Source: a virus. Taken from it: a stretch of DNA of 64,000 nt. The notes below the pieces were generated by a model that had not been told where the DNA came from, did no database searches, and saw nothing but the letters and a program-made list of their open reading frames with translations. How positions within the stretch are numbered: position 1 is the first letter of the stretch; the number at the start of each line of letters is the position of its first letter. A program made the translations under genes and the position numbers. Shown here in pieces: positions 1 through 64,000 of the stretch. The stretch covers positions 1 to 64,000 of IMG/VR virus record IMGVR_UViG_3300014834_000367. One strand, given 5' to 3'.

Positions 1-8
1 AAAATAAA

Positions 9-86
9 ATGAACATCTTCTATCTTGATCATGACCCACGGCTATGTGCACAGGCGCATTGTAACAAGCACGTAATTAATATATAA
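9..86 (+). pseudogene. Orphaned 5' end of the DNA glycosylase gene (MNIFYLDHDPRLCAQAHCNKHVINI*)
   Basis: Manual translation from ATG 9; closely resembles the N-terminus of 780..1355 (MNIFYLHHDHKLCAEYHVDRHC) and stops just before the endonuclease gene. Confidence 0.8.
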
Positions 87-90
87 TCCA

Positions 91-119
91 TAAATAGTCT
101 CTATAAAATGGAGACTATT
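91..119 (+). promoter_or_regulatory. Late-type promoter (TAAATA 91-96) overlapping a hairpin that sequesters the endonuclease RBS
   Basis: AATAGTCTC 93-101 pairs with GAGACTATT 111-119; GGAG at 110-113; ATG at 122. Confidence 0.7.
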
Positions 120-121
120 AT

Positions 122-811
122 ATGGCACCGTGTAAAATATGTAATAAAGAATTTAAAAATATTAATGGATTAGCAAAGCACATTTTTCATACACATTCTG
201 ACATAACTAGAGAAGAATATTATCAACTTTATGTGAATACCGAATCTAAACTATGTTGTTGTGGCAAAATTAAGAAATTTAGAGATTTAGGCATTGGATA
301 TCTAAAACATTGTTCTCAGGAATGTTTAAAAAATGATCCCATATTTAAACAAAAGCATCGAGAGGCTAAAAGTGGATTAGTTCAAACTCCCGAAACTATC
401 AAAAAACGTCAAAAAACTATAGAAGATAGATATGGTGTAAGTAATGGATTTTTAGTCAATCATCCAAAAATATTTAAATATAAGGGTTTTACAACTAGAT
501 CTTCGTATGAAAGAAGTTTTATAGATTTTGCGGAAGAGTTTGATTATTCAATTTCTGTTCCAGACAAAATTAGATATATTTTCCAAGATACGTCTAGATG
601 GTATTACCCAGACTTTTACATTCATGAACTAAATTTAATAGTAGAGATAAAATCTAAATGGACATACAAACTTCATGAAGAAATGACTAAAACAAAATTT
701 TTATTTACTAAAAAGGCAGGGTTTGATATAATTCTAATCAATGAATCACATGGGCTGTTAGATAACTGGGAAAAATTAAATGAATATCTTCTATCTACAT
801 CACGATCATAA
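122..811 (+). CDS. Free-standing homing endonuclease, Zn finger plus PD-(D/E)XK nuclease
   Basis: CxxC...H...H at the N-terminus, CCCG, KKRQKTIEDRYG DNA-binding repeat, YYPDFYI...IVEIKSKWT catalytic motif. Confidence 0.75.
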   Translation: MAPCKICNKEFKNINGLAKHIFHTHSDITREEYYQLYVNTESKLCCCGKIKKFRDLGIGYLKHCSQECLKNDPIFKQKHREAKSGLVQTPETIKKRQKTIEDRYGVSNGFLVNHPKIFKYKGFTTRSSYERSFIDFAEEFDYSISVPDKIRYIFQDTSRWYYPDFYIHELNLIVEIKSKWTYKLHEEMTKTKFLFTKKAGFDIILINESHGLLDNWEKLNEYLLSTSRS

Positions 812-1355
812 ATTATGCGCCGAATACCACGTAGATCGCCATTGTGTCAAAATGATTATTGAATATGCACAGTTGCTTTCATCGGCTCATCGAATTCTTG
901 ATGGAACATTAACACAAGAATTGTCCGATTCAGGTAGAAAAACAAAAAGGTGGAAATTACCAGATGAACGTGATAGCGTTCTCTATCTTTCTACTCATGC
1001 AAATCATCCATCGGCCGTTTGGGCGAGACAGCGTTTAGGAAATTACGAATGGTTGTATGAACTATTCGTTGAATTGGGCAAAGAGTTTGAATATCGATAT
1101 GGCAAAGTCCATTCATCGAATGCTAAGCTCAATGAGATTTTAAAAACTCCACCAAAAAATATTGCAAACCTTCCATTCACAGAACCTCCTCAGGCAATGC
1201 CAGACGAATATAAAGTGCCAGGCAAAAGCATCGAGGCATATCATAATTATTATCGCTATGCAAAAATTAAATTTGCTTCTTGGAAAAATCGGCCTACGCC
1301 AAGCTTCATGGCAGAAACAAAAGGGGAAAACAATGAGCTCGCTCTCACCGTCTGA
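780..1355 (+). CDS. Pyrimidine-dimer DNA glycosylase (endonuclease V-like) family protein
   Basis: MNIFYL...HCVKMIIEYAQLLS, THANHPSAVWAR, PPQAMPDEYK, AYHNYY motifs. Confidence 0.75.
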   Translation: MNIFYLHHDHKLCAEYHVDRHCVKMIIEYAQLLSSAHRILDGTLTQELSDSGRKTKRWKLPDERDSVLYLSTHANHPSAVWARQRLGNYEWLYELFVELGKEFEYRYGKVHSSNAKLNEILKTPPKNIANLPFTEPPQAMPDEYKVPGKSIEAYHNYYRYAKIKFASWKNRPTPSFMAETKGENNELALTV

Positions 1356-1548
1356 AGAACTTTTATCAAAACTGCAAGATGAATTAGAGCTGACAAATAT
1401 GGCTCTAGGCGAACTACGGGCCCGGGTCGGGTATTATTCTAAGGATCTAGGGAATGATCCAGTTCAGGCCGCTGGTGGCGAATTGATGAAGCAGAAGGCG
1501 CTGCTAACAATTAAAATCGCGGCGCTTGATAAATTTCTTAAAGCTTAG
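1333..1548 (+). CDS. Small coiled-coil hypothetical protein (71 aa)
   Basis: AAGGGG RBS before ATG 1333, inside ORF 1162..1548. Confidence 0.6.
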   Translation: MSSLSPSEELLSKLQDELELTNMALGELRARVGYYSKDLGNDPVQAAGGELMKQKALLTIKIAALDKFLKA

Positions 1549-1759
1549 GAATTTTTATAGTTTCACCAGCTTTTGGCACTTTTGAGTCATTTAGCTGGTT
1601 AAACAATTCAAGGGCGCGGTCAACGTCAGCCTGGGCCATTGCGTGTGAATTATGTTTCTTAATTAAGCCGGTTATTGTAATGCCCTGCATGGGCATTACT
1701 AACACTTCAACATAATCACATGGTGCGTTTATTTCTTGCCCTCTTTGTATTTGTTCCAT
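1538..1759 (-). CDS. Small hypothetical protein, LysM-like C-terminus
   Basis: Ends LFNQLN...PKAGETIKIP; overlaps the end of the upstream minus-strand gene. Confidence 0.45.
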   Translation of the reverse strand: MEQIQRGQEINAPCDYVEVLVMPMQGITITGLIKKHNSHAMAQADVDRALELFNQLNDSKVPKAGETIKIPKL

Positions 1760-2637
1760 AAATCCTCATCTGCTTTTCTGGCTGGGCCACCAACAATAAA
1801 GCTATTGACGCGGCCGAGCGCCCATTGATTTTGTACAACACCGGGGCGGTGACCTGTTCTCCACGCTGCCATGCCACGTCGCCATACCTGCTTTAGTATA
1901 CTTACTGGAATTCCAGTTTTTTCTGACTTGGCCTTTAACGCAGTGTCTACTGAACTCTCTTCAGTAACAAATTCAAATATTTTATGCTTCTTTTTCATGG
2001 CATCCCAAAAACTTGGGTTGACATTCATATGTATAGGCACCTTCTTTAAACCGACAGCCTTATAGCCAGAAGCTAATATTCTTATCATCTCACCGCCTAA
2101 GCCCTCACCTCTCATGCTGCTCGGCAATGATATATCATGTTGTTGGAAACGATAAATTGTCATTCCGGGCTCATCACCTGGATGTTTCCATATTACTGCC
2201 TGAGCGAAGCCGCCGTCCTTTTCAAGATTTATTTCTAAAGTTTTCCAATTTCCACTTGCTCTTCTCCACTTGCTTACGTTTAATTCAATTCCATATTTTG
2301 ATTTCTCAACCTCATTTTTAATAACAGAATAGAATTTATTTGCCAATTCTTCTTGGGTCGTAATTTCATTACCATCAACGTCTTCGCCAAACATCTGTTT
2401 ATATTTTTTAGTGTGGCTGCTTACTGGCAGCTTTTTGCCCATCTTAGCCAATTCCTTCTTATACTTTATGTCAGCAGTCCAATCTTCAGGATAGGCTTCT
2501 GGATCGTCATGAGGCATTTTCGCAAAATGTTTTATTTCTTTCTTCATCGCCTTTTTGAGGGCGCGCTTTTGCTGCGATCCTTTAAATTCAAGATACTTCG
2601 GATTAACCTTTTCTTCAAATAATTGAACCAGCTTCAT
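1729..2637 (-). CDS. Capsid-targeted protein: DUF5824-like ends with a central GNAT-like module
   Basis: Start MKLVQLFEE; C-terminal LKAKSEKTGIP...RRGMAAWRTGHRPG...QWALGRVNSF; central MRGEGLG acetyl-CoA-binding-like motif; minus-strand TAAATA at 2677-2682. Confidence 0.6.
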   Translation of the reverse strand: MKLVQLFEEKVNPKYLEFKGSQQKRALKKAMKKEIKHFAKMPHDDPEAYPEDWTADIKYKKELAKMGKKLPVSSHTKKYKQMFGEDVDGNEITTQEELANKFYSVIKNEVEKSKYGIELNVSKWRRASGNWKTLEINLEKDGGFAQAVIWKHPGDEPGMTIYRFQQHDISLPSSMRGEGLGGEMIRILASGYKAVGLKKVPIHMNVNPSFWDAMKKKHKIFEFVTEESSVDTALKAKSEKTGIPVSILKQVWRRGMAAWRTGHRPGVVQNQWALGRVNSFIVGGPARKADEDLWNKYKEGKK

Positions 2638-2734
2638 GATATGACTTTCCCATAATGAGCGCAAATCTAGATGCTATATTTATATGCTCTACGATAAATA
2701 GTTAATCATTTATTGTCTTTTTAGGCTCAAAAAC

Positions 2735-4258
2735 ATGGCAAATTCATTTAGCGAAATCACAACAGCAGAACTTTGGGCAGAATCTCGTCTAATAACTATT
2801 CAGCTTTCTAGACCATCTCCTACTTCTGTTGAATTATCTTGGACTATTCCATCAAGTGTAAAAGCTTTAGCCGGTTATGTTATTCTATTGTCAGAGAAAA
2901 AGATCTCATCCGTCAATTATCCAATAGATTCCCAAAGATACATTCCATCTTTAGATTTAGCTAATCCTGAAAGTGAAATAGAGGATGCGCAAGTTGTAGG
3001 CGTAGCGTACGCTGCTTTTGGTGACTCAGTAGCTTCAGGTTCTTTAACAGTTATTAATGTTGATCCAAATAAACTATATTATGCAAGCGTTCATGGTTGC
3101 TCAAACATTCTACAGTATTATCCATATGGCATTCAATCATATCCACTAGACAGCGCGCGGATTGAAAAGGCGCCTACGGTTTTTGGTGGAAACATTGATC
3201 AAAACGTAGGACCTCCTTTAAACCCAACGCTTGGACAAGTTTACTATGATCCAACCACGAATAAAGTTCAGATGTGGTCAGGGATGGCGTGGGTTCCAGC
3301 TGGCACAGGCTCCGTAAAAACTGGTAGCGATGCAGATCGTCCTACCGGAGATGCCGCAACTACCGGTACCTTCTTCTACAACAAAGATAACAGAGAATTA
3401 CAAATCTTTAATGGTACATCTTGGACAAAAGCAAATAATGACCAAGAAGGTGTGCCGATGGTTGACAAAACTTCTGTTGGTACAACTGGGTCTTATCAAG
3501 AGCGGCTCAGATTAGCTGGAGTTCTCAAGAGACAACTCGGCTATCCTGCGGTGTGTAATGAATTAAATGAAGAACATTTCAACATTGCAATCGATAATGC
3601 GATCGAAACATTCAGATCACGCGCTGATAATGCTTATCAAAATCAATTTATCGTAATGCCATTACAGTTAGATCAAAGTTTATATTATCTGAATGACCCA
3701 ACAATTGGCACCGATAAGGTCGTAAGCGTTAATAAAATTCACCGCATTTCAACTATCGGTTTTAACGCGTATGGTGGTGACGCCGCAGTTTATTCACAGA
3801 TTTTCTTCCAGCAATTCTTATATGGCGCGTCAATTGATATTTTATCAGTTCATTTAACGCACCAGCTCGCTGAAGAATATGAGCGCGTCTTTGCTGGTAA
3901 TTTCCAATTCACGTGGAATGAAGCAAAAAGAGAATTATTAATTCTTCGTAAAATCTTCAGAGAAGAAAGAATCGTTCTTGACTGTGTGATGGAAAGAACA
4001 GAACAAGAACTTCTTTCTGATCGTTACGCCAAACAGTGGTTACAAGCTTGGGCAGAAAGCGAACTCATGATGACCCTTGGTCACATACGTTCTAAATATG
4101 GTAATTTGCCAGGCCCCAATGGTGGCATTACTCTGAATGGCGCTGAACTTATTTCCCAAGCAACTGAAATGCAAGTTGAACTCCAACGTCAGCTAAATGA
4201 TTATGAAGTTGGAAATGGTGGCGTGGAATTCGTGAACACTGGAATTTTGATTGGATAA
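2735..4258 (+). CDS. gp13: Neck protein (T4 gp13-like) with N-terminal extension
   Basis: LKRQLGYPAVCNEL, LGHIRSKYGNLPGPNGGITLNGAEL, terminal ILIG; position before gp14/gp15. Confidence 0.85.
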   Translation: MANSFSEITTAELWAESRLITIQLSRPSPTSVELSWTIPSSVKALAGYVILLSEKKISSVNYPIDSQRYIPSLDLANPESEIEDAQVVGVAYAAFGDSVASGSLTVINVDPNKLYYASVHGCSNILQYYPYGIQSYPLDSARIEKAPTVFGGNIDQNVGPPLNPTLGQVYYDPTTNKVQMWSGMAWVPAGTGSVKTGSDADRPTGDAATTGTFFYNKDNRELQIFNGTSWTKANNDQEGVPMVDKTSVGTTGSYQERLRLAGVLKRQLGYPAVCNELNEEHFNIAIDNAIETFRSRADNAYQNQFIVMPLQLDQSLYYLNDPTIGTDKVVSVNKIHRISTIGFNAYGGDAAVYSQIFFQQFLYGASIDILSVHLTHQLAEEYERVFAGNFQFTWNEAKRELLILRKIFREERIVLDCVMERTEQELLSDRYAKQWLQAWAESELMMTLGHIRSKYGNLPGPNGGITLNGAELISQATEMQVELQRQLNDYEVGNGGVEFVNTGILIG

Positions 4259-4261
4259 TAG

Positions 4262-6055
4262 ATGACAACTGGACCATATACTCCTCCGGATCTATGCGTT
4301 GGAACTTGGCGGCTTAATGACGCGGATTCGGAGTGTCTACAAAATGAAAAGAAGATTCAAGAAGAATATGTGGCGGAACAGTTGGCTATTGCCGGCGTTC
4401 CTCTTAACGTATTTAAGTTACTTGGAGTTCATGAACAAGGTCGTTTAGTCGATTTAACCGGCAGTGGTTCAGCATTATCGAGTGGTGCCGCAGCTGGATA
4501 TGCCGCATCTAATGCATTCATAACTTCGCCAAGTTTGACATGGAGATCAGCGCAAGTAGGAACCGCAGTGGTCACTACACCGTCATACATTGGATATAAT
4601 TTTGGCACTAAGAAAAATCCTCTTGGAGGTCAAGCATACGGTCCGCCTGCACCAGTATTTCAACACATTACTACCATTAAAATTCAGCAAAGCTCAAATC
4701 CTAATAAAAGAGCGCAACAGATAAAAATAGAACGTGCCGATGGCAAGGTTGAAGCACAAGCGCCTAGTTTTACTGGCGCAGGAAATGGCACATTAACAAT
4801 AACGTCAATTGAACCTGCAGCTACACAAGATTTATTAACTATAACAGCAACTTCCCCAACAAGCTTCACCGTGGCAAGCGTAAGTGCTGGTATAATTGGA
4901 ACAGCGGCGCTAGGCGTACCATTCAGAAGTTCAATAGTGTGTTTAACAGTTTCTGCTGGGACAATACCATTTGCCATTGGAGATACCTTTTTCGTCGAAC
5001 TTCATTTAGCTTGGCAGAGAGTTGATATTGTCAATTTGCCGAATACCGGAAATTTAGAAACAGTAAATCTAAAGCAATCGGCGCCAGCTCCATATTGGAG
5101 AATTATTCCAACAGCTTTTGCCGGCATCGGCAGTTCAGAATCTTGGGAAGTAATTCAACTGCAATTAATGGATTATCAGGCGACTTCATTAGACAACATT
5201 CAAGACATGCTGTTACAAGAAAATCGTGATAGAGATTATGCCTCCTCATCAGTTCAAATTTTCTGTCAATATTCACCAGCTGATAATTTTGGAGATTTGG
5301 GAAGATTCGGTTTGAACATTGCAGAGCAATACGCATTCACTGTTTCATTTGCTGAAATGGTTAGAGCATTAGGACGTCCAATAGTTGTTGGCGATATTAT
5401 CGAGCTTCCGGCCGAAATGCAGTATGATCATAATCTCAGACCAGTTAAAAAATATTTAGAAATTGTTGACGCCAGCTGGGCCGCTGATGGCTTTAGTCCA
5501 CAGTGGCGCCCACTAATTTATCGCTTCCAAGCTCAACAGCTTATCCCATCTATTGAGACTCGAGATATAGTTGGACCAACCCCGTCACAGCTTATTGTTG
5601 ACGATGCTTCATTCTTTGACGAAATTCAACAAATAAATAAAGCTGCGCTGGACGCCACAAAAGCAATTGAAGCTGAAGCAAAAGATGCGGTGCCAGAAAT
5701 TGGTCAAGATTCTCAATCATTAGCAAGTGGAACTAAAGCAAAGTCGAGTACAGAAGAAAGACCAAATACGACTGATGCGCAAGATGCTTATATTGAAGAT
5801 GCGCTGCCACCTGCTGGCGTAAGTTATTCTGAAGGTTATGAGCTGCCAGACATACCAAGCTCAACCGATGGACAATATTTTAGATTAAATTATCCAGAAT
5901 CTACAAATATTCCTTCAAAACTCTTTCGTTATTCAGCCTTGAAGAATAAATGGATATATCTTGAAAGCGATCGTAGAAATGAATACAGCTCATTTAAACC
6001 AAGTGTTCGAAAAATTTTAACCAGCACCACTAAAAAATCTATAAAGAAAAAATAA
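4262..6055 (+). CDS. gp14: Neck protein (T4 gp14-like) with inserted beta domains
   Basis: EQLAIAGVPLNVFKLLG, IQDMLLQENRDRDY, LGRPIVVGDIIELP; synteny. Confidence 0.75.
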   Translation: MTTGPYTPPDLCVGTWRLNDADSECLQNEKKIQEEYVAEQLAIAGVPLNVFKLLGVHEQGRLVDLTGSGSALSSGAAAGYAASNAFITSPSLTWRSAQVGTAVVTTPSYIGYNFGTKKNPLGGQAYGPPAPVFQHITTIKIQQSSNPNKRAQQIKIERADGKVEAQAPSFTGAGNGTLTITSIEPAATQDLLTITATSPTSFTVASVSAGIIGTAALGVPFRSSIVCLTVSAGTIPFAIGDTFFVELHLAWQRVDIVNLPNTGNLETVNLKQSAPAPYWRIIPTAFAGIGSSESWEVIQLQLMDYQATSLDNIQDMLLQENRDRDYASSSVQIFCQYSPADNFGDLGRFGLNIAEQYAFTVSFAEMVRALGRPIVVGDIIELPAEMQYDHNLRPVKKYLEIVDASWAADGFSPQWRPLIYRFQAQQLIPSIETRDIVGPTPSQLIVDDASFFDEIQQINKAALDATKAIEAEAKDAVPEIGQDSQSLASGTKAKSSTEERPNTTDAQDAYIEDALPPAGVSYSEGYELPDIPSSTDGQYFRLNYPESTNIPSKLFRYSALKNKWIYLESDRRNEYSSFKPSVRKILTSTTKKSIKKK

Positions 6056-6057
6056 TT

Positions 6058-6339
6058 ATGACAAAAAATTTTAAAAGCATAGTCGACACGAAGGAATTTA
6101 GTCTTCTGCTGCTAAGTAAACAGCTCGACGTAGTTAAAAAGAACTTAGATAACGCAAATGATTATCTGCTTCAGGCCCTTGAACAAGCAAATCAGGGTGA
6201 AGTTTCAGAAGATCTGCAGACTGAGCTGTTAAAATTCCGAAATGATCTTATGATTGTAGAAAACGATTTTGCGAAACTGCATTTAAAAATTTCAACTGAG
6301 TTTTTGCCAAAAGCTAAATTAATAAAGACTAAATTATGA
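6058..6339 (+). CDS. Helical hypothetical protein
   Basis: Fills the gap between gp14 and gp15, stop overlaps the next ATG. Confidence 0.6.
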   Translation: MTKNFKSIVDTKEFSLLLLSKQLDVVKKNLDNANDYLLQALEQANQGEVSEDLQTELLKFRNDLMIVENDFAKLHLKISTEFLPKAKLIKTKL

Positions 6340-7085
6340 TCAATGAATATTTTTATGATGAGCAGCTGAGATCATACATTCTACAATTTTGCGCAATTTT
6401 CACCGGTCTCCAAGTCAAATCAGGGAAGGGTGAAAATGGTGAAATTATTACTGTGCCAGTGCCTATTCACGTCGGCAATAAGGATCGAGTGGTTGCGGCG
6501 ATTGGCGCAGGGAATACGTTAAATCGTACGTTTTATCTGCCGATCATGAGTGCTTACGTGCAAGGAATTGAACTCGCACCAGAACGTAGGAAAGGCGTTG
6601 GATATAAAGATGCTAAGGTATTCATGGAGGCAGGTGGTGTGTATCCAGACGACCTCCGTGTCGCTACAAGAATCATGCCTATACCATATACACTGTCAAT
6701 AGAATTAGCGATTTACGCGTCTAATACTCAGCAGATGCATCAAATTCTCGAGCAAGTACTAATGCTTTTCGATCCAACTCTGCAGATACAAACTACTGAT
6801 GCGGCGTTCGACTGGACAAAAATTACGACAGTTGAACTTACTGGCATTAACAATGAGGAAAATTACCCGATCGCAACTGATCGCAGAATTCTCGTGTGGT
6901 CACTAAACTTTTCATTACCGATTTGGTTAAGTCCGCCGATGGACGTGCGTGATGAAATTGTGCGTACTATTAAAATTCGTCTTGGTGATTTAGATGGATT
7001 TAATCCATTGGAGTTCGATGAAAATGGAGAACTTCAACCATTTCAAACAGTGTATGGCGAGTTTGATGTAACTGGAGAACAATAA
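6336..7085 (+). CDS. gp15: Tail sheath stabiliser/terminator (T4 gp15-like)
   Basis: YFYDEQLRSYILQF, VPIHVG, MPIPYTLSIEL...QILEQVLMLFDP. Confidence 0.85.
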   Translation: MINEYFYDEQLRSYILQFCAIFTGLQVKSGKGENGEIITVPVPIHVGNKDRVVAAIGAGNTLNRTFYLPIMSAYVQGIELAPERRKGVGYKDAKVFMEAGGVYPDDLRVATRIMPIPYTLSIELAIYASNTQQMHQILEQVLMLFDPTLQIQTTDAAFDWTKITTVELTGINNEENYPIATDRRILVWSLNFSLPIWLSPPMDVRDEIVRTIKIRLGDLDGFNPLEFDENGELQPFQTVYGEFDVTGEQ

Positions 7086-7137
7086 TCTTCATAGGAATAC
7101 ATACAGCTTTATGTTGATACTTCTAACTAATCTTTAT

Positions 7138-7170
7138 GAAAAAAAGGACTCTTTTGAGTCCTTTTATTTT
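7138..7170. terminator. Bidirectional intrinsic terminator
   Basis: AAAAGGACTC-TTTT-GAGTCCTTTT with A/T tails, between convergent genes. Confidence 0.8.
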
Positions 7171-7184
7171 ACATCATGAAATCA

Positions 7185-7322
7185 TTATTCTGGTAATGAA
7201 TCGCCTTCAGTCTCATCCCAATCATATTTCCAGTCTTCTTTAGTTGTTTCTGTCCAATCCTGTTTGAAATCTTGCTTAAGACCAGGAATTGTTGCAAGCA
7301 TGTCTGCTATTTCTGTGCCCAT
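7185..7322 (-). CDS. 45-aa acidic, Trp-rich peptide (not in the ORF track)
   Basis: AAGGAG RBS, minus-strand TAAATA at 7375-7380, MGTEIADMLATIPGLKQDFKQDWTETTKEDWKYDWDETEGDSLPE*, terminator downstream. Confidence 0.65.
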   Translation of the reverse strand: MGTEIADMLATIPGLKQDFKQDWTETTKEDWKYDWDETEGDSLPE

Positions 7323-7534
7323 TGCTATCTCCTTTAAAATAGATAGTGGTACCAATTATGTACCAATACACTAATATTTACTAATTTTTCAAAATTCATT
7401 CATTTTTTATTCGAAAATACGCTTCAAAACATTAGTAAAACCCGGAAAAAGCATAAATACTTCATCATAATTTAAGAAAACTGTAATCGATTAAATTACA
7501 GATAATTAGATAATATTTGATTAGGAGAGTTATC

Positions 7535-9430
7535 ATGCCAACTTTGGTCGCACCAGGAGTATCAGTATCAATAACTGACGAATCCTTCTATATCCCGGTT
7601 TCTGCCCCAACCGTTCCTCTTTTCTTCGTTGCAACCGAGGCAGGTAAAACACAACCAAATGGCATCACCCCTGCTGCTGGTACTAATGAGCATTCTGTTG
7701 TTAGAACAGTAACTTCAATCGGCCAAAGCACACAGCTTTTTGGTATTCCAAAATTCCGTGAAACATCTGGTGGTCTTGCGCAACACGGTGATGCTCGTAA
7801 TGAATATGGTCTTTTTGCTTTAAATCAATTTTTAGGAATTGGTAATCGCGCTTTCGTAGTTCGTGCCAACGTTGATCTTCGCGATCTGTCACTCACCGAA
7901 GACGTTCCAGTTAAAATTGCCCCAACTACACCAACATACTCAGGCGTGGGCAATGGCGTTCTTTCTGGCGTTACTGTTGGTGCAAAAACTATTGTTGAAA
8001 CAATCACGGTGACTTGCGTAACAGGTGGCGCTACTGCTTTATTCGCGGTCGAAGGTTCAGCATCAGGCTTAATCGGCACAGTGTCTGCTGGTTCATCATT
8101 CAGCTCAACCCGCGTAAACTTCAATTTATCCTCAGGTTCAACTGCCTTCACGATTGGTGACAAATTCACATTAAGCTTCGTGTACCGTGAAAATGGTTTC
8201 GTAGCTGGTTCATTGAATCATTCTGGCCGTTACAATAACACAGCTGGAACACCAACAACAGGCAATGGTCTCTTAAACAATTTAGGAATTGATGCTTTAG
8301 TTGTTCCAGAAACATGGACACTCGAATTCACCGATGCCACCAACTTCACAGTTACTGGTTCAGTCAGCGGCCCATTCACTAGCGGCCAAGTTAACGTAGC
8401 CTATGATAATAACTACATCACCTTTATTATCAATTCAGGTTCAGTGGCATTCTCTGCTGGTGATACCTTTGAAATCACAATTGCTACAAAAACAATCTCT
8501 GATCCACTTGGCGCCAACGATGCCGCTAAGCGCGTCGCTATCGCAACTGCCCTCCAAGCTGAAATCAACTCAAATCAGGAAGTTCGTTCTGAACTATATG
8601 AGTACAACTTAATTCTTGCTCCTGGTTATCCTGAGGCAGTTGACGAGTTACTCGCTCTTTCTACCAGCGTCAACGACGAAGCATTCGTGATCGCTGATAC
8701 CCCAAATGATAAGACACCAGAGCAAGTTGCACAATGGTCACTCACTTCAGATCGTAAGAGCAGCTCCTCAGTTGCTTACTACTATCCATGGGGTCTTGCT
8801 TCAAACCTGGATGGTAAAGACGTTGTCTGCGCCCCATCAGGTATCGCTCTCCGTACATATGCTTACAGCGACAATCAAGCTTATGTTTGGTTTGCTCCAG
8901 CTGGTGTACAGCGTGGTTTAATCACTGGCGTAAGTCAACTTGGTTATGTGTCTGGAACACTCGGTTCAGCTACAACTTTCGTTGAAACAAATCTGAATGC
9001 AGGTCAACGCGATAATCTTTATGAATCATTTAAGAATATCAACCCGTTATGCTTCTTCCCTGGCCGTGGTATGTTGGTGTGGGGTCAGAAGACATCCGCT
9101 ACTGCTGCTTCAGCCCTTGACCGCGTAAACGTTTCACGTCTGATGATGTACATCAAGCGCAATTTACGTAAAGGAGCCCAGCCATTCGTGTTCGAACCAA
9201 ATGATCCTATCACTCGCGATAATCTTAAGAGTGCGGTCGATGGGTTCTTGAATGATATTCTGATTAAGCGCGGTTTATATGATTTCGTCAGTGTTTGCGA
9301 TGAAACAAATAACACGCCAACCAGAATTGACAGAAATGAGCTATGGGTTGAGATTGCTGTTAAGCCAGTAAAAGCGGCTGAATTTATTTACATCCCAATC
9401 ACGATTCTGTCCACTGGCGCTGAACTATAA
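7535..9430 (+). CDS. gp18: Contractile tail sheath protein
   Basis: LVAPGVSVSITDES, WFAPAGVQRG, WGQKT...SALDRVNVSRL, FEPND, IAVKPVKAAEFIYIP; AGGAG RBS before ATG 7535. Confidence 0.95.
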   Translation: MPTLVAPGVSVSITDESFYIPVSAPTVPLFFVATEAGKTQPNGITPAAGTNEHSVVRTVTSIGQSTQLFGIPKFRETSGGLAQHGDARNEYGLFALNQFLGIGNRAFVVRANVDLRDLSLTEDVPVKIAPTTPTYSGVGNGVLSGVTVGAKTIVETITVTCVTGGATALFAVEGSASGLIGTVSAGSSFSSTRVNFNLSSGSTAFTIGDKFTLSFVYRENGFVAGSLNHSGRYNNTAGTPTTGNGLLNNLGIDALVVPETWTLEFTDATNFTVTGSVSGPFTSGQVNVAYDNNYITFIINSGSVAFSAGDTFEITIATKTISDPLGANDAAKRVAIATALQAEINSNQEVRSELYEYNLILAPGYPEAVDELLALSTSVNDEAFVIADTPNDKTPEQVAQWSLTSDRKSSSSVAYYYPWGLASNLDGKDVVCAPSGIALRTYAYSDNQAYVWFAPAGVQRGLITGVSQLGYVSGTLGSATTFVETNLNAGQRDNLYESFKNINPLCFFPGRGMLVWGQKTSATAASALDRVNVSRLMMYIKRNLRKGAQPFVFEPNDPITRDNLKSAVDGFLNDILIKRGLYDFVSVCDETNNTPTRIDRNELWVEIAVKPVKAAEFIYIPITILSTGAEL

Positions 9431-9446
9431 TCATTAATTTGATTAG

Positions 9447-9480
9447 TAAAAGGGAGCATAATGCTCCCTTTTTCTTTTTC
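9447..9480 (+). terminator. Intrinsic terminator after the sheath gene
   Basis: AAAAGGGAGCAT-A-ATGCTCCCTTTT followed by a T run. Confidence 0.85.
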
Positions 9481-9529
9481 TAAAGAAGTAAATACAATTA
9501 CCTTTACTGCAACTTCAAAGGAATTTATA

Positions 9530-11074
9530 ATGCTGACTTGTATGATTTGTGGATATACACATGAATTTATGATTTCGCCAACACATATTAAAAAACATGG
9601 TTTAACCACAAAAGAATATAAAGAAAAGTTTCCAACGGCAACACTCAGAATTTTCTCTGAGCAGACAAAATCGAAAATGTCAAAAGCGAAAATTGGCAAA
9701 CCCACTTGGAATAAGGGCGTACCAGTTACTGAAGAGCAAAAGAAAAAACTGTCAGAAACGGCCAAACAGAGTTATGCGTCCGGTGAAAGAAAACATTGGA
9801 ATCTTGGAAAAACACATTCAGCTGAAACTAAACAAAAGATATCTGAAGCAAATAAAAATAGCTCATTGACGCCTGAACAATATGAAAGATTGAAAGCTGC
9901 CCAACTTAAATATCGTGAAAGCGAACGTTACGTTCCGCCAATGCTTGGCAAAAAACTAAGTGAAGAAGCCAAACTGGCAATTAAACAAAAACTTATTGGT
10001 GAGAACAATCATCAATTTAGAAAGACCGCCGCAAGAATTGAGCAAATAGCAGAAAAAGAAAATTGTTCAGTATTACGTCATGAAGATCAATACGTAGTGC
10101 TTGAATGTTTAACCTGCAATTCAATTTTTAAATTCACGAAGCAGATGTTTAACGAGTCATCTGATAGAAAAGAAAAATATTGCCCAACATGTTTTCCACG
10201 CGAGAGCGGCACTTCGTTGGCAGAAAAAGAGGTAGCGAACTTCATAAAGCAGATTTATTCTGGACAGATAGTTGAAAATGATAGGCAACAACTTGGTGGT
10301 AAAGAAATCGACATTTACATACCTGATTTAAATTTAGGTTTTGAATTCACTGGCTTATATTGGCACAGTGAAAAACAAAATCCAAATAGACAGCACCTAT
10401 TATGGAAAACGCAATTTGCGGCTAAACAAGGAATTACACTAATTACTATATTTGAAGATGAATGGCAGTCAAAGCAGGAAATTGTGAAATCGCGTGTGTC
10501 AGGATTACTCGGCGTTCACACCGTCAAATATCATGCCAGAGATTTAGAAATAAAATTAATTACTCCTAAATCTTGTAATTCATTCTTAGAAGAAAATCAT
10601 ATTCAGGGGCCAGATTCATCAACAATACGACTTGGCCTATTTGCGTCGGAAAAGCTCGTATCTGTTGCTACTTTTAAGAAAACTAATATGGTAAAAGGCG
10701 GCGATGGTAAAAAATGGGAGCTAAGCCGATTTTGTTCGATGTTAAACACTCGTGTGGTTGGTGGTGCTGGCAAGCTATTAAGTCATTTTCAGAAAAATTA
10801 TAATACAGAAAATTTGCCTCTTATTTCTTATGCCGACCGGCGCTGGTCTTCTGGCAAGCTTTATGAAAAGCTTGGATTTAAGTTTGAAGGTTCAACCTCA
10901 CCTAGTTATTGGTACACTGCTGATTATAAACACCGTAAGCACCGTTCAGCATTAATGAAACACCGACTGGTCAAAAGCCCCGAAGATAATAAACTCACTG
11001 AATGGCAGTTGGCCCAAGCTCAAGGATTTGACAGAATTTGGGACTGCGGTACTACCAAATGGATTTTATCTTAA
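9530..11074 (+). CDS. Free-standing homing endonuclease (Zn finger, NUMOD3 repeats, Hef-like nuclease)
   Basis: CMICG...HIKKHGLT, WNKG/WNLGKTHSAETKQKIS repeats, EIDIYIP...GFEFTGLYWHS, IFEDEW, SYADRRWS, RIWDCG; lies between gp18 and gp19 with its own TAAATA. Confidence 0.8.
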   Translation: MLTCMICGYTHEFMISPTHIKKHGLTTKEYKEKFPTATLRIFSEQTKSKMSKAKIGKPTWNKGVPVTEEQKKKLSETAKQSYASGERKHWNLGKTHSAETKQKISEANKNSSLTPEQYERLKAAQLKYRESERYVPPMLGKKLSEEAKLAIKQKLIGENNHQFRKTAARIEQIAEKENCSVLRHEDQYVVLECLTCNSIFKFTKQMFNESSDRKEKYCPTCFPRESGTSLAEKEVANFIKQIYSGQIVENDRQQLGGKEIDIYIPDLNLGFEFTGLYWHSEKQNPNRQHLLWKTQFAAKQGITLITIFEDEWQSKQEIVKSRVSGLLGVHTVKYHARDLEIKLITPKSCNSFLEENHIQGPDSSTIRLGLFASEKLVSVATFKKTNMVKGGDGKKWELSRFCSMLNTRVVGGAGKLLSHFQKNYNTENLPLISYADRRWSSGKLYEKLGFKFEGSTSPSYWYTADYKHRKHRSALMKHRLVKSPEDNKLTEWQLAQAQGFDRIWDCGTTKWILS

Positions 11075-11174
11075 TATCTCTCGCAAAACTTTTAGTAATA
11101 TTTTTAGTTTTTTGATAAATAAGGTATCAGAATTCAGGTAACTGAAACCTATTCGTTTAAATGGAGATATTAAT

Positions 11175-11765
11175 ATGGCAGTCCTCACACAAGTTGGTAT
11201 TCCGGGTTCAGGAAATGGTATCCTGGCACCAAAACTCAAACACCGCTTCCAGGTGAAGTTTGTTGGTATTGCTCGTCTTGCCGGAAACAATGGCAGAGAT
11301 TTACAAGCTCAAGTTGTCAACGCTTCACGTCCTCAGCTTGAATTTGAGACTGTACAATTAGATCGTTATAACTCACGTGCTTATGTTGCTGGCAAGCACA
11401 CTTGGTCTCCACTATCATTGACGATTGAAGATGATATCACCGGCGCCGCCGCTTTCGTGGTTCAAGGTCAGCTTGAAACACAGCAGCGTTTAATTGGTGC
11501 TGATCTTGCAAACGGCAACTGGTTAAATTCAGAACCAACTGCTTCTGGTTATAAATTTGCAACATTACTCGAAATGCTTGACGGTAACGAGGGTGTTGTT
11601 GAGCGTTGGACAATTGAAGGCTGTTTCATTCAAGCCGTGGATTGGAATGATCTCGACTATTCAGCTTCTGAAGCAGCTCAGATTTCATTGACAATTCAGT
11701 TCGATCATGCACGTCAAGAACTTCTTGGCCAAGGTTTAGGCTCAGCGATTGGCGGTACTATCTAA
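11175..11765 (+). CDS. gp19: Tail tube protein
   Basis: PKLKHRFQVKF, AGKHTWSPLSLTIEDD, WTIEGCF...DLDYS...ISLTIQFD. Confidence 0.9.
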   Translation: MAVLTQVGIPGSGNGILAPKLKHRFQVKFVGIARLAGNNGRDLQAQVVNASRPQLEFETVQLDRYNSRAYVAGKHTWSPLSLTIEDDITGAAAFVVQGQLETQQRLIGADLANGNWLNSEPTASGYKFATLLEMLDGNEGVVERWTIEGCFIQAVDWNDLDYSASEAAQISLTIQFDHARQELLGQGLGSAIGGTI

Positions 11766-11784
11766 GCTTAATTGATTTAAAACC

Positions 11785-11817
11785 AATAATAGGACTCGCA
11801 TGAGTCCTATTATTTTA
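11785..11817 (+). terminator. Intrinsic terminator
   Basis: AATAATAGGACTC-GCAT-GAGTCCTATTATT-TT. Confidence 0.8.
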
Positions 11818-11891
11818 TGTACTGAGAAATGTGATTTTGGAAAATAGTTAATTTGTGTAAATATAGATCAGTGAACTCTTAAAAGAATCCT

Positions 11892-13136
11892 ATGGCCGAC
11901 ATTTCAAAATTACTTTCAGCTAATAACATTGCCTTAGAAAAGCAAGCTTCTGATATTTTTTCTGCACAGGTAGATGAATTTGGCAGAATGCAGATTGGAA
12001 AAAAATTAGGTAATATAGGCAAACCTGAAGCTGGACCAAATAGTGTAACGCCAGGGGCTTTAGCTACAAATTTAAGAAATAATGGTTTTCAATCATCTCT
12101 TTATGCTTCAGAGATGGTTAAATACGCGCCAAAGCATCGCTTTCTTTTTAAAGTTGAATTCACATTTGCTCCAGCTTATCAAAAAGTTGGTCAAGATGCT
12201 CGAAAAGTTTTTGAATATGCCGTCAAGCAGATTGATCGCCCAACAATAACATTTGACTATGAAGAAGTCAATTTTTACAATTATAGAACTCAGGTATTAA
12301 AAAGAATAAATTATCAACCGCTGAACATGGAATTTTATGATGATCAGCAGAATGAGGTATTATCCTTTTTTGAAGAATATCGCCGAGCTCATTCCCCGAT
12401 GGCCAGAATGAAAACCCTGAATAGCCCTGCGGCTTTCTCACCACAGAATTTTCAAGAACAGGGTATGAATTTTACGAGCCCAAATGATCGTTATACTGGG
12501 AATTATTACGCGGCTTCTTCCGGCCATCTAGCGTATCGTGATGGCGGGGCGCAAGAAATGGTGTATTTGGAAAAACTAAAGATTTATCAAATTTTCCAAA
12601 ATGGTATGAAAACTAACGTCTTCACTTTTTTAAATCCAAAAATTCAACTATTCGATTTGGATGATGTTGACGCCGAAGGCGGCGCCGGCAACGTGATGAG
12701 GGTATCATTCATATATGATGCCTTATCAATTGATATGGTTTCAACCGAGCAGGCTGGTATAAAAAATTGGTCAGCTCTTGACTTAAATGGCGGCGGCGAA
12801 ATTTATGGGCCACCAGCTCCATCGCCAACGGCAGGTCCCGATAAACCGCCGGGTCCATTAACGAATTTGGCTCTCGGCATTGGCAAAAAGATTGCTAACA
12901 CTGTTGCTAATACCGCCATTTCAAACGCCGTCAATAAAGTTAAACTGCCAAGCCAATTACCTGGCGTTGAAGCCACGACAAAAAGAATTGGGCAAAATAT
13001 TTTAGGTACTGCGGTCTCCGGTAAAATCAATCAGACATTCTCTAAAACGAATCCTGGTGTTGCGGTAGATAGCGCCGGAACTAATCCCACTAAAGTTCAG
13101 ACTTCTGGTCCTGGGCCAAACATTCAATCCTATTAA
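11892..13136 (+). CDS. Tail-tube-like protein (tube initiator/baseplate junction, gp19/gp54-like)
   Basis: PKHRFLFKVEF, VKQIDRP...NFYNYR...INYQPLNMEFYDD tube-fold motifs; Pro/Gly-rich tail. Confidence 0.65.
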   Translation: MADISKLLSANNIALEKQASDIFSAQVDEFGRMQIGKKLGNIGKPEAGPNSVTPGALATNLRNNGFQSSLYASEMVKYAPKHRFLFKVEFTFAPAYQKVGQDARKVFEYAVKQIDRPTITFDYEEVNFYNYRTQVLKRINYQPLNMEFYDDQQNEVLSFFEEYRRAHSPMARMKTLNSPAAFSPQNFQEQGMNFTSPNDRYTGNYYAASSGHLAYRDGGAQEMVYLEKLKIYQIFQNGMKTNVFTFLNPKIQLFDLDDVDAEGGAGNVMRVSFIYDALSIDMVSTEQAGIKNWSALDLNGGGEIYGPPAPSPTAGPDKPPGPLTNLALGIGKKIANTVANTAISNAVNKVKLPSQLPGVEATTKRIGQNILGTAVSGKINQTFSKTNPGVAVDSAGTNPTKVQTSGPGPNIQSY

Positions 13137-13149
13137 ACATTTTTAAAAT

Positions 13150-13179
13150 CCGTAAAAATATTTTACTTTTTACGGTTTT
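13150..13179 (+). terminator. Probable terminator hairpin
   Basis: CCGTAAAAA...TTTTTACGG-TTTT. Confidence 0.5.
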
Positions 13180-13254
13180 AACCTTTGCGCGTGTAAATAA
13201 TAGATTATGTTAATCGCTATTAAAGCCTCATTAATATTGGGAACTCCATAAGAT

Positions 13255-13713
13255 ATGGGAACAATGAAGGGTAGATTTATTCCTAGAAATCCTCAGAAAT
13301 ATATTGGCAATCCAAACAATATATTTTTCAGGTCGAGCTGGGAATTAAAATGCTTAAAATTTTTTGATACTAACCCATCAATTCTAAGATACGCGTCTGA
13401 AGAAATTGCGATCCCATATTTGAAGCCAACTGATGGCAAGATACACAAGTATTATCCAGATTTTTTAATCATTTATAAGGATAAACAGGGAAATATAAAG
13501 AAGGAATTACTCGAAGTTAAGCCAATGAAAGAAGTAAGATTGACTGAAAAATCTAATACTTATGATAAACTTTCAATCGCGATTAATGAAGCTAAATGGC
13601 GCTCGGCCATGGCGTTTGCCGCTCAGCATGATATGACATTCCGAATTCTGACGGAAAAATCAATATTTCTAAATACGGCACCTTCTTCACCTAACCTAAA
13701 GAAAAAAGTTTAA
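13255..13713 (+). CDS. gp4: Head completion nuclease (T4 gp4 / TnsA-like)
   Basis: GRFIPRNPQKYIG, FRSSWE, SEEIAIPY, YYPDF, EVKP, NEAKW, FRILTE. Confidence 0.9.
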   Translation: MGTMKGRFIPRNPQKYIGNPNNIFFRSSWELKCLKFFDTNPSILRYASEEIAIPYLKPTDGKIHKYYPDFLIIYKDKQGNIKKELLEVKPMKEVRLTEKSNTYDKLSIAINEAKWRSAMAFAAQHDMTFRILTEKSIFLNTAPSSPNLKKKV

Positions 13714-13719
13714 GCCAAA

Positions 13720-14112
13720 ATGAAAATAACATTCAAGCAATTCATCTCAGAATCTTATACGCCTGGACAAAAATATTCATTGGCGGTTATTCCTGAAATC
13801 AAATATGTGCCAGTGAACATTATTGAACGCCCATTGGCTCAGGATGGTAGGGAAGTTTTGGATGTTAGCGATGAGGTTGCTAGAAATATGGATTTTTCTG
13901 AACCTATTGAAGTTACTGTTTTTAGGTATGGAAATTCAGAAGATGATACCGCGCCGAACGTATCTCTTGACGATGGTCATCATCGGGTGGCTGCCGCATT
14001 ACGTACAGGAAGAAAGTGGCTACCAGCCATTGCTAAAGCCCGCAATGCCAAAGGTGAAAAAATCAATGCGTTGATTGAACTCTCAAAAGAAATTGAAAAA
14101 CACGTTAAATGA
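13720..14112 (+). CDS. Capsid-targeted ParB/Srx-like domain protein
   Basis: MKITFKQFISE leader; PIEV...LDDGHHRVAAA. Confidence 0.7.
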   Translation: MKITFKQFISESYTPGQKYSLAVIPEIKYVPVNIIERPLAQDGREVLDVSDEVARNMDFSEPIEVTVFRYGNSEDDTAPNVSLDDGHHRVAAALRTGRKWLPAIAKARNAKGEKINALIELSKEIEKHVK

Positions 14113-14117
14113 TTAAA

Positions 14118-14855
14118 ATGAAAACTACATTCAAACAATTTTTAGTAGACTCGATTCAAGACAAAGGAATTTTCAAAGCCATTTTTATTATTGGAATTCC
14201 TGGAGCGGGCAAAAGTTACACCGCAGAAAAGATCAAAGGCGGCGTTGAACCTAGAATTGTCAACACCGATAAAGCTTCTGAATTTCTGGCAGCCAAAAAA
14301 GAAATGCCACTAACCAGTGAAACCTGGAAATTATTTTTTAGTGATGACGCCAGAAGAATTACTAAGGGCGCTTTACAGAACTATCTAAATGGCATGCTGC
14401 CGTTGTTTATTGACGGCACCTCGAACGATGCCTCAAATATTCTTCACCGTGCTGGCATCCTTGAATCTCTTGGCTATGACGTCGGTATGGTTTTTATTGA
14501 TACTCCACTTGAAACCGCAATGAAACGTGCTGAACTGAGAGCTCAAAAAATAGGCCGAAGCGTTGATCCAGAGTTTATTGAACATGTGCATCAGTCAGCT
14601 GAGGAAAATAGAAAATATTTTCAAAGTAAATTTGGATTTTTCATCACGGTCAAAAATGACGATAACGAGCTCACCGATGAGGCGTTAAATAATGCATTTA
14701 AAAAGACAATGTCATTTTTCTCAAGTAAAGTTGAAAACCCAGTTGGCCAAAGATATATTAAATCTCTTAAGGATAACAACCAGTCATACCTTGTGCCAAC
14801 GGTTATCAGCAAAGAAGAGTTGGCCAAAAAAATAGAAGGATGGTACAAATCATGA
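14118..14855 (+). CDS. Capsid-targeted P-loop kinase (zeta-toxin/AAA_33-like)
   Basis: MKTTFKQFLVD leader; GIPGAGKS, VNTD, FIDGT, LGYDVGMVFIDTPLETAMKR. Confidence 0.75.
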   Translation: MKTTFKQFLVDSIQDKGIFKAIFIIGIPGAGKSYTAEKIKGGVEPRIVNTDKASEFLAAKKEMPLTSETWKLFFSDDARRITKGALQNYLNGMLPLFIDGTSNDASNILHRAGILESLGYDVGMVFIDTPLETAMKRAELRAQKIGRSVDPEFIEHVHQSAEENRKYFQSKFGFFITVKNDDNELTDEALNNAFKKTMSFFSSKVENPVGQRYIKSLKDNNQSYLVPTVISKEELAKKIEGWYKS

Positions 14856-15487
14856 TTTCTTTTAAAGAATTTCTTTTAGAATCAGAAGATCCCAAACATA
14901 TTGCAGAAACTATAAAGCGTGACTGTTCTAATTTTTTATTAGAACTGCAAGGTGTTATACCAGTATATCGTGGTCAGAATGTTCCAACTGTCTTTAAAAA
15001 ATATACCGTTAATAAAAATAGGCAGCCAAAAAATCTCAATCAAGAAATTCACGCAGCGCTCGACGAAGCCTTTGAAAAAATGACTGGCATTAGGTATCGC
15101 TCTGAATCTGTTTTTGCTTCTGGCTGTAAGAAGACCGCAAAAGAATATGGCAGACCATGTTTATTTTTCCCAAAGGGGAAGTATGAATATATCTGGTCGC
15201 CAATAATCAATGATCCATTCGAGTGGTTCAATTTAGCTAAATCATCTTATGCCGTTAAAGATGGTTATATCGAATACAGTCCTCTGCATGAGTCACAATA
15301 TCTTGAAGACATAAAAAACTTTATTATCTCCGGTGAAGCAAACTATGAGCATAATACAAATTTAAGAGAAGCAATTCTAAGTTTGAATGAAATTATGTTT
15401 TATTGTAATAATTATTATTTGCTGCCGATCGATGATAATATGAAACATGTGGCTGAGGAAGTCATCATGCTTTTAAATCAAAAATAA
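14852..15487 (+). CDS. Capsid-targeted paralogue 1, ADP-ribosyltransferase-like
   Basis: MISFKEFLLE leader; IKRDC, VYRG, YRSESVFAS, YG, WSP, NEIMF motifs shared with paralogues. Confidence 0.55.
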   Translation: MISFKEFLLESEDPKHIAETIKRDCSNFLLELQGVIPVYRGQNVPTVFKKYTVNKNRQPKNLNQEIHAALDEAFEKMTGIRYRSESVFASGCKKTAKEYGRPCLFFPKGKYEYIWSPIINDPFEWFNLAKSSYAVKDGYIEYSPLHESQYLEDIKNFIISGEANYEHNTNLREAILSLNEIMFYCNNYYLLPIDDNMKHVAEEVIMLLNQK

Positions 15488-15490
15488 ATT

Positions 15491-16156
15491 ATGATTACTT
15501 TCAAGCAATATCTTCAGGAACAAACTGACGAGTACTTAGACGATCCGAGCCTAATTGCGTCAATAATTAAGCGCGACTGCTCGCCATTCTTGAAGGAAAT
15601 AGGAGATAGACTGCCATTATATCGCGGAATTCTTTCTAGGCATTCAACATTGACAAGGATTAAAGTAAGAAAAGATAGAATCCCAAAAGATACTTCGAAG
15701 GAAGTTCATCATATTTTAAATTTAGCTTTTACACAATTGAGCGGAATTAATTATCGTTCTGAAGCAGTTTTTGTCACGCATGACAAAAAGGTAGCACTAG
15801 ATTATGGCGCCATACATATGATTTTTCCAATTGGGAATTTTGATTATGCCTGGTCACCAAAAATTAATGATGCATTTGAGTGGTTCGCGCAGGCCGATTT
15901 ATCTGATGTTGTGCTAAAAAAGCATATAAAATATGATCCAGAAAATCTAAACCAATATTATGATGATGTATTTGAATTTATTGTTTCTGGAAAAGCTAAA
16001 TATAAATTTAATACTGGTTTACAAGATGCCGCTGAGCTAGGCCAGGAAATTATGATTCGTTGTGATGAATATTATGCCCTTCCAGCTTGGGGTTCATATG
16101 ACGATTTGGCATCAGATGTTTTGGAAATTTTAAAAGTTAAAATGAAAGAAGAATAA
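15491..16156 (+). CDS. Capsid-targeted paralogue 2, ADP-ribosyltransferase-like
   Basis: MITFKQYLQE leader; LYRG, YRSEAVFVT, QEIMI. Confidence 0.55.
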   Translation: MITFKQYLQEQTDEYLDDPSLIASIIKRDCSPFLKEIGDRLPLYRGILSRHSTLTRIKVRKDRIPKDTSKEVHHILNLAFTQLSGINYRSEAVFVTHDKKVALDYGAIHMIFPIGNFDYAWSPKINDAFEWFAQADLSDVVLKKHIKYDPENLNQYYDDVFEFIVSGKAKYKFNTGLQDAAELGQEIMIRCDEYYALPAWGSYDDLASDVLEILKVKMKEE

Positions 16157-16157
16157 T

Positions 16158-16808
16158 ATGTTAACATTTAAGCAATATCTTCTAGAACAGAATAATTCAA
16201 TTGAAAATACTTCAACCGCTGAAGAGGTTGCTGAAATTATAAAACGTGATTGCGCGCCATTCTTGAAGGAAATAGGCGATAAATTGCCATTATATCGTGG
16301 CAGTAAAAAACTTCTTTTGTGGACTACAAAAATGTCCGTAAGAAAAGATAGAAAACCAATGGACGCCTCATTAGAGTTGCACAACACATTAAATACTGCT
16401 TTACAGGAATTGAGTGGAATTAATTATCGAACTGAAGCAGTGTTTGCAACTGGGTCTCGCAGATCAGCGTATGATTATGGAAATTCTTACTTATTTTTTC
16501 CGATAGGAAAATTTAATTATGCTTGGTCACCATTAATCACTGACGCATATACATTTTTTGGACAAGGCAGCGACTCAGAAGCGGTAGAATCTGGAGAACT
16601 AGTTTACTATCCAGAAAATCGTTCAAAATATCTCGACGATGTTTTTGATTATGTTATGTCAGGAAAAGCAATGTATAAATTTGATACTGGCTTACGTGAT
16701 GCTGCCACCAGCAAAAATGAAATAATGTTTGCATGTGATGAGTATTATTTGGTTCCTGATCATCCTGAAGCAATTCCGTCTGATGATATTCTAAAATTAC
16801 TGATTTGA
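16158..16808 (+). CDS. Capsid-targeted paralogue 3, ADP-ribosyltransferase-like
   Basis: MLTFKQYLLE leader; LYRG, YRTEAVFAT, NEIMF. Confidence 0.55.
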   Translation: MLTFKQYLLEQNNSIENTSTAEEVAEIIKRDCAPFLKEIGDKLPLYRGSKKLLLWTTKMSVRKDRKPMDASLELHNTLNTALQELSGINYRTEAVFATGSRRSAYDYGNSYLFFPIGKFNYAWSPLITDAYTFFGQGSDSEAVESGELVYYPENRSKYLDDVFDYVMSGKAMYKFDTGLRDAATSKNEIMFACDEYYLVPDHPEAIPSDDILKLLI

Positions 16809-16830
16809 AAACGTGAATAGAAAATAAATT

Positions 16831-17769
16831 ATGAAATTATCACAATTATTTGAAAGTAATAATGGTTATTTAACGCTCGTTGAGCTGCTAAAAAGAAACT
16901 GTAAAAAGAATTTTGCAAGTTTATGTTCAGGGCGGGTGCAACCGCTATATCGCGGAATGGCGGTGGCCGCATCAGAATATACATCGACCGACAAAGGTTA
17001 CCGTTTTTTGATAACGGCCGAAAGAAAAACACGAAGAAGTTCTACGTTCACAGACGGAAATAATATATTATTATCATTTGCGTCTAACCACTCGTCATGG
17101 CACAATGTGCCCCCAAGAGAATATTCGAGTTTTATGACACCATCTTTTAACGGTGCCAAGCTTCATGGTTATCCATGGCTAATAATTCCCTATGATTCAG
17201 TCGATTCATACGCCGTAATGTCAAATGATTTTAATTATTCTGTGCCAGATATCTCTCCTTTTACGCGTCTTCAGAATGCAATAGGAAAAGCGCAGGACGC
17301 GCTGGATCATATCATTGATGAATTTGATGAAGAATTAAAAAACTTAATTTCGCGTGAAGAATTAAGTTTCCCGCGCGGCGGCATATACTCGCTTGATGAT
17401 ATTAAAAAATTATCTAATTCAGTTAAGCAGTTAATACATTATGCGAATGAGCATGAAGATTTATTCTCATTTAACAATGATGAGTTATACCATCTGCAAC
17501 ACGCGTTAAACGATGTAAAAAACGCCCTGCGCGATATAGAAACTGAATTCGGTGATGATCTCTGGGATTGGTTAGAAAATAATTTAACGCCTGAGCAGCT
17601 CGGCGTTGAAATTTTTAATTTTGACCAGCTTAAAAGATTGCCAGAATCAGGCGAAGTTTGGTTTGTTGGACCATACATTGCTATAACAACAAATGATCCA
17701 AAAGATCGAGAAGATATGATTGATTCTGAATGGCTGGCGCAACTTTGCCAAGACGTGCTTAAATCGTAA
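16831..17769 (+). CDS. Capsid-targeted distant paralogue with helical insertion, ART-like
   Basis: MKLSQLFE leader; LKRNC, PLYRG, REYSSFMT, HG, GEVWF. Confidence 0.5.
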   Translation: MKLSQLFESNNGYLTLVELLKRNCKKNFASLCSGRVQPLYRGMAVAASEYTSTDKGYRFLITAERKTRRSSTFTDGNNILLSFASNHSSWHNVPPREYSSFMTPSFNGAKLHGYPWLIIPYDSVDSYAVMSNDFNYSVPDISPFTRLQNAIGKAQDALDHIIDEFDEELKNLISREELSFPRGGIYSLDDIKKLSNSVKQLIHYANEHEDLFSFNNDELYHLQHALNDVKNALRDIETEFGDDLWDWLENNLTPEQLGVEIFNFDQLKRLPESGEVWFVGPYIAITTNDPKDREDMIDSEWLAQLCQDVLKS

Positions 17770-17787
17770 ACGCAAAGGTCATTAATA

Positions 17788-18423
17788 ATGAAAACTTTCA
17801 AGCAGTATCTATTTGAACAAGACAAAAGTGCTGAAGAAATAGCAGAGATAATTAAACGCGACTGTTCACCATTTTTAAAAGAATGGCATCATCAGAATCC
17901 ACTATTTCGTGGTTCTAAAATTAATTCAACCTTTGAGAAATTCACAGTTGATAAAAATAGAAAACCGAAACATACGTATGGCCCAATACACGATGTGTTA
18001 AATGATGCAATGCATAGTATGACTGGAATTTATTATAGGTCTGAAGCCGTGTTCACTACTGGTGATGTTAAGATCGCTGAAGAATATGGAACTCCATGCT
18101 TATTCTTTCCGATAGGGCGATATAATTATCTTTGGTCATATAATGTTATAGATGCTTATAACTGGTTTAATTTGCCGCTATCTAAAGCCTCAAAGAATTA
18201 TGCGGTACGACGCTTTGGATTAACCGATCCGTTTGACGATATGGATTCATACCTAACAGAATTGAAAGATTTTATCTTGTCGCCACGAGCCGGCTATATT
18301 CACAATAGCGATTTAAATGAAGCTATTTCAACCGGACATGAAATAATGTTTGCGTGTGATAGCTATTATCTTTTAGATTATGATAAAAAAGATATTTCTT
18401 ATGCAGTGTTAAATCTTTTATAA
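17788..18423 (+). CDS. Capsid-targeted paralogue 4, ADP-ribosyltransferase-like
   Basis: MKTFKQYLFE leader; LFRG, YRSEAVFTT, HEIMF. Confidence 0.55.
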   Translation: MKTFKQYLFEQDKSAEEIAEIIKRDCSPFLKEWHHQNPLFRGSKINSTFEKFTVDKNRKPKHTYGPIHDVLNDAMHSMTGIYYRSEAVFTTGDVKIAEEYGTPCLFFPIGRYNYLWSYNVIDAYNWFNLPLSKASKNYAVRRFGLTDPFDDMDSYLTELKDFILSPRAGYIHNSDLNEAISTGHEIMFACDSYYLLDYDKKDISYAVLNLL

Positions 18424-18467
18424 ACGTTAATAAATATAAAACTAATTTAACTTTTGGAATTTAAAAA

Positions 18468-19592
18468 ATGAAATTATCACAATTGTTTGAAAGCAGCCAA
18501 TCTCATTTGCACCATGTTGTTTCTATCCATGATGGTCGTGTTTTGGCAAGTTATAAAACGCGCGAAGAAGCCGAGAAAAACGCCCATGGAAATCCGGTAG
18601 TTACTGGAGAAATAGAAACAATCGGTGATGTCAAATTCGTGAAAGAAAGCAGCCAATCCCATTTGCACCATGTTGTTTCTGTTCATGATGGTCGTGTTTT
18701 GGCAAGTTATAAAACTCATGCTGAAGCTGAGAAAAACGCCCATGGTAACCCAGTAGTTTGCGGCGAGATTGAAACAATTGGCGATGTCAAATTTGTGAAA
18801 GAATTATGTCCAGGCTGCCACAGCGCCGACATTAAAACGTATAGCGATCATGAAAAAGAATGTAACCATTGTCATAAAACATGGGACGTCAAGAGTGTTT
18901 TAGAAAATTATAAAGAAATGGAAGATTTGCCAGTTGTCATGCATAAAAGCCCATATGAAGGTGCTAACGTTGGTGAATATACTGAGATGTTTATGGGCGT
19001 ACGTGATGCTCAAAAATTCGCAAAATATATTATTTCTAAGGGCGGTAAAGCTCGTATTGGTAAACGCGGTCCAGATGCTTATGTTTATCATAGCGGCGCC
19101 GGTCCTATTTCAAAACGCGATGCGCGTATGGCAGGTGTTTGGGATCCTGTAAAAGAAGGAACAGGAGATCCCGAAGAAGGCTGGTGTTTAGTTATGGCCA
19201 ATGGTAAAGTTACTGGCAACATTCACTCTGACATAGCAGATGCTCGCGCTCAACAGAAACGGGCTCCTGTGGCAACTACACTAAAATGGGGCAAACGTGC
19301 TTCGGATGGCTCAGAGGAATTTGTTCAGACCAGAGCCGTTCAACCGACTGCAGAAAATTATAAAGATGAAGATGTTTCATGTGCTGATGAACTCGAAAAA
19401 TCAGATAAAATGGAAGATGCTCCTGAGTTGCTAAAAGCAGAGATGCCGCTAGTTCGCCATATTGAGCAGGAATTAGCTGCTCATGGGTATGAAAAAGGAA
19501 CAGAAGAATATAAAAAAGCATTTGATTACTCAATAGCTTTTTACCGTAAATTTGGAAATGTAGATCTGATTAAAAAGCAAAGTGAGGCATAA
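18468..19592 (+). CDS. Capsid-targeted modular polyprotein-like protein
   Basis: MKLSQLFE leader; 52-aa tandem duplication, CPGC...CNHC zinc ribbon, modules separated by xxE sites. Confidence 0.6.
   Translation: MKLSQLFESSQSHLHHVVSIHDGRVLASYKTREEAEKNAHGNPVVTGEIETIGDVKFVKESSQSHLHHVVSVHDGRVLASYKTHAEAEKNAHGNPVVCGEIETIGDVKFVKELCPGCHSADIKTYSDHEKECNHCHKTWDVKSVLENYKEMEDLPVVMHKSPYEGANVGEYTEMFMGVRDAQKFAKYIISKGGKARIGKRGPDAYVYHSGAGPISKRDARMAGVWDPVKEGTGDPEEGWCLVMANGKVTGNIHSDIADARAQQKRAPVATTLKWGKRASDGSEEFVQTRAVQPTAENYKDEDVSCADELEKSDKMEDAPELLKAEMPLVRHIEQELAAHGYEKGTEEYKKAFDYSIAFYRKFGNVDLIKKQSEA
18489..18803 (+). repeat. 156-bp in-frame tandem duplication (2 copies)
   Basis: GAAAGCAGCCAATC at 18489 and 18645; ESSQSHLHHVVS...GDVKFVK twice. 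Confidence 0.95.
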
Positions 19593-19706
19593 GGCGTAAA
19601 AGAAGAATTGGCGTCGGATAAGAATAAAAGACGCCAAATTATCCAAATATGATGACGGCGTGGTGTCAACAGTAAATAGTAAATGCGCAATAATACTGGA
19701 GTTCTT

Positions 19707-20204
19707 ATGACATCACGCCAACATCCGTTAGAACAAGTTTTTAATTTAGAGACTGGTGAATACTTCGATGCATTAAATAATCAAGAACATAACGAGCTTG
19801 TACCAACCGAAATAAATTCAGAATCAAATTTGCCAGCTACAACACAACAGACAGAACCACCGCCAGATCATAAAGACGAAGAAGATAAACAGATTGATGA
19901 GAATATAACTCAAGTTTATGATAAGGCAATTCAAGCATTTGAGCAACAAGCAGAGATGATCGAAATTGTAGATCCACGATATGCGGCTAGAACGGCCGAA
20001 GTTGCAGCAACATATCTAAATATTGCGTTGAACGCCATGGCAGTAAAATCAAGAACGAAGTCAGATAGAATAAAAAGAAATCAAGCATTTGTACCTTACA
20101 ACAATGGTCCTAAAACTGTCAATAACAATTTAATTGTCGCTGATAGGAATTCAATTCTAAAAGCATTAAGAACTGATAACGAACCGCCAAAAACAGAAGA
20201 TTAA
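19707..20204 (+). CDS. Probable terminase small subunit
   Basis: HPLEQVFNL, helical core, TVNNNLIVADRNSILK tail as in gp16-type proteins; upstream of TerL. Confidence 0.6.
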   Translation: MTSRQHPLEQVFNLETGEYFDALNNQEHNELVPTEINSESNLPATTQQTEPPPDHKDEEDKQIDENITQVYDKAIQAFEQQAEMIEIVDPRYAARTAEVAATYLNIALNAMAVKSRTKSDRIKRNQAFVPYNNGPKTVNNNLIVADRNSILKALRTDNEPPKTED

Positions 20205-20206
20205 AA

Positions 20207-20815
20207 ATGGCGAAAAGAAAAGAAATTTGGTACATACATGGCGCTAACTGCTCCAGTTTATCTTTTTCATATTTTGAAAAAATGCTTCCGAAGCATAATG
20301 TGAACCATATCGAATATGAACCAACGCACACGATTCCAGAATTATTGAACTTTGTTTATTCTTCCTTGCCAGTTAACACGCCAATATCTATTATCGGTCA
20401 TTCACTCGGCGGAGTTCTTGCTGTATTGATGTCACAACATCGTAATGCTGCAAATTATAAAATTGAAAAAATAGTAACTTTAGCAAGCCCTTTCGGAGGA
20501 TCTAAAGCTGCGAATATTTTGAAATGGATTCATCCTGAACATAGATTTTTAAATGATTTAAGTCAATATTCAGACGTAATTTTGAATTTACAAAATAAAG
20601 GCGCGATTGTTCCAACACTTAATTTGATTAGTACAGCCGGAACATTACCTATTATGCGAGAACCAAATGATGGGATTGTTTCTGTTGCAAGTCAACATGC
20701 GTTGAGAGGTGCCAGAAAACAAGAATTGTACGTTAATCATTTTGAAATTTTGTTAAGTGAAGAATCTATAAGACTTACAAAAGAATTTATTTGGGAACCA
20801 AAAAGAAATGCCTGA
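20207..20815 (+). CDS. Alpha/beta hydrolase (lipase-like)
   Basis: IHG, GHSLGG, LASPFGGS, NDGIV, NHFEIL. Confidence 0.85.
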   Translation: MAKRKEIWYIHGANCSSLSFSYFEKMLPKHNVNHIEYEPTHTIPELLNFVYSSLPVNTPISIIGHSLGGVLAVLMSQHRNAANYKIEKIVTLASPFGGSKAANILKWIHPEHRFLNDLSQYSDVILNLQNKGAIVPTLNLISTAGTLPIMREPNDGIVSVASQHALRGARKQELYVNHFEILLSEESIRLTKEFIWEPKRNA

Positions 20816-22952
20816 TTCACAGATCAAACGCGCTTTTAAGGAAATGGAATATACTCCAGAGAATATCATGGAGTTAAAGCGCTGCATGAATGATCCAATT
20901 TATTTTATTGAAAAATATGTCAAGGTGCAGCACCCCACAAAAGGCACGGTGCCCATGGAATTGTATGAATATCAGAAGGAAATGATAGACTCAATTCACA
21001 ATAATAAAGACTCAATTATTCTTGCGTCGCGCCAAATGGGTAAATGTTTTTCCACAAACACCGTAATAGATGTTATTGAACCGCCGAAGGGCCTCAAAAA
21101 AATAATCCTAAAACTTGCTGATCGAAAAATTTATGATTCAGTATTTGCTGAAAAGCGGGTTCCGATTAATTTAGAGCAAAACGCAAAGCCTGGAATTATA
21201 AGTTTTTTAAAACACAAAATTGTTCTCACCTGTTTAAAAGAAAAAACTATCAGCGTCGCCACTTTGGCCGCTAGATCAAATGTATTAGATACAAAAATTG
21301 ATGGTCCAGATGGTAAATTAAAATTTACTGGAGAAGGGCACACAAACTTATTTGTTAAAACGCCAACTGGTTGGTCACCAATTTCTAGAGTGCTTCGCAC
21401 GATCCCATATAAAGCCTGGCAGCTTGAAGTTGAAGATCAAGAAACACTAACTGCCGCGGATGATCATATTATTATGTCTGAGCGTGGCCAACGTTATTTG
21501 AAAAAATTAAAAGAAGGCGAATTAGTACACACGAAGCTAGGTTTGAAGAAAGTTTTGTCTGTCAAAAAACTTAAACGTTCCGAGACAATGTATGATCTCG
21601 AGCTCGCTGATGACAACCATGTTTTTTACACGAATGGAATTTTAAGCCATAACACCACGGTTGTTGCGGTATACATTCTTTGGATGACCTGCTTTCTTGA
21701 TGATAAGCTATGTGTCATTGCTTCGAAGGCTTTAAACCACGCGGTTGAAATCGTATCGAGAATTAAATTTGCGTATGAAGAACTCCCGGCTTGGTTAAAA
21801 CCTGGTTGCAGATATTATTCAAGAACATCAATTGAATTTGACAACGGATCAAAAATTAAATCTGAAGCAACTTCAGAAAAAACTGGTCGTGGTGGTTCTC
21901 CTTCGTTACTGTTTATTGATGAGATTGCGTTCTTGAGACGCAGAATTCAGGATGAAATGTGGGCGTCGATCGCGCCATCTCTTTCAACCGGCGGTAAATT
22001 TATTGTTTCATCGACGCCAAATACTGACAGTGATCTTTTCGCTCAGTTATGGCGCGGCGCAAATTCCGGCGTAAATTCTTTCGTGCCGGTCAAAGCGCTT
22101 TGGTATCAGCACCCAGAAAGAGGCGAAGAATACTACAAGGAGATGGTTGGCAAACTCGGAGAACTGCGTGCCAGAATCGAATTGGATTGTGAATTTTTGT
22201 CAACTGATCCTCTTCTCATTGACTCTATTGCCTTAGCGCAAATCAGACCTCCGAAGCCAGATGAAGATAGCAATGGTGTCAAGTTGTGGTATCCACAAAA
22301 ACCTCTACAGTCAATATTGCTTGGTGTTGATATAGGAACAGGCACAGGTAAGGATTATTCAACAGCTGTTGCGTTTAGTTTTCCTGATTTGCAGCAGATT
22401 GCTGAGATTAGAGCCAATAACCTGAACATCTCAAAATTCTATGGTAGGGTGAGCTGGCTTATTAAAAAATTGCAAACAATTGGCGGCCAACAAAAAACCG
22501 CAGAAATTACGTGGAGTTTTGAAAATAATGGGGTCGGGGCAGGCTTTGCCGCACTTTATTTTAATGATGATAATCCGCCAGATGGCGAACTTATTTCGTC
22601 AGATCCAAAAGGATTAACATTAGGCGTTAACACCAATGGCAAAACGAAACTTCTCGCGTGTTTGCAGTTGAAGAGTTTAGTTGAGAGAACATCAAACGGC
22701 ATAACAATTAACTCGGACGCTTTACTGTTTGAGCTTAAAAATTATGTTTCAGCCGGCGCAAGCTACGCCGCCAAAACCGGTTGTACTGATGACTTAGTTG
22801 CAGCAACTTTGGTTGTTATGCAGATATTATCACGTCTTGCTGATTACGACGAAAACGCACATAAGAAGGTTTATGATTTTTCTGGTTCTGCTTATGATCC
22901 ATTAGCCGATCAAGTTGATGATCCTGAGGATCCAATACCGTTTGTCATGTAA
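20808..22952 (+). CDS. gp17: Terminase large subunit with intein
   Basis: ASRQMGK|TT Walker A, LFIDEIAF Walker B, SSTPN, GVDIGTGTGKDYS, ENNGVG, DDLVAA. Confidence 0.95.
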   Translation: MPDSQIKRAFKEMEYTPENIMELKRCMNDPIYFIEKYVKVQHPTKGTVPMELYEYQKEMIDSIHNNKDSIILASRQMGKCFSTNTVIDVIEPPKGLKKIILKLADRKIYDSVFAEKRVPINLEQNAKPGIISFLKHKIVLTCLKEKTISVATLAARSNVLDTKIDGPDGKLKFTGEGHTNLFVKTPTGWSPISRVLRTIPYKAWQLEVEDQETLTAADDHIIMSERGQRYLKKLKEGELVHTKLGLKKVLSVKKLKRSETMYDLELADDNHVFYTNGILSHNTTVVAVYILWMTCFLDDKLCVIASKALNHAVEIVSRIKFAYEELPAWLKPGCRYYSRTSIEFDNGSKIKSEATSEKTGRGGSPSLLFIDEIAFLRRRIQDEMWASIAPSLSTGGKFIVSSTPNTDSDLFAQLWRGANSGVNSFVPVKALWYQHPERGEEYYKEMVGKLGELRARIELDCEFLSTDPLLIDSIALAQIRPPKPDEDSNGVKLWYPQKPLQSILLGVDIGTGTGKDYSTAVAFSFPDLQQIAEIRANNLNISKFYGRVSWLIKKLQTIGGQQKTAEITWSFENNGVGAGFAALYFNDDNPPDGELISSDPKGLTLGVNTNGKTKLLACLQLKSLVERTSNGITINSDALLFELKNYVSAGASYAAKTGCTDDLVAATLVVMQILSRLADYDENAHKKVYDFSGSAYDPLADQVDDPEDPIPFVM
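21045..21653 (+). mobile_element. Endonuclease-less intein (203 aa) in the TerL Walker A motif
   Basis: CFSTNTVI block A, TAADDH block B, MYDLEL...HVFYTNGILSHN|T blocks F/G. Confidence 0.9.
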
Positions 22953-22983
22953 ATAATCTTATTGTGTTTTAACAGGAAAAATC

Positions 22984-23652
22984 ATGAGACTAGTAAAATT
23001 ATTTGAAGCAGAACCACTTCAAACTCACTTGGAAAAAACGTATTATCATGGTACGCCATCTGAAGAAGCATTTAATGAGATTATTAAACATGGCTTAAAG
23101 CCAGGGGACATAACTTTAGTTAAAGATGTCTCTAAATCAAAAGAAAATTTAAATCCTGTAAAAGGTCACGTTTATATAACATCAGATATTGGTTACGCCC
23201 AAATATATGCAATTGGCGGTGACTATGCTGGTTCTACGAGTATTAAGCCAGAAAGAAAATACGGCTATGTGTTTGTGATCGATGGTGCCGAGCTCAAAGA
23301 TATTCAACCTGATGAAGATGAAGTCGGCGAATTGATCTGGAAGGTGGCTACAAAAGAAACGCACGATCCACTTATCAACGTAAAATATATTCCACTCTTA
23401 TCCAAAAAATTAACAGACAGACAATTTAAAAAATTTATGGACGGCGAATATGTGATGTGGGCACATCTTGGCAAGAAACTCTTACAGGACATGCCAGATT
23501 CTGATAAAATACATTTCATCAATCTAGCTTCAAACATAGCACATCGTGGAAATCTAAATTTTAAAGAAGCTTGGAGAATAGATTTAGAAAAAATTCCAGA
23601 ACTCAAGCGTGATGGGTCAAACTTTTTCAAGCTTGCTGAAAGAGTCAAATAG
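22984..23652 (+). CDS. Capsid-targeted ADP-ribosyltransferase-fold protein (H-Y type)
   Basis: MRLVKLFE leader; YYHGT, GLKPG, VYITSDIGYAQIYA, GYVFVID, PDEDE. Confidence 0.6.
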   Translation: MRLVKLFEAEPLQTHLEKTYYHGTPSEEAFNEIIKHGLKPGDITLVKDVSKSKENLNPVKGHVYITSDIGYAQIYAIGGDYAGSTSIKPERKYGYVFVIDGAELKDIQPDEDEVGELIWKVATKETHDPLINVKYIPLLSKKLTDRQFKKFMDGEYVMWAHLGKKLLQDMPDSDKIHFINLASNIAHRGNLNFKEAWRIDLEKIPELKRDGSNFFKLAERVK

Positions 23653-23689
23653 AAGAAATACCCACTTTTCCTGATTCATTTAAATACCT

Positions 23690-23811
23690 GTTTACATCTT
23701 AACAGAGATGTGATATACTACAATGTTGGCAGAAAAACTGTCGAATGCCAATACGCTCATCGTAATTATGAGCGCTAAACAGTTTACATGCCCGCAGATT
23801 TATGTTATATT
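23690..23811 (+). promoter_or_regulatory. Two tandem early (sigma70-like, T4 Pe-like) promoters
   Basis: TTTACA 23691 -N17- TATACT 23714 and TTTACA 23783 -N17- TATATT 23806, both with TG extension. Confidence 0.75.
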
Positions 23812-23839
23812 GTCATACCGTCAATCATCGTGGAGAAAA

Positions 23840-24016
23840 ATGATGAAAAGCACCAAGGAAGTTGAACAAGCTCTACGTCAAGAACTGTCAGAGATGTCAA
23901 CCAACAAACTTCGCAAAGTCGCACAAGATGCCGGGGTCACTAAGGTTACTTATAAGACTCGCGAAGAACTGATTGAGCAGTGCGTGGTGCTTGAGCTTTA
24001 CGCTTTTACTCATTGA
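23840..24016 (+). CDS. Small Rho-N/HeH-like domain protein
   Basis: GGAG RBS; LSEMSTNKLRKVAQDAGV...KTREELIE. Confidence 0.6.
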   Translation: MMKSTKEVEQALRQELSEMSTNKLRKVAQDAGVTKVTYKTREELIEQCVVLELYAFTH

Positions 24017-24051
24017 AATAACCACTACCGTTGAACTTTAAAGGAAATACG

Positions 24052-25560
24052 ATGAAAAAACAGAATCAGCTTCGTCTTAACACTCTTATCGCCGCCGCGA
24101 TTAGTACTATGGTACTTTCAGCCTGCGGCTCTTCAAGTTCAGAAGGCGATAAAGTGTCAAACAATCCAGAAGACTGCAATTTCCCAGAACACTTACCGCA
24201 GGGCAGTTCCTCATCTGCTAATCCTACTGCAATTCCGACTTTCCATCGTCTTCCGGCTGAATTGCCTGAACCTGTTGAAGGCGTTGAAGCTCCATTTCAA
24301 GTAGATTCTTCAACCGTCTTAGATGCTGACACCAAAAATCTAACTGATGAGAAACTTTCAGATCTGATCCAACAAGAAAAATCCAATCCTAATAGCGTTC
24401 ATCGTAAATCAACTCCTCGCACACCAATCGTATATACTCCAGCTCAAATTAGAGCAGCGTATGGTCTGCCTCAAGTTCCAAAAGATTTGTCAAATCTAAC
24501 ACCACAGCAGGCTGCAGCTCTTGGTGCTGGCCAGACAATTTATATTGTTGTGGCATTTGATAATCCTTCACTGGTTAGCGACCTTAATTCTTTCAGCGCA
24601 AAGTTTGATCTGCCTGTTTGTAATGAAGTAAAAATCCCAGTGACCGCCCGAACTTTACCGGCTGCGCCAAATAACTGCACAGTGTCCGTTGTTTATTCAG
24701 TTGCTGGCGGTGGCATGAGTGATAAAAAGCCTGCATATGATGGAGTGTGGGCAACAGAGTCTGCTTTAGATGTTCAATGGGCTCACGCCATCGCACCACT
24801 TGCACGTAAAGTTGTAATTGAGGGTCGGAATGCCTTGGTAAGTTCCTTGGCTGATGCTGTACGAACAGCAAATAATTTTGGGCCTGGCGTAGTATCAATG
24901 AGTTTCGTGGCACAGGAAGCTTCCTTTGTTAAAGGCTCAGAACCAATTTTTGCGGTACCAAACATGACATATGTCGCAGCCGCCGGCGATTATGGTTATC
25001 AAGCAAATTGGCCTGCAGTATCACCAAGCGTTGTCTCAGTTGGCGGAACAACTCTTAATGGGTATTCAGACACTGGTCGAAATGAGACATCATGGAAAGG
25101 AACTGGTGGTGGATTTAGCTCACAATTCCCAATGCCAACATGGCAGTCTGGTCTAAACTTTCCATCAAGTCTACCAAAAACTCGAGTTGGTGTTGATCTA
25201 TCATTCAACGCTGATCCTTATACTGGCCATTATGTAGCATTCACGAAGCTAGGCGCAAAGACCCCAACATGGTATTCAATGGGAGGAACCAGTGCTGGAA
25301 CTCCACAAATCTCTGCTCTATTTGCAGTAGTAAATGCTCAGCGAGCTCTGTTAGGAAAACTGCCAGTTGGTAAAATCCATGAAAATCTATACCGAGATTT
25401 TGGCCCAGGACTTGGAGCTTCAGCACAGGCCTTAACTGATGTGACTGTTGGAGCAAATGGTACTTGCAATTGGTGCTCAGCCAAATTTGGATATGATATC
25501 CCATCTGGCTGGGGTACCCCAAATGCAAATCGGTTGATTCCTCTGATGGTTAACAAGTAA
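24052..25560 (+). CDS. Lipoprotein serine protease, S53 (sedolisin-like)
   Basis: Lipobox LSAC; ESALD, AAAGDYG, VGGT, GGTSAGTP, DVTVGANG...GYDIPSGWGTP. Confidence 0.9.
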   Translation: MKKQNQLRLNTLIAAAISTMVLSACGSSSSEGDKVSNNPEDCNFPEHLPQGSSSSANPTAIPTFHRLPAELPEPVEGVEAPFQVDSSTVLDADTKNLTDEKLSDLIQQEKSNPNSVHRKSTPRTPIVYTPAQIRAAYGLPQVPKDLSNLTPQQAAALGAGQTIYIVVAFDNPSLVSDLNSFSAKFDLPVCNEVKIPVTARTLPAAPNNCTVSVVYSVAGGGMSDKKPAYDGVWATESALDVQWAHAIAPLARKVVIEGRNALVSSLADAVRTANNFGPGVVSMSFVAQEASFVKGSEPIFAVPNMTYVAAAGDYGYQANWPAVSPSVVSVGGTTLNGYSDTGRNETSWKGTGGGFSSQFPMPTWQSGLNFPSSLPKTRVGVDLSFNADPYTGHYVAFTKLGAKTPTWYSMGGTSAGTPQISALFAVVNAQRALLGKLPVGKIHENLYRDFGPGLGASAQALTDVTVGANGTCNWCSAKFGYDIPSGWGTPNANRLIPLMVNK

Positions 25561-25594
25561 GTAGTAGAACAAATTCCAAGGTGGCGAATAGATC

Positions 25595-26188
25595 ATGAGC
25601 AGATTTGAAATAATTGAACAGGTTCTCAAATCATCGCCACTTTGGAAGTCAATGCTGAATACACGTGAAGACTCTCCATGGCATCGTGAAGCAAATGTTG
25701 CTGAACATACAAGGATGATTATTTCTTGGTACAAAAATAATCTAGCAAATAACAGAAATGAAACGCAGCAGTTTTTAACTCAAACTGCTGCGTTGTTTCA
25801 TGATGTTGGTAAGCCAATGGCCGAAGTAGTAAAATATAAAGAAGAGCGTGGGACATATCGTGCATATAGTGGTCATGAACAATTATCATCTCGTCTTTGG
25901 GTAGATTTTGCTCTGACTAATAAGGACATCTGTAAAAAGGTTGGAATAACTGTAGATGATATTTCAAGCATCGCTTTAATGATTGAATATCATGTTCCAT
26001 ATGGTTATAAAGATGTACAAAAACGACAAAATCTAAAAAGAGCATTAATTTCAAAGTTAGGCGAAGCTGGTCACCGAGCTTGGTTGGATCTTTTGATAAG
26101 CGACCAGCATGGTAGGATATCAGACAACCATGCTGAAAAAATAGCTGATATGACAAAGTGGCTTGAAGATTGGGAAAATGTAAAATGA
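25595..26188 (+). CDS. HD-domain phosphohydrolase (HD-Pnk/CCA-type)
   Basis: SPWHREANVAEHT, ALFHDVGKP, GHEQLS, DQHGR. Confidence 0.85.
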   Translation: MSRFEIIEQVLKSSPLWKSMLNTREDSPWHREANVAEHTRMIISWYKNNLANNRNETQQFLTQTAALFHDVGKPMAEVVKYKEERGTYRAYSGHEQLSSRLWVDFALTNKDICKKVGITVDDISSIALMIEYHVPYGYKDVQKRQNLKRALISKLGEAGHRAWLDLLISDQHGRISDNHAEKIADMTKWLEDWENVK

Positions 26189-26745
26189 ATAAAATTGCTT
26201 TCATCATGGTTGGTGTAGCTGGAGCCGGCAAAAGCACGATTGTTGAAAAATTATCACGCCATTTTGAAAGCCAGAATGAAGATGTTTATATTTTTAGTTT
26301 AGACAACATCAGATTGCAGATGTTGAAATCACATCTTGAAAATTCAGAAGAAATCTCAACTGTTGATTTTTACAGCAAGGCATATGAATTCTGTAATTCA
26401 AATAAAGAACAGTTTCAAAAGTTAATCGATTCAAGCTGGGCTATGGCTTTAAAAACAAATGTCGTTATAGTTGATAACGTAAATCTAACTCGAAAAAGCC
26501 GAACACGCTGGATTACTGATCTGGAAAGAAAAAATTTTAAAATAGTTGCAATTCAAGTTATTGCGCCGCTTGATGTTATTATTCAGCGCCAATCGACTAG
26601 ATCAGATAAATGTGTACCAGCTGAAACAGTAAAAGATATGTACTTTAAACAGCAGGAAGTTTTATTAAGCGTTGAAGCCGATGAAGTCATAACTATAGAT
26701 GGCACAGATAATAGCACTAAAGTAGAATTATTGATTGCATCATAA
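26185..26745 (+). CDS. Polynucleotide-kinase-like P-loop protein
   Basis: GVAGAGKST, SLDNIR, IVDNVNLTRKSR, QRQSTRSDK; ATGA-type overlap with the HD gene. Confidence 0.8.
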   Translation: MNKIAFIMVGVAGAGKSTIVEKLSRHFESQNEDVYIFSLDNIRLQMLKSHLENSEEISTVDFYSKAYEFCNSNKEQFQKLIDSSWAMALKTNVVIVDNVNLTRKSRTRWITDLERKNFKIVAIQVIAPLDVIIQRQSTRSDKCVPAETVKDMYFKQQEVLLSVEADEVITIDGTDNSTKVELLIAS

Positions 26746-26844
26746 TAGAATTATCAATTAAACTAAATTAGTACTTAATAAAAATTATTCATCATAATAT
26801 GATATAATTGAAAAGTTAAAAAATTAATAAATGGGAATTATTAG

Positions 26845-27297
26845 ATGAATGTAGATTATCGCATCTATGCTGAATTAGGTGCATCTTCATTAAAAGCATT
26901 AAAAACATTTTGTGATACGCATTCTTTAAAATGCGTAAAACAGATGTTAGTGCCAATTGTCGATATTTGTGCGATTCCTGCCAACACATCATTAAACACC
27001 AAATATTATCCAAATCCTATTGATGCGCAAGTAGTAGATTTTTCGATTCACCTTGATGGAATTGTTTATTTGGTATTAGATTGTCCAGTTATTAAGTACA
27101 AATACGCAAATTGGAAATCAGCATTTAACACAGCTAATAATTTAGAATTTAAATTACCACTGTGTGAAGTACCGTTAACGCCATTAGTTAAATCTGATGT
27201 GTTAACTATACCGTCTCTGCAGCTTATTGGCGAGATATACGTATGTTTATCCGCCATCAGAACGCCAACCTATTTTAGCACAAAATATGCTAATTAG
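26845..27297 (+). CDS. Hypothetical protein
   Basis: 150-aa ORF in operon orientation. Confidence 0.55.
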   Translation: MNVDYRIYAELGASSLKALKTFCDTHSLKCVKQMLVPIVDICAIPANTSLNTKYYPNPIDAQVVDFSIHLDGIVYLVLDCPVIKYKYANWKSAFNTANNLEFKLPLCEVPLTPLVKSDVLTIPSLQLIGEIYVCLSAIRTPTYFSTKYAN

Positions 27298-27309
27298 TAA
27301 GGTGTCCAT

Positions 27310-27408
27310 TATAAATAAAACTGCAGACTTCAAAAGCTGTGTTTTGTTTATGTTTGGGTTTGTTGTAATTGTTTGTAACTCTAACTTTCTAGTTTAAGGA
27401 GATTAACC
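27310..27408 (+). promoter_or_regulatory. TATAAATA promoter and G/U-rich unstructured leader of the SSB gene
   Basis: TATAAATA 27310-27317; about 40 nt of almost only G/T (27338-27376) before AAGGAG. Confidence 0.55.
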
Positions 27409-28305
27409 ATGACTGCACGACGTTCACTTGCGGATTTACGCAAAGCTTTCGATACAAAAGCATCAAATGAAAATACAAATTCAGATTGGAAGAAATTCTT
27501 TTCATTCTGGAAAATGCCAGAAGACACTACCACCATCGTTCGTTTCTTACCAGATTTAAATGAAGATAACCCAATGGGTTTCTTGGTTGAAAATCTTCAT
27601 CATGAGCTTGTAGTTAATGGTGAGAAAAAGAAAGTTCCATGTCTCTCAATGTATGGTGAAGATTGTCCTCTCTGTGAAGAATCACGAAAGCACTATGACG
27701 CCGGCGATGAAGCCATGGGTAAAAAGTATTACAAAAAGCGTTCCTACATTGGACAAGTTCTTGTCATCGAATCACCATTTGAATATGATACCGAGCCACT
27801 TGTCAAGCTTATTGATTTTGGTCCAAAAATTTTCAAGCAGATCCAATCAGCTTTCCAATCTGGAGATCTTGAAAATCCTCCGTATGAACTCAAAGGCGGT
27901 TATAATTTCCGCATCAAGAAAACCAAGTCAGGACAGTATTCTGATTATGGCACCTCAAGCTTCTCACCAAAAATGTCAGATGTTGGTGATGATATCCTAG
28001 AAAATCTTGAACTTTATGATTTATCAGCTTATCGTACTAAGCATATGTCTCGTATCACGATTGAGGCAATGCTGCAGGCAGAAAAAACTGGCAGTAGCGT
28101 CAGTGAAGATGATGAAGTTGTAGTTGATCAGCCAGTAGAAAAAGTAACTGCTAAATCTGTATCTTCAGTTGCTGCGAAAGTTGCAGCGCGTAAAGAAGAG
28201 CCAGAAGTTCAAGCTGAAGAACCAGCCAGTGGCCAAAAAGCATCAGCAGTATTAGATGCAATTCGTGCCCGAGCTGCAGCTAAGAAAGCAGCAGCTGGCG
28301 AATAA
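27409..28305 (+). CDS. gp32: Single-stranded DNA-binding protein
   Basis: IVRFLPD, CLSMYGEDCPLC, KRSYI, GYNFRIKK, YSDYGTSSF. Confidence 0.9.
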   Translation: MTARRSLADLRKAFDTKASNENTNSDWKKFFSFWKMPEDTTTIVRFLPDLNEDNPMGFLVENLHHELVVNGEKKKVPCLSMYGEDCPLCEESRKHYDAGDEAMGKKYYKKRSYIGQVLVIESPFEYDTEPLVKLIDFGPKIFKQIQSAFQSGDLENPPYELKGGYNFRIKKTKSGQYSDYGTSSFSPKMSDVGDDILENLELYDLSAYRTKHMSRITIEAMLQAEKTGSSVSEDDEVVVDQPVEKVTAKSVSSVAAKVAARKEEPEVQAEEPASGQKASAVLDAIRARAAAKKAAAGE

Positions 28306-28312
28306 AGACGCA

Positions 28313-28340
28313 TAGGGTCGGGTTTAAAAGCTCGACCCTA
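28313..28340 (+). terminator. Strong hairpin after gp32 (no U tract; terminator or processing site)
   Basis: TAGGGTCGGGTTT...AAGCTCGACCCTA. Confidence 0.55.
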
Positions 28341-28374
28341 ACATCTCTTCAACAATTTTAATAGGACAAATATT

Positions 28375-29433
28375 ATGGCACTGCCGTTTATCAAAAATTT
28401 CCAAAAAACTTTGGAAAAGATCGATACTGTCAGCACTGACTTTGGGCCTCCACGTCATTGGTATTCTACTGGCAATTTGGCGTTAAATAAAAATGTTTCT
28501 GGTAGTTTCAGCAAAGGAATTCCTGAGTCCCGTATCACCTGTTTGGCTGGACCTTCAGGCTCAGGTAAATCATTCTTGGCGTGTAACATTATCAAGAATG
28601 CACAAGATGAAGGTGCTTTTATTCTAGTTCTTGACTCTGAACATGCTCTTGATGAAACCTTCATGTCCGCAATTGGCGTCGATACTTCGCCTGAAAAACT
28701 TCAGTATGTTGGCGTAACCCTTTTCTCTGACGTTGTTTCTGCAGTCTCTGACTTCGTCGGTCTTTATGAAAAGGAGTATGGCAAAGATAATCCTAATGCA
28801 CCAAAGGTCATGATTATCCTTGATTCAATTGACATGTTGTTAACTGATACTGAAGCAGATCACTTTAAGTCAGGTGTCCAAAAAGGTGACCAAGGTCAAC
28901 GAGCAAAGCAGTCAAAACATTTGCTTAAAACCATTGTTGCAAAAATCAAACGTCTACCAATGTCAATGCTTGTTACACACCAGGTTTACCCTAACACTGA
29001 TGTGTTAAATGGCGAAGGACTCTGGATCATCAATAACGCAATTCGGTATTCAGCATCACAGATTATGTTGATTACAAAACTGAAGTTGAAGGAAGGTTCC
29101 GATATCATTGGTATCCGCATGAGAGTCGAATGTTATAAATCACGATTTGCGAAAATTGGTTCAAAAATCGAAATTGAAGTTCCATATTCTAAGGGTATGG
29201 ATCCGTACTCAGGTTTCCTTGATTTGATGGAAGAGCTTGGTGTAGTTACAGCAGCCGGCGCTTGGAAATCACTGCAACTGCCTGGCCAAGATGTTATTAA
29301 GTTTCAAACGAAGAGCCTGAATGAAGAGCTTGTTAATAAAATTCTTTCACATCCTCTCATTCAGAAGGAAGAACAAACTGTTCAGGCGCTGATGTCCTCG
29401 CTGTCAGATAATCCTGAAGATGAATCGAATTAA
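28375..29433 (+). CDS. uvsX: RecA-like recombinase
   Basis: YSTGNLALN, GPSGSGKS, LDSEHALD, ILDS, YKSRF. Confidence 0.92.
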   Translation: MALPFIKNFQKTLEKIDTVSTDFGPPRHWYSTGNLALNKNVSGSFSKGIPESRITCLAGPSGSGKSFLACNIIKNAQDEGAFILVLDSEHALDETFMSAIGVDTSPEKLQYVGVTLFSDVVSAVSDFVGLYEKEYGKDNPNAPKVMIILDSIDMLLTDTEADHFKSGVQKGDQGQRAKQSKHLLKTIVAKIKRLPMSMLVTHQVYPNTDVLNGEGLWIINNAIRYSASQIMLITKLKLKEGSDIIGIRMRVECYKSRFAKIGSKIEIEVPYSKGMDPYSGFLDLMEELGVVTAAGAWKSLQLPGQDVIKFQTKSLNEELVNKILSHPLIQKEEQTVQALMSSLSDNPEDESN

Positions 29434-29442
29434 GGAGAAAAC

Positions 29443-29682
29443 ATGAAAATCAAAAAAGAAGATGATGCAGCAAGCGTTGATGATTTGTCAACTGTTACGA
29501 CTGAGGCACAGATTGACATTCGCGTAATTGCTGGTGGTTATATTGTTACTACACATGTAGTTAAAGGCAAAACACGCTATTACGGCGAAACCACGTCTGA
29601 ACAGATTTTTGTTCAGCCACGTAAACTAGTAAAGTATGTTGCTGATTTTCTAGAAACTCATAAAAACGTTGTTGAGGGATGA
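29443..29682 (+). CDS. Hypothetical protein
   Basis: AAGGAG RBS, 79 aa. Confidence 0.65.
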   Translation: MKIKKEDDAASVDDLSTVTTEAQIDIRVIAGGYIVTTHVVKGKTRYYGETTSEQIFVQPRKLVKYVADFLETHKNVVEG

Positions 29683-29691
29683 GGAAAATAA

Positions 29692-30150
29692 ATGTCTATC
29701 ATTAGTGACGTTCTCACAGATTTTTCAAAGATCAGTGATTACCTAGTTCGCTATGAAGAAGAGATTGCCGCCGCCGAGCCTATCTTTGATATCGAAGGTA
29801 AAAAGCTCGAGGCGGTCAATCGAACTTTGCCAAGTTATATCTCTCGCTATGATCAGCTTTTAGGAGAATTAAAAACTCTTGAACAATTTCTTGATGTTAG
29901 GCGAGATGAAATTGAAGCCAAGCATTGGAAAAAGTACAATGAAAAATATTCAAAGGCACTTTCAACGAGAGATATACAGGCTTATATAGCGGGTGAAAAA
30001 GATCATATTGAAATGTCTGAACTTATTTTAGAAGTACGGTTCGTTAAAGAAAAAATTTCAAGTATCGTAAAAGCGCTCGAGCAAATGGGCTGGAGTTTGA
30101 AAAACATTGTTGAGCTTAGAATTCACCAGCTGCAAGATGAAATTTTATGA
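29692..30150 (+). CDS. uvsY: Recombination mediator
   Basis: Helical; LSTRDIQAYIAGE, KALEQMGWSLKNIVELR; lies between uvsX and uvsW. Confidence 0.8.
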   Translation: MSIISDVLTDFSKISDYLVRYEEEIAAAEPIFDIEGKKLEAVNRTLPSYISRYDQLLGELKTLEQFLDVRRDEIEAKHWKKYNEKYSKALSTRDIQAYIAGEKDHIEMSELILEVRFVKEKISSIVKALEQMGWSLKNIVELRIHQLQDEIL

Positions 30151-30536
30151 AAATTATTATTGCTGGTTCAAGAAATTTTTCAGACTGGGAATATTTTACG
30201 TATCATTTTGCTCAATTGCCTGAATGGATTATATTTAATTTTGTTGAAATAGTATCAGGCGGAGCACGAGGAGCTGATGCGTTGGGTGAACGTTTAGCTA
30301 CAGGGTGTGATGTTAAATTAACAAAATTTGTTGCGGATTGGGATAAACATGGAAAATCCGCTGGCATGAAAAGAAATGCGCAAATGGCAAAATACGCCGA
30401 TGGGCTTATTGCTTTTTGGGATGGTAAATCTTCAGGCACAAAACATATGATACGAAGTATGAAATTTTATGAAGAAAAATTTGTCTTCGTTATTAGAACA
30501 GACTTAAGCTCAAATAATATTATGCAGTACCAATAA
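30147..30536 (+). CDS. SLOG/YspA-like (DUF2493) protein
   Basis: IIAGSRNF, IVSGGARGAD, ADWDKHGKSAGMKRN, FWDGKSSGTKHMI. Confidence 0.85.
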   Translation: MKIIIAGSRNFSDWEYFTYHFAQLPEWIIFNFVEIVSGGARGADALGERLATGCDVKLTKFVADWDKHGKSAGMKRNAQMAKYADGLIAFWDGKSSGTKHMIRSMKFYEEKFVFVIRTDLSSNNIMQYQ

Positions 30537-30622
30537 GTTATATTTAAACTAAAGTTGCCATTTATTATCTGGCAAAACAGAATAAAATTAAATCAAATTC
30601 AATTCAACATATCATTTAAAAA

Positions 30623-32029
30623 ATGTCAAAAACGTGTCATATAACAATTAAAGATGAGGTGAGAGCTGTCATTGCTGGATTGCATCCATCTGATATTGAT
30701 TTTTTATGGAATAAATTCGGCATCTTCGTTGAAGGTTATTTTTTCATGCCCGAATACAAATTGGGCAGGTTTGATGGAAAAGTTAGATTCTTTGAGAAAA
30801 CTGGACGAACATATATACGACTGTTGCACGAAATTATCCCATACTTGGAAAAATGGGGATATGATATTGAGTTAAATGATAAAAGAATTCCCGTTGATAA
30901 TCCAACTGAAAGAATTACCTCAGATCATTTTAAGCAGTTTAATATTAATCTTCGTGGTTATCAAGTAGATTCAATTAATGAATGTCTAGATGCAGGTTCT
31001 GGATTTATTATTGCAGGAACCGGCGCAGGAAAGAGCGTGATGTGTGCCGGGCTTTGTGATATGTATGGTCGCGCTGGTTATAGGACCATGACAATTGTTC
31101 CGTCTTCTGATCTTGTGACACAAACTGCAGAATGGTATATTGCGTGTGGCATGGAAGCTGGTGAATATTCTGGCGCCAAAAAAGAAATTCATGCTCAACA
31201 CGTTGTTGCTACGTGGCAATCACTTCAAAATAATCCACATGTTATGGAAAATTTTGGAATGTTGATTGTTGATGAAGCACATGGCGCTAAAGCAAATGTC
31301 GTGCAAAGATTGATTGCTGATCACGGTAAAAACATCCCATTTAGATTTGGATTTACCGGAACATTCCCAAAGCCAGAATCAGATAAAACTTCATTAATAG
31401 CCACAATAGGTCCTGTTCTTAAAGAAATTCCGGCCCGCTGGCTCATTGATAATGGTTATCTAGCTGAAATAGATATTGAATGCATACGTCTAAAAGATCA
31501 AACATTTGAAGATGGAGATTTTCCGGATTATGCGTCAGAAAAAGCATTTTTGATTAAATCTGAAGGCCGCCTTGATAAAATTGCTGATATAATTATTGAC
31601 AGATGTGAAAAATATGGAAACACCTTGGTGTTAGTTAACTCGGTTGATTTCGGCGAAAGACTTCAGACTTTAATTAAGGATTCTGTTTTCCTTTATGGCG
31701 AAAGCAAGAAAAATGTTAGAAAAACGCATTACGACGAGTTTGCCGAAAAGAACGATCTGATAGTTATTGCGACCGCAGGTATTGCTGCTCAGGGTATTTC
31801 AATTGATCGCGTATTTTGTTTAATTCTAGTTGATTCTGGCAAATCATTCGTACGAGCGATTCAGTCGGTCGGCCGAGGCACAAGATTAGCTGATGACAAA
31901 AAGATGGTTAATGTCGTTGATATTGGTGCAGATTTGAAATGGTCAAAAAAGCACATGAACGAACGTATGAAATATTATAAAGAAGCAGGTTATCATTACA
32001 GTAAACCCACAACAATTAAAATAAAATGA
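30623..32029 (+). CDS. uvsW: SF2 DNA helicase
   Basis: LRGYQ, GTGAGKS, VDEAH, GFTGT, QSVGRGTR. Confidence 0.92.
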   Translation: MSKTCHITIKDEVRAVIAGLHPSDIDFLWNKFGIFVEGYFFMPEYKLGRFDGKVRFFEKTGRTYIRLLHEIIPYLEKWGYDIELNDKRIPVDNPTERITSDHFKQFNINLRGYQVDSINECLDAGSGFIIAGTGAGKSVMCAGLCDMYGRAGYRTMTIVPSSDLVTQTAEWYIACGMEAGEYSGAKKEIHAQHVVATWQSLQNNPHVMENFGMLIVDEAHGAKANVVQRLIADHGKNIPFRFGFTGTFPKPESDKTSLIATIGPVLKEIPARWLIDNGYLAEIDIECIRLKDQTFEDGDFPDYASEKAFLIKSEGRLDKIADIIIDRCEKYGNTLVLVNSVDFGERLQTLIKDSVFLYGESKKNVRKTHYDEFAEKNDLIVIATAGIAAQGISIDRVFCLILVDSGKSFVRAIQSVGRGTRLADDKKMVNVVDIGADLKWSKKHMNERMKYYKEAGYHYSKPTTIKIK

Positions 32030-32274
32030 ATACTATAAATCAAGCAGTTTTTCTACAAGAATTAAGTAAACGCCAAGATGCATCTTTTCGTGATAAAGAT
32101 GGTCGTCTTAATTATTATTTTTATATTGATGTAAAGAATAAGCAGGAGCTGTTCACTGAACCAGAGAAAATAATGGTTTTTTGTCCAGAAGATGAATTGC
32201 TGTTTTTCTTAAAAGAAATAATGAAATATTCTATTGATCTTTCCGGAGAAATAATCTATTTTAGATTTGCATAA
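32026..32274 (+). CDS. Hypothetical protein
   Basis: ATGA overlap with uvsW. Confidence 0.55.
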   Translation: MNTINQAVFLQELSKRQDASFRDKDGRLNYYFYIDVKNKQELFTEPEKIMVFCPEDELLFFLKEIMKYSIDLSGEIIYFRFA

Positions 32275-32313
32275 AAATTTGATGTTTAACAGATTAATAA
32301 TGAGGAGACGGCT

Positions 32314-32823
32314 TTGCTAATATTGACAGACTATAATAAGCCATACATGATTGAGAATTTATTAAGTCCAGTTGTTCCAAAACATTATTGGATTTTCTCT
32401 GGCCAAATGCAAGATTTTATGCTTGCACCAATTTCCTATCTTGAAGAAACCAGTGGTCCATCTTTAACTATTGAAGTTGATGGATTTAGGTTTAATGTGC
32501 CTGCTCATTGGAACATTCTTATTGTTGATAAAGAAACATATCAGATTGATACAGTACCAATTAGATCATGCTCAAGTCATGAAACATACGCCTTTATTAT
32601 GTCACCAGATGATTATGGCGTAAACAAAAAGATGATCACTGTATGTGGGTATAACAATCATGAAGTGCTATGTCACCCACTCATGGCAAAAGGGCAAGCG
32701 CTATGTCATCCGATCGGTGAAGTTGAAAAATACGGCAAAGAATTACAGCTGTCAATTGTAATTACGCCGCATGATCTAAATAAATTCATTGACGGAAAAG
32801 CCGTCGGAGATATTCTGCCCTAG
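32314..32823 (+). CDS. Hypothetical beta-rich protein
   Basis: GAGGAG RBS before a TTG start. Confidence 0.7.
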   Translation: MLILTDYNKPYMIENLLSPVVPKHYWIFSGQMQDFMLAPISYLEETSGPSLTIEVDGFRFNVPAHWNILIVDKETYQIDTVPIRSCSSHETYAFIMSPDDYGVNKKMITVCGYNNHEVLCHPLMAKGQALCHPIGEVEKYGKELQLSIVITPHDLNKFIDGKAVGDILP

Positions 32824-32824
32824 A

Positions 32825-33415
32825 TTATTTTAATCTTTTCAAGCAGTATTCTTTTATTTCAGATATCCGTCGCAACCAGCCGTTTTTGAACTTCTCCTGC
32901 GACGGTTTTCTTTTAATTATGTCTAGGTAAAATTGTTCTCTCAGATCTGCAATTCCAATCACGACTTTTTTGGCATCAGCTTCGCGAATTAATTTAAGAG
33001 TTCTGGCACCAATCTTTCCATCTGGTTCCGCGCCCACCACTTTCTGAATAAATTTATTGGCTCTGGTCGAGCCATGATTAATGCACCCATCGAAGTGAAT
33101 CAAATTGATTGGGGCAGGCATCGAATTACAATTTGGCTCAAGCCAATATTTGTTGTAATAAATCACCATTGCGCCTTCAAGAGTTAAATTCTTAATATCA
33201 ACACTGGGATTTGCATTTTTAGCAATACCAAATTTCGTTTCACCACCAGTATCATCCGGATCATTTACGTATCCAACGTCACGTCTTTGCTGTTTATTTC
33301 CTATTTTTCCGGCAATAACATCTGGCTTTGTTGGATCCCAGTGCGGGCCAACTTCATATAACATGGCATGATTAAATGCATCAATAAAGTCTTTTTCGAA
33401 GAGTTGGCTTGACAT
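32825..33415 (-). CDS. Endolysin, glycoside hydrolase family 108 with peptidoglycan-binding domain
   Basis: YVNDPDDTGGETKFGI, FDGCINHG, DGKIGARTL, KFKNGWLRR. Confidence 0.9.
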   Translation of the reverse strand: MSSQLFEKDFIDAFNHAMLYEVGPHWDPTKPDVIAGKIGNKQQRRDVGYVNDPDDTGGETKFGIAKNANPSVDIKNLTLEGAMVIYYNKYWLEPNCNSMPAPINLIHFDGCINHGSTRANKFIQKVVGAEPDGKIGARTLKLIREADAKKVVIGIADLREQFYLDIIKRKPSQEKFKNGWLRRISEIKEYCLKRLK

Positions 33416-33449
33416 GATTTTTCCTTATGAGATTTTATAGTCTATGAGT

Positions 33450-33462
33450 TATTTAATAAATA
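33450..33462. promoter_or_regulatory. Back-to-back divergent late-type promoters
   Basis: Inverted repeat TATTTA-A-TAAATA between the endolysin (-) and the fibre gene (+). Confidence 0.6.
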
Positions 33463-33491
33463 TCCTCAGACTTTAAGTTTTTGGAGAAATT

Positions 33492-35285
33492 ATGCGAATT
33501 CCATTTAGGCAGGGCGTGTTTATCTTTCAACAAGATTCAAGCTTGACGCCTATTCATATCAGAAAAAATCCTGACCTGCTCTATTTAGATGTTGCGGTTT
33601 CTCCGAAATCTACAATAGGTTCAATGTGTGACGGAGAATCAAATTATTTGTTTTCTGAAGTAATCTCAGTTCAGAAAGCTTGGGGACCTTTCACTGCAGG
33701 TAAAACGCAATATTTTTATTGGGACATAGACAAATTAACTGGCGAGCTGACCCGCGGAATTTCAAATTTTGAGCCAATATATTCTCCACATGCTCCGCTC
33801 AACCCACAGTTAGATCAACATTGGTTTGATAAATCTGTTTCCAAGATGAAGGTCTGGACTGGCACAAAATGGCAAGATAAGCTTCGCCTTTTTGCTGGCA
33901 TATATCAATCATCTGGTTCAGTAACATTATTTGTTAATTCTTCAACTGCGGGATCTGATTACTCAGCTGAGACTAATGGTGGTTATATTTTACGTGATTA
34001 TGATGGCCGCCCAATCAGATTGGCCACTGGCGAATTTTTAACCACAGACACTGATATTAAAGTTTCAGCTTACTTGTCTCAAGCTGTTACAAAACCATCT
34101 GCACAGTTTTTAGATGTTTCCGCCGCAGAATATATTCCACGTTTTTCTATTGTGGCTCTTTCATCACCCAATAAAGTAGTTTTAGCAAGTTCTAATCCTT
34201 CAGATTATAAAAAACCAGTTGGGATAGTTACGGTAGATTTGATTCCTGGTGAAGTGACCTCAATGATATTTGAGGGAGTTATAGTTAACCCACTATGGAA
34301 TTTTTCAAACAGCGCTCTAGGAGAACCATTATTTTGTGACCCTACTGGCCAATTAACATTATCTAGACCAATAACTGATATATCCTTTAGGGTTGGAACA
34401 GTTCTTGGACCTAATATTATTCGTGTTTTGATAGAAGATGATTTAACGGGATTGGTTCAAAGAACCGCAACATTCGTAGTTAAATACTTGGACGATCTGT
34501 TAGACGTCACCGCAACTACGAGTCCAATAGATCAGCAAGTTTTAGCTTTTTATACAGCCACCAATCAATGGCAACCGCTTACTCTGCCAAAAACAGAATA
34601 TCTCGACGATCTGCTTGATGTAACCGCCACAAATACCGCGTTAGATCAACAAGTTTTAACATTCTCAACATTGACTCAGCAATGGCAACCAGCTTCTGTG
34701 CCAATGGTTGAATATTTGGAACAGCTGCTTGATGTCACAGGTACTACTAGTCCATTAGATCAGCAAGTTTTAACATTTTCTACAGCATCTGGCCAATGGC
34801 AGCCAGCGGAAGTTCCAAGAACCGAATATTTAGATGATTTACTTGATGTTACTATAGATGAAGAAACGCTTGAAGCAGGCAATGCACTAATCTATGATGG
34901 CGTAGAATGGAAAAATAAAAAGTTTGACTTTTACGATATTGCATGTTTTATCGAGAGTAAGCCGACATCAAGCACCACGTTATTATCATTTGTTGCGCCA
35001 AGGTCATTTGACTTTTTACCAAGTTTCACGAATTCACAAGCCGTTTCACTCGTGGCGCCTTCATCAAATTATGTTTTAACGATAAAGAAAAATCTTGAAT
35101 CAATAGGTTTTGTAACTTTCGAAGCTTCTTCATCAACTGGAAATGTATCAATTATTCCAGAATCAGAAGATGCTACGTTATTATCATTTAATTTTGGCGA
35201 CGTCTTAACAATACATTCTCCACCAGCAGTGGATACTACAATTCAAGATATCGCGATAACACTTATAGCTAAAACAATACTTTAA
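33492..35285 (+). CDS. Virion fibre/structural protein with internal repeats
   Basis: HWFD...MKVWTGTKW; four YLDDLLDVT...VL.F....QW repeats of about 38 aa. Confidence 0.7.
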   Translation: MRIPFRQGVFIFQQDSSLTPIHIRKNPDLLYLDVAVSPKSTIGSMCDGESNYLFSEVISVQKAWGPFTAGKTQYFYWDIDKLTGELTRGISNFEPIYSPHAPLNPQLDQHWFDKSVSKMKVWTGTKWQDKLRLFAGIYQSSGSVTLFVNSSTAGSDYSAETNGGYILRDYDGRPIRLATGEFLTTDTDIKVSAYLSQAVTKPSAQFLDVSAAEYIPRFSIVALSSPNKVVLASSNPSDYKKPVGIVTVDLIPGEVTSMIFEGVIVNPLWNFSNSALGEPLFCDPTGQLTLSRPITDISFRVGTVLGPNIIRVLIEDDLTGLVQRTATFVVKYLDDLLDVTATTSPIDQQVLAFYTATNQWQPLTLPKTEYLDDLLDVTATNTALDQQVLTFSTLTQQWQPASVPMVEYLEQLLDVTGTTSPLDQQVLTFSTASGQWQPAEVPRTEYLDDLLDVTIDEETLEAGNALIYDGVEWKNKKFDFYDIACFIESKPTSSTTLLSFVAPRSFDFLPSFTNSQAVSLVAPSSNYVLTIKKNLESIGFVTFEASSSTGNVSIIPESEDATLLSFNFGDVLTIHSPPAVDTTIQDIAITLIAKTIL

Positions 35286-35341
35286 TTATGGTTTAATACT
35301 TAATTTCCATCAATAAACAACTTAAATAGAATAAAATTATC

Positions 35342-35740
35342 ATGACACCTGAAAATATATTAACATCAACAATAAATTCGCTAGCCGTGATATCTTCCGA
35401 CGAATTTCTTGGCTTCTTTGTAATTTTCTTATTAATCATTTTTGTGTACGCTTTCTGGAAAGCACAGAAAGCTCAAAAACTTGATTGGACAGACATAATT
35501 ACTAAGCCAAATACAAATGAAGTCTCATTGACAAAAATTTTACAATTTGTTGGTGGCATAGTTGCAACATGGATCATGATAAAGCTGACGTTGTCAGAAA
35601 AGATGACATGGGATTTATTTGCAATATATCTAGCATATGTTGCATCAATTGAGGGTTACAGTAAATTCATTTTAGCTCGCTACTATGGCAACAATGAACA
35701 GAAAAACAAAAATATTGAAAAAACTGAAAGCTCTGAATAA
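35342..35740 (+). CDS. Membrane protein, holin candidate
   Basis: Three hydrophobic segments, charged C-terminus, TAAATA upstream, near the endolysin. Confidence 0.5.
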   Translation: MTPENILTSTINSLAVISSDEFLGFFVIFLLIIFVYAFWKAQKAQKLDWTDIITKPNTNEVSLTKILQFVGGIVATWIMIKLTLSEKMTWDLFAIYLAYVASIEGYSKFILARYYGNNEQKNKNIEKTESSE

Positions 35741-35778
35741 AACTGTTATAAAATTATAAATCATACAAGGATCTATAC

Positions 35779-36216
35779 ATGAAAGATGCCCGAATTAAGC
35801 GTGCAGGAATTATTCCATTTGTGTTCAATGATGATGGTGTCGTTGAAATGTATTTCATGAAACCATCAACCCCACATTTTGGTGGCGACCGTTTTCAGAT
35901 TGCTAAAGGCAAAATAGAAGATGGTCTTTCAGAATTGGAAACAGCCATCAAGGAAGGCCATGAAGAGCTTGGCCTCAAAAAATCAAACTTCTGTTCACCT
36001 GTGCATAAGCTCGGAACATTCATGCACGGAATAACAATTTTCTTCGTTCAAGTAAAATCACAATATGATTTTGATGATCCTCATTTTGAAACTGGCGAAA
36101 CTCGCTGGATGACTGCTGAACAATTTGAACGCGAAGGCCGAGAGCTTCATCGTCATGTTGTTGATTTTGCTCATCAAAAAATTTTAAAAATTTATGAAAA
36201 GGAGTATCAAGGATGA
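35779..36216 (+). CDS. Nudix hydrolase
   Basis: KGKIEDGLSELETAIKEGHEELG Nudix box. Confidence 0.85.
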   Translation: MKDARIKRAGIIPFVFNDDGVVEMYFMKPSTPHFGGDRFQIAKGKIEDGLSELETAIKEGHEELGLKKSNFCSPVHKLGTFMHGITIFFVQVKSQYDFDDPHFETGETRWMTAEQFEREGRELHRHVVDFAHQKILKIYEKEYQG

Positions 36217-36437
36217 ATGCAGTTGTTTGGTCAAAACCAAATTGCCCCCAATGTGAACAAGCTAAGACCTTGTTGAAAATGAAACATGTTCCATTTGAAG
36301 AAAGAAAAATCGGAGATGGTTGGACTGTAGATCAACTAAAACAACTTGTGCCAGATGCTAAATCTGTTCCACAAATTTTTATCAATAACGAACATATTGG
36401 CGGCTATCAACAACTTCAGAAGTTATTCATTCTGTAA
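36213..36437 (+). CDS. Glutaredoxin
   Basis: CPQC, SVPQIFI, IGGY. Confidence 0.92.
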   Translation: MNAVVWSKPNCPQCEQAKTLLKMKHVPFEERKIGDGWTVDQLKQLVPDAKSVPQIFINNEHIGGYQQLQKLFIL

Positions 36438-36588
36438 TATTAAAGAAGTTATATTTAAGCTAAATTATTTTTCATAAATAGGTCGTCCCCACAAAAACAA
36501 ATTATTTTAGATTAGCAAATAATCTTGGGCAGTTGGGGGAAATATGATACAATATGCGTATCATTAATTTATTCTCAATGGAGATTCT

Positions 36589-37839
36589 ATGAAAATTGCA
36601 GTGCTACTAGGTCGTGGCGTTGAAGGCTGCGGAGTTACACAGTGCGCAGTTCAACTGCAGAAAGTAACAGGCGCAACAATTTTTGCTACGTCAGATCATA
36701 AATGGCCACGAGCTAAAGGTATTGAATTTCCACATACATTGTTTAAAGCTGCAGATTTATCAGCATGCCAAGATGTTCAACGGCAGCTCGCCGAAATGGA
36801 TTTAGTTGTCGTATATTCTGTTCCGTCTATATCGCACCCAGTTGAATGCCAAGACAATTTCGTAACCTTAGTTGAAAATTTAAATGTTCGAAAAGTCCTG
36901 ATTAACGTTGACCACAAAAATGCCTCCATCATTCGCAATGCCAAGCTGAAAGAAATCTGTCAAGCGATGGATGTTCTAATGACACACTCACTTGATAATG
37001 ATTTTTGCCGTTGGGCCAAAAAGAATGATGTCACAACTAACATCGTTAAAATGGGTTTAGGCTTTGACTTTGATGGTCATCGTGCCAAGTATTGGAAGCC
37101 AATCGAGCAACAAAATGACATGGTCATTCGTTGGATCGGGCGCAGCACTGGTTGGAAAGGTCCAGATATTATTCTAGATTTGGCTGATGAATATCTCCAT
37201 GAGCGTGGTTTCATTACAATTCTTGAAGGTCTTGAAGCCAGTATTGGTTACCCGTTTGTTTTGTATCGCGATGTTAAAAAATTGGCCGGCCGCCGGAAAG
37301 TTATGAATTATTTCCGACCAGAAAAAGGTTTGGACAATGTAGAAAAATTTAATAAATCGATGCACGGGCAAGAAAAAGTAGGTGTTGGTTCATACTTATA
37401 TCCTCCATATGTTAACACAGAATGTATGGAAAGGATGTCATTGTCTGCGTTCGGTTCTGATCTATATCATCTACCGGCACAGATGTATGGAAACAATATT
37501 GAAAATTGTCATGCTGAAGTTATTGCCTCAGGCGCAATTCCTATTTTCCATAAGCACTTTGGTGACAATGTTGTTCACGCAAAACAAGGTGATCCAATTA
37601 GCCAGTGTAAAAATACCGGTACAATTTTGCTTGATACAACTAATTTTGCTGAAGTTGCTGAACAGTTAGAAAAATTGGCAAAAGATCGTGGATTACGTGA
37701 TGAATGGCGCGAAATGGCGTTTTCATTCTGGAAACAACACGCGAATGCCGATGAGATCGTGAAAGAAATTCTTGAGCTCGCCTTTGTAAAAAGCGATACT
37801 AAAAATCAAAGCCGTCAGGCGAGTTTATTACAGTATTAA
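36589..37839 (+). CDS. agt: DNA glycosyltransferase, T4 alpha-glucosyltransferase homologue
   Basis: RGVEGCGVT, SVPS, RAKYWK, RWIGRSTGWKG, LEGLE, ERMSLSAFG, colinear with T4 Agt as recalled. Confidence 0.8.
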   Translation: MKIAVLLGRGVEGCGVTQCAVQLQKVTGATIFATSDHKWPRAKGIEFPHTLFKAADLSACQDVQRQLAEMDLVVVYSVPSISHPVECQDNFVTLVENLNVRKVLINVDHKNASIIRNAKLKEICQAMDVLMTHSLDNDFCRWAKKNDVTTNIVKMGLGFDFDGHRAKYWKPIEQQNDMVIRWIGRSTGWKGPDIILDLADEYLHERGFITILEGLEASIGYPFVLYRDVKKLAGRRKVMNYFRPEKGLDNVEKFNKSMHGQEKVGVGSYLYPPYVNTECMERMSLSAFGSDLYHLPAQMYGNNIENCHAEVIASGAIPIFHKHFGDNVVHAKQGDPISQCKNTGTILLDTTNFAEVAEQLEKLAKDRGLRDEWREMAFSFWKQHANADEIVKEILELAFVKSDTKNQSRQASLLQY

Positions 37840-37859
37840 GAAAAGAGGAGAAAATAAAA

Positions 37860-38807
37860 ATGAGAGTGTTTATTACTGGAATGGCAGGAATGATTGGTTT
37901 TCACCTGGCGCAAAAATTACAATCTGCTGGTCATGATGTTTATGGCATTGATAATTTTAACAATTATTATGAACCACAGCTGAAACATGACCGCGATGCC
38001 ATTTTGGCTAAAAAGGGTTTAAGGACTCATGTTGGTGATATTTGCGATGTTAATTTTGATGCGTTATTCAAATCTGCTGGCGTGCCAGATGTAGTTGTTC
38101 ATCTAGCGGCGTACGCCAATCCACGCCATTCAATGGTTTCACCATGGGATTATATTAACACGAACATTGGTGGCACTCAAAAATTGATTGAAGCTTGTGA
38201 ACGCAATGGAATTGATAAAGTTGTTTACGCTTCATCATCATGTGTTATGCATGGCCAACCATTACCATGGAATGAGACAGATCGACCAGGTTTACAAAAC
38301 AATCCATACGGTTGGTCTAAGCGTAGCAATGAATGCCAATTTGGGCATTCCAAAATTGAAAAAACAATTGGTCTACGATTCTTTACTGTTTATGGTCCAT
38401 ATGGTCGCCCGGATATGGCACTATTCCTTTTCACTAAAGGTATTATTGACGGTACGCCAATTATTGCTTATAATAACGGTAACATGATTCGTGATTTTAC
38501 GTATGTTGATGACATTGTTCAAGGTGTAGAAATTGTCGTCAACCATACGAATGTGATGCCAAAGAGTCATGAGATTTTTAATATTGGATATGGAAAACAA
38601 GTTCAGCTCATGGATTTCATTCAAAATATTGAAACCGTCGTTGGTAAAAAAGCAATCATTGATTATCGCCCAGCACACCCAGCTGATGTTCCGGCAACAT
38701 GGTCAGACACCAGCAAGCTGCAAGCGTTAGGCTATAAACCAACAACTCCGACAACAGAAGGGATTGAACATTTCATCAAATGGTACAGGGGCTATTACAA
38801 TGTATAA
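37860..38807 (+). CDS. NAD-dependent epimerase, UDP-glucuronate 4-epimerase-like
   Basis: TGMAGMIG, DNFNNYYEPQLK, YASSS, YGWSK, LRFFTVYGPYGRPDMA, RDFTYVDD. Confidence 0.85.
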   Translation: MRVFITGMAGMIGFHLAQKLQSAGHDVYGIDNFNNYYEPQLKHDRDAILAKKGLRTHVGDICDVNFDALFKSAGVPDVVVHLAAYANPRHSMVSPWDYINTNIGGTQKLIEACERNGIDKVVYASSSCVMHGQPLPWNETDRPGLQNNPYGWSKRSNECQFGHSKIEKTIGLRFFTVYGPYGRPDMALFLFTKGIIDGTPIIAYNNGNMIRDFTYVDDIVQGVEIVVNHTNVMPKSHEIFNIGYGKQVQLMDFIQNIETVVGKKAIIDYRPAHPADVPATWSDTSKLQALGYKPTTPTTEGIEHFIKWYRGYYNV

Positions 38808-38808
38808 A

Positions 38809-39687
38809 ATGAAAAAATTAACAATTGGTATCGTTGGTCATGGTTTTGTTGGAAAAGCTATTGATGAAGGTTTTAAATCAACAGGCTTAACTAAAGTTAT
38901 TGTCGATCCACGACTTGGCACAACAATTATAAATGATTTAGCTCCGATGGTGCCTGAAATTGTTTTCGTGGCGGTGCCAACCCCGATGGGAGATAATGGC
39001 AGTATAGATTCAAACATTATCGAGGATGTGGTTTACCAATTATCTAATCTCACATATAGGCCAACTATCGTTATTAAGTCAACTGTAACGCCTCCTATTT
39101 TAGATAAACTTTCTAAATTGAGCGATAGAATTGTTTATAATCCTGAGTTTTTAACTGAAAGAAATGCCGCACAAGATTTCATTAATGCTGAACTTCATGT
39201 GTTTGGTGGACCAGAGCATTTAGTTCATGAGGTATATGAAGCATATCGCGGCTTTTCTGTTTGTGAAAATTTGCGAAGAGAGAATGTAGTTTTTACTGAT
39301 CTAAAAACTGCATCAATGATTAAGTACACCATGAATTCATTCTTGGCATTAAAAGTTTTATTTTTTAATCAGGTATATTCTGTATATAATGCAGTTAACG
39401 CGCAGGATTCTTGGGAAAACTTTATTGGTGCTCTCGCAAAAGATACACGAATTGGACCAACGCATATGGCAGTTCCTGGCCCAGATGGTCGATATGGCTA
39501 TGGTGGCGCCTGTTTTCCGAAAGATACTGCCGCGATGCTGAGAATGGCGAATCTAGCTGGCGTAGATTTTTCAGTGCTGGAAGCTGCAGTCATAGCTAAT
39601 CAGGAGATTAGGTCGGCATATACTGATCTTGATTCACGCGAAAAAGAACAGAATGTCAATTTTAATATTTTTAAGAAATCAGCATGA
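38809..39687 (+). CDS. ugd: UDP-glucose 6-dehydrogenase (short phage type)
   Basis: GHGFVG, VPTP, IKSTV, NPEFL, KYTMNSFLALKV, GYGGACFPKD. Confidence 0.85.
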   Translation: MKKLTIGIVGHGFVGKAIDEGFKSTGLTKVIVDPRLGTTIINDLAPMVPEIVFVAVPTPMGDNGSIDSNIIEDVVYQLSNLTYRPTIVIKSTVTPPILDKLSKLSDRIVYNPEFLTERNAAQDFINAELHVFGGPEHLVHEVYEAYRGFSVCENLRRENVVFTDLKTASMIKYTMNSFLALKVLFFNQVYSVYNAVNAQDSWENFIGALAKDTRIGPTHMAVPGPDGRYGYGGACFPKDTAAMLRMANLAGVDFSVLEAAVIANQEIRSAYTDLDSREKEQNVNFNIFKKSA

Positions 39688-40223
39688 CACCTAAAGAATA
39701 TCGTTATCATAACTTTTACATGGACATTGCTCGTAATTGCGCGAGCATGTCTCATGCTTTACGTAAACAAGTTGGCGCCGTAATTGTTCGTGATGATAAT
39801 ATTATCTCTTATGGTTGGAATGGTACGCCGACCGGCCAGCCAAATGAATGTGAAGACAAGCAATATATGCCAGATGAAACTATTTTTTCTAAGCAGCAGG
39901 AAGAAGAAACTTGGCCATATGTTGAAGAAAATCCCGATGGTAATTATAAACGTTATTCTCTTGTGACTAAGCCAACAGTTTTGCATGCTGAACTTAACGC
40001 AATTTGTAAATTAGCAAGAACCACCGGAAATAGTGATGGTGCAAGCTTATACGTTACATTATCGCCATGCCCAGAATGCGCCAAATTATTAATTCAGGCA
40101 AAAATCAAAAAAGTATTTTATCTTGAAAAGTATCGAGATACTGCTGGGATAGATTTACTTGAAAAATCAGGAATATCAGTGGTCAATTTATCAACAACAG
40201 ATTTATCAGATTTTAATATATGA
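39684..40223 (+). CDS. dCMP deaminase
   Basis: QVGAVIV, GWNGTP, HAELNAI, SPCPECAK. Confidence 0.92.
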   Translation: MTPKEYRYHNFYMDIARNCASMSHALRKQVGAVIVRDDNIISYGWNGTPTGQPNECEDKQYMPDETIFSKQQEEETWPYVEENPDGNYKRYSLVTKPTVLHAELNAICKLARTTGNSDGASLYVTLSPCPECAKLLIQAKIKKVFYLEKYRDTAGIDLLEKSGISVVNLSTTDLSDFNI

Positions 40224-40783
40224 ATCTCGCGCTAAACGCAGAAATGGAAAAAGTTAAAACGCAATTTGGTAATTACGCCATCAAGTATGATGGCGTTTAT
40301 CAACTTTCTGCCGAATTAATTCCAGAATTTTTAATGCTTGGCACACCTGTTTCACGTTTAACAGTTTATGATAAAAATAATGATATTGAAATTTTTAACA
40401 AATTATCGGATGAACAAATTTTAACAGCTACAGATGATGTGCCAAAAATTAATCTGGATTGGAAAATTCCAGAACCATTTTTATCACTTGATTTGCATGC
40501 ATTCTTAATTGAAAAATTTTTAGAAAAACAAAATGAGTTTGAAAATAATTTAGATGATGCCGCACTAAGATTGCAAAAAGAATTAGAAGAAATAGAAAAA
40601 AGAAATTTAACAAATCTTTTTAGAACCATCATATATGTTGTAGATGTATTCAACAAAAAAGATGTACCGTGGGGAGTTGGTCGTGGTTCATCCTGCGCCT
40701 GTTTCATTTTATATCTTATTGGATTAAATCTCGTTAATCCTCTTGAATACGACATTCCTTTAGAAGAATTTTTCCACGATTAA
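40220..40783 (+). CDS. dnaE: DNA polymerase III alpha-like, N-terminal palm fragment
   Basis: RLQKELEEI...WGVGRGSSCACFILYLIGLNLVNPLEYDIPLEEFF. Confidence 0.8.
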   Translation: MNLALNAEMEKVKTQFGNYAIKYDGVYQLSAELIPEFLMLGTPVSRLTVYDKNNDIEIFNKLSDEQILTATDDVPKINLDWKIPEPFLSLDLHAFLIEKFLEKQNEFENNLDDAALRLQKELEEIEKRNLTNLFRTIIYVVDVFNKKDVPWGVGRGSSCACFILYLIGLNLVNPLEYDIPLEEFFHD

Positions 40784-40869
40784 CCCAAAAATACAGTTTT
40801 GGCAAAAATCCCTATAAATATAAGGGAGTGCAATTGTCATAAAATTTAGCCTATAAAAAATATCCTTTA

Positions 40870-41175
40870 ATGGAGATAATCATAATGACCAGAAAAGTCA
40901 GATCAGCAAGAGGCGATGTAGTTGATTTTGATCTTCTCGCGATAACCCGCTCATTGGCAACCGCCCCGGCACCAATAAATGTGGAAGCTCGCAGAAAATT
41001 CATCGACGAAAAAGAAGGAATCAAAGTAATCAAAGGCGTACCTCTAAATCAAGCGGAAATTGTAGAATCACAAGAAGAAATGCCCGATGCTCTTAAAATG
41101 TCACTTGAAGCTGCAGAAAAATCTTCAGCTGCTGCCAAGAAGACAAAAAACGCTATTGAAAAGGATGAAAAATAA
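40870..41175 (+). CDS. Hypothetical protein (start may be 40885)
   Basis: TATAAATA at 40813; RSARGDVVDFDLL. Confidence 0.65.
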   Translation: MEIIIMTRKVRSARGDVVDFDLLAITRSLATAPAPINVEARRKFIDEKEGIKVIKGVPLNQAEIVESQEEMPDALKMSLEAAEKSSAAAKKTKNAIEKDEK

Positions 41176-41177
41176 TT

Positions 41178-41492
41178 ATGGCCGCTATACCTATTAGAAA
41201 CAATATCTTATTCGCCTTTATGGATGACACCGCAGGTGGAAAATTTATTACCAAAACACGTTCTGGAATTCTTACGACAAATCAAGATGTTATGTCACAG
41301 CCAGGACCTCGTTGGGGTAAAGCACTTGCGGTGGGTCCAGAATGTACAGATGTTCGCAATGGAGATTTAATTCTAATTGAATCTTTAATGTGGACAAAAG
41401 GTTTTGAATATGATGAAGTTAAAATTTGGAAAACAGATGAAAGCAAAGTTTTAGCAGTCACCGATCGAGCTGAGGACTGTTATCAGTTGTAA
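41178..41492 (+). CDS. groES: GroES-like co-chaperonin
   Basis: PIRNNIL, TRSGIL, GKALAVGP, VRNGDLIL, ESKVLAV. Confidence 0.75.
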   Translation: MAAIPIRNNILFAFMDDTAGGKFITKTRSGILTTNQDVMSQPGPRWGKALAVGPECTDVRNGDLILIESLMWTKGFEYDEVKIWKTDESKVLAVTDRAEDCYQL

Positions 41493-41494
41493 TT

Positions 41495-42556
41495 ATGTTT
41501 TTTACATTTTTAACTTTCCTTGCTGCGTTTAGCATCGAGGCACTAGGCACTTATATTAGTGTTGTAGGTTTATCGAGCTTATTCGCTTCTAATCCAATAA
41601 TTATTCTTTTGGCGGTGTCTCTAGACATTGGCAAAGTTGTTGCTGTGTCCTTCATATACAAGTATTGGAAAAAGATTAATCTGTTGATGAAATCATATAT
41701 GTTAGCAGCTACGATAGTGCTCGTCACAATAACGTCTGCTGGTGCATTTGGATTTTTATCTGGAGAATTTCAAAAAGCAATTGCCGGAAATAATCAACAG
41801 ACAATTATAATCTCCGCGCTTGAAGAAGAAAAAATAAGACTTCAAAAACGTAAAGAAGAAATTGATAGCCAAATTGCGAGACTGCCAGAAAATAGCGTGC
41901 GCGGTAGATCAACATTGATGAAACAATTTGCGCCAGAAGTCAATAGATTAAATTCACGCTTGGCTGATATTGATGAAAAGTTGCCAGAATTAAAAGTAAA
42001 AAACATTGAGAAAGAAGTTAAAGTTGGCCCAATCATTTATGTTGCTGAGGCATTTGGCACTACTCCAGAGCACGCAGTTAAATGGGTTATCTTAGTTATT
42101 ATTTTCGTGTTTGATCCTCTTGCTATTGCACTGTTACTCGCTGGCAACTTTTTAGTAGAGAATAGAAATAAGAACGAAGAAAAAACAGATAATGAGTCAC
42201 CATTGCCAAAAATAATTCCAGATGAATATTCTCCGGAATCTAAAATAGAAAATGTAGTAGATTCCGTAGAATATAAACTTGATGAACTCGTTTCTGAAAT
42301 AAATGATAAAAATATTCATGAAGAAGAATTGAAGACAGAAGAATTAATATTAGAGCCTGAGGCACCCCAAGAAATGGAAATGCCAGAGCCAGAAAAAGTT
42401 GCTGAAACACCTCCGGCCAAATCAATTGTGCAACCCTCCATAGAAGATGGGCCACCAGCTATTAGCAAATCTCTAGAGAAAATTGATCATACGCGTGCCG
42501 ATGTCAGTTTCAGCAACAACAGAAGATCTGCTGTTAGGAGCACGTATAAGCGTTAG
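41495..42556 (+). CDS. Multi-pass membrane protein with coiled coil
   Basis: SVVGL...LDIGKVV, ITSAGAFGFLS, VGPIIYVA, IIFVFDPLAIALL. Confidence 0.75.
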   Translation: MFFTFLTFLAAFSIEALGTYISVVGLSSLFASNPIIILLAVSLDIGKVVAVSFIYKYWKKINLLMKSYMLAATIVLVTITSAGAFGFLSGEFQKAIAGNNQQTIIISALEEEKIRLQKRKEEIDSQIARLPENSVRGRSTLMKQFAPEVNRLNSRLADIDEKLPELKVKNIEKEVKVGPIIYVAEAFGTTPEHAVKWVILVIIFVFDPLAIALLLAGNFLVENRNKNEEKTDNESPLPKIIPDEYSPESKIENVVDSVEYKLDELVSEINDKNIHEEELKTEELILEPEAPQEMEMPEPEKVAETPPAKSIVQPSIEDGPPAISKSLEKIDHTRADVSFSNNRRSAVRSTYKR

Positions 42557-42628
42557 TATAGCGTTCCCTATGATTATGTTTTTGCTTTATGATATAATCA
42601 AACTATCCTCTTTTGATGGAATCTTACG

Positions 42629-43558
42629 ATGAAAAAGAATATGTTGTGGACCGAAAAGTATCGGCCCAAGAAAATTGCTGACTACATTTTCCATGATCAG
42701 AATCAGAAAAAACGATTTGAGAAGATGATCTCTGAAGGAGAAATTCCTCATCTTCTCCTTTCCGGCGTGCAAGGTTCAGGAAAAACATCACTGTCCGGAA
42801 TTCTGGTCAATGAGCTAGGAATTGACCCAATTGATGTTCTTAGGATTAATGCGTCTGATGAGAAAACAGAATCACTGCGTGAAAAAGTTATCTCATTTGC
42901 ACAGACATATGCCATGGGCAAAATTAAAATTGTCCAGCTTGAAGAAATGGATCAACTTCTTCCGGTGGCTCAAGCGCTATTGCGTTCTATTTTGGAAGAC
43001 TATTCGGCTAATTGCAGATTTATTTGCACCTGCAATTATGAGAATAAAATCATGCCAGCACTCAAATCAAGAATGCAGCACTTTCATTTTTCTGCACCAG
43101 AGCATGATGATGTGATTATTCGCGCAGCTGATATTCTTGATGCTGAAGGTGTCACGTATGATGTTGACGTTTTAACAAAATATATTTCAGCTGGTTATCC
43201 AGATATTCGTAAAATAATCGTGCTGCTTCAACAAAACACGATTGATGGAGTTTTACAAGCAACGAATACTTCAACTGAAGTTGCGGATTTTAAATTGCAG
43301 CTCATTGATCTTTTGAAAGAATCAAATATTCGTGAAGCACGAAAACTCGTATGTTCACAGGCAACTCGTGATGAACTTGAAGATGTTTATACGTTTCTTT
43401 ATAATAATGTTAATATTCTCAGTAATGATGTTGCTGTGCAAGAAGAAGCAATTGTTATTATCGCAAACTATCTATATAAACACTCTTTGGTCGCAGATCC
43501 CGAAATTAATATGGCTGCAGCATTCATTGAGCTCAATCAGGTGATTAATGGAAAATAA
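42629..43558 (+). CDS. gp44: Sliding clamp loader large subunit (RFC/gp44-like)
   Basis: WTEKYRP, GVQGSGKT, INASD, FICTCNY, LKSR, YPDIR. Confidence 0.9.
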   Translation: MKKNMLWTEKYRPKKIADYIFHDQNQKKRFEKMISEGEIPHLLLSGVQGSGKTSLSGILVNELGIDPIDVLRINASDEKTESLREKVISFAQTYAMGKIKIVQLEEMDQLLPVAQALLRSILEDYSANCRFICTCNYENKIMPALKSRMQHFHFSAPEHDDVIIRAADILDAEGVTYDVDVLTKYISAGYPDIRKIIVLLQQNTIDGVLQATNTSTEVADFKLQLIDLLKESNIREARKLVCSQATRDELEDVYTFLYNNVNILSNDVAVQEEAIVIIANYLYKHSLVADPEINMAAAFIELNQVINGK

Positions 43559-44018
43559 ACGTGCTCTAGACATTTTTTCATTATTTGAAAAAATAAATGC
43601 TGGCGAGCATGACTTCTATGATAAACTTACAGCAGAAGAAAAGAAACAATTTTCTGCCCTAATTTTCATGAGGTGGTTATCTGGTACAAACGATGCGTGT
43701 CAGATTGTGCTGTTGAATAATTTGGTTAATGAACACGTGTTCAATCTTGGCAAACACCCAAGCCTTTTATCAAAGCTATTGGTTGTCGCAACTACTCGTA
43801 AACAAAAAAGGTATCAGTGGTTAAAAGCTAATTCAAAAGCAGCTAAGACAGAAGAAAGGTTTAAAATACTTAACAGATACTATGGGCTATCGAGTAAAGA
43901 AGCTAAGCAGCAATTGGAACTGCTGAAAGCAGAAGATTATTTGGAACTAGCTGCTGAGCTAGGTTATCAAAAAGATGAAATTGAAAAATTGAGGAAGGAG
44001 TGTAATGCAACCATCTGA
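43548..44018 (+). CDS. Probable clamp loader small subunit (gp62-like)
   Basis: Follows gp44; FMRWLS, RYQWLK, YYGLSSKEAK. Confidence 0.65.
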   Translation: MENKRALDIFSLFEKINAGEHDFYDKLTAEEKKQFSALIFMRWLSGTNDACQIVLLNNLVNEHVFNLGKHPSLLSKLLVVATTRKQKRYQWLKANSKAAKTEERFKILNRYYGLSSKEAKQQLELLKAEDYLELAAELGYQKDEIEKLRKECNATI

Positions 44019-44724
44019 TACAGCAACACATTCACGAAAGAATAAATTTAGCACAACATGGAAATGTGAATTTTGTGCGAAAGTGTTGTCGTCTGAAAGA
44101 TCGTTTGAAACACACCGTGAAACCTGTGAAGTAAAAAAGAAAATCGATACATTGAGAACCCCACTTGGACAAATGGCATATGAGTCATATAGGCTGTGGT
44201 TTAAATTAAAGGGCCGTAAACAGCCAAGTCATGAAGCTTTTATTGGTTCCAGATATTTCACCCCAATTATTAAATTTTCAGAACAAGCGCGGAAAGTTAA
44301 ACTTTCGGATTTGGAAATGTTTATAAATTTAATGGTTCGAAAAGATTGGGCCCCATCTCTTTGGAGAAGTGAAAGCGCGTATAAGCTTTATCTTGACGCC
44401 TTAAATAAGGAAGATCTTAAAACTTCAGCATTACGTACAATCCAGTTTTTGGATAATTTGGCTGCACAAAAAGATATTCAGATTGAAGAAATATTGCCAG
44501 CACTCGGAATTAGAGAAATCATCTCATTAATTAGAGCTAAGAAAATATCACCGGTTATTTTATTGCGATCATCTAAGTTTGAGAAAATGTATTGTGAGCT
44601 TGATGAAAATGATACTCATGCACTTCATCAAGTTATTAATGCTACCTACTGGCAAGACCGGATGTCTGAAGATCCTGAAGCCATAATTGAAATAACTGGT
44701 TGGTTAAAAGAATTAGGAATTTAA
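44005..44724 (+). CDS. Zn-finger hypothetical replication-associated protein
   Basis: CEFCAK...H...C; lies between the clamp loader and the DnaE fragment. Confidence 0.65.
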   Translation: MQPSDTATHSRKNKFSTTWKCEFCAKVLSSERSFETHRETCEVKKKIDTLRTPLGQMAYESYRLWFKLKGRKQPSHEAFIGSRYFTPIIKFSEQARKVKLSDLEMFINLMVRKDWAPSLWRSESAYKLYLDALNKEDLKTSALRTIQFLDNLAAQKDIQIEEILPALGIREIISLIRAKKISPVILLRSSKFEKMYCELDENDTHALHQVINATYWQDRMSEDPEAIIEITGWLKELGI

Positions 44725-45297
44725 ATGGATATTGATATTGATACCCCATCAAAATTTATTGCGGCGACAATATTTTCAAATACTGTTAAGGCAAGTATTT
44801 TTGATGGCACAAAAATTACACCACACCCGTGCGGCGTTTACTTTCAAGAAATGCCGGTTGATATTATGACAAATTTGGCAGCTATTCCTTATGATACTGC
44901 TGAAGACTTAGGATATACTAAAATTGACTTTTTGCATCTTCGTGTTTACGATCATTTTAAAAATAGAAAAGAAATTGAAGATATGACAAAGCAGTCAACG
45001 CCGTGGCAGTTATTACTTTTGCCATCGGTAGTTGAAAAATTATTCCAGCTTTCAAAACATGGGGAACTTTTGAAAAAATTAAAACCAGCTTCGACTTTAG
45101 AATTAGCTGATGCTTTGGCTCTTATCCGGCCTGGCAAATCTGATCTCTTACCAATATATCTTAAGAATAAAGATGTGGCCAGAAAATTGCTTTATGCCAA
45201 AGAAGAAACTGGTTACTCATTTAAAAAATCTCACGCCATTGCATATGCCATGGTTGTTGAATTACAACTTAAGTTGGCAGATCTTGATAGGTTATAA
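44725..45297 (+). CDS. dnaE: DNA polymerase III alpha-like, catalytic fragment
   Basis: MDIDID, HPCGVY, KIDFL, LALIRPG, GYSFKKSHAIAYA. Confidence 0.85.
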   Translation: MDIDIDTPSKFIAATIFSNTVKASIFDGTKITPHPCGVYFQEMPVDIMTNLAAIPYDTAEDLGYTKIDFLHLRVYDHFKNRKEIEDMTKQSTPWQLLLLPSVVEKLFQLSKHGELLKKLKPASTLELADALALIRPGKSDLLPIYLKNKDVARKLLYAKEETGYSFKKSHAIAYAMVVELQLKLADLDRL

Positions 45298-45371
45298 TAT
45301 TCTGAGATCCCTTTACGCCGGCCACAATAAATAACCAGCAGTTCTCATATTAAACTTTAATTACTTTATAA

Positions 45372-46895
45372 ATGAATACCATAAACGTTATCAAAAGAAA
45401 TGGTCTCAAAGAGCCATTGACCATTGAAAAATGGCAAAATCAAATCGCAAATGTGTGTAATGGCGTAGCGGATGTGAGCCAGAGCATGATTGAAATAAAA
45501 GCTCAACCACATTTCTACGACAAAATTACAACACGTGAGATTGATGAAATTACTCTTCGAGCAATTGTCGATCTTATCGATGTTGAAGCTAATCCAGACA
45601 TCGGCCACACGAATTATCAATATGTTGCAGGCAAACAACGTCTCAGCATGCTACGTAAAGACGTTTATGGGCAGTATGATCCTCCGCGTTTATTTGAAAT
45701 CGTAAAGAAAAATATTGCTGCTGGGCTATACACTTCTGAACTTCTTGAATGGTATTCAGAAGATGATTGGAATAAGATGGATGAAATCATAGATCATAGT
45801 AAGGATGAACAATATAGCTATGCGGCAATTGAACAATTAATTGAAAAATATCTTGTTCGTAATCGCGCCACAAAGGAAATCTATGAAACTCCTCAAGTTC
45901 GTTACATGGTTGCAGCTGCAACTGTCATGCATAAAGAAGAGCCAAATAACGCCAGAATGCGTTATATCAAAGAATATTATACTGCGGCCAGTGATGGTCT
46001 TTTCACGCTGGCTACACCGGTTCTTGCCGGGCTTGGTACCCCTACTAAACAGTTCAGTAGTTGTGTTCTTATTCGCAGTGATGATGACCTTGATTCTATC
46101 TTTGCTTCTGGCGAGATGATGGCAAAATACGCTGCCAAGCGAGCAGGAATTGGACTTGAAATCGGAAGGCTACGGCCGCTCGGTTCACCAATTCGTGGTG
46201 GCGAGGTTATGCATACTGGCATGATCCCATTTTTGAAAAAATGGTTTGGCGACTTACGGTCATGCAGCCAAGGCGGAATTCGCAACGCGTCAGCTACCGT
46301 GTTTTACCCAATCTGGCATTATCAGTTTGATGATTTGATTGTTTTAAAAAATAATCAAGGAACTGATGAAACTCGCGTTAGACACTTGGACTATGGCGTA
46401 GTATTGAGCGCATTTTTCTTTAGGCGTTTCAAGAATAAACAGGATATTACTTTCTTTGATCCGAATGAAGTGCCAGATTTATATGAAGCATTTTATTCTG
46501 ATATGAATAAGTTTGAAGCGTTGTATGTGAAATATGAGCAAGATCCAAAACTGCGCAAAAAAGTTATTTCTGCTGAAGAAGTTTTCAAAAGTGGCATTTT
46601 AAAAGAGCGCACTGATACCGGCCGCATTTACCTCGTCTTCATTGATAACGTTCTGAAGCAAGGTCCATTTGACGGCAAGCATCATCCAATCTATCAAAGT
46701 AACCTCTGTCTCGAGATCCTGTTGCCAACAGTTCCGTTTAAATCCCTAGATGATGAAGGTGAATTTAAATTAACACTTGATAATGGACAAGAATTAACAT
46801 TGCCGGGACAACATAAAGTTTTATTGGCTAATGGAGATAAAAAGAAAGTTAGAGAGTTAACCGAAGAAGATGATATACGGGATTTATTATTATGA
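45372..46895 (+). CDS. nrdA: Ribonucleotide reductase class Ia alpha, N-terminal half
   Basis: ATP cone (VIKRNG), QFSSC, SQGGIR, QSNLCLEI; ends in a 43-aa non-RNR tail. Confidence 0.92.
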   Translation: MNTINVIKRNGLKEPLTIEKWQNQIANVCNGVADVSQSMIEIKAQPHFYDKITTREIDEITLRAIVDLIDVEANPDIGHTNYQYVAGKQRLSMLRKDVYGQYDPPRLFEIVKKNIAAGLYTSELLEWYSEDDWNKMDEIIDHSKDEQYSYAAIEQLIEKYLVRNRATKEIYETPQVRYMVAAATVMHKEEPNNARMRYIKEYYTAASDGLFTLATPVLAGLGTPTKQFSSCVLIRSDDDLDSIFASGEMMAKYAAKRAGIGLEIGRLRPLGSPIRGGEVMHTGMIPFLKKWFGDLRSCSQGGIRNASATVFYPIWHYQFDDLIVLKNNQGTDETRVRHLDYGVVLSAFFFRRFKNKQDITFFDPNEVPDLYEAFYSDMNKFEALYVKYEQDPKLRKKVISAEEVFKSGILKERTDTGRIYLVFIDNVLKQGPFDGKHHPIYQSNLCLEILLPTVPFKSLDDEGEFKLTLDNGQELTLPGQHKVLLANGDKKKVRELTEEDDIRDLLL

Positions 46896-47608
46896 AAATT
46901 TATAAACCAGCATATCTATACATAAAAATACACAATAAAACAGGTTTAAAATATTTTGGAAAAACATCACAAGATCCATATGCATATTTTGGTAGTGGAA
47001 TTGATTGGTTAAAACACTTAAAAACATATGGCTATGATATTTCTACAGAATTGTTGAATGATAATAAACCATATACTGATGAAAACAAATTAATTGAAGA
47101 TGCGATAAAGTTTTCTATAGAGAATAATATAGTTGAGTCATGCAAATGGGCGAATAAAAGAATTGAAAGCGGTGATGGTGGCGATACTTCCATGTGTGAA
47201 AACTATATAAAAGCTATGGCATCAAGAAACCAGCGTGGTCCTAATAATCCAATGTGGGGTAAAAAATCCGTCGCAAAAGGAAAAACTTATGAAGAAATGT
47301 ATGGGATAGAAAAAGCAAATCAGTTAAAATCTGAAAGAATAAAATCAGCAACTGGTAGAAAATTATCCACAGAATCTTTAGAAAAGATGGCAAAATCTAT
47401 CTCAGCAGCAACAAGAGGAATTCCAAAATCTGAACAACATAAAAAGAATATGAGAAAACCGAAGACACAGGAACATAAAAATAACCTTAAAGGTCCACGC
47501 GAAAGAATAGAATGTCCGCATTGCAAAAATGTAGGCGGAATAAGCCAAATGAAGCGCTGGCATTTCTATAACTGTAAATTATTTAAGGATAAAAATGAAA
47601 GTAATTAA
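46892..47608 (+). CDS. GIY-YIG (Seg-like) homing endonuclease splitting nrdA
   Basis: YLYIK...GLKYFGKT...YFGSG, NPMWGK, NUMOD3-like repeats, CPHC...HFYNC. Confidence 0.85.
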   Translation: MKIYKPAYLYIKIHNKTGLKYFGKTSQDPYAYFGSGIDWLKHLKTYGYDISTELLNDNKPYTDENKLIEDAIKFSIENNIVESCKWANKRIESGDGGDTSMCENYIKAMASRNQRGPNNPMWGKKSVAKGKTYEEMYGIEKANQLKSERIKSATGRKLSTESLEKMAKSISAATRGIPKSEQHKKNMRKPKTQEHKNNLKGPRERIECPHCKNVGGISQMKRWHFYNCKLFKDKNESN

Positions 47609-48566
47609 AAAGGAATGCATTAGAAAAGTACCGCAAATTGCGCTGTGTACACTTGGTAGTATAAATTGGGGCAGCTTTAGACACCCAGAAGACATGCGTC
47701 GGGCGTGTCGCATACTTCATCGCTCTCTTAACAATATACTTGATTACCAAGATTTTTTGAGTATTCATAGCAAATTGTCGAATGACTTTATACGGCCGCT
47801 GGGTATCGGTGTTACTAATTTAGCATACTGGCATGCAAAACGCGGATTAAAATATGGAACAGCAGAGGCATTACAGGAAGTAAAATCTTTCATGGAACAT
47901 CAAGCATATTACTTGACAGAAGCTAGCGTAGAACTTGCTAAAGAACGTGGTGCATGTCTTCATAGTGATAAAACGCGGTATGGACAAGGATTTTTCCCAT
48001 GGGAATTACGCGCTGAAGGCGTGAATGAACTTGCAAATTTTGCACCAGAGCTTGATTGGGAAACTTTACGTGCCAATATGAAAAAGTATGGCGTACGCAA
48101 CGCAACTCAGATGGCGGTAGCACCAGTTGAATCGAGCTCAGTTGTTATCAATTCAACTAATGGAATTGAAATGCCAATGAGTTTAATTTCAACTAAGGAA
48201 AGTAAAGCCGGTTCATTTACTCAAGTGGTTCCTGAATATCATAAGTTAAAAAATAAATATCAGCTTATGTGGGAACAGGAAGATTGTGTTGGCTATTTAA
48301 AAACAGCTGCAGTTATTGCAGCTTATGTTGATCAAAGCATCAGCACGAATACTTTTTATTCGCCAAAGCATTTTCCAGATCGTAAAGTTCCATCAACATT
48401 AATTGCAAAGAATTTGATGTTGGCACACCATTGGGGGATAAAAAGCTTCTATTATAGCCTCATTGAAAAACAAGGTTCAAAATTTGTAGATGAAACGCCG
48501 CAAGATACACCGCTTAAACAAATCGATTTTGACGATGAATCCGATTGTGAAAGCTGTAAACTTTGA
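47595..48566 (+). CDS. nrdA: Ribonucleotide reductase class Ia alpha, C-terminal half
   Basis: IALCTLGSINW, RPLGIG, APVESSS, DQSISTN, KSFYY, CESCKL. Confidence 0.92.
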   Translation: MKVIKKECIRKVPQIALCTLGSINWGSFRHPEDMRRACRILHRSLNNILDYQDFLSIHSKLSNDFIRPLGIGVTNLAYWHAKRGLKYGTAEALQEVKSFMEHQAYYLTEASVELAKERGACLHSDKTRYGQGFFPWELRAEGVNELANFAPELDWETLRANMKKYGVRNATQMAVAPVESSSVVINSTNGIEMPMSLISTKESKAGSFTQVVPEYHKLKNKYQLMWEQEDCVGYLKTAAVIAAYVDQSISTNTFYSPKHFPDRKVPSTLIAKNLMLAHHWGIKSFYYSLIEKQGSKFVDETPQDTPLKQIDFDDESDCESCKL

Positions 48567-48582
48567 CAAGCAAAATAATAGC

Positions 48583-49344
48583 ATGAATTACAAAAAACAC
48601 TATAATCTGTTAATTGAAAGAAGCCGCAATAGAATAATTGAAGGATATGTTGAAAAACATCATATTATCCCCAGATGTCTAGGCGGCTCTGACAATATAG
48701 ACAATATCGTAGTATTGACTCCAGAAGAGCATTTTTTAGCACATCAGCTTTTACTCATAATGCACCCCAACATTCAATCTCTGGTATATGCCGCAGTTTT
48801 AATGACCACTCATCATACTAAACAGCGGGTCAATAATAAGCTGTTTGGCTGGCTTAAACGGAGAGCATCGACAGCTAGAAAGCAGTGGTATGCTGAAAAT
48901 GAACACCCTAAGGGAATGTTAGGAAAAATTCATACTGAAGAAAAGAAACAACAAATATCAGCGTCTACTAAAAAATCAAAGATAGAATCAATTGGAGTCA
49001 AAGTATACGCGTACAACTTAGATGGATCTTTTTATAAAAAATATTTAACTTTGACAGATTGCGCTTTGGATCTAAAAACAAATGCTTCTAATGTGAAATA
49101 TACAGCAGAAGGTAAATTTGGGCACTGTAAAGAAAAACAATTAAGATACGAGTTTTCAGAAAGCTTGCTTGCTTATAAAAAATCTAATCCTTTAAAAGGG
49201 AAGAAAAAGTCAGAAGAACACATTGAGAATATGAAAAAATCTTTTAAGAATCGTCCTAAAAGAACACCTGAACAAAATGCTGCGCACAGCGCAAAAATGA
49301 AAGAATATCACGCAAGGATAAAAAATGTCAAAACAACAGTATGA
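48583..49344 (+). CDS. HNH homing endonuclease (MobE-like) between nrdA and nrdB
   Basis: MNYKKHY, EKHHIIPRCLGGSD...LTPEEHFLAHQLL, NUMOD repeats. Confidence 0.85.
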   Translation: MNYKKHYNLLIERSRNRIIEGYVEKHHIIPRCLGGSDNIDNIVVLTPEEHFLAHQLLLIMHPNIQSLVYAAVLMTTHHTKQRVNNKLFGWLKRRASTARKQWYAENEHPKGMLGKIHTEEKKQQISASTKKSKIESIGVKVYAYNLDGSFYKKYLTLTDCALDLKTNASNVKYTAEGKFGHCKEKQLRYEFSESLLAYKKSNPLKGKKKSEEHIENMKKSFKNRPKRTPEQNAAHSAKMKEYHARIKNVKTTV

Positions 49345-50422
49345 TTTAACCGCGCCAACAAATTACTTAACTCGCAAAATGTTTTTGGATCCGGCGGGTC
49401 CAGTTACTATTCAACGTTTTGAAGAATTTCGTTACCCTCGTATTGCCAAATTTGAAACAACTGCTCGTGGTTTCTTTTGGGTTCCGGAAGAAGTATCATT
49501 AACCAAAGATGCGGCTGATTTCAAAGATGCATCTGAAGCTATTAAACATATTTTTACGAGCAATCTTCTTCGTCAAACGGCGTTAGATAGTCTTCAAGGC
49601 CGTGGCCCAACACAAGTATTCACCCCAGTTGTTTCACTGCCTGAGCTAGAAGCGCTGATGTTTAATTGGGGCTTTTTTGAATCAAACATTCATAGCCGCT
49701 CATACAGCCATATTATCCGTAACATTTATAATGTTCCTAAGGATGTTTTTAATTCAATCCATGATACTAAAGAAATCATTTCAATGGCCGCAAACGTAGG
49801 CCGATATTATGATCGATTACATCATTTGAATTGTCTATCTGAAATTGATAAATCTAGCGTTAACGAACAGGATGTTATCGAAGCAATTTGGTTAGCGCTA
49901 AACGCTTCATATGCTTTAGAGGCTCTTCGCTTCATGGTTTCATTTGCGACCAGTTTAGCTATGGTCGAAAATAAAATTTTTATTGGCAATGGAAATATCA
50001 TCAGTCTGATTTTACAAGATGAACTGTTGCATAAAGAATGGACCGCATACATTATAAATCAAGTTGTTAAAGAAGACGAAAGATTTGCAGCAGCAAAAGT
50101 TAAATGCGCCGATGAAGTTATGAAGATGTACCAAGAGGTTATTGCTGAAGAAAAAGCTTGGGCCGATTATCTTTTCAAGAAAGGTCCTGTGATTGGCCTG
50201 AACGCCGCTATTCTTAAGGAGTTCGTTGATTTTACTGCCGTAAATGCTTTGCGTGAAATTGGTCTAAAATATCATGGACCTAAAGCGACACCAATTCCTT
50301 GGTTCAACAAGCACGCAGATACAAGCAAGAAGCAGACTGCGCTCCAAGAAAATGAAAGTGTGAATTACGTTATTGGTGTCATGTCTGATAGTATAGATTA
50401 TAATCAACTTCCAGACATCTGA
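49325..50422 (+). CDS. nrdB: Ribonucleotide reductase class Ia beta
   Basis: FFWVPEEV, LDSLQGR, ESNIHSRSY, LEALRF, DELLH, ALQENE. Confidence 0.95.
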   Translation: MSKQQYDLTAPTNYLTRKMFLDPAGPVTIQRFEEFRYPRIAKFETTARGFFWVPEEVSLTKDAADFKDASEAIKHIFTSNLLRQTALDSLQGRGPTQVFTPVVSLPELEALMFNWGFFESNIHSRSYSHIIRNIYNVPKDVFNSIHDTKEIISMAANVGRYYDRLHHLNCLSEIDKSSVNEQDVIEAIWLALNASYALEALRFMVSFATSLAMVENKIFIGNGNIISLILQDELLHKEWTAYIINQVVKEDERFAAAKVKCADEVMKMYQEVIAEEKAWADYLFKKGPVIGLNAAILKEFVDFTAVNALREIGLKYHGPKATPIPWFNKHADTSKKQTALQENESVNYVIGVMSDSIDYNQLPDI

Positions 50423-50449
50423 TTTTTACGCAACTGTTGTTAAGGAGCG

Positions 50450-51355
50450 ATGATGAATGTTATGTTGCGGTGCCTTTATGGTTCAAGGCTGTACGGAACA
50501 CATACCACAAACAGCGACTATGATTATCGAATCGCAACTCTGCCAGATATTTCAGATCTGCTTTTATGTCGTGAGGTGGGTATTGTCCAGGCCGAGCGTG
50601 ATATCCAGCATGTTCCAGTTCAGGTTTTTATCTCAGCATATGAAACAGGGCAGGCATATGCGATTGAACTCGCATGGCACGTGGCTGAAAATTATTTCGA
50701 CTCAGAACTCATCTTAGATTGCCATCCAGAATTTTATGCTCTGTGTTCTGAGTTAACTCAAGCGGGCCGGCCACCAATTTCAAAAATGGTATCTTACGCC
50801 AAGGCTATGGCGCATCGTTATGTTGGCGCCAACCGGAGGTTAAATCAACTCTCACAATTAAGAGATCGGCTTTTCTCATATAATGAAAAGAGCAGTATTC
50901 AACACGCCTTAGACGCAGGACTAGATTTATCTGGGCTAGATGAAATTATCGAGTATAAGGAAGGAGCTCAGTTTATTAAACTGCTATATGGCAACTGTCA
51001 TCGCACACACCTGCTCACTGTTAAACTTTCGCAGTTAATAAATGCCGTCGGAAGTGCAATAGGTCGTTTTAATGGGTCGCGAGTTACTGGACAGGGTGAA
51101 GATTGGAAATCAATCCACCACGCACTTAGAGTTACTTATCAAGCAATTGAATTATTGAAAACAAGCAAACTACAAATTCCTCTGCGCGAGGATATCGCAA
51201 AATGGCTTTTAGACGTTAAGCTTGGGAAAATTCCTTACGAGCAATGTGAAGTTTCTTTAGAAGAAATGGTTTCACAAATTGCTGATGTTAAGGATGTTAA
51301 TTTGGATTGTTCTGAAATTTCGCTCAGCTGGCTTAAGCGAATGTATGGAATTTAA
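50450..51355 (+). CDS. Pol-beta-superfamily nucleotidyltransferase
   Basis: YGSRLYGT...SDYDYR, DWKSIHHALR, LLDVKLG. Confidence 0.8.
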   Translation: MMNVMLRCLYGSRLYGTHTTNSDYDYRIATLPDISDLLLCREVGIVQAERDIQHVPVQVFISAYETGQAYAIELAWHVAENYFDSELILDCHPEFYALCSELTQAGRPPISKMVSYAKAMAHRYVGANRRLNQLSQLRDRLFSYNEKSSIQHALDAGLDLSGLDEIIEYKEGAQFIKLLYGNCHRTHLLTVKLSQLINAVGSAIGRFNGSRVTGQGEDWKSIHHALRVTYQAIELLKTSKLQIPLREDIAKWLLDVKLGKIPYEQCEVSLEEMVSQIADVKDVNLDCSEISLSWLKRMYGI

Positions 51356-51783
51356 TCCTGTTTTGTTTTTAATCTTATTTCTATAGTATCAGGAATTTGT
51401 ACCACCCGACGCCGTTTTACGCGTTTCATCATGAGTTTATACATGAAGGGATATCCGATAATCCGTGAAACACAGTTCAAATCAAATGACTTGATCATTG
51501 GTGCTACGGCTGGCGTTAAGCCATGTTTGGCAAATTCTATTGATAAGGGGTGGTTTTTTGAATCAGAATAATACCAGCGATTTGCGACACTTAAGAATTG
51601 TTGAAGTGTGATTCCTTCCTGTTCTGCTATATCAAGCACAAATGCGATTACTTCATCTTCAGTAATATTATCAATAACAGTTAAGTAATTTTCCCTTTTA
51701 TACTCGATAACAGTGAGATATAATAGATTTGATGGTTGTTGAATTATCTCAAATTGAAGGTCTGGTATTTTTTTCTTAGGCAT
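51352..51783 (-). CDS. Hypothetical protein
   Basis: 143 aa, minus-strand TAAATA at 51812-51817; basic tail. Confidence 0.7.
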   Translation of the reverse strand: MPKKKIPDLQFEIIQQPSNLLYLTVIEYKRENYLTVIDNITEDEVIAFVLDIAEQEGITLQQFLSVANRWYYSDSKNHPLSIEFAKHGLTPAVAPMIKSFDLNCVSRIIGYPFMYKLMMKRVKRRRVVQIPDTIEIRLKTKQD

Positions 51784-51923
51784 GATATTCTTAATATGAT
51801 ATTAGGTTGAATATTTATTTTTATAATTTAGCTATTTTATATGCACTAAAATTAAGTAAATTGGAAAAAATTCCTACTGATTTTCTAATAAATATGTATA
51901 GTACAGCAACATAAGGAACTGAA

Positions 51924-52097
51924 GTGAAGGTTCTACATTTGAATGATTATAGCATCAACCGTAAAAGGACAGAAAAACACAAAGTTGAGGTTAAACTGTC
52001 GGAGATGTTATCGTCTGAAAAACCGCCAATAGCTTCAGTAAAACGCTGTTTATCGCTATTATCTGCATTAAATTCGGATATTAACCGTCAAGAATAA
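51924..52097 (+). CDS. 57-aa hypothetical protein (not in the ORF track)
   Basis: TAAGGA RBS, GTG start, open to TAA 52095. Confidence 0.5.
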   Translation: MKVLHLNDYSINRKRTEKHKVEVKLSEMLSSEKPPIASVKRCLSLLSALNSDINRQE

Positions 52098-52134
52098 ATT
52101 CAACAAATCAAATCAAAACAAAGTGGAGACAAAT

Positions 52135-52320
52135 ATGGATGACTTATCATTGGATGATCAAATTGATCTTCTCTTAAAAAAATTTGGTGTTTCTGAGGAA
52201 TGCGTTATTGAGGAAAGCGCTAAGCCTATGCTGCTCACCGCGCTGCAATCAGAAAACATTAAATCCGTATCATATAGCAAAGAAGCTGGTTTAATGATTG
52301 AATTTGAAATTGATGTTTAA
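52135..52320 (+). CDS. Small acidic hypothetical protein
   Basis: GGAG RBS before ATG 52135. Confidence 0.55.
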   Translation: MDDLSLDDQIDLLLKKFGVSEECVIEESAKPMLLTALQSENIKSVSYSKEAGLMIEFEIDV

Positions 52321-52342
52321 TTAACCGATCCAGGAGGATTAG

Positions 52343-52627
52343 ATGATAAACGATAATACAAAATCTCCTACACTGCATAGTTTCTATGCGGTTGTAAATG
52401 ATGATGGCAAATATTTTGCTGGTTTTAATCCAACAGAAAAAGTTGCTCAGCACGTTACTTCACCACTCGCAGCAAAATTATTCACCAATAAGTACGAAGT
52501 TAAACTGCGCCCGAACGAAAGGCTCGTAGAAATTAAGGTCGACTTTGCTGCAACAGACGCTGAAATTTCTGCGCCATTTAGGCCACGTCGTCGAGCTGTC
52601 GAAAAACCACAAAGCAAATCAGAGTAA
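52343..52627 (+). CDS. Hypothetical protein
   Basis: AGGAGG RBS. Confidence 0.65.
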   Translation: MINDNTKSPTLHSFYAVVNDDGKYFAGFNPTEKVAQHVTSPLAAKLFTNKYEVKLRPNERLVEIKVDFAATDAEISAPFRPRRRAVEKPQSKSE

Positions 52628-52630
52628 ATC

Positions 52631-53002
52631 ATGACGCAACTTAAAGGCTATGTCGCCAAGGGTTGGGGACATGAAAATATTTGGGCGACCAATGATAAGT
52701 ACTGTGGAAAAGCCATGGTGTTTGAGAAACCAGGAGCAAAATTTAGTATGCATTTTCATCAATTCAAAGATGAAACTTGGCATGTTATCAGTGGAAAATT
52801 TGTTGTACGCTGGATCGACACGAGTAATGCAGAACGCCATGAAACACCATTAGAAGTTGGAAGTACTTGGCACAACCCACCATGTTTGCCGCATCAGCTT
52901 ATTTGTATTGAGCCAGGAACAATAATTGAAGTCTCAACTCCAGACAGCGTAGAGGATAATTATCGTGTTGAACCAGGCGATAGTCAAGCCAGTAAATCGT
53001 AA
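52631..53002 (+). CDS. Cupin, sugar-isomerase-like
   Basis: KGWGHE, SMHFHQFKDETW, PHQL, EVST. Confidence 0.8.
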   Translation: MTQLKGYVAKGWGHENIWATNDKYCGKAMVFEKPGAKFSMHFHQFKDETWHVISGKFVVRWIDTSNAERHETPLEVGSTWHNPPCLPHQLICIEPGTIIEVSTPDSVEDNYRVEPGDSQASKS

Positions 53003-53558
53003 GCCGCTGCTTATTGGCTTGGATCGCGACGGCACGATTAATCGTGATTTGGGGACGTACTGTTACAAAGAGCAAGACTTTGAAATTCTTCCGGGCGTTA
53101 TTGAAGCTATTAAAAGACTAAAACGCGCAGGACATGTTATAGCAGTTATAACAAATCAAGGAGGCATAGAAAAAGGCCTTTATACAGAAGTTGAAGTTAA
53201 AAAACTGCATGGCATTTTACAGCGTGAATTATTGATTTCTGGCAGCGCTCCAGTAGATGCATTATTTTACTCACCATCAAGCAAACCGGATTTTGTTTTA
53301 GCTAAACCAAATCCAACCATGTTACAGCAGGCCGAGTTATTATTAGGTCTTAGATTTTCAAATGGCGGGTTCTATATTGGAGATGCTAGCAGAGACTTAA
53401 TAGCAGCTGAGCGCGCAAATGCTACTGCGGTTCTAGTTAAAACGGGAAAAGGCCAAGAAACATTCGCCGGCCTCAATGGTCTTAGATTAGCAACTTATCC
53501 AAAAATATTTGAAACGTTATTAGACTTTGCTAAATGGCTAGTTCCGGAGGAGAAATGA
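52965..53558 (+). CDS. gmhB: Heptose-1,7-bisphosphate phosphatase-like HAD
   Basis: LDRDGTIN, ITNQGGI, KPNPTML, IGD...DL, LVKTGKG. Confidence 0.8.
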   Translation: MLNQAIVKPVNRKPLLIGLDRDGTINRDLGTYCYKEQDFEILPGVIEAIKRLKRAGHVIAVITNQGGIEKGLYTEVEVKKLHGILQRELLISGSAPVDALFYSPSSKPDFVLAKPNPTMLQQAELLLGLRFSNGGFYIGDASRDLIAAERANATAVLVKTGKGQETFAGLNGLRLATYPKIFETLLDFAKWLVPEEK

Positions 53559-53977
53559 ACGTTGTAGTAAATGGAACTTTTGATGTGTTACACGTCGGGC
53601 ATTTAAGATTATTATCTTATGCCAAGCATTTAGGACTAAAAGAAAATCCTGAAGCAAAATTGACCGTGTTGATTGATAGCGACGAAAGAGTAAAACAACT
53701 TAAAGGTAATAATAGACCAATAAATTCTCTTTCAGAGCGCCTTGAAATGCTTATAAATTTGCGTGTCGTAGATGCAGTAGATCAATTTGATTCAGATGAA
53801 CAGTTATCAGCTTTAATAAAAGGACTGGCGCCAGACATCATGGTGAAAGGTTCAGATTATATTGGAAAACCAATTATTGGCGCTGAATTTTGCAAAAGGA
53901 TAGAATTTTATGACAGAACTCCACACTCCTCAACTCAAAAAATCGAAGATATTGCTTCTCGGGGAAAGTTGCGTTGA
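53555..53977 (+). CDS. Heptose-1-phosphate adenylyltransferase-like (HldE domain II)
   Basis: NGTFDVLHVGH, LKGNNRPIN, VKGSDY, SSTQ. Confidence 0.85.
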   Translation: MNVVVNGTFDVLHVGHLRLLSYAKHLGLKENPEAKLTVLIDSDERVKQLKGNNRPINSLSERLEMLINLRVVDAVDQFDSDEQLSALIKGLAPDIMVKGSDYIGKPIIGAEFCKRIEFYDRTPHSSTQKIEDIASRGKLR

Positions 53978-54716
53978 CGAATATTTTTATGGCGTCTGTG
54001 AAAGATTAAGTCCAGAGGCACCAGTTCCGGTTTTACGAGTAACTCGCAATTTTTCACTTGATGGCATGGCCGCAAATGTTTTAAAAAATCTTCAAACACT
54101 AGGCCAAGACGTAGAATTTTTTACAGCTTCTGCTGGTCGTAAAACTAGATATCTGGATGAAAGAAGCGGCCAGCACATAGTTAGAGTTGATGATGATGTT
54201 AATTTGACACCATTAGATGGTAAACTTGTTTTTGATAGAATAGCCGATCAATCCTCAAAGATAGACGCTATTGTTATTTCTGATTACAATAAAGGCTATA
54301 TTGCGTATGAATTGGTCGAAGAACTAAGAAAACGATTCGCTGGGCCAATTTTCATCGATACCAAGAAAACAGACCTCAAAAGATTTGAAGGCTGTTATGT
54401 TAAAATCAATGAAGTAGAACGTAAAGCAGCAAGTTCTGTACCGGATTCTGGTCTCATTACGACTTTAGGAGGAGCAGGCTGTGTTTTTGATGGAGTAACA
54501 TTTAAAGGTAGAACAGTCGAAGTTGTTGATATTTGCGGTGCCGGCGACACGTTTTTTTCAGCTCTAGTAGCTAATTTTCTTAATAATACTTATGCAAACT
54601 CAATTCATGCCGCAATAGAATTTGCAAATGTCGCAGCAGCAATTTCTGTTAAACATCAGGGCGTATACGCGCCGTCATATGATGAAATAGAAGAACTTCT
54701 TGGGCAGGGGAAGTAA
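53910..54716 (+). CDS. Heptose-7-phosphate kinase-like PfkB (HldE domain I)
   Basis: RLSPEAPVPV, ISDYNKG, DICGAGDTF. Confidence 0.85.
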   Translation: MTELHTPQLKKSKILLLGESCVDEYFYGVCERLSPEAPVPVLRVTRNFSLDGMAANVLKNLQTLGQDVEFFTASAGRKTRYLDERSGQHIVRVDDDVNLTPLDGKLVFDRIADQSSKIDAIVISDYNKGYIAYELVEELRKRFAGPIFIDTKKTDLKRFEGCYVKINEVERKAASSVPDSGLITTLGGAGCVFDGVTFKGRTVEVVDICGAGDTFFSALVANFLNNTYANSIHAAIEFANVAAAISVKHQGVYAPSYDEIEELLGQGK

Positions 54717-54792
54717 ATTACTTGACTTTTGTTTATCTTTCTAATATTGATGATATAATTGTTCCTACATATTTTTGACGAGGAATTCTAAG

Positions 54793-55293
54793 TTGAAACG
54801 TGCACTTAATTTGAACACTGCGATATCTAGTAATATATCTAACGCCCATGATGGAATTTTTGGAGACACATCCCGTATAACCGGCGATGTATCACGCATA
54901 ACTGGAGACACATCCCGTATAACCGGCGATGTATCACGCATAACTGGTGATGTAACCCGCATCTTCGGCGATGTATCTGGCATTTCGGGTGACGTGTCTG
55001 ACATCTTTGGCTATGTATCTGGCGTCTCAGGCGACGTATCCTATCTCGCGGGCGATGTATCTGGCATTTCGGGTGACGTGACCCGTATCTCAGGTTATGC
55101 TTGTGGAATCTATGGAGATGTCTCTAATATCTACGGAGATGTATGTTGCATCTTTGGAGATGTATCTGGTCTCTCTGGCGATGTAACTGGCGTGTCTGGC
55201 AATGCAAGCGGAATTGTTGGCAACATTGACGATTGCGAAATATCTGATGAAGACAGGAAAAAAGGAATTGACATCAGAAAGCTGCGCGCATAA
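54793..55293 (+). CDS. Heptad (GDVSxIx) repeat beta-solenoid protein 1
   Basis: GAGGA RBS before TTG 54793; about 18 heptads; C-cap DDCEISDEDRK. Confidence 0.8.
   Translation: MKRALNLNTAISSNISNAHDGIFGDTSRITGDVSRITGDTSRITGDVSRITGDVTRIFGDVSGISGDVSDIFGYVSGVSGDVSYLAGDVSGISGDVTRISGYACGIYGDVSNIYGDVCCIFGDVSGLSGDVTGVSGNASGIVGNIDDCEISDEDRKKGIDIRKLRA
54861..54947 (+). repeat. 42-bp perfect tandem duplication
   Basis: TGGAGACACATCCCG...ATAAC at 54861 and 54903. Confidence 0.9.
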
Positions 55294-55297
55294 AGTT

Positions 55298-55326
55298 GTT
55301 TACATTTCTCATATGTATGGTATAAT
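55298..55326 (+). promoter_or_regulatory. Early promoter
   Basis: GTTTACA -N16 with TG- TATAAT. Confidence 0.7.
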
Positions 55327-55370
55327 ATGTCTATTGACTAATTAACCTGCAACCTGCTTGGGGATCTTAA

Positions 55371-56096
55371 ATGAAACGTCGCTTAACTAAAATTAGCTCA
55401 AATCAGATTATTGGCATGCATGATGGCATCCATGGTGATGTCTCTAACATCTCTGGTGATGTCTCCAACATCTCTGGTGATGTCTCTAATATTCGAGGCG
55501 ATGTCTACGGCATCCACGGCGATGTCTCCGGCATTCGCGGAGATGTCTCCAAAATTCGTGGCTATGCCTCCGCCATCTCTGGTGATGTCTCTAATATTCG
55601 AGGCGATGTCTACGGCATCCACGGCGATGTCTCCGGCATTCGCGGAGATGTCTCCAAAATTCGTGGCTATGCCTCCGCCATCTCTGGTGATGTCTCTAAT
55701 ATTCGAGGCGATGTCTACGGCATCCACGGCGATGTCTCCGGCATTCGCGGAGATGTCTCCAAAATTCGTGGCTATGCCTCCGCCATCTCTGGCAATGTTT
55801 CAGGCATGTATGGGAATGTTTCCAACATCTCCGGTAATGTCTCCAACATCTCTGGCTATGTCACCGATATGCGTGGCCATGTCTCCAATATACACGGTGA
55901 TGTCTCCGATATCTGTGGCGATGTCTCCAATATCCGCGGCGATGTCTCAAACATCTCTGGCGATGTCTCTAATATCCGTGGAGATGTCTCTAATATCTGT
56001 GGAGATGCAACCGGAATTACTGGCAACATGGATGATTGCGAAATATCTGATGAAGACAGGAAAAATAGAATTAATATTAACGAACTAATTGCATAA
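55371..56096 (+). CDS. Heptad (GDVSxIx) repeat beta-solenoid protein 2
   Basis: About 29 heptads; same N- and C-caps as protein 1. Confidence 0.85.
   Translation: MKRRLTKISSNQIIGMHDGIHGDVSNISGDVSNISGDVSNIRGDVYGIHGDVSGIRGDVSKIRGYASAISGDVSNIRGDVYGIHGDVSGIRGDVSKIRGYASAISGDVSNIRGDVYGIHGDVSGIRGDVSKIRGYASAISGNVSGMYGNVSNISGNVSNISGYVTDMRGHVSNIHGDVSDICGDVSNIRGDVSNISGDVSNIRGDVSNICGDATGITGNMDDCEISDEDRKNRININELIA
55469..55792 (+). repeat. 105-bp perfect tandem repeat x3
   Basis: Units start at 55469, 55574 and 55679; each is five heptads. Confidence 0.95.
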
Positions 56097-56100
56097 AGTT

Positions 56101-56130
56101 GTTTACAATTCATACACTCCGTAATACAAT
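56101..56130 (+). promoter_or_regulatory. Early promoter
   Basis: GTTTACA -N17- TACAAT. Confidence 0.7.
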
Positions 56131-56156
56131 CATCCTATAAATTTTAGGAGCCAAAC

Positions 56157-56513
56157 ATGCGTTGGAGTTTATTTCTAGATGATATTAGACATCCAAAAAC
56201 GCGAAGCCCATATGGCGGATGGGTGGTTGCTAGAAGCTTCGATGAAGCAATTGTCGCTATAGTTACATTAGGCGCCCCGTCTTTCATATCATTCGATCAT
56301 GACCTTGGCGAAGATGTTCCAACTGGAATGGATCTAGCAAAATGGTTGGTTGAAAATGATATGGATAGGACAATCAATCTTCACAATGATTTTTCATTTG
56401 CAGTACATTCAGCAAATCCTGTTGGTGCGGCTAATATAGAAGGTCTGCTTAAACAGTACTTACGAGTTAAACACGTAAACACCATCCATGGAACACCACA
56501 CAAAAAGCCATGA
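56157..56513 (+). CDS. Cyclic-phosphate-processing receiver domain protein
   Basis: LFLDDIR, ISFDHDLG, TGMDLAKWL, VHSANPVG. Confidence 0.8.
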   Translation: MRWSLFLDDIRHPKTRSPYGGWVVARSFDEAIVAIVTLGAPSFISFDHDLGEDVPTGMDLAKWLVENDMDRTINLHNDFSFAVHSANPVGAANIEGLLKQYLRVKHVNTIHGTPHKKP

Positions 56514-56905
56514 CAATAATTTATACCGATACGCGAAAAAAATTAACAAAAAAGCAACAGGCGAAAGCCAAACAAGCTTTTGATAAATATCAACTTGAGT
56601 TTTGCAAAAAGGTTGGTTTAAATGTTGAACAGCTCAAAACAAAACAAAAATTTAAACCAATTGACACGTACTCCTTATCATATCGTGGTCAACACGATAA
56701 AAAGGTATCTATAGATTCTGGAATTGGAATTGCTGCGAAAAGATCCATCATGGATCCAATGGTGTTACAGCGTGAGAAACCAGAAATTGTTGAAGCTATT
56801 AAACAGAAGGCAATGCGCACCGCGCCCCTCTTTAATAAAGGTGGATTGCAGTACATCTCTGATGGTGAAGATTTAACCTCAATTGGAAAAAAGGTGGTAA
56901 GATAA
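56510..56905 (+). CDS. Basic hypothetical protein of T4-like phages
   Basis: APLFNKGGLQYI motif. Confidence 0.65.
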   Translation: MTIIYTDTRKKLTKKQQAKAKQAFDKYQLEFCKKVGLNVEQLKTKQKFKPIDTYSLSYRGQHDKKVSIDSGIGIAAKRSIMDPMVLQREKPEIVEAIKQKAMRTAPLFNKGGLQYISDGEDLTSIGKKVVR

Positions 56906-57747
56906 TGGCTAAATTTTTAATGGCGTGGAATCGCGAATTCCAGGTACAAAGTGAAATCAATCCTTGGATGGTCGGCAATAAACAACAAGTTAATCCGATT
57001 GTTGCAGCTACACAATGGGAACAACTTGTTTCAACGCTTTATGATTGCGGCGCACAGATTTCTTTTATGAATTTTGCAGATAAAAGTATTCCAGATATCG
57101 TGTTCACCGCAAATGCCGCTGTTGTCGTCAACAAAAAAGTTTTAATTGCAAACTTTAGACATCCCGAACGGAAGAGGGAACAAGGGTATAATTTTAATCA
57201 TTTTTCAAATGGCATGTTGCTCGAATATAAAGCAATCACGGTGCCTCAAAAACACATTAGTTTTGAAGGCGCTGGCGACGCGCTATTAGACAATAAAGGT
57301 CGACTTTTCATGGGCTTTGGCTTTAGGTCAACACTTGGCGCAAAGCAAGAACTTGAACTCGCCTTCCCTGAAGTTTTAGTTAGGCCACTCCAGCTTGTTG
57401 ATCCACGCTTCTACCATTTAGATACTTGCTTCTGCCCTCTTGAAGGAGCCAATGGAGAGACAGCAGTCATGTACTATCCTGGCGCTTTTGATGAATATGG
57501 CAATTATGTAATTCACAATTGCTTCGATAACATCATCGAGTTAACCGAAGATGAAGCAACGGTTTTCACTTGCAACGCAGTTCAGGTAAAACAGAATATT
57601 GTGTTAAGCGAATGTTCTCAACGGGTTGAAAATGAACTTGCCAAATTTGGCCTTAAAGTACGACGTACGCCTTTAAGTGAATTCATGAAGTCTGGCGGTC
57701 AAGCGAAATGTTTAACGCTGAGAATTGATCAGATGTTCTCAGAGTAA
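56905..57747 (+). CDS. Amidinotransferase / dimethylarginase-family enzyme
   Basis: INPWM, PDIVFTAN, FEGAGD, FYHLDTCF, KSGGQAKCLT. Confidence 0.88.
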   Translation: MAKFLMAWNREFQVQSEINPWMVGNKQQVNPIVAATQWEQLVSTLYDCGAQISFMNFADKSIPDIVFTANAAVVVNKKVLIANFRHPERKREQGYNFNHFSNGMLLEYKAITVPQKHISFEGAGDALLDNKGRLFMGFGFRSTLGAKQELELAFPEVLVRPLQLVDPRFYHLDTCFCPLEGANGETAVMYYPGAFDEYGNYVIHNCFDNIIELTEDEATVFTCNAVQVKQNIVLSECSQRVENELAKFGLKVRRTPLSEFMKSGGQAKCLTLRIDQMFSE

Positions 57748-57825
57748 ATAGGAACGCAGCTCCACTATGGTTTGAGGCCTGGTCATAGCCAGCGTAGCGA
57801 ATATGGCGACACAAGTTAGGGAGCT

Positions 57826-57854
57826 TTTACTTTTCTCCATAAAAATGTTATAAT
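57826..57854 (+). promoter_or_regulatory. Early promoter
   Basis: TTTACT -N17 with TG- TATAAT. Confidence 0.65.
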
Positions 57855-57883
57855 CTTTTTATGGATCCTATTAGGAGATATTA

Positions 57884-58252
57884 ATGAAGATGAAAGGAAT
57901 TTCAGAAGCACGTGCAGTTGAATATTCATTCACTGTTAAAGAGTGGGATGGCAATGAACCAGATGACGACACATATCTCGAACCATTTGATGTTGAAGTC
58001 ACATATGAGGTAGAAGACCTAACCACAGCTCATCCATATGGCGAAGGTTCTGCTGTTGAAAGAATTTATGATCTTGGCGTAATTAGTATGGAAACGGTAG
58101 ACCCAGTGAGTTTGTTTGATGCTGACACTGAAGAAGTCATTGAAGTTTTCCCGGCAGGCACAGATGTTCGTAAAATTCCTGGCTGGACGGATGACCATGA
58201 GGAATGGTTCTATGACGCCGCTGTAGAACATTACGAAAAACATGGACGATAA
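57884..58252 (+). CDS. Highly acidic hypothetical protein
   Basis: AGGAG RBS, D/E-rich. Confidence 0.7.
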   Translation: MKMKGISEARAVEYSFTVKEWDGNEPDDDTYLEPFDVEVTYEVEDLTTAHPYGEGSAVERIYDLGVISMETVDPVSLFDADTEEVIEVFPAGTDVRKIPGWTDDHEEWFYDAAVEHYEKHGR

Positions 58253-58394
58253 TTTTTTCATTGAACATGATACATGTTTTGAAATTAAAAATTACACGCC
58301 TATTATAGAGAAAGACGATAAAGGAAATATCATAAGTATGATTTGTTGTCCTTACATACCTAAGATATTTCCTGATGATCATGAAGCAAAGTGA
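58242..58394 (+). CDS. 50-aa hypothetical ORF ending within the tmRNA-like duplicate
   Basis: Manual translation MDDNFFIEHD...PDDHEAK*; weak RBS. Confidence 0.4.
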   Translation: MDDNFFIEHDTCFEIKNYTPIIEKDDKGNIISMICCPYIPKIFPDDHEAK

Positions 58395-58436
58395 AAAGTG
58401 TTCTGGACGTGGGTTCAACTCCGCCCGGCTTCACCA
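58381..58436 (+). repeat. Diverged copy of the tmRNA acceptor piece (T arm to ACCA)
   Basis: 50 of 59 positions identical between 58381-58439 and 59010-59068. Confidence 0.85.
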
Positions 58437-58448
58437 TAAGGAAGTGTG

Positions 58449-58652
58449 ATGACTATAGACGATCTGAAATATATTTTTAAGGCACAGCTTGATTCAGATA
58501 TTCCTGATGTTTTATTGTGGTTTATGTTGACCGACGGTGAGCATAATCTAATAGAACGACATTCATCTGATGACTTAGAAGGTCTATTGCCCATGTTGAG
58601 TAGTTTCCAATATGTAGGCAAAGCGGCTGATGTTCCAAGATTCGTCAAGTAA
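58449..58652 (+). CDS. Cassette 1 ORF, 67-aa hypothetical protein
   Basis: TAAGGAAG directly after ACCA; followed by a tmRNA 5'-end-like motif. Confidence 0.7.
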   Translation: MTIDDLKYIFKAQLDSDIPDVLLWFMLTDGEHNLIERHSSDDLEGLLPMLSSFQYVGKAADVPRFVK

Positions 58653-58666
58653 GTTTTTCTTATGAT

Positions 58667-58703
58667 GGGTCAGTCATGGTTTCGACTCCCGCCATCTCCA
58701 CCA
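58667..58703 (+). repeat. Fused tmRNA 5' end and 3' end
   Basis: GGGTCAGTCATGGTTTCGAC runs directly into TCCCGCCATCTCCACCA. Confidence 0.85.
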
Positions 58704-58715
58704 TAAGGAAGTATA

Positions 58716-58895
58716 ATGAATTGTCCAAAATGCGGAACTGAAATGAAGTTGGGTAGGGCTATAGATCCAATTGAGGAATCAAATTGTCATTATTTTGCTC
58801 CTCAACCTTTGATTAACAGTGAAACGTTACGACTCATTGATGTTCTAAAATGCCCTAAATGTGGGCATTCAGATGACGAATTAAATTCTTTATGA
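58716..58895 (+). CDS. Cassette 2 ORF, 59-aa zinc ribbon protein (not in the ORF track)
   Basis: MNCPKCGTEM...KCPKCGHS; TAAGGAAG RBS directly after ACCA. Confidence 0.8.
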   Translation: MNCPKCGTEMKLGRAIDPIEESNCHYFAPQPLINSETLRLIDVLKCPKCGHSDDELNSL

Positions 58896-58896
58896 T

Positions 58897-58931
58897 GCGC
58901 CTGTCATGGTTTCGACATGACAAAGTGCAAT
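58897..58931 (+). repeat. Diverged copy of the tmRNA 5' end
   Basis: GCGCCTGTCATGGTTTCGAC versus GGGCCTGACCAGGTTTCGAC at 59140. Confidence 0.8.
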
Positions 58932-58999
58932 AGCGCGCCATAACCCTCGATAAGCTGGGAAACGAAGCTTCAGATGCATTTTATTTTTAATAAATAAGT

Positions 59000-59326
59000 T
59001 TATGGTCGTATGAAGCAAAGAGAAAAGTGTTGCGGACGGCGGTTCGATTCCGCCCGGGTCCACCATAAAACACACTAACAAAATGGGTTCAATTCCCTGC
59101 TATTTAGTGTGGGTCACGGAAGCTAGTGTGTTTTATAATGGGCCTGACCAGGTTTCGACGGAGCAAAGAGTATCTGAGTGGACGATTCGGCAATGCGAAA
59201 GCCGTTAGGGTTGGGGTCACCCGGCCGAAGAAGCAAAAACCGTAGAAGCAAACGACTCTACATTCGCTCTCGCCGCGTAAGTGGCAAGCTGAGGCTTACT
59301 GAAAGCCAAGAAACAGAAAAATCAGT
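59000..59326 (+). ncRNA. ssrA: Circularly permuted (two-piece) tmRNA; tag ANDSTFALAA
   Basis: Acceptor piece with GGCGG-TTCGATT-CCGCC and CGGGTCC-ACCA (to 59065); intervening segment 59066-59139; coding piece from GGGCCTG 59140 (G3-U70); tag 59248-59280; pseudoknot GGCTT-ACTGA-AAGCC/TCAGT; TAAATA at 58991. Confidence 0.93.
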
Positions 59327-59356
59327 ACGGGACCGCAAGCGGTCCCGTTTTATTTT
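59327..59356 (+). terminator. Intrinsic terminator of tmRNA
   Basis: ACGGGACCGC-AA-GCGGTCCCGT-TTTATTTT. Confidence 0.9.
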
Positions 59357-59367
59357 AGCAGACATGA

Positions 59368-59396
59368 TTTACAACAAGCAAAAAGTAGTGTATAAT
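59368..59396 (+). promoter_or_regulatory. Early promoter
   Basis: TTTACA -N17- TATAAT. Confidence 0.7.
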
Positions 59397-59425
59397 AATC
59401 ATATACAAACTCATTGGGATTAATC

Positions 59426-59884
59426 ATGCTTAAGATTCTTGCAGCGTTCTTGATGATCTATGCAATGACAACTGCCGTGGCAGCAGCAGAGACTTATCAT
59501 AGGAATGATGTTAGATTATACGCCGAATCAGCATATTTGTCTGCTTGTACTATTCTCCTTAAGAGATTTGAACCAAGCAATTCAGACACTATCGTAAATG
59601 AATCATGCGTTTCTAGATTGTTCAATTCACCAGAAGAATTAAAAGCTGGAATTTTTAAAGATGCCACAGAATCTTCCGAAGGACCATTCACCGTAATTCA
59701 GGCAACAAATGTCGCGCGCTTTTACTTCGCTTTCGCTTGTGTAGATTTAGTAATGGTCGCAAATGAAAAAGAATACCAACAAAATAAAGCCAGTTATGAT
59801 GATCAGTGCGCAGATATGGCCATGAAGATGGTTGGCGAAAATACCACAGTTAAATGGTTCAATAAACGTAAAGGATCATTATGA
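59426..59884 (+). CDS. Secreted helical protein with four cysteines
   Basis: Signal peptide ending AAA; four Cys in two similar halves. Confidence 0.7.
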   Translation: MLKILAAFLMIYAMTTAVAAAETYHRNDVRLYAESAYLSACTILLKRFEPSNSDTIVNESCVSRLFNSPEELKAGIFKDATESSEGPFTVIQATNVARFYFAFACVDLVMVANEKEYQQNKASYDDQCADMAMKMVGENTTVKWFNKRKGSL

Positions 59885-60378
59885 TTAAGAAAGCTTTAAC
59901 GGCTGTAGTTTTAAGTTTGTCATTGTTGGTAAACAACGCCGTTCGTGCTGATGGAGGTTTTCAGCCTGAAAGTATATTATACTCTGAAGCAATCGCAAAG
60001 GAATTTGGAATTGCAAATGTAATTTTTGGCTGTGCTGTAGTTAGAAATAAGTTCTATTCAGATATGTATAAACAGGATACTTTCAAAACGTGTGTTGAAG
60101 ATGTTAATGCATTGCCGAATGAAATGAAAGAAAATATTTTTTCAAAATTACATATTAAAAAGAACACAAATCCGCCATGGTATTCAATGCATGATATGCT
60201 GATCATAGGAAAATTCCATTACATTTTAGGTTGTTATAGCGCTCACACTACTGCGCTACCAGAAAATGACTTAAATAAAACGGCATTGATAAAACAGTGC
60301 ACTCGATTATCAGATATGGTTACACCAACTTTGATTCATAATTTTGGCATGCAACAAAAAACAAAGAAAACAACGTAG
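59881..60378 (+). CDS. Secreted helical protein with four cysteines, probable paralogue
   Basis: Signal peptide ending VRA; Cys spacing similar to the previous gene. Confidence 0.7.
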   Translation: MIKKALTAVVLSLSLLVNNAVRADGGFQPESILYSEAIAKEFGIANVIFGCAVVRNKFYSDMYKQDTFKTCVEDVNALPNEMKENIFSKLHIKKNTNPPWYSMHDMLIIGKFHYILGCYSAHTTALPENDLNKTALIKQCTRLSDMVTPTLIHNFGMQQKTKKTT

Positions 60379-60387
60379 GAATATAAA

Positions 60388-61149
60388 ATGGAAAAATTTG
60401 GAATTATTCAGAGCCGCGGCCTTGGAGATATTGTTATTGCTCTGCCTATTGCCCATCACTTTCACACTGTAGAAAATAAAGAGGTGTATTGGCCAATCTG
60501 TGAAGAATTTATTCCAGCAGTTGAGAAACATGTTCCTTGGGTAAATTGGTTATCAGTAAAAACTGATAAGACCGGACTCTTCTTTTCCAAAGAGCCACTT
60601 AGATTACTTCAGGCCGCTGGCGTATCTGACATGATTTGCCTGTATCAAGCATTAACTAATATGCCTGAGTTGAAACAAGAGCCATCATTCCAATACATGA
60701 AATTTGATCAGTCTAAATATAATAGAGCCGGGATTCCTTTTCTCAATAAGTGGAAGCTTGCAAAATGCATCTCACGAGATCTAGAGGTCGAACAAGCCGT
60801 TTGCAAGAAATTAACTAACGGCAAGCCATATGTGGTAGCCCATTTGGAGGGTTCTGATTATTCTGCAAATATTGATTTAAGTCATGTCATTCAACAGGGC
60901 TATGAATTAATTAAATTAACAAAAGACACAGTATCATCTCCATTTGATGCCATCTCGCTGCTTGAAGGGGCAGAGGCATTATTTTTACTCGACAGTGTTT
61001 ATGCAAATATGGTTGATCAGCTTCAGATTGATGTTGATAAGTATTTTATTCCTAGATCTCATATCCAATTAACTCCAGTTCTTGGATCAGATTGGACAAT
61101 TTTAGAGCCAGAACAAATTATCAAACAACGCACAACTATTTTTGGGTAA
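60388..61149 (+). CDS. Glycosyltransferase, GT9/heptosyltransferase-like
   Basis: RGLGDIVIALP N-terminal motif; LLEGAEALFLLDS. Confidence 0.55.
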   Translation: MEKFGIIQSRGLGDIVIALPIAHHFHTVENKEVYWPICEEFIPAVEKHVPWVNWLSVKTDKTGLFFSKEPLRLLQAAGVSDMICLYQALTNMPELKQEPSFQYMKFDQSKYNRAGIPFLNKWKLAKCISRDLEVEQAVCKKLTNGKPYVVAHLEGSDYSANIDLSHVIQQGYELIKLTKDTVSSPFDAISLLEGAEALFLLDSVYANMVDQLQIDVDKYFIPRSHIQLTPVLGSDWTILEPEQIIKQRTTIFG

Positions 61150-61153
61150 AACT

Positions 61154-62350
61154 ATGAAAATCGCAATCATCGGCGCGGGGTTAGCCGGCATGTTGCCAGC
61201 GTATTATTTAGCAAAGTCTGGGCATAAAGTTACGATCTTTGATCAGGAACGTTATGCGGCGATGCGAACAAGCTTCGCAAATGGCGGGCAAATGTCCGTT
61301 AGCAACAGCGAAGTTTGGACAACTTGGGCAAATGTCGGAAAGGGCCTAAAATGGCTGGCACAAAAAGATGCGCCTCTTCTGATTAGGCCGTCTCTCGATC
61401 CAGAAAAATTTGCTTGGCTTTTTAAATTCATATTATCTACTGCTCGAGGCGACGCCGAAAAACGCACGCTTGAGACCATTAAATTAGGAATTGAAAGTCG
61501 TGAATTATACAGCTGTATTGCCTCCGAAGAAGAAATTTCTTTTTCACAGAGCAACTGCGGTATCATGCACGTTTATTGGGATAAAGCACAACTTGAAGCA
61601 AGTGAAAAAATACAACCACTTTTTGAGAATGCTGGCTGCGGCTGGGAAATTATTAATAGGGCCAGAATAGCTAGAGTAGCAGAAATAGAACCAACACTGG
61701 CCAACCGTTCAGTTTTCATGGCAGGTGCAGCCTGGACGCCAGATGACAGCGTTGGTGACGCGCATCAATTCTGTGTACAACTTTTAAGTGTTTTAAAGAA
61801 AAAGTATAATGTTTATTTTTCTCATGAATTGTTATCACCCAAAAAATTAAAAGAACTGATTTCAGAATTTGACACTGTAGTTGTAGCAGCAGGAGTGGGA
61901 TCTCCAAAATTAGCCAAATCTATTGGTGATAATTTGCCAATTTATCCAGTAAAGGGTTATAGCATAACAGTGTCTATGCCTGAAGATAAAGCAAATACAT
62001 TATTTCCAAAAGTAAGTATTCTTGATGATAAGGCAAAAATCGTGACCAGCACGCTTGGCAACCGCCTTCGCGTCGCCGGAACAGCAGAATTAGCTGGTCA
62101 TAATTATGACATTACCCGCAGTAGAATCGAGCCATTGCTTAAATGGGTTCATGCCACGCTGCCAAAAGTTGAAACAAGAGAATATTCGCAATGGGCATGT
62201 TTAAGGCCAATGACGCCAGACATGATGCCTATAGTTAAACAATCTAAGAAAAATCCAAAAGTATTTTACCACACGGGCCATGGCCATTTAGGATTTACAT
62301 TATCACCAGCTACTGCACAACACTTAGCAAAGATGATTGAACAAGTATAA
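61154..62350 (+). CDS. dadA: D-amino acid dehydrogenase
   Basis: IIGAGLAG, TSFANGGQ, YPVKGYSIT, LRPMTPD, TGHGHLG. Confidence 0.9.
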   Translation: MKIAIIGAGLAGMLPAYYLAKSGHKVTIFDQERYAAMRTSFANGGQMSVSNSEVWTTWANVGKGLKWLAQKDAPLLIRPSLDPEKFAWLFKFILSTARGDAEKRTLETIKLGIESRELYSCIASEEEISFSQSNCGIMHVYWDKAQLEASEKIQPLFENAGCGWEIINRARIARVAEIEPTLANRSVFMAGAAWTPDDSVGDAHQFCVQLLSVLKKKYNVYFSHELLSPKKLKELISEFDTVVVAAGVGSPKLAKSIGDNLPIYPVKGYSITVSMPEDKANTLFPKVSILDDKAKIVTSTLGNRLRVAGTAELAGHNYDITRSRIEPLLKWVHATLPKVETREYSQWACLRPMTPDMMPIVKQSKKNPKVFYHTGHGHLGFTLSPATAQHLAKMIEQV

Positions 62351-62408
62351 AAACGCTCTCGCTATAATAAATAATCTTTATTAAATCAACCTAATTGGGA
62401 TAAAGATT

Positions 62409-63755
62409 ATGATGTTAAAAACTCTAGCTTCTCTTCTGGCATTAACACAAAAAATAGAAGAGGCCGAAGACCATTCACACGGTTATCAGCCACATGGCCA
62501 TAAAGCTTTAGATTTGCCAGAATATCATGATGATGAAGATGGCGGCAAGTGGGTCCCAACTGGTAAAACGGCTAAACATTCTGAGACCGGCAAAACCACC
62601 TATGAATATGCCAAATATGATAAAGATGGTAATAAAACCGGGCAACGTCATTACAAAGACGCAGAAGGCAATTTCATGGGCGAAAGCGTAAAATTAAAAG
62701 AAGAAACCGCCTTTGCTAGAGCCATGAAAAAAGCCATTGACGCCGAAGAGCGTGGAGATACCAAGCGCCTTCAGTATCATCTTAAAAATGCAAAAATGGC
62801 GCGTTATGGTTTAAAATCAACTGAAATGTCCAAGCTTAAAGATCTGCTTGACAAATATATGGAATTGCGTGATAAGCATGCCCCTTTGGAAGAAGCCAAA
62901 GGAAAATTGATGTATGAGCCAAAACACACATTATGGGCAGTTATTCCTAAATCCAAGAAAGAATTTGTTAAAACTTTTGCCATGAATAAACATGCAGACG
63001 CCGAGCAATACGCACACGAAACTGCTGGTAAATTAGTTAAGATAGATCAAGCCGGCAGAGTCATCAAAGAGCAAAAAGCATCAGAAGAAGCGCTCCATTT
63101 AATGGAGCCAATTGGTCAAGTAAGAAGAGCAATTAACGGCTTGCACGATTTTAAAGCCATTATGTCTGCTACACACGGCGTCGCACAACGAAAAGTTGGC
63201 AAAGACGGTAAAGTTTATTATGTAGTTAGAGGTAAATTAGCTGGCCGTTACGATCCACTTGAGGGAGCTGGAGTAATTTATTCAAAGTCCAAAACAGAAG
63301 TGTCAGAAGATTATCGTTATCTTGGCGCCGCTGCAGCATATGAGGCTGAAGAGTTTAAGGTTGGCGATAAGGTCAAAGTTAAAATGGGCGGCATGTGGCA
63401 CGATGCCGAAGTTACTGATGGCCCACATAAGATGTCTGGTCATATTGAAGCAAAGTTCAAATATGGTAAGAAGACATTCAAAACACGTTTTGATCCAAAA
63501 ATGGAAGTAAAAAAGATCAGCGAAGAAGTTCAAGAATCACAGCATGACATGGTATCTTTCTATCTTGAAACAGAAAGAGCTTATGAACACGTTATGGATA
63601 AATTTGGCCATGTTATAGATTGGAATGAAGACACTGGCATGATGGTTATGCCCAGGAAATATTGGGGCGCAATGCAAGAAATAGCTCTCGCAGCCGATGG
63701 TATTGGTGCTACTGAAGAGGATTATATCGAAAAAAATCCGGAACATTATAAATGA
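62409..63755 (+). CDS. Late modular polyprotein-like protein
   Basis: TAAATA upstream; short unrelated modules separated by IEE, MGE, LKE, LEE, IKE, VSE, ISE, VQE. Confidence 0.6.
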   Translation: MMLKTLASLLALTQKIEEAEDHSHGYQPHGHKALDLPEYHDDEDGGKWVPTGKTAKHSETGKTTYEYAKYDKDGNKTGQRHYKDAEGNFMGESVKLKEETAFARAMKKAIDAEERGDTKRLQYHLKNAKMARYGLKSTEMSKLKDLLDKYMELRDKHAPLEEAKGKLMYEPKHTLWAVIPKSKKEFVKTFAMNKHADAEQYAHETAGKLVKIDQAGRVIKEQKASEEALHLMEPIGQVRRAINGLHDFKAIMSATHGVAQRKVGKDGKVYYVVRGKLAGRYDPLEGAGVIYSKSKTEVSEDYRYLGAAAAYEAEEFKVGDKVKVKMGGMWHDAEVTDGPHKMSGHIEAKFKYGKKTFKTRFDPKMEVKKISEEVQESQHDMVSFYLETERAYEHVMDKFGHVIDWNEDTGMMVMPRKYWGAMQEIALAADGIGATEEDYIEKNPEHYK

Positions 63756-64000
63756 AATTAAATTGTTTATTTGAAGACGCGAGCTCAGCTGAAGAAATAC
63801 TGCGTAAAATTTTAAATGCCGCCGCGAATGATAAAGGTCTCTCCATATCTATTCGCGGCGTAGAAGGCCCACCTCTACCTGCGGCGTACGTTAAAGCGAT
63901 TGCGAAATTTTACGAAATGTCGCCAAAGTATATGGCCAAAGAAAAATTTTTGCAGCTTTTTGATGATCCAAATCTATTTGTGCAAATGCTCAAAGACGCA
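63752..64000 (+). CDS. Partial capsid-targeted protein (runs off the window)
   Basis: ATGA overlap; MKLNCLFEDASSAEEILRK... Confidence 0.65.
   Translation, partial: MKLNCLFEDASSAEEILRKILNAAANDKGLSISIRGVEGPPLPAAYVKAIAKFYEMSPKYMAKEKFLQLFDDPNLFVQMLKDA

Follow-up and report, generated by a model that had tools for sequence, protein, structure and literature searches.

In the 97,763-bp IMG/VR virus record IMGVR_UViG_3300014834_000367 (about 29% of its genome, according to CheckV), we examined a locus at which one intact permuted tmRNA gene is preceded by two units built from tmRNA ends, each of which encloses a small protein-coding gene. The first 64,000 nucleotides of this record form the stretch of DNA analyzed here (the window). 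Comparison with IMG/VR relatives shows that the spacer of such phage tmRNAs serves as a slot for exchangeable small genes. As for the locus itself, it probably represents three tandem copies of a phage-type permuted tmRNA, two of which would have lost their bodies and left their spacer genes behind as orphans.

Anatomy of the tmRNA locus

The intact copy, called by ARAGORN at 58973–59371, matches the covariance models RF04321 (107.7 bits against a threshold of 47) and RF01850 (99.4 bits against a threshold of 84). It has a tRNA-like domain in two pieces and a tag that reads (VE)ANDSTFALAA before the stop, with the hydrophobic ..LAA ending and the frame end at 59280. Here, the two acceptor strands (GGGCCUG and CGGGUCC) are paired in 7/7 positions including G3:U, the T stem (GGCGG/CCGCC) is paired in 5/5, and the canonical tRNA-like structure is adopted in the cofold at -22.3 kcal/mol. 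A T-arm-like GGGTTCAATTCCC is found inside the spacer of this copy. Moreover, an intrinsic terminator lies at 59327–59348 within the coding piece, and this tmRNA terminator is the sole terminator-like site on the + strand between 57700 and 59600.

A preliminary description of this DNA had reported two upstream units with tmRNA ends and near-identical flanks around a small ORF, and all of its coordinates agree with ours (Table 1). Both units carry ACCA-TAAGGAAGT before the ORF and TTCTT(T)ATGAT-G after it, with the ACCA ending at 58436 in unit 1 and 58703 in unit 2, and TAAGGAAGT located directly 3′ of each. The 3′ flank is TTCTTATGAT followed by GGGTCAGTCATGGTTTCGAC in unit 1 (G at 58667) and TTCTTTATGAT followed by GCGCCTGTCATGGTTTCGAC in unit 2 (G at 58897). 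Repeat families run through the locus: the first acceptor piece (58381–58436 region) is a 59-nt repeat copy of 59010–59068 with 85% identity, the T arm with ACCA recurs in three 43-nt copies, and the 5′ end in three of 40 nt. In the whole contig, GGTTTCGAC occurs three times and TAAGGAAGT twice, every time at this locus, and chance is therefore excluded.

Neither unit qualifies as a complete tmRNA gene, which would comprise a tRNA-like domain and a body encoding the tag; both the body and the tag are absent. In Rfam, the upstream units yield only a truncated 3′-end match (23.5 bits); RF00023 aligns 58379–58436 as a tmRNA 3′ end (E 2e-7), and over 58629–58703 it reaches 7.7 bits solely if the entire interior of the tmRNA is taken as deleted. 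At the 58678–58703 junction, the 5′ acceptor strand and GGTTTCGAC are fused directly to the T-arm 3′ half and ACCA, the two sides being joined at a common TTCGAC. The second body remnant is 69% identical over 81 columns to the body start of the tmRNA in a relative, L216. The hairpin at 58322..58373 adjoins the first tmRNA remnant on its upstream side and, with strands that resemble the spacer closing stem, may be a further tmRNA remnant. For the 122-aa protein encoded upstream, no relatives were found in IMG/VR.

Table 1. Features of the tmRNA locus, with positions given in the window.
Feature	Position	Strand	Evidence or remark
Hairpin, strands AAAGGAAATATC.. / ..GATATTTCCTGATGAT	58322..58373	+	Inverted repeat I2, 19-nt arms, 89% complementary
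Remnant acceptor piece 1 (P2 strand, T arm, 3′ acceptor strand, ACCA)	58381..58436	+	85% identity to 59010-59068, RF00023
Spacer cassette 1: Shine-Dalgarno-bearing 5′ strand TAAGGAAGT, ORF1, 3′ stem strand TTTTTCTTATGAT	58437..58666	+	
Remnant start of tmRNA body 1: GGGTCAG (5′ acceptor strand) and GGTTTCGAC region, ends at GAC	58667..58686	+	
Remnant acceptor piece 2: T-arm 3′ half, 3′ acceptor strand, ACCA	58687..58703	+	Repeat family D1
Spacer cassette 2: TAAGGAAGT, ORF2, 3′ stem strand TTCTTTATGAT	58704..58896	+	
Remnant start of tmRNA body 2: GCGCCTG, GGTTTCGAC, ~20-60 nt of decayed P2/downstream sequence	58897..58975	+	
Acceptor piece of intact two-piece tmRNA	59004..59065	+	T stem 5/5, acceptor 7/7 with G3:U, encoded ACCA
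Non-coding 74-nt spacer of intact tmRNA	59066..59139	+	Closing stem TAAAACACACTA / TAGTGTGTTTTATA, inverted repeat I1
Coding piece of intact tmRNA	59140..59352	+	5′ acceptor strand GGGCCTG, tag frame to 59280 (ANDSTFALAA)

Gene-bearing spacers in related phages

To locate relatives in IMG/VR, we used the exact word TCCACCATAAGGAAGT, which is diagnostic of the CCA end in permuted tmRNAs called by ARAGORN. At least 63 external units were parsed from phage contigs, and in these the spacer (intervening segment, IVS) of an intact permuted tmRNA holds an ORF of 30–133 aa. The cargo falls into at least 27 families besides the window's own (28 counting the window's two), one of them being a thioredoxin (PF00085, E 4e-21). 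All eight loci tested passed RF04321, with 69–136 bits across the ORF-bearing spacer. With pN/pS values of 0.14–0.21, the spacer cargo is real coding sequence under purifying selection.

The placement of the ORF follows a fixed pattern, in which the stem strand bearing the Shine-Dalgarno comes after ACCA, the start codon lies 11–15 nt after ACCA, and the end of the ORF falls within or shortly before the 3′ strand ..TTCYTTATGAT, immediately 5′ of the acceptor G. Up to the start, the 5′ flanks read TAAGGAAGTGTGATG and TAAGGAAGTATAATG in the window and TAAGGAAGTTT(R)ATG in the external units, though conservation of this flank is partly by construction in the motif-based set, which was found via the TAAGGAAGT word. 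Most external ORFs stop at the TGA of TTATGATGGG or at a TAA 13 nt upstream, the latter mode being that of unit 1 in the window. ORF2 stops at the TGA of the stem, with 1 nt left to the spacer end and former RNase P site, and ORF1 at a TAA 14 nt before the spacer end (compared with 13 nt in L216, L258, and L267).

As had been proposed, the closing stem contains the Shine-Dalgarno: if G-U pairs are included, CAUAAGGAAG can form 10 bp with the 3′ flank of unit 1 and 9 bp with that of unit 2. Of the two stem strands, the 5′ one holds the Shine-Dalgarno and the 3′ one, in most cases, the stop codon; for unit 2 the stem is present in both the MFE and centroid folds. A second sample of relatives was picked by a 24-nt body word and is hence independent of spacer type. 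It comprises at least 90 unique spacers of 29–340 nt, and among the matches listed a spanning ORF is found in 25 of the 26 spacers of 120 nt or longer. Stem pairs 3–13 covary in this sample (among the matches listed), being paired in 95% of cases versus 66% with shuffled partners, where the maximum over 1000 shuffles was 72% and slid registers gave 50–63%. The expectation that CCA-TAAGGA-ORF-TTCTTATGAT-GGG units in relatives would differ in cargo within conserved and covarying flanks is thereby borne out. Moreover, one cargo occurs on differing T-arm and body types among the matches listed. Because the cargo varies within conserved, covarying flanks and recurs on different backbones, the tmRNA spacer behaves as an exchangeable cassette slot for small genes.

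Outside this set, a search of GenBank phages revealed no near match to the locus, and in distant mode it returned acceptor-piece matches only, these being in phages of Stenotrophomonas and Xanthomonas, which have non-coding tmRNA spacers.

Orphan spacer genes and the history of the array

ORF1 (58449–58652, 67 aa counted from ATG) belongs to family 2 together with ORFs from the spacers of the intact tmRNAs in L216, L258, L267, and L290, from which it differs mostly by synonymous changes (pS 0.70, pN 0.29). A small alpha/beta fold is predicted for it with a pLDDT of 91; no significant fold match was found in the PDB (best E 0.08, beta-grasp-like), nor were any Atlas neighbors. ORF2 (58716–58895, 59 aa) encodes a CxxC..CxxC zinc ribbon and is a singleton among the 65 units clustered (63 external ones from the matches listed and the window's two). 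Its more distant homologs are ordinary small phage genes outside any tmRNA, one of which (in L539) lies between tRNA genes, and homologous cargo in a tmRNA spacer was found for ORF1 only. All four cysteines and 15 invariant columns are kept in the ORF2 alignment, and the identical protein is recorded from 23 contigs. The last codons of ORF2 (..NSL) are encoded by the slot's stem, and this, together with the homologs outside tmRNAs, would fit a gene captured into the spacer slot. Pfam and PHROG searches with both ORFs gave nothing functional beyond the ORF2 zinc ribbon, and tblastn found no homologs of either in GenBank phages.

These features bear on whether the upstream region is simply dead DNA from old tmRNA duplications, with ORF1 and ORF2 unexpressed. 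Although its tmRNA-derived parts are clearly decaying and the array is unique among the loci listed, such an explanation is very improbable when both ORFs are intact, with Shine-Dalgarno and start at the family's fixed distance, and when the substitution pattern and confident fold of ORF1 and the conservation of ORF2 are considered.

The tRNA-like stems of the two units are broken. Among the matches listed, the external units pair 7/7 in the acceptor in 61 of 63 and 5/5 in the T stem in 63 of 63. In unit 1, the acceptor pairs in only 5/7 (58667 side with 58425–58431) and the T stem in 3/5; in unit 2, the acceptor pairs in 4/7 and a true T arm is absent. The canonical tRNA-like fold is worth -5.2 kcal/mol in unit 1 and +0.2 kcal/mol in unit 2, and the RNA of the whole units folds no better than shuffled sequence (z of -0.98 and -0.14). 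These values weigh against working punctuation, in which RNase P and 3′ trimming would free ORF1 and ORF2 as separate small mRNAs with paired ends, since the tRNA-like stems needed for RNase P-type cutting are degraded in both units and the canonical folds fall far short of that of the intact copy. Such processing is quite unlikely, even though both units keep the CCA and G starts, 9–10 bp closing stems, and the positions of Shine-Dalgarno and stop, and even though only 1 nt separates the stop from the predicted RNase P site in intact family members, a distance that points to a coupling of translation and processing. RNase P-type cutting is presumably absent at the remnants, though some residual processing may persist at the fused junction, which can form a small hairpin followed by UCCACCA.

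Among 165 loci with a tmRNA body start in the matches listed, the window alone has more than one unit, every relative being the single spacer of one intact tmRNA. Unit number does not, then, vary among these relatives as had been anticipated. An apparent second array in L005, with two motif hits 267 nt apart as in the window, turned out to be a chance match in a repeat-protein gene. The exact junction word GGTTTCGACTCCCGCC gave chance matches in coding DNA only, and no tmRNA junction elsewhere. This singularity also weighs against a site-specific cassette array, in which a recombinase from elsewhere would add spacer cassettes at the T loop or CCA end. To its credit, the T-loop-to-CCA fragment at 58687–58703 is the kind of remnant left when an att site is duplicated at a tRNA-type gene, the cargo has been shuffled between backbones, and the recombinase gene could lie outside the part of the genome covered by this contig. 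However, neither integrase nor resolvase (PF00589 and PF00239) was found in the 97.7-kb fragment, and tmRNA sequence (5′ acceptor strand and GGTTTCGAC) also makes up the junction's left side, for which a deletion between tandem genes is the simpler explanation. We thus rejected an integrase/att model on the junction's left side and the missing recombinase, and regard the cassette array in general as highly improbable.

Extremely improbable is an assembly artefact that strung together strain variants sharing tmRNA ends but differing in spacer cargo. The contig is metagenome-derived and the family has many co-occurring spacer variants with near-identical flanks; yet the three tmRNA copies are mutually only 58–85% identical, the junction shares 8–9 nt, which is far below assembly k-mer sizes, and the remnants bear decay mutations of their own.

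What remains of the modular-cassette idea in the preliminary description is the variable cargo and covarying flanks seen in relatives; arrays in relatives were not found among the loci listed, and functioning tRNA punctuation or an integron-like mechanism is unlikely here. The array itself is better explained by the alternative which that description kept in reserve, namely that a duplicated locus decayed.

The favored history of three tandem copies would run as follows. In this phage tmRNA lineage, the IVS separates the acceptor piece, which ends in CCA, from the coding piece, which starts with GGG; it is closed by a leader/trailer stem of ~13 bp, and many phages place one small protein gene there. 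The Shine-Dalgarno (TAAGGAAGU) comes from the 5′ strand of the stem, and the final codons and, in most cases, the stop come from the 3′ strand (..UUAUGAU, followed by GGG). Copies 1 and 2 would have been of the gene-bearing type; copy 3, the sole intact one, has a non-coding spacer. The spacer flanks of copies 1 and 2 have a stem type different from that of copy 3, and these are therefore not simple recent duplicates of copy 3; recombination with other phages is assumed as their source. A deletion joining GGTTTCGAC in the 5′ region of copy 1 to the T-loop TTCGAC of copy 2 would have removed the body of copy 1, and that of copy 2 would have been lost after about 20–60 nt. The tRNA-like stems of the remnants would have decayed later, with the ribosome-binding sites, frames, stops, and closing stems of ORF1 and ORF2 kept. 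We infer this order of duplication and deletion from the one locus. Because translation signals and frames were kept while the tRNA-like stems decayed, ORF1 and ORF2 would now be ordinary small genes, most likely co-transcribed as the 5′ part of a transcript that ends at the tmRNA terminator.

A bolder reading is that the tmRNA-end fragments are working borders that stack several spacer genes, as a multi-slot version of the single slot. The leader/trailer stems or the minihelix-like fused junction would then still direct RNA cutting or recombination, and the array would be either a cassette system that is growing or a cassette swap between co-infecting phages, caught midway. We consider this unlikely.

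Relation to known systems and significance

Permuted (two-piece) tmRNA genes have been described before (Keiler, Shapiro and Williams, 2000; Sharkady and Williams, 2004, both as cited in PMC9004378), with a phage example in OM43 phage Melnitz (PMC9004378). The intact copy is a plain member of this class, sharing the order of acceptor piece, stem-closed spacer, and coding piece, as well as the encoded CCA, G3:U, and ..ALAA tag. In contrast, the spacer here and in relatives holds selected protein genes with the Shine-Dalgarno and stop in the stem, and the window retains two spacers after the loss of their tmRNA genes. In the published accounts that we found, the spacer contains a tRNA-Ala gene or a repetitive element (PMC11915505), and our literature search found no published description of protein-coding tmRNA spacers.

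Fragments and pseudogenes of tmRNA are known to arise when genomic islands integrate at ssrA (Islander, PMC4383910; PMC4131195), where partial tmRNA ends likewise flank foreign genes beside an intact tmRNA gene. Here, however, the locus is in a phage genome, with no integrase found in the 97.7-kb fragment, and the enclosed DNA is tmRNA spacer. Nor are the fragments simple displaced 3′ ends, as a 5′ acceptor strand and D-like region are fused to the T-loop 3′ half; instead of the 3′-end direct repeats and recombinase of an island or CIME, there is 5′-end sequence fused at TTCGAC, with PF00589 and PF00239 absent. Group I introns of tmRNA and tRNA genes carry homing endonuclease genes (PMC11915505) and similarly place a protein gene in a segment removed from a stable-RNA precursor, but the spacer does not splice itself; end-processing enzymes remove it, and its cargo is diverse small proteins rather than endonucleases.

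The array resembles integron arrays in its row of promoterless small ORFs, short imperfect inverted repeats, and cargo that varies among relatives. Nonetheless, an IntI-type integrase was not found (PF00589, 97,763-bp record, ~29% complete), and in place of attI/attC the borders derive from a tmRNA gene, with single-slot relatives. In tRNA punctuation, as in mitochondria or phage tRNA arrays with small ORFs, tRNA-like structures also border coding segments, though in the window's orphan units such structures are unable to form. In T4-type phages, PeSL stem-loops flank variable small ORFs and are thought to promote modular shuffling. The likeness is that short, structured, conserved sequences border swappable small phage genes, probably as recombination anchors; the difference is that the borders here are a tmRNA processing stem and tmRNA ends, and the gene lies inside an RNA precursor.

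The spacers of tmRNAs have been treated as disposable, but the present evidence shows that in many uncultured phages they are a conserved slot for the expression of diverse small proteins, the RNA-processing stem containing both the ribosome-binding site and the stop codon. Gene callers and tmRNA annotators would each miss half of such loci. One transcript would be messenger and stable-RNA precursor at once, and the fixed geometry of the slot makes a coupling of translation and RNase P processing directly testable. The window is the first case that we have found of spacer genes outliving a deleted tmRNA gene; it would show how a slot gene can turn into an ordinary gene, and is possibly a snapshot of cargo exchange.

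Anatomy and setting of the tmRNA locus

In the window, the intact permuted two-piece tmRNA (RF04321, 107.7 bits; RF01850, 99.4 bits) is preceded by two partial units, in which tmRNA ends enclose the protein genes ORF1 and ORF2. Here, a repeat search found the T-arm/ACCA segment and the TTATGATGGG..GGTTTCGAC segment in three copies each at the locus, and a standard tmRNA model aligned 58379-58436 as a tmRNA 3' end (E 2e-7). The whole contig has three instances of GGTTTCGAC and two of TAAGGAAGT, every one of them at this locus. The preliminary description had placed the two ORFs between ACCA-TAAGGAAGT and TTCTT(T)ATGAT-G, and this layout was recovered exactly. While copies 1 and 2 have the TAAGGAAGT stem type, copy 3, the intact one, has TAAAACACACTA, which is seen in many non-coding spacers. 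Moreover, the middle junction is a fusion, with the 5' acceptor strand and GGTTTCGAC joined directly to the 3' half of a T arm and ACCA. The point of joining is TTCGAC, a word that the T loop and the 5' region of the tmRNA have in common. Behind unit 2, a body remnant can be aligned over some tens of bases to the body type of L216, a viral comparison locus. The terminator-like site of the tmRNA itself is the sole one on the + strand of the region.

Features in and near the tmRNA locus (window positions; the last row is in coordinates of the whole contig)
Feature	Position	Strand	Basis or remark
Two adjacent genes (172 and 241 aa)	54775-56096		long runs of GDVSxIx heptad repeats; opposite strand also open over them
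118-aa protein	56157-56513		cREC_REC, cyclic-phosphate processing receiver domain (PF20274, E 3e-24; phrog_1479)
DDAH/amidinotransferase-like gene	56905-57747		PF19420, E 2e-13; ~1 kb upstream of tmRNA locus
50-codon ORF	58242-58394		overlaps stop of upstream 122-aa gene; ends within first tmRNA remnant
19-nt-arm hairpin	58322-58373		inside 50-codon ORF; strands similar to spacer closing stem
Acceptor-piece copy, 59 nt	58381-58439	+	repeat search; 85% identity to 59010-59068
ORF1	58449-58652		unit 1
ORF2	58716-58895		unit 2
Intact permuted tmRNA	58973-59371	+	ARAGORN; tag (VE)ANDSTFALAA
T-arm-like GGGTTCAATTCCC	59085-59097		within non-coding spacer of intact tmRNA
Terminator-like site	59327-59348	+	
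tRNA-Pro(TGG), beyond window	94829-94921		ARAGORN; unusually long, 93 nt

The region of the 50-codon ORF may represent one more decayed unit or, alternatively, a gene extended into tmRNA debris. T-arm-like hairpins are also present in several non-coding spacers of other phage tmRNAs, and those spacers in which the hairpin directly adjoins the 3' stem strand resemble a small tRNA-like molecule.

The window covers the opening 64 kb of an IMG/VR virus record (97,763 bp, 37.8% G+C), and nearly all genes are on the + strand. With genes for a tail sheath, a large terminase, and a helicase, the phage is a large myovirus. The CheckV completeness of the record, about 29%, suggests a full genome of about 300 kb, and no integrase or resolvase domains were found in the 97.7-kb contig that represents this fraction. 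Beyond the window, a further T-loop-like word is found at contig position 94507. Homologs of the DDAH/amidinotransferase-like gene in five other IMG/VR contigs (L120-L123 and L162) likewise have, 0-2 kb downstream, a permuted tmRNA whose spacer is short and non-coding.

Gene-bearing spacers in related phages

Two-piece tmRNAs are known in phages (PMC9004378). Published contents of tmRNA spacers include a tRNA-Ala gene or a repetitive element (PMC11915505), and our full-text literature search found no account of spacers that bear protein genes. The tmRNA type is shared by cultured Stenotrophomonas (Menderavirus) and Xanthomonas phages, whose spacers are non-coding. For Xanthomonas phage BUDD (L538, ON758385.1), the permuted tmRNA called by ARAGORN at locus positions 877-1328 is unannotated in the record, where its acceptor piece is covered instead by a CDS labelled 'hypothetical protein'.

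Exact IMG/VR searches for the flank CACCATAAGGAAGT, and then TCCACCATAAGGAAGT, gave a motif-based set whose counts, being of the matches listed, are lower bounds, and whose 5' flank conservation is partly by construction. A large share of the flank matches listed falls at CCA ends of permuted tmRNAs that ARAGORN calls and whose genes are unusually long (430-740 nt); among bacterial and archaeal genomes, none of the 120 matches listed is a tmRNA. At least 63 external units were parsed, and all share a single layout, which consists of the T arm, acceptor strand, ACCA, TAAGGAAGTTT(R)ATG, an ORF of 30-133 codons, (A)AGTTTCYTTATGAT, and lastly GGGCCTG with the tmRNA body. The stop in most is the TGA of TTATGATGGG, 1 nt ahead of the predicted RNase P site, and the cargo proteins therefore end in -VSL, -DSL, or -IFL, while others stop at a TAA 13 nt upstream, the same mode as in unit 1. 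All eight loci tested passed RF04321 (69-136 bits) across the ORF-bearing spacer.

An unbiased sample, picked by a 24-nt tmRNA-body word, gave at least 121 units with at least 90 unique spacers of 29-340 nt. Among the matches listed, a spanning ORF is found in 25 of the 26 spacers that are at least 120 nt long, and about 18 shorter spacers have micro-ORFs (22-38 codons, several hydrophobic) led by a Shine-Dalgarno (SD) sequence; the remainder are non-coding hairpins, like that of the intact copy. The closing stem was scored in a fixed register, in which the CA of CCA and the 11 nt that open the spacer face the 13 nt before AU|GGG. Its 5' strand has 48 distinct versions. At pairs 3-13, pairing is 95%; when partners were shuffled it was 66% (at most 72% in 1000 shuffles), and when the register was slid, 50-63%. 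The covariation of the stem in the precursor is therefore genuine, and the 5' strand of the stem also serves as the SD wherever the spacer bears a gene.

The same cargo is found on differing T-arm and body types, and a single backbone carries many cargos. Where one backbone carries different cargo, identity is 94% over the 14 nt that end the spacer, 86% in the acceptor piece, and 66% in the body, a pattern that fits recombination at or close to the conserved ends as the means of exchange.

The tRNA-tmRNA clusters of these phages seem to be punctuated by leader/trailer stems. On the minus strand of viral contig L054, a long perfect hairpin (~13000-13150 of the reversed locus) separates the CCA end of a tRNA-Thr from the point where the tmRNA acceptor piece starts. 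A 286-kb viral contig, L055, has a GOLLD RNA (RF02032, 160 bits; 10928-11336) together with an array of tRNAs and a tmRNA whose spacer bears a gene.

Cargo proteins and decay of the upstream units

Among the units listed, there are 28 cargo families, the two ORFs of the window included. One is thioredoxin (PF00085, E 4e-21, 75 bits), and pN/pS is 0.14-0.21 in four. The ORF1 family is also carried in spacers of the intact tmRNAs of four loci (L216, L258, L267, and L290), and a second spacer family, with the other stop mode, is more distantly related. Against its relatives, ORF1 has a pS of 0.70 and a pN of 0.29; its predicted fold is confident (pLDDT 91), though a fold-match search with it gave nothing informative. 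ORF2 is a CxxC..CxxC zinc ribbon with homologs at 51-70% identity, and those at about 50% or less whose context was seen are small phage genes of the ordinary kind, with no tmRNA nearby. A distant member (L539, 2501-2659) is situated between tRNA genes of a nine-tRNA phage array, about 35 nt past a tRNA-like 3' end and 30 nt ahead of tRNA-Leu. As the last codons of ORF2 (..NSL, then stop) are encoded by the 3' stem strand of the slot, its origin fits capture of a free-standing gene.

The tRNA-like parts of units 1 and 2 are degraded. In fact, while the acceptor is fully paired (7/7) in 61 of 63 external units and the T stem (5/5) in all 63, unit 1 retains 5/7 and 3/5, respectively, and unit 2 pairs 4/7 in the acceptor and is without the 5' half of the T arm. 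In the canonical two-piece tRNA-like fold, the intact copy scored -22.3 kcal/mol, and units 1 and 2 scored -5.2 and +0.2, respectively. Kept in both units are the SD, start spacing, reading frames, stop positions, and closing stems (9-10 bp). The preliminary description had expected relatives to vary in unit number and cargo between conserved, covarying flanks; variable cargo, conserved ends, and a covarying stem were indeed found, but unit number did not follow, as the window, with three body starts, is the only one with more than one among the 165 loci listed with a tmRNA body start. Nor did any tmRNA junction elsewhere match the fused junction word, among the matches listed.

Proposed history and working

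Most probably, three tandem tmRNA genes arose, either through duplication or in unequal recombination events with other phages. The redundant bodies would then have been deleted, the first between GGTTTCGAC and the T-loop TTCGAC and the second further into the body, after which only ORF1 and ORF2 would have been under selection. The pre-tmRNA transcript, through its long 5' part, probably serves as the mRNA of both. In intact family members, ribosomes would bind the SD while the 3' strand has yet to be transcribed, and a ribosome terminating at the stop codon of the stem would cover the RNase P site. The stem, and maturation with it, would be confined to ribosome-free RNA.
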